Shown here in pieces: positions 1 to 40,816 of a stretch of 40,816 nucleotides of DNA. The notes below the pieces were generated by a model. The model saw only the letters and a program-made list of their open reading frames with translations, made no database searches and was not told the DNA's origin. The position numbers and the translations under genes were made by a program. Positions within the stretch are counted from its first letter, which is position 1; every line of letters starts with the position of its first letter. Origin of the DNA: Paramoeba atlantica (lineage: Eukaryota; Protista; Discosea); contig CDRNVI010000227.1 in assembly GCA_977017575.1 (NCBI GenBank), positions 1-40,816 on the forward strand. The letters are read 5' to 3'.

Positions 1-1
1 A

Positions 2-2508
<2,507 letters not shown>

Positions 2509-2669
2509 TTACAGTTAAGTGATAATAATGGGGAATATATCGCCAAACTAAAGGATACCGTAGTGGTAAAATTGTGCAATAGTAGTGCGCTAGTCTATGC
2601 TATAATCGCATTAAAATTAGCCAGCATCGAATGTTAGTGAGTCTATTTTATGAATGAAGGATGTGAACA

Positions 2670-3233
2670 ATGCAACAGCATAATCCAAAGCAAGAAAAAC
2701 CACATGCTAACGTGGAATCAACGCAAACAACAGTACAACTGTATCGTCAATTGTTGGAGCGATTAGCACAGATTGAACAGCAAGCACAAACCAATATGAG
2801 TGTTGGTTGGCAATTATGGTTAGACGATGCCAAGCAAGTATTGTTTGGATTAAAAACGGTAGAGCGAGATGAGATTGATAATGCGGCGTATTTCTTACAA
2901 CGTGATTTACAACACATGCGTGCGCATTTACAACAACAGCGGCATAGTTTAGCAACATGGTTAACCGTTGATATCGCATTAATTGAAGATACCTGTTGGC
3001 AATGGTTAACTCACGTAGCGGATAATATCGTATTAGCACAACAACAATTTCAAGATGATTTAGATCGTCAATGTGTATATCACGCAGGTGATGTGACTAG
3101 CCCAGGTGTTTTTGCGTGTATGCAATGTAAGAAAACACAACAGTTTATAACCGTTGTGTTATTGAAAGCTTGCGAGCACTGTGGGCATACTGAGTTTACA
3201 CGTCAGGTTAGCTCACTGACACACGATGAATAA
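2670..3233 (+). CDS. ybeL: Zinc-ribbon-containing protein (DUF1451/YbeL-like)
   Basis: C-terminal YHAGDVTSPGVFACMQC...LKACEHCGHTEF (CxxC...CxxC). It is divergent from leuS, as ybeL is in enterobacteria. Confidence 0.75.
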   Translation: MQQHNPKQEKPHANVESTQTTVQLYRQLLERLAQIEQQAQTNMSVGWQLWLDDAKQVLFGLKTVERDEIDNAAYFLQRDLQHMRAHLQQQRHSLATWLTVDIALIEDTCWQWLTHVADNIVLAQQQFQDDLDRQCVYHAGDVTSPGVFACMQCKKTQQFITVVLLKACEHCGHTEFTRQVSSLTHDE

Positions 3234-3267
3234 CAATTAATACTATCGATATAGCAAGGAGATTGTA

Positions 3268-3765
3268 ATGCTTATTCGACAAGCAACTGTTGATGATATT
3301 CCAACGATTTATCGTTTTATTTGTGAATTAGCAGATTATCAAAAGCAACGTCATCAAGTGGTTGCTACACCAGCGGTATTAGTAGAATCGCTATTTGGCG
3401 ATAGGGCACATGCCGACGTGATTCTTGCTATAGACAATAATGTACCGATCGGTTTTGCCTTATTCTTTCATAATTTTTCTACCTTTATTGGTAAACCAGG
3501 GCTGCATTTAGAAGATTTATATGTGGTACCAACCGCGCGTGGTCAGGGTGTTGGTAAGCAGTTGTTGGCTTATGTAGCACAGGTAGCAATCGATCGGGAT
3601 TGTCAGCGTTTAGAATGGTGTGTACTAAATTGGAATACCCCAGCCATTGAGTTTTATCATGCAGTGGGTGCGCAATCCATGGATGACTGGATAACCTATC
3701 GGCTCACTGACAATGCATTGGCTGATTTGGCTGCACAAATTGATGGCGGTGTGGTGGAATGTTGA
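3268..3765 (+). CDS. GNAT family N-acetyltransferase (spermidine/diamine acetyltransferase-like)
   Basis: FFHNFSTFIGKPGLHLEDLYVVPTARGQGVGKQLL and VLNWNTPAIEFY are SSAT-type GNAT motifs. Confidence 0.9.
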   Translation: MLIRQATVDDIPTIYRFICELADYQKQRHQVVATPAVLVESLFGDRAHADVILAIDNNVPIGFALFFHNFSTFIGKPGLHLEDLYVVPTARGQGVGKQLLAYVAQVAIDRDCQRLEWCVLNWNTPAIEFYHAVGAQSMDDWITYRLTDNALADLAAQIDGGVVEC

Positions 3766-3829
3766 TTATCAAAATACAGGTTAGATCTGCTGTAAAAATC
3801 ATTTGTTTTCATGGGGTTACCTGAATGTA

Positions 3830-3860
3830 TGAAAATCTTAAGTCGGACTTAAGGTTTTCA
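3830..3860. promoter_or_regulatory. 31-bp near-perfect palindrome containing a YTTAAK-N5-YTTAAK (PmrA/BasR-type) tandem box
   Basis: TGAAAATCTTAAGTC-G-GACTTAAGGTTTTCA: 14 of 15 arm positions pair. CTTAAG occurs at 3837 and 3848 with a 5-nt spacer. Function is inferred. Confidence 0.4.
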
Positions 3861-3949
3861 CAAAAAAGATAATTTGTTAACCATTTTAGCTAACTATTTG
3901 TATTTATTGGTGAATTTATACTGAATAATGACAAGCACAACCGGTGACA

Positions 3950-4585
3950 TTAGGTCATCGGTGTTGGCTTTTTGCTGCAATATGCCACGAATTTCTCATC
4001 GATAAAGCGGTAAGGTAAATGTGGATCGCGATGGGAAGCGATGCCTAAACGGGTTGTTGTTAATATAGTGTTAGGAATGTAGCCAACGTCACTAATATAA
4101 AAATGGTTGGTATCAAATTGTTGCGCATCCCAGGCGCTTATAGTTAATCCAAGACTGCGACATAATAATGCTTGCCCACTACACAACCGTTGTGGATTAC
4201 GTGGCAATCCATTTTTTTGTGGATTTAAACGTTGCATGGTAGCAATCATCGTTTGGTTATCTGTTTTTGACAAATTATCTAAATAAGGAATTGCTGATTT
4301 AATCAGTACTGCATTACCTTGACCGTGTGCGCTGATATTAAACGATGCACCGGCACGTGAATGATACATATAAATAGTACCTGCTGGCATAAATAACGCT
4401 TTGCGTTTTTCAGTATACCCTAATGAAGCATGACTGGCTTTATCTGCTAAATAATATGCTTCGGTTTCAATAACCATCGCTTGTAACCATTGATTAGCGT
4501 GTTTGACACGTATGACTTTCCCAAGCAATGCTTTGGCTAACGGTTGAGTGTCTTGATTAAAAAAGTCTTGGTTAATAGGTTTCAT
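3950..4585 (-). CDS. mpg: DNA-3-methyladenine glycosylase (MPG/AAG family)
   Basis: LAKALLGK, IETEAY, DKASH, GTIYMY, AVLIK, LCSGQALLC and TRLGI motifs. Confidence 0.9.
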   Translation of the reverse strand: MKPINQDFFNQDTQPLAKALLGKVIRVKHANQWLQAMVIETEAYYLADKASHASLGYTEKRKALFMPAGTIYMYHSRAGASFNISAHGQGNAVLIKSAIPYLDNLSKTDNQTMIATMQRLNPQKNGLPRNPQRLCSGQALLCRSLGLTISAWDAQQFDTNHFYISDVGYIPNTILTTTRLGIASHRDPHLPYRFIDEKFVAYCSKKPTPMT

Positions 4586-4678
4586 GATGTTTAAAGAAAT
4601 CGTCGTTCTCCAGAATGATGGAGCTAATTGCTACTATAAGATAACTAAGATAATAACATTATGGTTATTGTGTGTTAA

Positions 4679-5896
4679 CTATGGTGTAGCTACTAACCAC
4701 TTTCCTTGTTCTTCATCCAACTTATCTTGCACAATCGCTTCACGGATCGCAGACAATAGTCGATTTATGTAATACACATTGTGTACAGTGATCGCATGAA
4801 ATGCTAATAACTCTTTTGCCTTTAACAAGTGATGTAAATACGCACGTGAAAATTGTTGGCAGGTATGACAACCACATGTATTATCAATTGGTGTATCATC
4901 TTGCCTAAAACATGCATTTTTTAAATTAATATGTTCTTTACCTGTCATAGGTTGTTGTGTATTTTCCCAATAGTCAGCACGCACCAATGCACCGCCATGG
5001 CGTGCTAAGCGTGTTGGGTGTACGCAATCAAAGGTATCAATGCCTTGACGTACGCCATTGAAGATATCACCAATGCCACCGATCCCAAGTAAATGAACTG
5101 GACGTTCAGGAGCTAACAATGACATGGTGGTTGCCACCACTTCGTACATTTGATCTTTGTTAGCACCCAGTGATCCACCAATCGCATGTCCAAAGAATGG
5201 ATGGTCACTGACAAACTGTGCTGCTTCGCGACGTAGATCAGGATACACCCCACCTTGCACAATCCCATATAAGGCTTGTTTACCAGTATCACTCCGCTTG
5301 AACTCGGCTAAACTTCTTAATGCCCAGCGATGTGATAATTGCATCGAGCGTTCGGTGTAGTCTTTAGTGACATGAAAGGGTGTACATTCATCTAATACCA
5401 CAATTAAGTCAGCACCTAATTGCCGTTGGATCTCAATGGATTTTTCTGGCGTTAATAGGTGTTCACTGCCGTCAATATACGATTTGAATCGTGCCCCTTC
5501 TTCGGTAATGTTGGACAGCGTTTTATTTCTTGCAATCGACCGTTTTCCTTTGATTTCATCAGCAACTGATCCGTGGCCAAGACTAAAGATTTGGAAACCA
5601 CCTGAATCAGTGAGCATTGGGCCATCCCAACCCATGAAGTGATGTAAGCCACCCATTTTTTCAACCAGTGTACTACCGGGCTGCAGCATTAAATGATACG
5701 TATTGGCTAAGATAATCTGTGTATTGGCATCACGCATGTCTTGCGGAGTGCACCCTTTAATGGCTGCTTTGGTTGCACAAAAGATAAAAGCGGGTGTCTT
5801 AACTACACCATGTGGTGTGGTTAAGACACCAAGACGCGCACGGGTTTGCTGTGCTTGATGCTGTATAGTAAACGAAAAATTAGTGTATAGGGACAT
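4679..5896 (-). CDS. tgt: tRNA-guanine transglycosylase (queuine tRNA-ribosyltransferase)
   Basis: ANTYHL, TDSGGFQIFSL, DEC, GIVQGG, FDCV and the Zn site CGCHTC...HN. The start is placed at MSLYT (5896); the ORF track start at 5926 lies further inside yhhQ. Confidence 0.96.
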   Translation of the reverse strand: MSLYTNFSFTIQHQAQQTRARLGVLTTPHGVVKTPAFIFCATKAAIKGCTPQDMRDANTQIILANTYHLMLQPGSTLVEKMGGLHHFMGWDGPMLTDSGGFQIFSLGHGSVADEIKGKRSIARNKTLSNITEEGARFKSYIDGSEHLLTPEKSIEIQRQLGADLIVVLDECTPFHVTKDYTERSMQLSHRWALRSLAEFKRSDTGKQALYGIVQGGVYPDLRREAAQFVSDHPFFGHAIGGSLGANKDQMYEVVATTMSLLAPERPVHLLGIGGIGDIFNGVRQGIDTFDCVHPTRLARHGGALVRADYWENTQQPMTGKEHINLKNACFRQDDTPIDNTCGCHTCQQFSRAYLHHLLKAKELLAFHAITVHNVYYINRLLSAIREAIVQDKLDEEQGKWLVATP

Positions 5897-6650
5897 GGCG
5901 TTTCTTAATGGTATTACACATCGCATACACGATAGGCATGTAGGCTACCATCGTGATCAATCTTAAAATATAGGTGCCGAAAATATAGGTCCACATTAAA
6001 CTGTGCATCGAAATCGGTTCTGATGAAAAGATCACCCAAGCAAATATGCTAAATATAGTGTTATCAATCAAAAAGGCAATCGCAGTCGATACCCCTGAGC
6101 GCATCCACAATCCAAACGTATTTGATGCTTGTCGCAATTTTTGGAAGATGGCAATGTCGAGCAATTGACTGGCAATATACGAAATGACACTTGCTGCAAA
6201 AATAGCAACAGACGGAGTGAACAATACCTTCATGGCATTATGTGCTGTAACAAAATGAAAGTTTTCATTAGAGGGCAATACGTCAAGTGGTGTCGTGCCC
6301 AAGGTTAGCAACATGGAAATCGATATGAAAAAAGATGCAGTAAACCCAAGCCCAATAGCACGACGTGCAGCACGTGGTCCAAAGCATTCAGTTAATGTAT
6401 CGGTAGTAACAAAACTGGATGAAAAAATAATAGTGCCCAACGCAACTGGGTCTTGTAAAAAATTCAACTGTACGCCTTTTAACACTTGAATATTACCAAT
6501 GATAATGGCGAGCACACCGTAAACATATAAACCCGGTTGCCCAAAAAAACGTGCCATAACGAACATGATCATGCTGCTAAACAAAAACAGTGCTAGCAAC
6601 GGCAATTCCGGCGGAAACGTGTTAGCAAAAGCAATAAATGCGTCAATCAT
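5880..6650 (-). CDS. yhhQ: Queuosine precursor transporter (YhhQ / Vut_1 family)
   Basis: Polytopic membrane protein with TDTLTECFGPRAARRAI, ASVISYIASQLLDIAIF and RSGVSTAIAFLIDNTIF. It overlaps the tgt start. Confidence 0.88.
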   Translation of the reverse strand: MIDAFIAFANTFPPELPLLALFLFSSMIMFVMARFFGQPGLYVYGVLAIIIGNIQVLKGVQLNFLQDPVALGTIIFSSSFVTTDTLTECFGPRAARRAIGLGFTASFFISISMLLTLGTTPLDVLPSNENFHFVTAHNAMKVLFTPSVAIFAASVISYIASQLLDIAIFQKLRQASNTFGLWMRSGVSTAIAFLIDNTIFSIFAWVIFSSEPISMHSLMWTYIFGTYILRLITMVAYMPIVYAMCNTIKKRHVPIH

Positions 6651-6754
6651 GCGAACTCCGAATGATATTATCTTGCTGTAGAAATTTTGTATGGTAATCG
6701 ATTTTGCTGTGAAAAAATAGAGGAAAAACCATATCTACTACTAATGGTTATTTG

Positions 6755-7516
6755 TTACAGCACTGCTCTGATGGGTTGCAAACTAATCTGATATTGATTC
6801 AATATATCCTGAAATTGTTGGCTGGCAAAAAAATCATATTCACGTTGTCTGAATTGATCATGGTGTGTGATCGCTTGGCCAGGATGACACATGAATAACG
6901 TAGGTTGGGTCAATTTACTGATTAATGTAGCAAAGATAGTGGGGTAATCGGTTCGATTCAATGAGTAAATCCCACTGAAATTGCAGTTAGTTGGAATATG
7001 TTGTTGTGTGAGTAAGCGCCGCCAGGTTAATCCACCTAAGATATTCAAACTGATCCCTTTTAGCGTGCGTAGGTGATTCACTGTATTACGCACAATAACC
7101 TGTTTATCAGGAAAATGTTGCAGATAAAAATCGAGCAAGATTTTCCGTACTTGTGGAAATTGGTGGACATGTTGATGACCATCTATAAAGTCAGGCTGTC
7201 GGCCTACGCTGTCTTGGAAGAGATGCAATTGATCACTGAAGGCTTGTTGAATGGGTTGTGGACCAAGTCGGTGCAAATAGTTATTAACAATAAATTTCCC
7301 GAGGGTTGTATAAGGTAGATTAAGGTGTAGCCCAAGTGCAATATCAGGCAAGTTTGCCAATTGCTGCGGCATTTCCCAAGCAGGCATATTAGTCATGCAA
7401 CTAATTGCATTCAGTCTACCTATTTGTGCAAGGTGTAAAATGGCTGCGTTGATTGATTGATGTAACCCATAATCATCGGCACACAAGCAAAGTCTGTTTT
7501 TTTCAGTTGAAGACAT
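6755..7516 (-). CDS. ChbG/HpnK/YdjC family carbohydrate deacetylase
   Basis: LCADDYG, LGLHLNL, FIDGHQHVH and FMCHPG motifs. Confidence 0.92.
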   Translation of the reverse strand: MSSTEKNRLCLCADDYGLHQSINAAILHLAQIGRLNAISCMTNMPAWEMPQQLANLPDIALGLHLNLPYTTLGKFIVNNYLHRLGPQPIQQAFSDQLHLFQDSVGRQPDFIDGHQHVHQFPQVRKILLDFYLQHFPDKQVIVRNTVNHLRTLKGISLNILGGLTWRRLLTQQHIPTNCNFSGIYSLNRTDYPTIFATLISKLTQPTLFMCHPGQAITHHDQFRQREYDFFASQQFQDILNQYQISLQPIRAVL

Positions 7517-7873
7517 AATATTTACTAATGATAAATGTACTCATTGCTGTTAGTCCGGCAGCAAGATCATGCTAAATACATACGGTAAGTGCGTGTAACC
7601 CAGAAAAAAGCTATACACTGCTTGATTAATCGTGATACTGACCAGTGCTGTTGCAAAAAACCGTAATAATGTATTATGACTTTTGGGTTCGCCATTGGCG
7701 AAGGTAACTAATTTGTGTCCAAAGTAACTAATGTTAAATGCATAACAAAATGCAATAACATTGGCAAGGTATTTATTTAATTCGATAACTTCTACTAGCA
7801 GAATTAAACATAACATGTGCATAGAAAACGCAAAAGTGCCGATGATCAAAAAATACGATACTTGCTTAATCAT
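7503..7873 (-). CDS. gtrA: GtrA family polyprenol-sugar flippase (one frameshift near 7560)
   Basis: Small 4-TM protein (ANVIAFCYAFNISYFGHKLVTF). Restoring one base near 7560 gives the tail ...AGLTAMSTFIISKYYVFN*, which overlaps the deacetylase start. Confidence 0.8.
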
Positions 7874-8822
7874 TATCAAATCCGTATTTGTTTGCAATGA
7901 TATAGCCTGGTCGCTGTTTTACTTCAATGAATATTCTGCCGATGTATTCGCCTAAAATGCCGATGGATAACAATTGAATGCCACCAAAGAAGAAAACAGC
8001 GGTAACAATGGTTGCATACCCAGGGATCTTGTGATCGGAGATAATCGTATTAATCACCACTGCACTGCCATAACAAAATGCAATGATTGAAATAAGCATG
8101 CCAAATACAGTCCAAATGCGTAACGGTAGGTGAGTGAATGAGGTGATCCCAGCTAATGCCAATGAACTTAGCCGGCGCAGCTTCCATTTGCTTTCTCCAG
8201 AACGACGTTTTTCGGCGACAAACGGTATCCCAAGTGATTTAAAGCCAACCCATGCGTACAGCCCTTTCATGAAACGCGACTTTTCTTGGCATTGATTAAG
8301 TGCAGTGACGATGCTGCGATCCAATAAGCGAAAATCACCGGCATTTTTAGGAATATGAATGTTGGTAAAACGGTTAAGATAGTTGTAAAAGATTTGGGTA
8401 AACACTCGTTTTAATAACGGTTCATTTTTTCGGGAAGTTTGTATGCCATATGCCATGCTAACGCCATTTTCCCACGCGTGAATGAACTGTGGGATCAGCA
8501 TGGGTGGATGTTGGCCATCCGCATCAATAATAATCGCTGCATCACTATGGCAATGATCTAAGCCAGCTGTGATCGCATTTTCTTTACCAAAATTACGTGA
8601 CAATTGTAGTAGTTTAACCGGGTAATTACCGGTAGGTAGTTGGGTAACAATAGCAGCTGACTGATCGCTGCTGCCATCATCAATAAAGATAAATTCGAAT
8701 TGATAATCTGATAGTTGATCTAATACCGTTTGCAGTGACTGATAAAATGCAAGCAGATTATCGGCTTCATTAAAAAAAGGCACGATCAGTGTAATGGTTT
8801 TTGATAATGTCTTATGTGACAT
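7866..8822 (-). CDS. GT2 polyprenol-phosphate glycosyltransferase (GtrB/ArnC-like)
   Basis: IVPFFNEA, IDDGSSD, LSRNFGKENAITAGL, IDADGQHPP, GDFRL and RFMKGLYAWVGF motifs, two C-terminal TM helices, and GEYIGRIFIEVKQRP. Confidence 0.93.
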   Translation of the reverse strand: MSHKTLSKTITLIVPFFNEADNLLAFYQSLQTVLDQLSDYQFEFIFIDDGSSDQSAAIVTQLPTGNYPVKLLQLSRNFGKENAITAGLDHCHSDAAIIIDADGQHPPMLIPQFIHAWENGVSMAYGIQTSRKNEPLLKRVFTQIFYNYLNRFTNIHIPKNAGDFRLLDRSIVTALNQCQEKSRFMKGLYAWVGFKSLGIPFVAEKRRSGESKWKLRRLSSLALAGITSFTHLPLRIWTVFGMLISIIAFCYGSAVVINTIISDHKIPGYATIVTAVFFFGGIQLLSIGILGEYIGRIFIEVKQRPGYIIANKYGFDND

Positions 8823-8848
8823 GTCAATATATTCCTAACATTAAAAGT

Positions 8849-10426
8849 CTAGTTAGTTGGTACAATCCAAAATGCAGTTACTGTTCTTGGAAATATCGTT
8901 GTATATTGAAATCCTGTTGGATGAAAATAAATTTTCTGTTGCCTAACTGCGATATCATTGTGTTGCAGCCATGCTATTGTGTCGCGAATACAGCTATCAT
9001 ATTTCCTATCATGTTCAGTCTCAATAAAGCGACGATGATAGCATAAGATAACGCCATATTCTTTGTGCCAATTGGGATAGGGATTAACCAAGGCTGGCAT
9101 TTGATTGGGATAACCAGGCAATGCAATCGGATGATTAGGTAAATAGAAGGCTAGTGTTGCTGGCTCACGCCAAGTACCTGCTGCCCAAGACAGTGTTTGA
9201 TTAGGAAAATGTTGTTGAAAGTGTTGTGCAATAGCCTCAGCCATTTGTTGGCGTGCCATTGTGTATACGCTATATCCTGTTCGCAAATAGTACACGGGGA
9301 TGAGCAGTGTGCATATCAATACCGCAGCCCATATTGTTTTTAATACATTAATCAGCAGTTTTTTGTCTAACACATCCAGTTTATTCATCAACAAGAATGT
9401 CATCAGAATGGGCAGGGCAAACCATGCTGGAAATGCCCAGTGTTGTCGTAACCCTAGTTGCAAAAACAGACCAAGTAAGCACGTGATCACAATCGGTAGA
9501 AAACAGATAAGCCATACATTGGTTGGGATGACGTTAATAGCAGTCAGTTGTTGTTCGGTTACCGTATCACGATTGGTTTTAGTAGCGCTTTTCCACCATA
9601 AACAAATAAACGCAAACCACGCGATCGGGAGTTGGTAAAACATCGACAATAAAAAGCTAGCAATGCGAAGCACATTAAGATGACCATCAAATTTAGAACC
9701 GATGTATTGATTAGACGGGAAATGCATTTGGTATTCCCATAGTATATGCGGCAGTATTAATATGGCTATCAGCAGCATCGCGATGTAGGGGTAAATCGTT
9801 TTATAACTCGCTCTCATGTTGCGGTCAAACAGCGATATGATAAATAACGATAGCAATAATACCGCAGTGAAATACTTAGCTAACATCCCAGCAGCAGCTA
9901 ATATTGAAAACAATACCATTGCAATGAGTTTTGCTTTAACCTGATCGCATCGATAGTGATACCAGAAAAAGGTAACGGTTATCCATGGCCAAAATGATAA
10001 TAAACTTTTATCAGCATTGTATTGCCCTGCATCATAACTGTAAGCACCAGATAGCAAGGTAAATAGTAGGGTTAATAAGATAAATAGATGATATTTTTTT
10101 GATGTATTGGTAATTGCAGTTGCTTGGTTTAAGAATAAGTGTGCGAGTGTCAAAATCCCTAATACACCAATGATGGCATTGAGGTAAGCCATGATGTAGT
10201 AGGAGAGGGTATTAGTCGGAAACAAGCTAAACCAGGCATGGGTTATCCACCCTGACAATGGAGGATGTTTGAAAGAGCCTAGCATGAAACGTTGTCCCCA
10301 TGCGTAGACTTCTATCATCTCACCATAGCCGTCTAAGTTGGGTTTTAATACGTGAACAACGAAAACCCATAACAAGCAATGGAACAATAATAATAACCAA
10401 ATGGTGCGATTTTTTAAGAAAAACAT
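8849..10426 (-). CDS. GT39/ArnT-like integral membrane glycosyltransferase
   Basis: N-terminal EVYAWGQ...KHPPLSGW loop, GMLAKY and PHILW motifs, about 11-13 hydrophobic segments and a C-terminal periplasmic domain. Confidence 0.82.
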   Translation of the reverse strand: MFFLKNRTIWLLLLFHCLLWVFVVHVLKPNLDGYGEMIEVYAWGQRFMLGSFKHPPLSGWITHAWFSLFPTNTLSYYIMAYLNAIIGVLGILTLAHLFLNQATAITNTSKKYHLFILLTLLFTLLSGAYSYDAGQYNADKSLLSFWPWITVTFFWYHYRCDQVKAKLIAMVLFSILAAAGMLAKYFTAVLLLSLFIISLFDRNMRASYKTIYPYIAMLLIAILILPHILWEYQMHFPSNQYIGSKFDGHLNVLRIASFLLSMFYQLPIAWFAFICLWWKSATKTNRDTVTEQQLTAINVIPTNVWLICFLPIVITCLLGLFLQLGLRQHWAFPAWFALPILMTFLLMNKLDVLDKKLLINVLKTIWAAVLICTLLIPVYYLRTGYSVYTMARQQMAEAIAQHFQQHFPNQTLSWAAGTWREPATLAFYLPNHPIALPGYPNQMPALVNPYPNWHKEYGVILCYHRRFIETEHDRKYDSCIRDTIAWLQHNDIAVRQQKIYFHPTGFQYTTIFPRTVTAFWIVPTN

Positions 10427-10448
10427 AGTGCCAGTTAGTCAGACAAGG

Positions 10449-10482
10449 TGGTGGCCAGAGGCAGAATCGAACTGCCGACACG

Positions 10483-10517
<35 letters not shown>

Positions 10518-10524
10518 TCTGGCC
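10449..10524 (-). tRNA. tRNA-Phe (GAA)
   Basis: The reverse complement GGCCAGATAGCTCAGTCGGTAGAGCAGAGGACTGAAAATCCTCGTGTCGGCAGTTCGATTCTGCCTCTGGCCACCA folds as a 76-nt cloverleaf with encoded CCA. Confidence 0.97.
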
Positions 10525-10541
10525 ATTTATATAAGCCGGCT

Positions 10542-10570
10542 ATTAAACCTGAGGTCTGTGGCGGCGTCAA
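10542..10570 (-). promoter_or_regulatory. Sigma70-type promoter of tRNA-Phe
   Basis: Minus strand TTGACG-N17-TTTAAT, ending 17 nt before the tRNA 5' end. Confidence 0.6.
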
Positions 10571-10579
10571 GCAATATAG

Positions 10580-10610
10580 ACTCGGCGCCCTTGAATTGTA
10601 GGCTTTGTTG
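10580..10610. repeat. Dispersed 31-bp intergenic repeat, copy 1
   Basis: ACTCGGCGCCCTTGAATTGTAGGCTTTGTTG is 29/31 identical to 16749-16779, with a 21-nt exact core. Confidence 0.85.
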
Positions 10611-10690
10611 GCGGCGCGATCTTGCTCTATGCTTGGCATCTCGAAATACTTTGGGTAGATAACATTCGATTGCATGTGAGTGGTTATGTA

Positions 10691-10981
10691 TTATTCTGTT
10701 GTATTTGGATCACGATCAGGCTCAACAAACCCCGGTGGCCGTTCACTACCGTCGCCAAATAAAAACGTTTGCATTTCAGCTGCTAAAAATTCACGTGCTT
10801 GTGGTTCTAATGTGCTTAGGCGGTATTCATTGATCAACATCGTCTGATGACGTAACCACATATCCCATGCTTCTTTAGAAATCGATTGATAAATACGTTG
10901 GCCTAATTCGCCTGGGTAAGGGGGGAAATCAAGTCCGGGTGCGCTACGCCCTAATTTTTGGCACATCACGTCACGACTCAT
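10691..10981 (-). CDS. yggX: Oxidative damage protection / Fe(II)-trafficking protein
   Basis: [10 protein letters not shown]...[33 protein letters not shown], located directly downstream of mutY as is usual. Confidence 0.95.
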
Positions 10982-11003
10982 AACAGTACATACTCCTGAT
11001 ATT

Positions 11004-12134
11004 TCAAATATGCTCTTCGTGTTTTAAATGTAAGTCTTTGTTGGCGTCGCCTTGCCTACATTCAAAACGCTTTGAGTACAGTGTTGTTAATAATGATTTA
11101 ATTGGTTTTGCTAAACCTACTGCAGCAGGTTGCGTCAAGTTATACCAGATATGGGCAGGTTGTGCTAGTAATGTTGGGGTTTTCTCCAAGGTAACAACGC
11201 TGGCTTGAATCGCTAAATGATAATGACTAAACGTATGTCGAAACTTAGCGAATGGTGTGACCTGAGTGGGTTGTACGTCATAAGTGTATTGTACCCAGTC
11301 AGCGATGTCGTCTGTATTGCATTCTGGAAAGCACCATAAACCACCCCAAATACCGTGATTGGGGCGCTGAACTAATAATACAGTATCTGTATCAAGTTGT
11401 AAGATCACAAAATGCGTGTGTTTAGTCGGCAAACACTTTTTCGGTTTGCGTCCAGGAAATACAGTTGGTGTGGTTTGACCACGACAAATATCGTGCAGGG
11501 GACAACTGCTACACACAGGATTAACCCGTTTACACACGGTTGCCCCTAGATCCATAATGGCTTGAGTATATGTCGCTGCTTGTTCTGCTTGCGTAGGCGT
11601 ATAGTGTGTTGCTAATTCCCATAATTGTTGCTGTGTGTGTTTCTCACCTGGCCACGTGTCGATCGCATGGGTACGTGCTAATACCCGTTTTACATTGCCA
11701 TCTAAAATGGGATGAGGTTGTTGTAATGCTAGTGACAAAATTGCCCCAGCAGTTGAACGTCCGATCCCAGGCAATATCATCATATCAAGCAGTGTTGTTG
11801 GGAATTGTCCATTGTAGTGTTGTTGTAATAACTGTGCACTGCGATGTAAATTGCGTGCGCGTGCGTAATATCCTAAGCCTGCCCAGTGATGTAATACATC
11901 ATCAAGTGGTGCACTAGCTAAATCAGCAATTGTAGGGAAACGTGCCATGAAACGTTTAAAATACGGAATAACCGTGGCAACTTGTGTTTGTTGCAACATG
12001 ATCTCCGATACCCACACTCGATAAGGCGTTATCGGTTGTTGCCACGGTAAATCATGTCGCCCTGATGTAGCAAACCAGGGTAATAAGCGGGAATGTAGTG
12101 CAGTTGTAGCTAGTTTACTCAGTAAATCATTCAT
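11004..12134 (-). CDS. mutY: A/G-specific adenine glycosylase
   Basis: [46 protein letters not shown] and the 4Fe-4S motif [17 protein letters not shown]. Confidence 0.97.
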
Positions 12135-13840
12135 TAAAACTTAAGTAATTTCTTTAATTGTTTACCCGTATCCTGCAATAATTGTTTGCCTTGATGTTTA
12201 AGCACATTGCCTTGGATCGATGTCCAATCAGGCGAAGCAGTCATATGCGTTAGTGAGCCACTGATCAAAATCGGTAATTGATCTTTGCCTAACACACTGC
12301 CAATTTTTGCAAATAATTGATGCGTACTCTTATTTGCATTAGCACCTTCAGTAATTTGCAAACGATAGTTCACTGCTTGCGATACTAAGTTAACACTCCC
12401 TTTTCCGGTGATTTGGAATTGTGGTGATGCCAAAATGAAGTCATGATTACGCGCAATGCCATTATTTATCTGTATGCTGCCTGATAATTTTGTAAATTTA
12501 GTTTGTCCACGACTGGATTGACCAGCTGGTATTGATGGAAATGTTTTTTTGTTCGCAGCAGTAGCAAATTGACTAATCGATTGTAGTTGATGCCTGATGT
12601 CAATGCCTTGCAGTGCACCATTATCCACCTGAAAATTGCCGTTACCTTGCATGTTTTGCAGCATGGCTTGCTGAGTAAATCCGTGTGTAGACCCATTAAT
12701 ATGAAATTGTAATTTACCAGTCATCATAGTACTGCCCAATGCATCTTTTAACATCGGCTGTAGTGCAACATTACGCAATGTTTCTGAAGCAGTCATTTGT
12801 GGTGTTCCGGAACTAACATCGATTACATATTTTCCTTCATAGGTACCCTTGTAGAAAGTTGCTTGCATGGGGGTTATTTGCAGCTTACCCGCACGTGCTT
12901 GTAATCCTAATGTTACATCAGTAGCGTGAAAGTTCATGGCTTGTAGTTGATCAATATGCAGTTGACCATTCGCATGTAATTGACGCAACATGCCTATCCA
13001 AGGAGGTGATGTAGTTGTAGGTGCAGCATATGCAGTAGCAATTGGACTAAAATTGTATTGTGTATGTTGTTGTGCAGTTGTGGGTGGTTTCGACTCTAAA
13101 TACTGATCAAGATTTAATGTGTCGATGTGTAAATCAAACTTAGCATTGGGTGCAGTTGTTAGTTTAGTAATATCAACGTCACCATGCAATGTGCTAGCGT
13201 TCACAGTAAATTTAATAGTATTTAACTGGATGTGCGATTGACTTAATCCTGCATGTTTGATCGTGATATTAATATTATTAAAGACAGCACGTTGATTAGT
13301 TTGTTTGTCATCCCAAATAAGTTTACCACTGCTAATATTCAAATCGTGAACATCTGCGCTAATGGTTGATGGGGTAGATTGTGCGTTACTACTGGATGAA
13401 CCTTTAGATTGTTGTGTAATGGTGATTGAATCAGTATGTTGTTTAAAATCAAAGTTCGTATGACCTTGTTTAGATGTGATCAAATGTATAGTTGGTTTTT
13501 TTAATGCAAATGTATCGACATCTACCTGACCAGATAGTAGTGATAACAGTTTAACGCTAATATCAATTTGTGCTACGGCGACAAGTGGTGTTTTGTCAGG
13601 AAAATCGCGTGGATTGCCTAGTGTTACTTGCTCTACTGTGATTCCTAACCAAGGAAATAGCGACCAGTTAATGTTACCATCAATTGTTAATGGCCTACCC
13701 GTTGCTTGTTGTATTTGGGTACTGATTTGAGATTTATAATCGTTTAAGTCAATGGTGTTGACCACCACAACTAAGCCAATGATCAATAACAATAGTAAGC
13801 TGGCAATCGTAATAAAGGCAATTTTGATCGCTTTTTTCAT
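12134..13840 (-). CDS. asmA: AsmA family protein
   Basis: N-terminal TM followed by DLNDYKSQI...ATGRPLTIDGNINWSLFPWLG and a C-terminal AsmA-type beta region. TAATG overlap with mutY. Confidence 0.88.
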   Translation of the reverse strand: MKKAIKIAFITIASLLLLLIIGLVVVVNTIDLNDYKSQISTQIQQATGRPLTIDGNINWSLFPWLGITVEQVTLGNPRDFPDKTPLVAVAQIDISVKLLSLLSGQVDVDTFALKKPTIHLITSKQGHTNFDFKQHTDSITITQQSKGSSSSNAQSTPSTISADVHDLNISSGKLIWDDKQTNQRAVFNNINITIKHAGLSQSHIQLNTIKFTVNASTLHGDVDITKLTTAPNAKFDLHIDTLNLDQYLESKPPTTAQQHTQYNFSPIATAYAAPTTTSPPWIGMLRQLHANGQLHIDQLQAMNFHATDVTLGLQARAGKLQITPMQATFYKGTYEGKYVIDVSSGTPQMTASETLRNVALQPMLKDALGSTMMTGKLQFHINGSTHGFTQQAMLQNMQGNGNFQVDNGALQGIDIRHQLQSISQFATAANKKTFPSIPAGQSSRGQTKFTKLSGSIQINNGIARNHDFILASPQFQITGKGSVNLVSQAVNYRLQITEGANANKSTHQLFAKIGSVLGKDQLPILISGSLTHMTASPDWTSIQGNVLKHQGKQLLQDTGKQLKKLLKF

Positions 13841-13862
13841 GATGTTCTCCCTAACAGCTGAC

Positions 13863-13936
13863 TTGAGCGGGTGATGGGAATCGAACCCACGTTCTCAGCT
13901 TGGGAAGCTGATGTTCTACCATTGAACTACACCCGC
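13863..13936 (-). tRNA. tRNA-Gly (CCC)
   Basis: Reverse complement GCGGGTGTAGTTCAATGGTAGAACATCAGCTTCCCAAGCTGAGAACGTGGGTTCGATTCCCATCACCCGCTCAA. The 3' end reads CAA rather than CCA. Confidence 0.95.
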
Positions 13937-14068
13937 AAATGTAGTCATTATACTAAAAGAATTGGTATAATTAATCTAGCAAAATAAGTCACATTTTTTG
14001 TAGGATAATGTATAATATTTTGCTGAAAAACATAGGCAATATTAATAGTAAAACTATAGCTAGCTAAC

Positions 14069-14779
14069 ATGCAGACCAATTCATCACCAGTATATCGATC
14101 CATTCGTAGTTTTGTATTACGTCAAGGGCGCATGACAACGCGTCAACAACAAGCACTTGATCAGCTGTGGCCACGATACGGATTAACCCCAACAGCAAAT
14201 ACATTACTTGATTTAACCGCAATTTTTCAACGTGATGCAAAACGTGTGTGTGAAGTTGGATTTGGTATGGGACAGTCACTGTTACAAATGGCATTGGCAC
14301 ATTCTGATATTGATTATGTCGGTATTGAAGTGCATTCGCCGGGTATTGGTGCGTTATTATCAGCAATTGATGTGGCACAGATAACTAATGTGCGTATTTT
14401 ACATGGCGACGCCAATGTATTATTAACACAACATTTTACTGAAAACACCTGGGATGGTTTTCAAATATTTTTTCCTGATCCGTGGCCAAAGCAACGTCAT
14501 CATAAACGTCGTTTATTGCAATTACCGTTTTTAACATTGTTACAGCAACAATTAAAGCCAAATGGTTTTTTACATATTGCTACGGATTGGCAACATTATG
14601 CAGATGAGATATTAGCATTGTTAACCGCAATGCCTGGATGGGTCAATGCCGCTGGTGTTGGCCAATTTTCACCAAGACCAGCAACACGTCCACAAACAAA
14701 GTTTGAAAAACGAGGCTTACAGCGTGGGCATAATGTTTGGGATCTGTTATTTTATAAAAGAGATGAAATAAAAATCTAA
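14069..14779 (+). CDS. trmB: tRNA (guanine-N7)-methyltransferase
   Basis: IRSFVLRQGRMT, EVGFGMG, GIEVH, FFPDPWPKQRHHKRRL, ATDW and TKFEKRG motifs. Confidence 0.96.
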   Translation: MQTNSSPVYRSIRSFVLRQGRMTTRQQQALDQLWPRYGLTPTANTLLDLTAIFQRDAKRVCEVGFGMGQSLLQMALAHSDIDYVGIEVHSPGIGALLSAIDVAQITNVRILHGDANVLLTQHFTENTWDGFQIFFPDPWPKQRHHKRRLLQLPFLTLLQQQLKPNGFLHIATDWQHYADEILALLTAMPGWVNAAGVGQFSPRPATRPQTKFEKRGLQRGHNVWDLLFYKRDEIKI

Positions 14780-14819
14780 AAAAAGTGACGCAGAACTTTA
14801 AAGGTGTAATAAATAGTTT

Positions 14820-15590
14820 ATGTTAGTGACTAAGAAAATAATCTTATGTTGCATATTATCAACCAGTATAGCCGTTGGTTATGCACAATCATCACCAGTG
14901 ACTTGGCGAACCCTTGCCAAGGGTTTGCAATATACTCAAATTACATTACCTGTTACTGCGTTTACCCAAGGCACGTTGCATGCCTTTCAAATTGATGTGG
15001 CTGATTATCAATTGGATTTGGCATTTGCACGTGATAACCAACAACCATTGGCATCTGTTAAGCAATTGGCGCAAGTCAATGATGCCGTTTTAGCAATTAA
15101 TGGCGGTTTTTTTACTCCAAATTCACAACCACTTGGCTTACGCATTCAGCATGGTCAGCAACGATCACCGATTAAATCGATTAGTTGGTGGGGTGTTTTT
15201 TACATACGTAATCATCGTCCATATATTGTTGCACAGCGTCGCTTTAAGCATGACGAACAGGTTACGTTTGCATTACAAGCTGGCCCACGGTTATTAGCAA
15301 ATGGTAATGTATTACGTTTAAAACCAGGAGCTGCACAACGCTCGATGGTCTGCATTACGACAACAGGCAAGGTTATTTTAGCAGTGACTCAACACACACT
15401 GATCAGTACTACAGACTTAGCAAAACTGTCACGTCAAAGTAATCAACAAGGTGGCTTAGGGTGTCAGGATGCATTGAATTTAGATGGAGGCAGTTCTACT
15501 CAGCTATACGCTAACGTAGGTGATTTCGTATTAGATCTCAGTGGCTTTGATCGAGTAGCCGATGCGATTTTTATTAAAACAAAACAATGA
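14820..15590 (+). CDS. Phosphodiester glycosidase (NAGPA-like) family protein, probably exported
   Basis: Signal-peptide-like N-terminus, with AINGGFF, QAGPRL, AQRS and ALNLDGGSSTQ motifs. Confidence 0.85.
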   Translation: MLVTKKIILCCILSTSIAVGYAQSSPVTWRTLAKGLQYTQITLPVTAFTQGTLHAFQIDVADYQLDLAFARDNQQPLASVKQLAQVNDAVLAINGGFFTPNSQPLGLRIQHGQQRSPIKSISWWGVFYIRNHRPYIVAQRRFKHDEQVTFALQAGPRLLANGNVLRLKPGAAQRSMVCITTTGKVILAVTQHTLISTTDLAKLSRQSNQQGGLGCQDALNLDGGSSTQLYANVGDFVLDLSGFDRVADAIFIKTKQ

Positions 15591-15594
15591 ATGA

Positions 15595-16664
15595 TTACGA
15601 TGATTGCTTAGCTAAGTTTTTTGTATTGTCTTGAACAAGCTGTTGTTGACGTTCTTGATAAATGGCATTACTTAATGTGTATACAGCCATAGCATATAAT
15701 GAGCTAGTATTGTAACGTGTGATCACGTAAAAATTAGGAAACCCTAACCAATATTCATCGTGTTGTTTAGTTTGGCGTAGGCCGACTATATTAACCGGTA
15801 ATCCAGCAGGCAAGTTAGCATTAGTGTGTATGCCCCATTTGCGCAATTGATTGACTGTATAAGGCATTTTGAGTTGTTTGTTAGCTAAGTGTATATTGTG
15901 TTGACGGCTTAGCGTAACAGCTTGTGCGATAGGTTGTTTAGGTTGCCAGCCATTTTCACGTAAATAATTAGCAACAGAACCAATCACATCATCAGTATTA
16001 TCAAATAAATTAATCTGTCCATTATGAGCAAAATCAACTGCATAATGTCGATAGCTACTCGGCATAAATTGTGGTTGTCCAATAGCACCAGCGTAAGAAC
16101 CTTTAACCGTCGTTGGATTAATACCATTATCGTGAGCCAGTACTAAAAATTCAGCTAATTCTTTTTTAAAAAACCGACTGCGTTTAGGATATTCAAAGGC
16201 CAATGTTGTTAATGCATCTAGTACAGAGAAATGTCCACGTTGTTTACCATAATACGTTTCAACGCCGATAATGGCGACGATTACACTGGCAGGCACACCA
16301 TATTTTCCTCTGCTTTGGCTAGTGTATCTGCATGTTGTTGCCAGAAATCCGCTCCTTTTTGAATCCGATCTTGCGTTAAGAAACGCGCACGGTACATATA
16401 CCACGGTTTAGCTTCGTATGGACGATTCATTGCATTAATGACGTTAGCTTGTAGATGTGCTGTTGCCATCACGTGTTCGATATAACGACGATTTAAATGA
16501 TAGTTATCAGTGACTTGCTGAATAAATTGTTGCACATCTGATCGTTGCAATAGCGGTGTTGCTGATATGATCGCTGTTTTACTCGATGTGGTATTGGCAA
16601 GCACACCATGAAAACAGCTGATGGTAGCAATGACTAATAGTGCGAGAATACGTCGGTATTTCAT
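15595..16664 (-). CDS. mltB: Lytic murein transglycosylase B (one frameshift near 16300)
   Basis: YGVPASVIVAIIGVETYYG, LTTLAFEYPKRSRFF, GSYAGAIGQPQFMPSSY and ITRYNTSSLYAMAV. An A is missing in a homopolymer at GAA AA(A) TAT. Confidence 0.93.
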
Positions 16665-16748
16665 GTATTGCCTCGTAATTTATTCATCATTAATATCACT
16701 AAATGTAGACTAGCATACTTTGAAAAGAATATAAATCAATCAGACTAT

Positions 16749-16779
16749 ACTCTGCGCACTTGAATTGTAGGCTTTGTTG
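16749..16779. repeat. Dispersed 31-bp intergenic repeat, copy 2
   Basis: ACTCTGCGCACTTGAATTGTAGGCTTTGTTG is 29/31 identical to 10580-10610, in the same orientation. Confidence 0.85.
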
Positions 16780-16800
16780 CACCTCAAATCGCAAAAACGA

Positions 16801-16868
16801 TTTAACCTAAATTCCGCAGTTAAACTAGCCCTTCTCGTCGTCAGTTCAAATGCGGAATTTAGGTTTAA
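16801..16868. repeat. Long inverted repeat at the rodA 3' end
   Basis: Perfect 15-bp arms AACCTAAATTCCGCA (16804-16818) and TGCGGAATTTAGGTT (16851-16865), with further imperfect inner pairing and a 16-nt loop. Confidence 0.75.
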
Positions 16869-18004
16869 CCAGATAGTAACTTACGATGTGTATGAATTGA
16901 CATTAAGATCCCAAATCCAGCAAATACGGTTACCAGTGATGTGCCGCCGTAACTGACCAGTGGTAGTGGTAACCCAACCACAGGCAGAATCCCGCTGACC
17001 ATACCGATATTAATTAATGCAGATAAGCAAAATGTTAAACTGAGACTGCCCGCTAATAACCGAGTGTATGTATCTTGTGCCTGTAAACTAATATACAACC
17101 CACGTCCAGTAATATAGAAATAACACATCAATAATATCAGGCAGCCGAGCAAACCGAATTCTTCTCCACATACCGCAAAGATAAAGTCAGTGGCGTGTTC
17201 TGGCAGGAAATTTAAATGGGATTGGGTGCCGTGTAACCAACCTTTACCAAAAAAGCCGCCAGAACCAATTGCAATTTTCGATTGGATAATATGGTAGCCT
17301 GTGCCCAGTGGATCACGTTCAGGATTTAAAAATGTTAATATCCGTTGACGTTGGTAGTCATGCATAAAATGCCAGATAAATGGCATAAGTGCACTGACAC
17401 CAATGACAGCGGTAATAATCCATTGCCATGCGATGCCTGCTAAAATCAAAACGAACCCACCCGCGGCGATTAACATAATCGCTGTTCCCAAATCAGGTTG
17501 ACGCGCGGTCAGTAATGCTGGGATCAGCATTAACATGCCGGTGATGATAATATCTTTGGTTTTTGGTGGTAAATGACGTCGATGAAAATACCAGGCAATT
17601 ATCATTGGAATAGCTAGTTTCATTAATTCTGATGGTTGTAAATGTACAATGCCAAGGCTTAACCAGCGTTGTGCACCTTTACCAACATGCCCCATTAATA
17701 ACACCAGTATTAAGCCAATTAAGCCAATGGCAAAGATCCAGGGTGTCCAGCGGTAGTATTGATGTGGTGGGATTTGTGCAGCAAGCAACATGATCCATAT
17801 CGCAATGCTGACACGGATAACTTGACGCAAGACGATCTGCGTTTCTTCACCACTGGCACTAAATAAGATAGTTAACCCAAATCCAGCTAATAATAACAAA
17901 CCGCAGAGTAAGACACCGTCAATATGTAAGCGTTGTAATAGTGTTTGATGACGACATTCATGCTGATGCCGAGTAGTCAGTATGTATTGCAATATATTAA
18001 TCAT
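16865..18004 (-). CDS. rodA: Rod shape-determining protein RodA
   Basis: GAQRWL, LQPSELMKL, QPDLGT, YQRQRILTFLNPERDPLGTGYHIIQSKIAIGSGG, LPEHATDFIF and LPLVSYGGTS motifs. Confidence 0.97.
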   Translation of the reverse strand: MINILQYILTTRHQHECRHQTLLQRLHIDGVLLCGLLLLAGFGLTILFSASGEETQIVLRQVIRVSIAIWIMLLAAQIPPHQYYRWTPWIFAIGLIGLILVLLMGHVGKGAQRWLSLGIVHLQPSELMKLAIPMIIAWYFHRRHLPPKTKDIIITGMLMLIPALLTARQPDLGTAIMLIAAGGFVLILAGIAWQWIITAVIGVSALMPFIWHFMHDYQRQRILTFLNPERDPLGTGYHIIQSKIAIGSGGFFGKGWLHGTQSHLNFLPEHATDFIFAVCGEEFGLLGCLILLMCYFYITGRGLYISLQAQDTYTRLLAGSLSLTFCLSALINIGMVSGILPVVGLPLPLVSYGGTSLVTVFAGFGILMSIHTHRKLLSG

Positions 18005-19845
18005 GATGGTTTCACTTTGTTATCAGTGTACTGTAATAAATACGTATCCATGACTTTACGTGCCACATTTGGTGCCATCGGACTGTTTTCAACGATAACT
18101 GCAATGGCAATTTCAGGTTGTTTAACTGGTGCAAATGCAATAACGTTGAATGATCACGTAGCCGTTCCGGCACGTTCAAATCATCATAGTTTTCATTCTG
18201 TTTAATCGTAAATAATTGGGCAGTACCTGTTTTTGCTGCCACTGAATAGCGTGGGTGGCCAAAGCGAAACCCAGTACCTTGTGCGCTTGTAATCACTTGT
18301 TGCATTGCACGAGTAACATGAGACCATGCATCATTAGGTAATTGAACTGCTGGTTGCGCAGTGGTGTCGCATAGTGATCTTGTAAATTAGGGGTTTGTTG
18401 TTTGAGCACCAAGTAAGGTTTAAAACGTTTACCACGCATGGCTAACGTTGCACTAGCGCTAGCCATTTGCAGTGGTGTGACTATCAATGACCCTTGACCA
18501 ATCCCAGTAATTAATGTATCACCTGGATACCAGGGTTTTCCTTTATGTGCCCGTTTCCAAGCAGGATCGGGAACGATTCCAGCTAATTCTTCGCCTATGT
18601 CAATGTGAGTCAGTGCACCAAAACCAAATGCTTGCAAAATAGTTTGCATACGTTCAATACCTAATTTGCGCGCAAGCACGTAAAAAAACACGTCTGAGGA
18701 TTGTACCAGCGCATTGTTAGCATTCATCCAGCCTAGCCCGTCTTGGTTCCAATTACGAAATCGGTGTGAGCTGTTGGGTAATTGGTACCATCCTTTATCG
18801 TAGACTTGCCATTGTGGGGTAATGATATGATTACCCAATGCGGTCAATGTATACATCGGTTTAACAATCGAACCAGGTGGATACAGGCCACGTACAGCAC
18901 GATTGAATAACGGTTGATCAGGTGATTGACGTAAATGATCATAGACTTGTTGTTTGATGCCTTTAACAAATAGATTAGGATCATACGCAGGGCGACTGAC
19001 TAATGCGAGTACTTGTCCGGTTGTAGGTTGGATCGCAACAACAGCACCACGATGTTTACCTAATGCAATGTCAGCAGCAATCTGCAAACGACTGTCGATG
19101 GTTAAATATAAATTATTTCCAGGAGTTGGTAGACGATGATCGAGTACGCGTACACTGCGACCACTTACATCTTTTTCAACACGCTCATAACCTACTTGAC
19201 CATGTAATTGGGCTTCATAATATTTTTCAATACCAAGTTTACCGACATAATGAGTGGCACGGTAATTACCGCTATCTAATTGACGTAATTCATTAGCGTT
19301 AATGCGACCAATATAACCAAGCACGTTGACCATGGTTTTTCCTAATGGATAATAGCGTAGTAATCGTGCATTAATCGCTATACCAGGAAAACGGTGCTGA
19401 TTCACCGAGAAGACTGCAACATCGCTTGGGGTTAATTGCAACTTGAGTGGAATAGCATCAAAACGCCGTTGCTGCTTCATTTGTTTGTGAAATTGTTGGA
19501 TATCGTCATCGGTGATGGTAATCAGTTGTTTTAGTGCATTAATAGTATCGTCAAGATGGGTCACTTTATCTGGTATGATTTCCAAACTGAATACCGGTAA
19601 ATTTTCAGCGAGCAAGACACCATTACGATCGTAAATTAATCACGATTAGGGGCTAACGGGACTAAATCCAATTGATTTTGTTCTGATAGTGTTGTGTAGC
19701 GGCGATGCTCAACCAGTTGCAGTAAATAAAGACGAGCAATAATCATGATGATCGCCAATACCAATAACAGACACGTTATGCAGAGCCGACGTTGGAATAA
19801 GCTCATTTCTTGCGCATGGTCATTGATGTTGAAATAGTTGGGCAT
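18001..19845 (-). CDS. mrdA: Penicillin-binding protein 2 (about 3 frameshifts)
   Basis: Pieces 19636-19872, 18293-19615, 18012-18305 and a 3' frame give LRYYPLG, GKLGIEKYYE, YPPGSIVK (SxxK), SSDVFFY (SxD) and AAKTGTAQ (KTG). The stop overlaps the rodA ATG (ATGA). Confidence 0.95.
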
Positions 19846-20043
19846 AGTGATAATGACGCTATTAGTAATCAAAGAGACATCTTAACGGATTAACCTACTG
19901 AAAGGGAGGGGAAGAGCGTAGGATTATCCACAGAGTCTTACACATATAACGATGTTATCGTGGATTTGTCTTATTAAGACGATTTTTTTTAGATGAGATC
20001 ACGATTCAATCCAAAAAATCTGTAATTTTCTGGCAATAAGTGC

Positions 20044-20073
20044 TTGACGACTGATCTAAGTTGCGGCTACACT
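20044..20073 (+). promoter_or_regulatory. Putative sigma70 promoter of the Sel1-like gene
   Basis: TTGACG (20044-20049)-N18-TACACT (20068-20073), about 100 nt upstream of the ATG. Confidence 0.5.
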
Positions 20074-20077
20074 ACAA

Positions 20078-20178
20078 ACTCACCGATCTAGCGGTGAGTG
20101 AGCAATGGAATGTTCAACACAGTGACTACACGGATGGGTAGATCCGTTTAGCATGGAAGCGAGGTATAGTCATGGATG
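20078..20178 (+). promoter_or_regulatory. Structured 5' leader with four CsrA/RsmA-type ANGGA sites
   Basis: Hairpin ACTCACCG-ATCTAG-CGGTGAGT (20078-20099). ATGGA at 20105 lies in the loop of GAGCA/TGTTC; CACGGATG at 20129 lies in the loop of CTAC/GTAG; CATGGAAG at 20152 is next to the GAGG RBS; CATGGATG at 20171 covers the start codon. Confidence 0.6.
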
Positions 20179-21306
20179 CACAGTTGTCTGATCAGCGCCG
20201 TTACCGGCCGTTATATAAAACCCTTACCGTTGGAACCAATCAGTATGCCGTTGTTGATCGCGATGTTGCCTATCATCGTGCTGATCGTTATTACAATCAG
20301 GCATTAGATTTGATCGATATCAGTCGTCGCCAAGCACAAAATCAATCGGCATTAGATCCCGCGTTAGTTGATCAAATTGCTGATGCCTTGTTATTAGCAA
20401 CGGATCTGGGCAGTGGCGAAAGCACCAATGTTATTAGCACAGCGTGCACTAGATGGTCTTGGTGCGCAACACGTGCTGCGCGAAGATGTGATTGTGTTTT
20501 GCGAATTGCTGCTGAACGTCAGCATGCTGAAGCAGCCTATCGTTTAGGGTGTAGTTATGCAGCAACGGGTAATTTTACTGAAATTGAAGCGGCTTATTAC
20601 AGCTGATCCACACTTAACACCACAAGAACGTTACGCTTAGCTATCCATTACTTAATGTTGGCAGTTGAACAGCAACATGCAATTGCCATTGAAACCTTAA
20701 TTTTAGCGTATGCCTACGGTAGACCTTATATTCCTAAAGATGCGAGTCAGTTTGTTAGTTTGTGCACGAGATTAGTACGTCGTGGTAATCAATCTGTTGC
20801 ATTAGGTTTTGGTGCATGGTTAGCTGGGATGACAGTAGAGGGTAAACCACCACTGGCTGATTCGATTCAATTAACCAGCAATCCAGAATTAAGCTTACGT
20901 TATTTATTAATGGCATCACGCGGAAGCGATTTGCAATTAGCACAACATGCATTGCATTTACTCTCTCTTGGTGTTCAGCGCGGTGTATGGGGTAACGAAT
21001 TAACAAATAGTGCAATGAAACGCACGATGATAGAAGATGCATTAACAGGTAATCAATTATTAGCGCTGTATTTAACCTGGTATTCGTTGGATGCGGCTAA
21101 ACGACCAAAATTTACCGGATTTAATTGCGTCATATGCATGTGAGTCTTTGGAGAAGGTATTTGCTCCATGTGTACAACGTGCAGTACACTATTTCGAATT
21201 GACTGTTAAAGGTGCACAAAGTGAAATAGCCAGTGCGGCACGTAGCTTATCTCGACATGTGTTTGCGGGTTATGTGGATGCGCTTAATACGTTAAAAGCA
21301 AAATAA
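20172..21306 (+). CDS. Sel1-like (SLR/TPR-type) helical repeat protein, about 375 aa after fixing several frameshifts
   Basis: Pieces 20172-20606, 20655-21143 and 21091-21306 join into repeated SLR-like units: AAERQHAEAAYRLGCSY, AIHYLMLAVEQQHAIAIETL, SLRYLLMAS and AVHYFELTV. Confidence 0.65.
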
Positions 21307-21345
21307 AATCTATAATATCAGTTAGCTAATGTGTTTAACATACGA

Positions 21346-22249
21346 TTAAGCTGATTTCTTACGACGAGTACCCAATCCAATTGATCCAATAATAAAGAGC
21401 ATACCAATTAATTGCATTAGATGTAGACTTTCTGCCAAGAACAGCCAAGCAATAATAATCGTGCTGATTGGCATTACAGCAGTAAAGAAAGAGGCAAGTG
21501 ATGCTGGCACATTTTTACTGCCAAAATACCAAAATAAATAAAACAGGCTGGAAGCACTGCCACTGATAATCAAAATGCCTAACATTAACGGTGTTAAATG
21601 TATTTGACTGGTGTGGCTTAATTGATACAAAGCAAATGGCAAGAACGCCAATGCATTAATGCCATTAATAATGGTTGCAAGTAAAATCCCCGGTACACGG
21701 GTATGGAAACGTTTTACTAAAATGTAATACATTGCTTCTGGTAATAGGGATAATAAGATAAATAAACCGCCAATCAATGAATTGCTATTTGTACCGTGAG
21801 TTGCACTGAATAAATTGATAACAGCAATACCCAATACCCGCAAAAGCAATACATAACCATTTTTCTAGGCTGAGTACTTCTTTTAAAATAAAAAATGATA
21901 GTAGTGCAACCACAGCAGGTAATGTGCTGGTGATGATGCCAGCAACACTGGCATTAGCGTAACGCAACCCAAGTAGCATTAATCCATTAAATAAGAATCC
22001 AGCACACAATGCTTTGGCTGTAATAACAAGCCAGTCGCGCGATCGAATACGTGCATGACGCATATTATGTCCACGATACACAAAGCGGCCAACGTTATCT
22101 AGAATCAACGTGGCAATCGCAAAACGTAATTCCAAAATAACGAATAAGGGTAAATGTGTTAATAGGTATTTTGAACAGACAATACCGATAGCCACCATGG
22201 TTTGTGATAGAGATAATAATAAATAGTGGCGTGTTGTTGGTTTATACAT
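21346..22249 (-). CDS. DMT/EamA family transporter (one frameshift near 21840)
   Basis: Two EamA halves: LELRFAIA...GLRYANASVAGIITSTLP and GSKNVPASLASFFTAVMPISTIIIAWLFLAE. Confidence 0.88.
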
Positions 22250-22319
22250 GCGCGAAGTGTAGCGTAGTCATTAACTAGGCGCAATATCAATATATTTCTT
22301 TGTTTTGCAAAGTACGACG

Positions 22320-23834
22320 TTATAATAACGATCGTTGACGAAATTGGCGTTGCCATGTTATGCCAACTAATAGCAATAGACCACAGCCAAATAAGATTGG
22401 CCACAAACCAAGGCGAAGCCATGGGGTAGTGCCTTGCATCGAGATAAAATGTGGTTTGCAAAATCCCTGATTGATGATCGGGAATGCGTGTATGGATTTG
22501 TCCTTGCGGGTTGATCACAGCAGTCTGACCGTTATTAGTTGCAGATAATACATAACGCCCAGTTTCTAATGCCCTTATTTGTGCAATTTGTAATTGTTGC
22601 CAACTGGCAATTGACTCTCCGAACCAACTATCGTCACTTAGTACGACCAGTGCAGCTGCCTGTTGAGCGGAATCACGTACTAATTGTGCATAAGCAATTT
22701 CATAACAAATAAATACAGCGAGTGGCGTATTACTAGCCATTATTGGTGCTTGTTGGATTGGTCCACTGGCAAAATCGAAAATTGCAATGGCAAAGAAACC
22801 AATAATATCACGTAACCAATTACCAAAAGGAACGTATTCACCAAAAGGGACCAAGTGTCGTTTTAAGTAAATCCCAGTGTGTTTTCCTAAAGCAAGCGCG
22901 CCATTGTAATATGTGGTTGAGTACGCAATAGGTAATCCTGCAATCAATGTTGTATTAGATGCAATCGCATGTTGGCGTAATTGTTTGAGTAGTGATGTTG
23001 CTTGGGTGTCTGGTATTGGAATCGCATTTTCCGGCCAAATGATTAATTGGCTGTTTGACCACAGTGGCTTTGTTAAGCGTTGATACTTATTAATGTTAAT
23101 CGCAATATGATTTGGATCCCATTTATTTTCACGCGTAATATTACCTTGTACCAAGCTGACGTGTAATGCTGTATTGTCAGGTGTTGTCCAGTGAATCAAA
23201 CTGAGTTGATGACCAATAATACCGAGCCCACACACAATGCTGAATAATAAAAGGCGTACTTGCCATGAGCGATAGTAACTTAACAATAAACATAAACTAA
23301 TCATGACACATAACCAAGATACGCCATATACGCCTAATATTGGCATAAATCCACGCAGCGGGCTGTGCAATTGACTTTGTCCGAGTAGTACCAAGGAAAG
23401 CCTGTTAGTACATAACTACGTATGAATTCTAATAATACCCATATACTGGGAACACCTAGCAAGCTACTTATATGATTAAACTGTGGGAATAACCGTTTGC
23501 TAAGATAACCGGTAATAGCGGGAGCTATGCTGAGCAACAACACAAACAACGCAGTGATGAGTGTGGCAATGATAGCATTGGTATTCCCATAACGATGAAT
23601 GCTAATAAAGATCCATGAAACTGATGTTGAAAAGAACCCAATCCCAAATAATAAACCGCGCCAACTTGCACGCCACGGTGTTGCGTTGAGCCATAGACTA
23701 AATAACCATGTCAGTGAAATAAATGATACATACCATGCAGAAAATGGTGCAAATGCCAATGTTAAACAAGCACCTGCTAATAAGCTGAGTAAGTCAACGG
23801 ATTGATGGTGGGACAATAGGGTTATTGGTTTCAT
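22320..23834 (-). CDS. lnt: Apolipoprotein N-acyltransferase (frameshifts near 23390 and 22440)
   Basis: LAFAPF, GFPW, VQGNI, IIWPENA, KRHLVPFGEYVP, ICYEIA and RALETGR motifs. The corrected C-terminus is MQGTTPWLRLG...QRSLL*. Confidence 0.93.
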
Positions 23835-23976
23835 AATGTTGGTTGTCATGTTAGTCATATAATAACAGTTGGCCTTAATCAAATAATTCAGTTAAGATTT
23901 AATCTCATTACTCAAGCTGGGATTTTACTAAACATAGTAGGATTATACCCATCTTACTTCAAGTTAACAGGAAGTT

Positions 23977-24649
23977 TTGTTTATGTTAGCAGCAGTTTGG
24001 TTAGGACTTATTCTAATCTCGGTATTAGTCGGAGCGTATACTGGCCAATTATCTGCTGTGGTACATGCAGTAACTGATTCAATTGAATTGGCAGTGAAAA
24101 TTGGTTTGAGTCTAATGGGGATCATCGTATTTTGGACTGGGATCTTGCGCATTGGTCAAGAGGCTGGATTAGTTGAACAAATTAGCCGTTTGGCAATGCC
24201 ATTACTGCGCCGTTTATTTCCTGACATACCGAACGATCATCCTGCAATGGGCGCCAATCGTACTTAATTTAGTTGCCAATATGTTAGGGTTAAATAATGC
24301 AGCGACTCCATTTGGGTTACAAGCAATGGCACAATTGGAAACATTAAATCGTTTCCCAGGGGTGGCAAGTAATGCCATGTGTATGTTTCTAGCAATTAAT
24401 ACTTCTAATGTGCAACTGCTTCCTGTAACAGCGATTGCATTTTTAGTCGCAGCAGGTGCAACACATCCTACTGACATTGTGATTACGTCGTTATTTGCTA
24501 CCAGTTGTTCTACAATCGCAGCAATTATTGCTGTAAAAGTGCTGCAAAATTGTCGTTGGTTTCGTTTGCCAATACAACCTAACCATCAAGCTGAAACAAA
24601 TGCCGCTGTTAATGAGAATATGAAATCAGCTGAAGAGAAACTCTCATAA
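23977..24649 (+). CDS. spmA: SpmA-like nucleoside-recognition (gate) domain membrane protein (one frameshift near 24260)
   Basis: FWTGILRIGQEAGL, LFPDIPNDHPAMG, ANMLGLNNAATPFGLQAM and MFLAINTS motifs. Confidence 0.85.
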
Positions 24650-25172
24650 TGCGTTTACTAGCAGATAGTATCTTCTTATTGTTTGTCGCAGGTATCCCGT
24701 TGTGGGGTGCGATAAAACGAGTTGCTATTTACGATGTGTTTATCATGGGCGCTAAAGATGGACTAGATACTGTCATAAAAGTATTTCCTTATTTATTAGC
24801 GATGTTAGTTGCCATTGGGATGTTTCGTGCATCTGGTGCAGTTGATTTATTAGCAGATGCATTATCACCATTGCTGCAAAAATAGGGATGCCAAGTGATG
24901 TCTTACCATTAGCGATATTACGTTCTTTTTCAAGTAGTGCTGGGCATAGCATACTCGCTGATATCGCACAGCAGCACGGAGGCGATGGTTATGTATCTTA
25001 TCTAGCAGCAACAATGATGGGGAGCACCGAAACAACATTTTATGTGGTGGCTGTGTATTTTAGTGCAGCCAGTATTCAACGTACACGTCATGCTATTCCA
25101 GCAGGATTATTTGCTGATTTAGTTAGCGTATTTGCATCGATTTGGATTTGTCACTGGTTTTTCCTATCTTGA
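24649..25172 (+). CDS. spmB: SpmB-like membrane protein (one frameshift near 24882)
   Basis: YDVFIMGAKDG, PYLLAMLVAIGMFRASGA, GSTETTFYVVAVYF and RTRHAIPAGL motifs. An A is missing in the A-run at 24878-24883. Confidence 0.85.
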
Positions 25173-26024
25173 TGATGACTTATATTATAGATAAGTTGTA
25201 AATCACAAATACGTCTACCATCTGCTTTTTTAATTTCAAATTGTAACTTATCAATGGTAACACGTTCACCGATTATAGGAACATGGCCCGAGTTTTTGTA
25301 AGATAAGTCCACCAATGGTATCAAATGTACTGTCATCAAAGTCAGTAGCAAAGTAATTATTAAATTCGTCAATTGGTGTTGTTGCTGAAATATTGAAGAG
25401 TTGCTCGCCTATTTTAGTAATGCATTTATCGTTTATTTCATCACTATCATATTCATCTTCAATATTACCTACAATTTGTTCTAAGATATCTTCAATAGTG
25501 ACTAAACCAGCGACACTACCATATTCATCTAATACAATTGCCATATGATTGTGATTTAAACGAAATTCTTTAAGCAAACTGTCTAACCGTTTACTTTCTG
25601 GTACATAAATACAGGGACGTAAACTATCGACAATATTAAAATCACTTTCTTCTGCTTGATGAAACACGTATTTTAATAATTCTTTTGCTAGTAGAATACC
25701 AATCACTTCATCTTTGCTGTCAGCAATTACTGGAAAGCGGGAATGGCCTGATTCAATGACCGTTGGTAGAAACGTTTCAGGATTTTGTTTTTGTTCAACA
25801 ACAACCATTTGTGAGCGTGTGATCATAATATCACGCACATGCATGTCTGATATTTGCAGCACACCTTCAATCATATCCAATGCTTGGGCATCTAATAATT
25901 GACGTGTTTCGGCGTTACGCAATACATTAATTAATTGTTGTCTGTCTTGTGGTTTACGTAGTAAAACCTGGCTAAGGCGTTCAAGCCATGATTTGGATGT
26001 TTTATTGGCAGTTTCATCTGACAT
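25151..26024 (-). CDS. corC: CBS-domain Mg/Co efflux protein CorC (one frameshift near 25270)
   Basis: MIEGVLQISDMHVRDIMI, SGHSRFPV, YVPESKRLDSLL, DEYGSVAGLVTIEDILEQIVG and FDTIGG motifs. Confidence 0.93.
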
Positions 26025-26044
26025 CGTAGTGTATAACTCCTGTA

Positions 26045-26524
26045 TTACTGAATATTGTTACGATCTTGATAAGGATTAGCAATAGTTAATTTGGCAAGAA
26101 TAGCAATTTCTAACGATTCCATTTCAGTAGCTTGTTTTGTCGTTTTGTGATCATAGCCACACAAGTGTAACGTACTATGTACAGCTAAATGTGCCCAATG
26201 ATCAATCAGTGGTTTATGTTGTATTTTTGCTTCTGTTTCAACAACAGATGCACACATGACCAAATCACCTAATAGTAAATAGGGGGTATCAATATCCGGC
26301 ATCCCATCAAAGGCAAATGCTAAAACGTTTGTCGTGCCTTGTTTATGTCGATATGTTTGATTTAATTGTGCCATTTCATCTGTATCAACGATGCGAATAT
26401 TGATTTCAACAGGGTTATTATGATCGATTAAAGCAGCATGGCACCAGCGGTTAAATTCGAAGATGCTAGGAACATCTGGTGCAGAAGTTACATTCTGTAA
26501 CGTAATATGATGATGCACGCTCAC
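26045..26524 (-). CDS. ybeY: rRNA maturation endoribonuclease YbeY
   Basis: [24 protein letters not shown] and [15 protein letters not shown] motifs. Confidence 0.95.
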
Positions 26525-26919
26525 GGTTTTCTCCGTTGTGCCTTAGCCGATTGTTCATCATAACGGGTATATGCTTCAACAATTGTTCTAACTAATACGT
26601 GACGTATAACATCATGCGTCTGGAAAAAGGTAAATTTAATCGAGTCGATGTTTTGCAATACTGCAACCGCATGGCGTAAACCTGATTGTTGGTTAGTAGG
26701 TAAATCGATTTGTGTAATATCCCCAGTAACAACCAGCTTGGTCCCGAACCCAAGGCGAGTCAGTAGCATTTTCATCTGTTCAGTTGTCGTGTTTTGTGCT
26801 TCATCCAGAATAACAAATGCATCATTTAAAGTGCGTCCTCGCATGTAAGCTAATGGAGCAACTTCAATAATATTATTTTCAGTGTGTTTAGCAGTTTGTT
26901 CTAAGCCTAACATGTCATA
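26521..26919 (-). CDS. phoH: PhoH family ATPase (YbeZ), C-terminal part only; N-terminus cut off by the junction
   Basis: YDMLG...[28 protein letters not shown]...[10 protein letters not shown]...DVIRH. Similarity stops upstream of the Tyr codon at 26917-26919, and the Walker A region is absent. Confidence 0.93.
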
Positions 26920-26921
26920 TG
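26912..26921. other. Bacterial / mitochondrial junction
   Basis: GC count is 20/60 on line 26821-26880 and 1/60 on line 26941-27000. phoH is truncated here, and the coding strand and genetic code both switch. Confidence 0.92.
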
Positions 26922-29900
26922 AAATAAAAAATTTCAATCTTAATTTAATAATAAATATTTATTATTTAATGAATAAATTTTTTAAATTTAATATTAATAA
27001 AAAATTTTATAAATTAGAGTATTTAAATAATAAATATTTATTATTGAATTTAAATAATTCTAAATCGTTTTTTGTTATAAAAGATAATTATAAAAATTTT
27101 TATAATAATTTTTTTCAAAATTCTTTTATGAATTTTTTAGATTGTAATAAAAAATTTATATATAATAGAAAGTTAAGGTATAAAAATTATAATTTTTTAT
27201 TATCATATAAAAATAAATTAAGAAAAAAATTGTTTTTAAAGCAAACTCGTTTTAATAATATAGATAATGAAGATTTTTTAAATTTTGGACCAGAAAATGG
27301 TTTATATTTTCAAACTATAAGTAATAGTTTTAGAAAGAAAAGAGAAGAAAAGAGAAGAAGAAAACAACAATTATTTCATTATAATAATAATATAATAAAA
27401 AAAACTATTTTTTTAAAAAAAGGTCAAGTATTTTTAGGTTATAATTTTAAGTCTTTATCAAAATTAAATTTATTTAATTTAGATTATATAAAATTTAATA
27501 ATAATTTTTATATAAGAAAAAAATATTGTCTTGAAAAGAATAAAAAAAATTTATTTTTATTATTTAGAAAAGAAAATTTATTAAAATATTATAATAAAAA
27601 ATATTTAAAATATAAAAAATTTAATATAAAAAATTTTTATAATAATTATTATTTTTTATTTAAAAAATTATTGTATAAAAAAATAAAAATAAATTATATA
27701 GAAAGAGAAAAATTTTAATTAAAAAAAAATTTAAAAATAAATTATATAATTATAATTTATTTTTAAATAAACTAAATTTATTTAAAAATAAAAAAGAAAA
27801 GAGAAATTTATTTAATATTAGATATAATTTTTTTTATAAAATATATAATATTAATTTATGAAAAAAATATAAAAGAAAAGAGAAATTTTTAGATTATATA
27901 AAAAGAATAAAAAATAACTTTTATTCTTTAAAATTATATAAAAGAAAAGAAAAAAGAATAAAATTATATAATTATTCATATTTAATTAAAAGAAAAAAAT
28001 TATTAAATTATAATTTTTTATATTTTATAAAAAATTTATATATTAATAGTATTTATAATAATATTAAAAATAAATTTTTATATAAAAATTATAAAAAATT
28101 TTATATAATGAATAAATTTTTATATACTATTAATTCGAATATTGATTATAAAATATTAAAAATATTTTTAATAATATTAAATAATATTAAATTATTAAAT
28201 AATTATAAAATTTCTAAAAATGTTAAAAATTTCTTTTTTAAGAATAGTTTTAATAACATATTAAAAAAAAGAAATTGAAAACAAATAAATAAATATTTAT
28301 ATTTTCGTATTTTTAATAAATATAATTATAATAAAATTAATAATTATAAATATAAAAAGAAAAAATTAAAAAATTTATAAATATAAAAAGAAAAAATTCA
28401 AAATTTTTTATTATTAAAAAAATCAACAACAAAAGAAAAAAAAATATATAAATTTGATAAATTTTTTTATAATATTTCTTTAAATTTAATTAAATTAAAT
28501 AAATTACATAAAAAAAAGGGAATAAAGAAAAAAAATTATTTTAATAATAATAAAAATATGAAATCTTTAATAAATTATTATATTTACAATTATAATAATA
28601 AAGATTTATTGAATTTTAATATTTATAATTATAATTGTAAATATAATAAATTTAATAAAGATTATTGTTCTCATAAATATAAAAATTTTAAAGTTTATAA
28701 ATATAAAAATTTTATATTTAATAGTTATGAATTAGATTATTACGATATAATAAATAAATTTCATAAAAAAAAATGAAATTTTTATATTATAAATGAAAAA
28801 GAAAAGAATGATTTATATTATAAATGAAAATCTATAAAGATACCTTATAATAATTTTTTAGTATTTTCTTGTAATATTAATTGTGAAAATTATTTAATAA
28901 AAGTTTTAACTAAGATTAAAAAGAATTATATTTTTTATTCAAAAAATTTATTAAATAATAATTCAATTATATCTAAAAGAAAAGAGAATAAAAGTTTAAA
29001 AAAGAGAAATTTTATATCTTATAATTGTAATTTAATTGATAATTTAAAATTAAATAAAAGAAAAGAGAAAAATTTAAAATCTTGAACTTATTATTTATTT
29101 ATAAATAATAATTTAATAAAAGAAAAGAGAAAAATAATTTTAAAACCAATAAAAGAAAAAAAAAATATTAAAAACTCAATTTGTTTATGAAAAAAAAGAA
29201 ATTGATTTATAAATAAATCTTTTACTCAGAAGAGTTCATATTTAAAATTTTATAATAGAAAGAAGAAAGTATTTATATTAATTCAAAAAAATAATTTAAA
29301 GAAAAGAGAAAAAAAATTATTAAATTTATATTTAACAGGAAAAAAGAGAAGATTCTATAGGTATAATAATATTACATCTTTTTTTTTAAATTATAAGTTT
29401 ATTAATAATAATAAAACATTATTATTTAAACAAATGAAAAAAAAATTAAAAATTTTATTTAAAAAAGGTTTATTTAAAAAAAGTAGTATGTATTTTTTTA
29501 GAAGAACATTATTAGTAGAATATCCTAAATGATCATTAATAAAAGAAAATTATTTTAAACGTAATGAAGATAATATAATGTCGTATTTATCAAAATATAT
29601 ACATTTTAAAATTTATAATATATATAGAAAAATATATAATATTGATTTATTATTTTTAAAACGAATTAATCAATATAAAAATTTTAGTAAACTAAATTAT
29701 TCAAAAATTTTAATTAATATTAGAAGTAATTTGTTACAATATTTTTATAACAAAAATAAGACTTTCAAAAGTTTTATTAAAAATAAAGTTTACTATAATA
29801 AATTTTTAGTAAAAAATGTATCAATAAAAAATTATATATTATTTAATAATATTAATGATTATACTAATAATTATAAAAATATAAATAATTTGAAATATAA

Positions 29901-30222
29901 TAATTCTATATATAGTTATTATAAATATTTTTTAAAATTAGTATTATTTAATAATTTGATTTTAAAAAATAATTATACTAAAAAAATAAATTGTGATATT
30001 AGTTTATTTATTACTAAATTTATGAAAAATTTAAATATAATATATAAGTATATATATAGTATTAAGTATTCAAATAAAAAAAATTTAAATTATTATTCAA
30101 AATTAAATGAAATAAATTTTTTTAATAATATTTATGACTATGATTATAGTTTATTAAATAATAATAGCTTAATAAATTATAAATTAAATACTGTTACTTT
30201 ATTAAATTCTAAAAAATATTAA
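26912..30222 (+). CDS. Unassigned very large K/N/Y/F-rich mitochondrial ORF (about 1,100 codons, TGA=Trp, apparent frameshifts near 27715 and 28375-28400)
   Basis: 26912-27718 is open. A shifted frame stays open from about 27716 to 28380. 28558-30222 is one uninterrupted frame when TGA=Trp (the track ORFs at 28558 and 29578 are in phase). I recognise no ribosomal-protein motif. Confidence 0.55.
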
Positions 30223-30460
30223 TTAAATAATATTTAATTAATAAATTTAAAAAGAAATTTTTAAATTTGAATATTATTATTAATTTGAATAATAATAATA
30301 TTTTTAAAATAAGGTAAAAAGAAAAAAATATTTTTATCTTATATATGTTTGCACCTTCAAGATGTTGTATAGAAAAAGAAAGAAAAGAATAAACGTGAAA
30401 AAATGATTAAGAAAATTATTTAGTAATTAAATTATAGTAATAAAAAAAAAAATTATTATT

Positions 30461-30841
30461 ATGCCACAATTAGATTTAGGAATTTTATTTTTAGAATTAG
30501 TTTTAAATTTTATATTTTTTTGATTAATTTATATTTATTATGCAAGATATATATTCCCTTTAATAAATAAAACTATTAAATTAAGAAAATATAAATTAAA
30601 ATCTATAATAAAAAGATTATTATTATTAGAATCAAATATTTTATTTATTATAAAATTAAATTTAAGTATTTTATTAAATAATAATTTTTTATTAAATAAA
30701 TTTGTTGTTTTATTAAAATCTAAAATTAATAATATTAAAATTATTATTTTTAGTAAATTATATATATTAGGTTTAAATTTCTTAAAAAAAGAATCTTTAT
30801 TAAATAAAAAATATTTTATAATAAAAACAATATATAAATAA
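30461..30841 (+). CDS. atp8: ATP synthase F0 subunit 8 (mitochondrial), 126 aa
   Basis: Starts MPQLD, then one TM helix with an in-frame TGA (Trp) and a basic tail. TAATG overlap with cob. Absent from the ORF track because of the TGA. Confidence 0.85.
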
Positions 30842-31987
30842 TGAGATTAGTTAAAAAAGATATTTTTGTAAATGCATTTTATAATGCTTTAGTAGTTTAT
30901 CCAGCTCCTGTTAATATAACTTATGCTTGAAATTTAGGAGTTAGTGCTGGTTTGTTTTTAATTATTCAGATTTTAACAGGTGTTATTTTAGCTATGTATT
31001 ATACACCTAATGCTGATTTAGCTTTTGCTAGTGTTAGACATATAGTTAATGATGTACATTTTGGTGATATGCTAAGAATGTACCATGCTAGTGGATCATC
31101 AGTTTTTTTTTGTAATATATTTACATGTATTTAGAGGTTTATATTATGGTTCATATACTTATCCTAGACAATTTGTATGAGTATCTGGTGTTATAATATT
31201 ATTAATTATGATTATAACAGCTTTTGTAGGTTATGTTTTACCTTGGGGTCAAATGAGTTTTTGAGCAGCAACTGTTATTACTAATTTAGTGTCAGTTATA
31301 CCTTTTGTAGGTAATGATATATTATTATGATTATGAGGTGGATTTTCTGTTGATGAAGCTACATTACATCGTTTTTTTAGTTTACATTATTTATTACCTT
31401 TTGTTATAGCAGCTTTAGCTGGAGTTCATATTATATTATTACATGAAGTTGGTTCTAATAATATATTAGGTATTAATCATAAGGTAGATCAAATACCATT
31501 TCATCCTTATTTTGTTTTTAAAGATTTATTTAGTTCATTATTATTATTATTTGGTTTTAATATGTATGCTATAAAACATACTCCAAGTATAATAGACGCA
31601 GATAATTATTTAGAAGCAAATCCTTTAGTAACACCCGTACATATCGTACCAGAATGATATTTTAAAGCTTTTTATGCAATTTTAAGATCTGTACCAGATA
31701 AAGCAGGTGGTTTTATCTTATTAGTTTTATCTATTATTGTTTTAATAATATTTCCATTTTATGTGAAAGCACCTATAGTTAGTGGTTATTTTAGACCTAT
31801 TTATAATTTAGGTTTTTGATTATTTATTATGGATTTTATTACATTAACCTGAATAGGAGGTAAACCTATAGAAGAACCTTATTATTTTATAGGTCAAATG
31901 GCTACAAGTTTTTATTTTATATATTTTATTATATTGTTACCTGTTATTGTTAAATTAGAAAAATCATTATATAAAAATATTACTTAA
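30841..31987 (+). CDS. cob: Apocytochrome b (mitochondrial); T-run near 31103-31111 appears 2 nt short
   Basis: YAWNLG, heme His motifs, [37 protein letters not shown] and PIEEPY, read with TGA=Trp. Confidence 0.97.
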
Positions 31988-31991
31988 ACAT

Positions 31992-32494
31992 ATGAATAAA
32001 ATTTTTAATTTTATAATTTTTTATATTTCTATATTATTTTTAGTTAATATGTTTTCAAATCATTTATTTTTTTTAATTCTGTTGGTAATTTATTAATTAT
32101 AATTATATTATTAATTATATCTTTATTTACTTTTTATATTTCTTCGTTAAAAAGTAATTTCTTAATTATAAAAAAAAATGAAATATATAAACAATATTAT
32201 TTAAAATTATTAAAACTATATTATATTTTTTATTTATATAAAAATATAATATTTCAAAATATTTTAATATCTACATTTCAAAATTATTATTTTAAATTTA
32301 TAATTTTATTTTATAATATTAATTTAAATATATTATTAAATTCTATATCAAATTTATATAGTTATTTATATAATAATTTTTTAAATACTTTTTATATTAA
32401 TAATTATTTTATATTTAGTATTAAATTTAAATTATTAAATCAAATAAACTATAAAAATTTTATTTTTAAAAAATATTTTACTATAAAAAAATAA
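31992..32494 (+). CDS. Mitochondrial membrane ORF of about 167 aa, possibly ATP synthase subunit b (atp4/ymf39); one frameshift near 32070
   Basis: ATG at 31992 and TAA at 32492-32494 are in frame if one T is added to the 8-T run near 32067-32074. Hydrophobic N-terminus, then a polar K/N-rich region. The assignment rests on size and hydropathy only. Confidence 0.45.
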
Positions 32495-32497
32495 TAT

Positions 32498-32854
32498 ATG
32501 AATTTTGAATATAGTATAATTATTATCTCTATATCATTAAGTATGATTATTTCTTTAGTATTATTTTCTATTATTTTACTTCTTATTTATTCAAAATTTG
32601 AGATAGAAAAAGTTTCAGCATATGAATGTGGTTTTCACCCTTTTGAAGATACTAGACATAATTTTAATGTAAGATTTTATTTAGTATCTATTTTATTTTT
32701 AATTTTTGATTTAGAAATAATATTTTTATTTCCATGATTGACTTTAGTTAATTTTTTAGGAACAAGTGGTTTTTTAGTAGTATTGATTTTTATTACTATA
32801 TTAACTATAGGTTTCATATATGAATGATTAAAAGGTGCTTTAACCTGAGAGTAA
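32498..32854 (+). CDS. nad3: NADH dehydrogenase subunit 3 (mitochondrial), 118 aa
   Basis: [34 protein letters not shown] and C-terminal YEWLKGALTWE*. Confidence 0.96.
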
Positions 32855-32872
32855 AAAATTATTTTATATATT

Positions 32873-33625
32873 ATGAATAAATTTTTTCAACCATTAGATC
32901 AATTTGATATATTTTCTTTATATATAAATTTTTATTTTAGTGATTTTTATATAACAAACTTATTTATATATTTATTTATTATTTTTTTTATAATAAATAT
33001 TATAACAAGTAATGTATTATTATCTAAATTAAATTTAGTTTATAAATCGTTATGACAATACATATATGAGAATTTTATATATTTATTTCCGTTAAATGTT
33101 TTAGTTACACAAGTAGGTAAAAGAGGTGAACCATATTTTGTTTATATAGCTAGCTTATTTTATTTTATATTAATAGCAAATTTTATTGGTTTAGTACCAA
33201 GTTCTTTTACTATTACAAGTCATATAATTTTAACATTTTTATTAGGATCAATTACTGTTATAGGATTAACTATAATAGGTTTTTTAAAACAAAAATTACA
33301 TTTTATACAGTTATTTATACCAAAAGGTGTTCCTAATATTTTATTACCTATGTTAATAGGTATCGAAGTTATTTCTTATATTGCAAGAGGTTTTAGTTTA
33401 TCTATACGGTTATTTGCAAATTTAATGTCGGGACATTCATTAATACATATTTTATTATTTTTTATTGTAAAAATATTAAAATTTAATTATATTATAGGTA
33501 TTTTAGGAATATTATTAATAACTGTAATTTTTTTATTAGAGTTTGGTATTTCATTTTTACAAGCTTATGTATTTATTGTTTTAGTTTCTATTTATTTAAA
33601 AGATTCTTACGAAGCTGGACATTAA
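32873..33625 (+). CDS. atp6: ATP synthase F0 subunit a (mitochondrial), 250 aa
   Basis: PLDQF, ANFIGLVP, IEVISYIARGFSLSIRLFANLMSGH and LQAYVF motifs. A single frame when TGA=Trp. Confidence 0.96.
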
Positions 33626-33643
33626 AAAACATTTATTTTAACA

Positions 33644-33964
33644 ATGTTTAATATCTTAATTCCTTTTGAAACATTTATACCTATTTTAAGTTTTAGTTTA
33701 TTTATTATAGGTATAGCGGGTATTTTTATTACACGTAGAAATATAATAATAATAATAATGTCTATAGAGTTAATTTTAGCATCTGTAAATTTATTATTTA
33801 TTTTTTTATCAATATATTTAGATGATATATATGGTCAGATATTTGCTTTATATATATTAACTATAGCAGCTTCTGAATCAGCTATTGGTTTAGGATTAAT
33901 AGTTATTTATTATAGATTAAGAGGTATTATATCTATAGATTATATTAGTACTATAAAAGGTTAA
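33644..33964 (+). CDS. nad4L: NADH dehydrogenase subunit 4L
   Basis: RRNIIIIIMSIELIL, GQIFALYILTIAASESAIGL and YYRLRG motifs. Confidence 0.95.
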   Translation: MFNILIPFETFIPILSFSLFIIGIAGIFITRRNIIIIIMSIELILASVNLLFIFLSIYLDDIYGQIFALYILTIAASESAIGLGLIVIYYRLRGIISIDYISTIKG

Positions 33965-33983
33965 ATTTTTTTATATACTTTTT

Positions 33984-36001
33984 ATGTATTTATTAGTATT
34001 ATATTTACCATTAATAAGTTTTTTAATTATAAGTTTTTTTGGGCGTTTATTAGGAAATAAAGGTAGTTTTATAATTGCGAATTTTAATATGTTATTAACA
34101 GTGTTGTTATCATATTATATTTTTTATGAAACTGTATTAAAAGGTTCTGTATGTTTTTTAAAATTATTTTCATGATTTAATATAGGTTTATTTAATGTAA
34201 CATGAGGATTTATTTTCGATCCTGTAACAGGTGTTATGTTAATTGTAGTAAATACAATATCTTTATTAGTTCATTTTTATTCAATAGGTTATATGTATAA
34301 TGATCCTTTTTCTTCTCGATTTGTATCTTATTTATCATTATTTACATGATTTATGTTAATGTTAGTTACAGCTGATAATATATTACAATTATTTTTAGGT
34401 TGAGAAGGTGTTGGTTTAGTATCTTATTTATTAATTAATTTTGATTTACAATAGCAGATGCAAACAAAGCTGCAATTAAAGCTATTATTATGAATAGAAT
34501 AGGTGACATTGGAGTTGGTTTAGGTATATGTTTAATATATTTAGAATATAAAACATTAAATTTTAGTATAATATTCGCAATAAGTGATATGTGTCAATTT
34601 GATTATATTTATTTTATAAATAATTATTTTAATACAATAACTTTGATAACTATTTTTATATTAATTGGAGCTATGGGAAAATCTGCACAATTAGGTTTAC
34701 ATACTTGATTACCGGATGCTATGGCTGGTCCAACACCAGTTTCTGCTCTTATACATGCAGCAACAATGGTTACAGCTGGAGTATTTATTTTAATAAGATT
34801 ATCACCAATGGTTGAATATTCAGCTATTGGTTTATGAATTATAACTTTAGTTGGTGTTTTAACTAGTTTTTTTGCAGCAACTATAGGTTTATTTCAAAAT
34901 GATATAAAAAAGGTTATAGCATATTCAACTTGTAGTCAATTAGGTTATATGGTGTTTATATGTGGGTTATCAAATTATTCACTAAGTTTATTTCATTTAA
35001 CTAATCATGCTTTTTTTAAAGCATTATTATTTTTAAGTGCGGGGGCTATTATACATGCTTTATCTGATGAACAAGATATAAGAAAATATGGAGGGTTAAT
35101 TAAATTATTACCTTATAGTTATATTATGATGTTAATAGGTTCTTTAGCATTAATGGGTATACCTTTTTTAACAGGGTTTTATTCTAAAGATGTTATAATT
35201 GAAATTACTTATATATCATATATAATAGATAGTTCTTTTATTTATTGATTAAGTGTTATAGCAGCTTTGTTTACATCATTATATAGTATTAGGTTATTAG
35301 TATATGTTTTTATAACATCACCTAATGGTTATAGAAAAATGTTTGAATTAATACATGAATCTAATATTTTTATGTCTTTACCTTTATTTATATTAGCTTT
35401 AAATAGTATATTTTTTGGTTATATTAATAAAGATTTATTTATAGGATTAGGTAATGATACTTGATTAAATTGATTAAATATAATTTCAACTAGAAATATT
35501 TTAATTTTAGAATCAGAATTTTTACCTTGATATATAAAAAATATTCCTTTTTTTTTTAGTATGTCTGGTATAATAATTATTTTTTTAATAAATTATTATT
35601 ATACTTATTTATATAAAGTTTTAAGAAGTAATAATTATTTATATTTTAAAAGATATAATAATATTGCAAGTTTTTTTTCTTATAAATGGTATGTGGATAC
35701 TATTTATAATAAAATAATTTTAGGAGGTTTTATTAAATTATCCTATATAGTATTTAAAAATATTGATAGAGGTATTATAGAATTAATAGGGCCTTTAGGT
35801 TTAGTTAGATTATGAAATTCTTTAAGTATTAATTATAAATATTTTTTCCCAACAGGTTATATTTTTAATTATTTGTTCTTATTTATTATTTCATCTGTTA
35901 GTTTAATTATATTCTATATATTACCTATAAATAATTTAAATAGTGAATTATTATTTATATTAATTGCTATAATTTTAATAAATAAATATAAAAATAAGTA
36001 A
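33984..36001 (+). CDS. nad5: NADH dehydrogenase subunit 5; one T missing near 34440
   Basis: [55 protein letters not shown] and GFYSKD motifs. Confidence 0.96.
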
Positions 36002-36018
36002 AATTTTTTTTAAAACAT

Positions 36019-36606
36019 ATGGATCAAAATTTATTTTATATATTTTTTTTTATAATAAGTATTGTATCGGCTATTTTAGTAATAATTTCTAAAAATCCTT
36101 TACATTCTATTATTTATTTAATATTAGTTTTTTGTAATATAGTTTTTATATTATTATTGTTGGAGTTGGAATTTATGTCTATGGTGTTTTTAATAGTTTA
36201 TATAGGTGCAATAGCAGTATTATTTTTATTTATTATTTATATGTTAAATATAAAAGTTATAGAATTGAATGAATTAAATATAAAATATTTGATAGGTATT
36301 ATATTATTAACTTTATTAATAATATTTTTAATTTATTTATATTATATACCGATTAATGTAATTTTTAATATAGATTCCTCAAACAATAATAATTATATAA
36401 ATTATTATAATATTTTATATAATATATCAAATTTAAATTTGATATCTTTAATATTATACGATAAGCATTATATATTATTTATAATACTTAGTCTTATATT
36501 ATTATTAGCTATGATTGGTGTTATTATATTAACATGTAAAAGAACATATTATCTAAAAGAACAGGTAATTTTTGAACAAAATAAAAGGTTTATAAAGAAT
36601 CCATAA
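36019..36606 (+). CDS. nad6: NADH dehydrogenase subunit 6
   Basis: [34 protein letters not shown] and [12 protein letters not shown] motifs. Confidence 0.95.
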
Positions 36607-36607
36607 A

Positions 36608-38638
36608 ATGAATAATTATAAAATAAATAATATTGCAGTTAAAGATAATAATATGAAAACTATATTACAATTATGTAATATGATTAATATAGATATACCA
36701 AAATTTTGTTATCATGAACAATTATCTATAGCAGGTAATTGTAGAATGTGTTTAGTTGAAGTAAAAGGAGCTATAAAACCTATAGCTTCTTGTGCATCCC
36801 CTTTAAATAATAATATGCATATATTAACTAATACTAAATTAGTTAAAAAGGCTAGAGAAGGTGTTTTAGAATTTTTATTATTAAATCATCCATTAGATTG
36901 TCCTATTTGTGATCAAGGAGGTGAATGTGATTTACAAGATCAATCATTAATTTTTGGTAATGATAGAGGTAGATTTTATGAAAATAAAAGATCTGTTAAT
37001 GATAAAGATTGTGGACCTTTAATAAAAACTATTATGACAAGATGTATTCATTGTACTAGATGTATACGTTTTATAGATGAGTTTATTGGTTATAAATATT
37101 TTGGTTTGATAGGTCGAGGACAAAATATAGAAATAAGTAATTTTTTATCAAAAAATATTAATTCGGAATTATCTGGTAATTTAATTGATTTATGCCCTGT
37201 AGGTGCTTTAACTTCTAAACCTTATTCATTCATTTCTAGACCTTGAGAACTTATTTCTTGAAATACTATAGATATTAATGATTTATTACATATAAATATT
37301 AGAATAGATATTAGAGATAGTGAAATATTAAGAGTTTTACCTTTATTTAATGATTATATACATGAGATCTGAATCTCAGATCTAACTCGTTTTTCTTATG
37401 ATAATCAAAAGAATAATCGAATAATTAATCCTTTAAAAAAGGAAGGTGCAAATAAATTTATTATATATAGTTGAGAAAAAGTATTAAATTTAATATTAAA
37501 AAAATGTTTAAATAGTAATTTACATTTTTTAATAGGTGATAATATAGATAGTGAAACTGCTTTAGTAATAAAAAAAGGAAAAAATTATTTTAATAATCAT
37601 GAATTTACTATTAATTATAAAAAATTAACTAGGAATTCAAATAATCGTAAAAATTATATTTTAGATTATAATATATATAAAGAATTAAATGAATTTAAAA
37701 ATATTATATTAATTAATATAAATATTAGATTAGAATATCCTTTATTAAATATAAAGTTAAAACGATTTAAAGATTTAAAATTATTAAATATTTATAATAT
37801 AGGGACCTCTTATAATCAAAATTATAAAAATATAAATTATTCATCTAATTTATTAGAAGTAAAAAAATTTATAGAGGGAAAATCTTTATTAAATAATATT
37901 GTATTAAAAGCATCTAAAAATTTAATTTTATTAAATGATAATACTTTATTTAATTTTTTAATTACAACATTGAAAAATTTAAATTTAGAATCAAGTATTA
38001 ATATAGGGTTTTTAAATAATTTAAATATAAATATTATAGCTAATGAATTAAATTTATTTAATTCATTAGTAAAATTTAATGATTATAGTTTTAAAAAAAT
38101 GATTTATAAAGAAAATAATATTTTATATAATTTAAATAATTATAATTATAATTATTTAAATTATAATTGTGATTATAATATTTTTCAAGGTTGTTATTTA
38201 CCTATATTAAAAGAAATTAATAATTATGATTTATTATTACCATCAATAACTCATTATGAAAAAAAAAGTTTATTTATAAATATATTTGGTTATTGTCAAT
38301 CGACAAAATTTATTTTATTTCCGCCGAAGAATGCAAGAAATGATTGAAAAATATTATATATATTATTTAAAACAATTATTAGTGATGAAAAGATTATGAA
38401 ATTATCTTTTAGTAATATTAGATTATTATTAAGTTCTTATAATATAAATATAAATACTATATTAAATATATATAATAATAATGAAATATCAAATTATAAA
38501 AATATTATGGTTTTGAAAAATAAAAATTTATATAAAAATATGACTAATATATATTCTAATAATAAATTTTTACAATCATCAAAAATTTTAAACAGTTGTT
38601 TAATTAATTCTAAAAAAATATATAATAATTTTCATTAA
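36608..38638 (+). CDS. nad11: NADH dehydrogenase subunit 11 (75-kDa subunit, NuoG homologue), full length 676 aa
   Basis: Fe-S motifs PKFCYH...GNCRMC...[15 protein letters not shown] and CIHCTRC...CPVGAL. The track ORFs at 36608, 37970 and 38396 are in one frame, separated only by TGA codons. Confidence 0.95.
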
Positions 38639-38651
38639 AAGATTTTAAAAT

Positions 38652-39638
38652 ATGAATTTTTTGTTAACTTTAATTATAACAATATTAAAATATTTAATTT
38701 TAATAGTACCTGTATTAGTAACTGTAGCTATTTTTACAGTTTTTGAAAGAAAAGTTATGGGTTATATACAACGAAGACAAGGTCCTATAAAAGTAGGTTT
38801 TTTAGGTATTTTGCAACCTTTTGCCGATGGTTTAAAATTAATGATAAAAGAACCTGTTATACCGGTAAATTCAAATTATTTAATGTATATAGCAGCTCCA
38901 ATATTAACATTATTATTAAGTTTAATAAATTGAATATTAATACCTTTTGATGAAAATGTAGTAATATCTAATATTAATATAGGAGTTTTGTTTATTTTGG
39001 GTATTTCTTCTTTAAGTGTATATGGTGTTATTATAGCTGGTTGAGCTAGTAATTCAAAATATGCATTTTTAGGTGCTCTTAGATCTGCTGCACAAATGAT
39101 ATCTTATGAAGTATCTATAGGTATAATATTAATAACTCTTCTAATAGGTGTAGGTTCTTTAAATTTAAGTAATATAGTATTAGCTCAAGAGGATATTTGA
39201 TTTATTATACCATTTTTTCCTTTATTTTTATTATTTTTTATATCTTCTGTTGCAGAAACTAATAGACACCCTTTTGATTTACCTGAGGCAGAAGCAGAAT
39301 TAGTTTCTGGTTATAATGTAGAATATTCATCAGTAGGATTTGCTTTTTTTTTTATCGGTGAATATGCTAATATTATATTAATGAGTGCATTAAATGTAAT
39401 TTTATTTTTAGGAGGTTGATTACCACCTTTTAATTTTAATTTTTTTTTACCGCCTATAGTATGATTTACAATAAAAATTGTTTTAATGATATTTTTATTT
39501 ATAGTAATAAGAGCCATGTTACCTAGATATAGATATGATCAATTAATGATATTAGGTTGAAAAGTATTTTTACCGTTATCATTAGGTTTATTAGTTTTCT
39601 ATGCAGGTATAATGATTGGTTTTGATTTTTTACCTTAA
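38652..39638 (+). CDS. nad1: NADH dehydrogenase subunit 1, 328 aa
   Basis: [52 protein letters not shown] and PRYRYDQL motifs. Confidence 0.97.
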
Positions 39639-39671
39639 TTTTTTAGAATAATAAAATATAAAAAATTTTGA

Positions 39672-40816
39672 ATGTTATTAAAAATTTTACTTTTTTTACC
39701 ATTATTTTTTGCGTTTATTTTAAGTTTAATACCTAAGAAAAAAATTATATTATTAAAACAATTATCTTTATTATTTAGTATAATAATTTTTTTTTATTGT
39801 ATTAAATTATTAGGTAATTTTAATATATATTATTCGTATATTCAATTTCAATCAAGTATTAGTTATTATCCTGGTATGGATTTTAGTATAGGTATAGATG
39901 GTATTTCTATTTTTTTTATATTATTAATGAGTTTACTTTTACCTATTTCGTTATTAGTAAATTGAGAAAGTGTGAAATATCGTAATAAAGATTTTACTAT
40001 TACTTTATTTATATTAGAATTTTTAGTTTTTTGTATTTTTTGTTGTTTAGATATATTTTTTTTTTATATATTTTTTGAAGGTGTTTTAATACCTATGTTT
40101 TTTATTATAGGTATATGAGGTTCAAGACAACGAAAAATTCATGCTGTTTATCAATTTTTTTTATATACTTTTTTTGGATCAATATTTATGTTAGTATCTT
40201 TTTTAATAATTTACTTACATGTAGGTTCTACAAATTGAAATATAATTAAATATATTGAATTTTCTGATCAACGACAATTAATATTATGATTAGGTTTTTT
40301 TATAGCATTTGCTATAAAAGTACCAATGATACCTTTTCATATATGATTACCAGAAGCTCATGTCGAAGCACCTACAACAGGTTCTATCTTATTAGCTGGT
40401 ATTTTATTAAAATTAGGTACTTATGGTTTTTTAAGATTTTTATTACCTTTATTTCCTTATGGAATGAAATTTTTTTCACCTTTAGTTATAGTTATTTGTA
40501 TAATTAGTGTTATATACGGTTCGTTAGTAACAATTAGACAAATAGATTTGAAAAAAATAATAGCATATTCATCTGTTGTACATATGAATTTTGCAATAAT
40601 AGGTTTATTTGCTAATAATTTAGAAGGTTTACAAGGTAGTTTATTCTTAATGATTAGTCATGGTATAATATCAAGTTCTTTATTTTTTTGCATAGGTGTT
40701 TTATATGATCGTTATCATAGTCGTATATTATATTATTATGGAGGTTTAGTACAAGTTATGCCTATATTTGCTGTAATATTTATGATTTTTTCTTTAAGTA
40801 ATATGGGCTTCCCTGG
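39672..40816 (+). CDS. nad4: NADH dehydrogenase subunit 4 (runs off the window end)
   Basis: GIDGIS, FEGVLIPM, KVPMIPFHIWLPEAHVEAPT, LLKLGTYG, AYSSVVHM, MISHG and LYDRYH motifs. Confidence 0.97.

Follow-up and report, generated by a model that had tools for sequence, protein, structure and literature searches.

A draft contig of Paramoeba atlantica joining a gammaproteobacterial chromosome to mitochondrial DNA within phoH: very probably a technical chimera

Described systems comparable with the join

Single chimeric long reads have been documented as a source of misassembled contigs (PMC7500977). In the nanopore misassemblies of Drechmeria coniospora, one assembly shows a non-syntenic join that is missing from other assemblies of the same DNA, the break point follows no sequence pattern, and the error is detectable against independent assemblies (PMC7500977). 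The join analysed here appears alike in these respects, but its partners are a bacterium and the mitochondrion of the host, whereas those in D. coniospora are two chromosomes. Chimeras also arise during library preparation with ligation kits, where they make up at least 1.7% of the reads (White et al. 2017, PMC5600009). The likeness lies in the placing of unrelated molecules end to end with no need of homology, by the preparation and not by biology; the difference is that the chimeras in that study were formed from short amplicons sequenced on the MinION.

Insertions of organelle DNA of the NUMT type have been reported as real (PMC7500977). They resemble the present case in that an assembly shows mitochondrial sequence running directly into DNA of other origin. 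However, each is bounded by two junctions, recurs in independent assemblies, and is covered at the depth of the host genome, none of which is seen here, and the recipient here would be a bacterium.

The mitochondrial genomes of amoebozoans of the Acanthamoeba type are about 40 kb long, have their genes on one strand, read TGA as Trp, and carry nad11 and a cluster of ribosomal-protein genes. The mitochondrial partner of the present join is similar in layout, being a 39.4-kb circle with genes on one strand, TGA for Trp, nad11, and the row rpl16-rpl14-rps14-rps8. It differs in its GC content, which is 16% overall and 9% in a giant ORF, and in that ORF itself, which encodes 1159 aa and has no assigned function.

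The two parts of the window and their intact parents

The window is the whole stretch of DNA that was analysed (40,816 nucleotides, contig CDRNVI010000227.1 of assembly GCA_977017575.1, recorded under P. atlantica). Its base composition changes as abruptly as the first-pass annotation had described: GC is 0.401 over positions 1-26919 and 0.164 over positions 26921-40816, with a value of only 0.092 in the first 3.5 kb of the latter, and the G+C counts of the successive 60-nt lines across the join are 17, 4, and 2.

Positions 1-26919 are a segment of a gammaproteobacterial chromosome, collinear with contig ctg4025c of the ENA assembly ERZ24900291 (99.85-99.95% identity by blastn). This contig (loci L001 and L008) is 2,447,832 bp long, is circular (as the suffix 'c' denotes), and has a GC content of about 40%. 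The match is collinear from position 1 and stops at 26919, while ctg4025c carries on through phoH, with miaB (454 aa), phoH (339 aa), ybeY, and corC in a row, all intact. The exact product of ybeY is encoded on ctg4025c adjoining the intact miaB and phoH, and the same product is found on a Logan contig. The Logan contig ERR14835899_80800, from run ERR14835899, shows 100% identity to ctg4025c across 10,076 nt and extends 443 nt beyond the break with phoH uninterrupted. An intact continuation of miaB-phoH, which had been proposed as something to look for, is thus present on ctg4025c, and the Logan contig likewise reads through the break.

The three bacterial genes next to the join all lie on the minus strand. 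The gene corC/ybeX (25151-26024) encodes CBS and CorC_HlyC domains; its product has 290 aa in the intact genome versus 252 aa for the ORF in the window, and the cause is a window-specific extra C at 25289. The ybeY endoribonuclease gene (26045-26524) is intact, with 159 aa and a match to Pfam PF02130 (E = 2.5e-32). The third, phoH/ybeZ (26521-26919), is a 3' fragment that comprises codons 208-339 of 339. The earlier claim that phoH is cut on the minus strand is correct: the break falls at codon 208 in phase 0 (position 9606 of locus L001), and residues 1-207 are gone. The ORF that remains (26521-26937) matches PF02562 only over profile positions 88-204/205 (E = 6.6e-50). The missing part includes the Walker A motif, GPAGTGKT at residues 146-153 of the intact PhoH, so the full-length PF02562 domain with its P-loop is found in the gene of ctg4025c and not in the copy in the window. 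Among GTDB species representatives, none has a PhoH more than 62% identical to the bacterial one. The bacterium is a gammaproteobacterium, probably of an undescribed lineage that lives with the amoeba, possibly inside it.

From position 26921 onwards, the window matches ctg3923c, a 39,429-bp circular mitochondrial contig, at 99.9%; the local alignments of the window to mtDNA omitted places 27702-27790. Contig ctg3923c belongs to ERZ24900291, the same assembly as ctg4025c, and the earlier statement that both DNAs were in one sample is borne out by the two circles. The mitochondrial break point is also crossed by ctg2721l of ERZ24894578 and by locus L006 of a related species, so that the intact upstream mtDNA, likewise proposed as a check, is present on ctg3923c, on ctg2721l, and in the relative.

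The identification of the right part as mitochondrial, made at first from the letters alone, is confirmed by its gene content. The genes in 26921-40816 are all on the plus strand and form a tight block. The giant ORF (26921-30222, codons 60-1159 of 1159; about 9% GC and no assigned function) is followed by orf126 (30461-30841), which is called atp8-like from its N-terminal MPQLD motif alone and has no Pfam match. Next are cob (30841-31987; 382 aa when intact, frameshifted in the window by a shortened T-run near 31102), an ORF with no assigned function between cob and nad3, nad3 (32498-32854; PF00507 on the product of mtDNA locus L004), and atp6 (32873-33625; PF00119). The gene nad4L (33644-33964; PF00420, E = 5.4e-24) has its exact product on five contigs, namely ctg3923c, contigs of three other ENA assemblies, and one Logan contig. 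It precedes nad5 (33984-36001; 672 aa in the intact form, with a frameshift in the window where a T is lacking at 34438) and nad6 (36019-36606; PF00499, E = 6.4e-26). The block continues with nad11 (36608-38638), which encodes the 75-kDa subunit of NADH dehydrogenase (676 aa; Fer2_4, NADH-G_4Fe-4S_3, and Fer4_Nqo3), nad1 (38652-39638; PF00146), and the 5' part of nad4 (39672-40816). The last runs off the end of the window and is continued in locus L005, where the product is a Proton_antipo_M protein of 490 aa. The mitochondrial part of the window contains no tRNA or rRNA genes.

The proposed switch of code to TGA = Trp also holds. Across the listed ORFs, in-frame TGA far exceeds TGG (52 versus 3), and in the related mitochondrial genome L006 the two codons are swapped at cob codons 136 and 142. 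The right part of the window is mitochondrial, uses genetic code 4 with TGA for Trp, and carries a set of respiratory-chain genes, in which Pfam matches back cob, nad1, nad3, nad4L, nad5, nad6, nad11, and atp6.

Some further features of this mitochondrial DNA may be mentioned. Locus L006 (ERZ25074695 ctg243506_2x_l) is about 88% identical to it and keeps its gene order; it probably represents a sister species of the host. This level of identity does not extend to the giant ORF, which diverges much faster (74-78% at the nucleotide level against about 88% for the rest of the mtDNA) and whose counterpart in L006 is called as two products of 306 and 911 aa. A perfect 40-nt A+T palindrome occurs at 38126-38165 of the window, in the poorly conserved middle of nad11, and is likewise found in the mtDNA loci L003, L004, and L005.

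Anatomy of the join and quality of the contig

The join was mapped by a three-way comparison of the window with its two intact parents. Bacterial identity ends at 26919 with ...CATGTCATA, and mitochondrial identity starts at 26921 with GAAATAAAAAA.... Between them lies a single untemplated base at 26920: the window has T, whereas the bacterium has C and the mtDNA has A. Just before its break point the mtDNA has the letters ...TTTATTCA, which do not resemble the bacterial ATGTCATAT, and not one base is common to the parents at the join. The first-pass annotation had seen here a 9-nt overlap readable in both genomes and had suggested a microhomology; this part of its description does not survive the comparison, and base 26920 matches neither parent. 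There is no run of N at the join.

On the mitochondrial side, the break falls in the giant ORF at codon 60 in phase 0. In the intact mtDNA this ORF is uninterrupted and encodes 1159 aa, both on ctg3923c and on ctg2721l of ERZ24894578 (the product is found on loci L003 and L004). It occupies 3097-6576 of L004, and the alignment of the window begins at L004 position 3274; the true start therefore lies 177 nt (59 codons) upstream of the break. Upstream of the ORF in the intact mtDNA are rpl16, rpl14, rps14, rps8, and further small ORFs. The idea that the join marks the opening of the giant ORF is rejected, since the join lies 59 codons inside the ORF. The Met-Ser-Tyr that had been read as the opening of this ORF is bacterial sequence: the ATG at 26912 belongs to the bacterium and is in frame with the giant ORF by chance. 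The plus strand carries a chimeric ORF at 26882-27718. A Pfam scan of the 214-aa C-terminal piece of the giant ORF gave no family, the intact product has no recorded Pfam match either, and the one piece that was looked up as an exact product is not on record in the public gene collection.

Only a single junction is present. The mtDNA fills 26921-40816 with no return to phoH, miaB, or any other bacterial DNA. The pattern of the junction has no exact match among GTDB genome contigs or JGI metagenome contigs, collections from which the relevant assemblies may be missing. Four runs of one study contain 0.88-0.97 of the sampled words of 24900-28900, a share that indicates the presence of both DNAs and does not address their joining. 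Logan contigs carrying sequences of the window come from runs ERR14835898 and ERR14835899. Separately, one run with a different organism label and from a different study contains 0.60 of the same sampled words, which means that DNA of the bacterium, of the mitochondrion, or partly of each is present in this other project's sample too.

The window is of draft quality. Its private one-base errors total about 31, at 291-25289 and 27676-34438. The bacterial part differs from ctg4025c by about 24 one-base indels and one mismatch, and all of these are private to the window. Since there is perfect agreement between ctg4025c and the Logan contig, the errors lie in the window. The mitochondrial part has about seven window-private differences, nearly all of which are errors in the length of A- or T-runs; at the nad5 site 34438, the window is contradicted by four other, concordant assemblies. 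False frameshifts result in corC, cob, nad5, and the giant ORF, the last of which is split into three frames by window-specific errors in the length of A-runs at 27676, 28359, and 28416. With about one error per kb, while both genomes assemble as clean circles, it appears that the window contig was built from very few reads, without deep coverage.

Origin of the join and its meaning for the record

The contig is very probably a technical chimera, in which the bacterial chromosome was joined to the mtDNA of the host in at least one sequenced molecule or read. Each genome is also found complete in the same data set, as a circle of its own, and this points to an artefact rather than to gene transfer. 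The preference of the first-pass annotation for a chimera by ligation, template switching, or assembly over a transfer is thus supported in its main point by the intact parents, although not in the microhomology that was to explain it. With nothing in common between the parents at this point and no run of N to separate them, the join would have been present in at least one read. It probably arose during library preparation, with one or a few reads in its support.

The proposed course of events is as follows. In at least one molecule or read, a bacterial fragment broken in phoH would have been joined to a fragment broken in the giant ORF of the circular 39.4-kb mitochondrial genome of the eukaryotic host, by end-to-end joining, of the ligation type, of two DNAs that were abundant during the preparation of the library. 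On one side, the assembler would then have lengthened the chimeric read by means of ordinary bacterial reads, and the product would have stayed in the assembly as a contig that is small and poorly polished. Judged by the anatomy of the junction, the joining was probably of the ligation type, because a join that lacks microhomology is more readily explained by blunt ligation, or by some other joining that needs no homology, than by template switching. The T at 26920 is what an A-tailed mitochondrial end would leave; this is weakly suggestive, since such a coincidence is to be expected one time in two.

Other origins of the contig differ in how well they accord with this anatomy. A polymerase might have switched templates during MDA or long-range PCR in a low-input library, with no ligation involved. 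Protist samples are often amplified, which would provide the occasion for such a switch. Template switching, however, normally relies on a microhomology of a few bases, and the present join has none and carries a filler base in addition. An amplification chimera is thus rather unlikely, and template switching is the less likely of the two ways of forming a chimeric molecule. A pure misjoin by the assembler, with no read spanning the junction, would be in keeping with the small size and poor polishing of the contig. Overlap and de Bruijn assemblers, however, join contigs via shared sequence, whereas the parents have nothing in common at the join, and a scaffolder would presumably have left a run of N; such a misjoin is very unlikely.

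A real integration would mean that, in part of the bacterial population, phoH took up a piece of host mtDNA of at least about 14 kb. Both DNAs come from one sample, and the four runs with most of the sampled words are compatible with an integration, though the share of words does not test the junction. The event is also conceivable if the bacterium, for which no close relative has been sequenced (62% identity at most for PhoH), lives inside the amoeba. Against it stand the uninterrupted phoH on the circular chromosome and on the independent Logan contig, and the single junction, with no second one to flank an insert with the target gene. The mtDNA is, moreover, cut inside an ORF, and the contig is of draft quality. 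The truncated phoH products (starts 26937 and 26913) are absent from the public gene collection, which tells weakly against integration. Taken together, a real integration is highly improbable. The narrower version, in which a few intracellular gammaproteobacteria took a large piece of host mtDNA into phoH by homology-independent end joining and the rare hybrid was caught at low frequency, is about as improbable, or slightly more so. The technical chimera remains the preferred explanation; transfer from organelle to bacterium is not supported, and the feature has no biological function.

For the record, the consequences are practical. The contamination that the first-pass annotation had flagged is supported, as both genomes are in ERZ24900291 and bacterial DNA is in the window: a genome record with this contig includes at least 26.9 kb of bacterial DNA, from a genome of 2.45 Mb, together with chimeric sequence of organelle and bacterium. 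With about one false indel per kb, corC, cob, nad5, and the giant ORF acquire false frameshifts and would wrongly be taken for pseudogenes. Altered residues or pseudogenes elsewhere in the window (for example, in 4679-10426) need to be compared with ctg4025c before they are believed, and claims of transfer, pseudogenisation, or odd ORFs from such contigs should first be compared with ctg4025c and ctg3923c. The value of the finding therefore lies in quality control, as a flag for contamination and draft-quality sequence, and not in the biology of the amoeba or of the bacterium.
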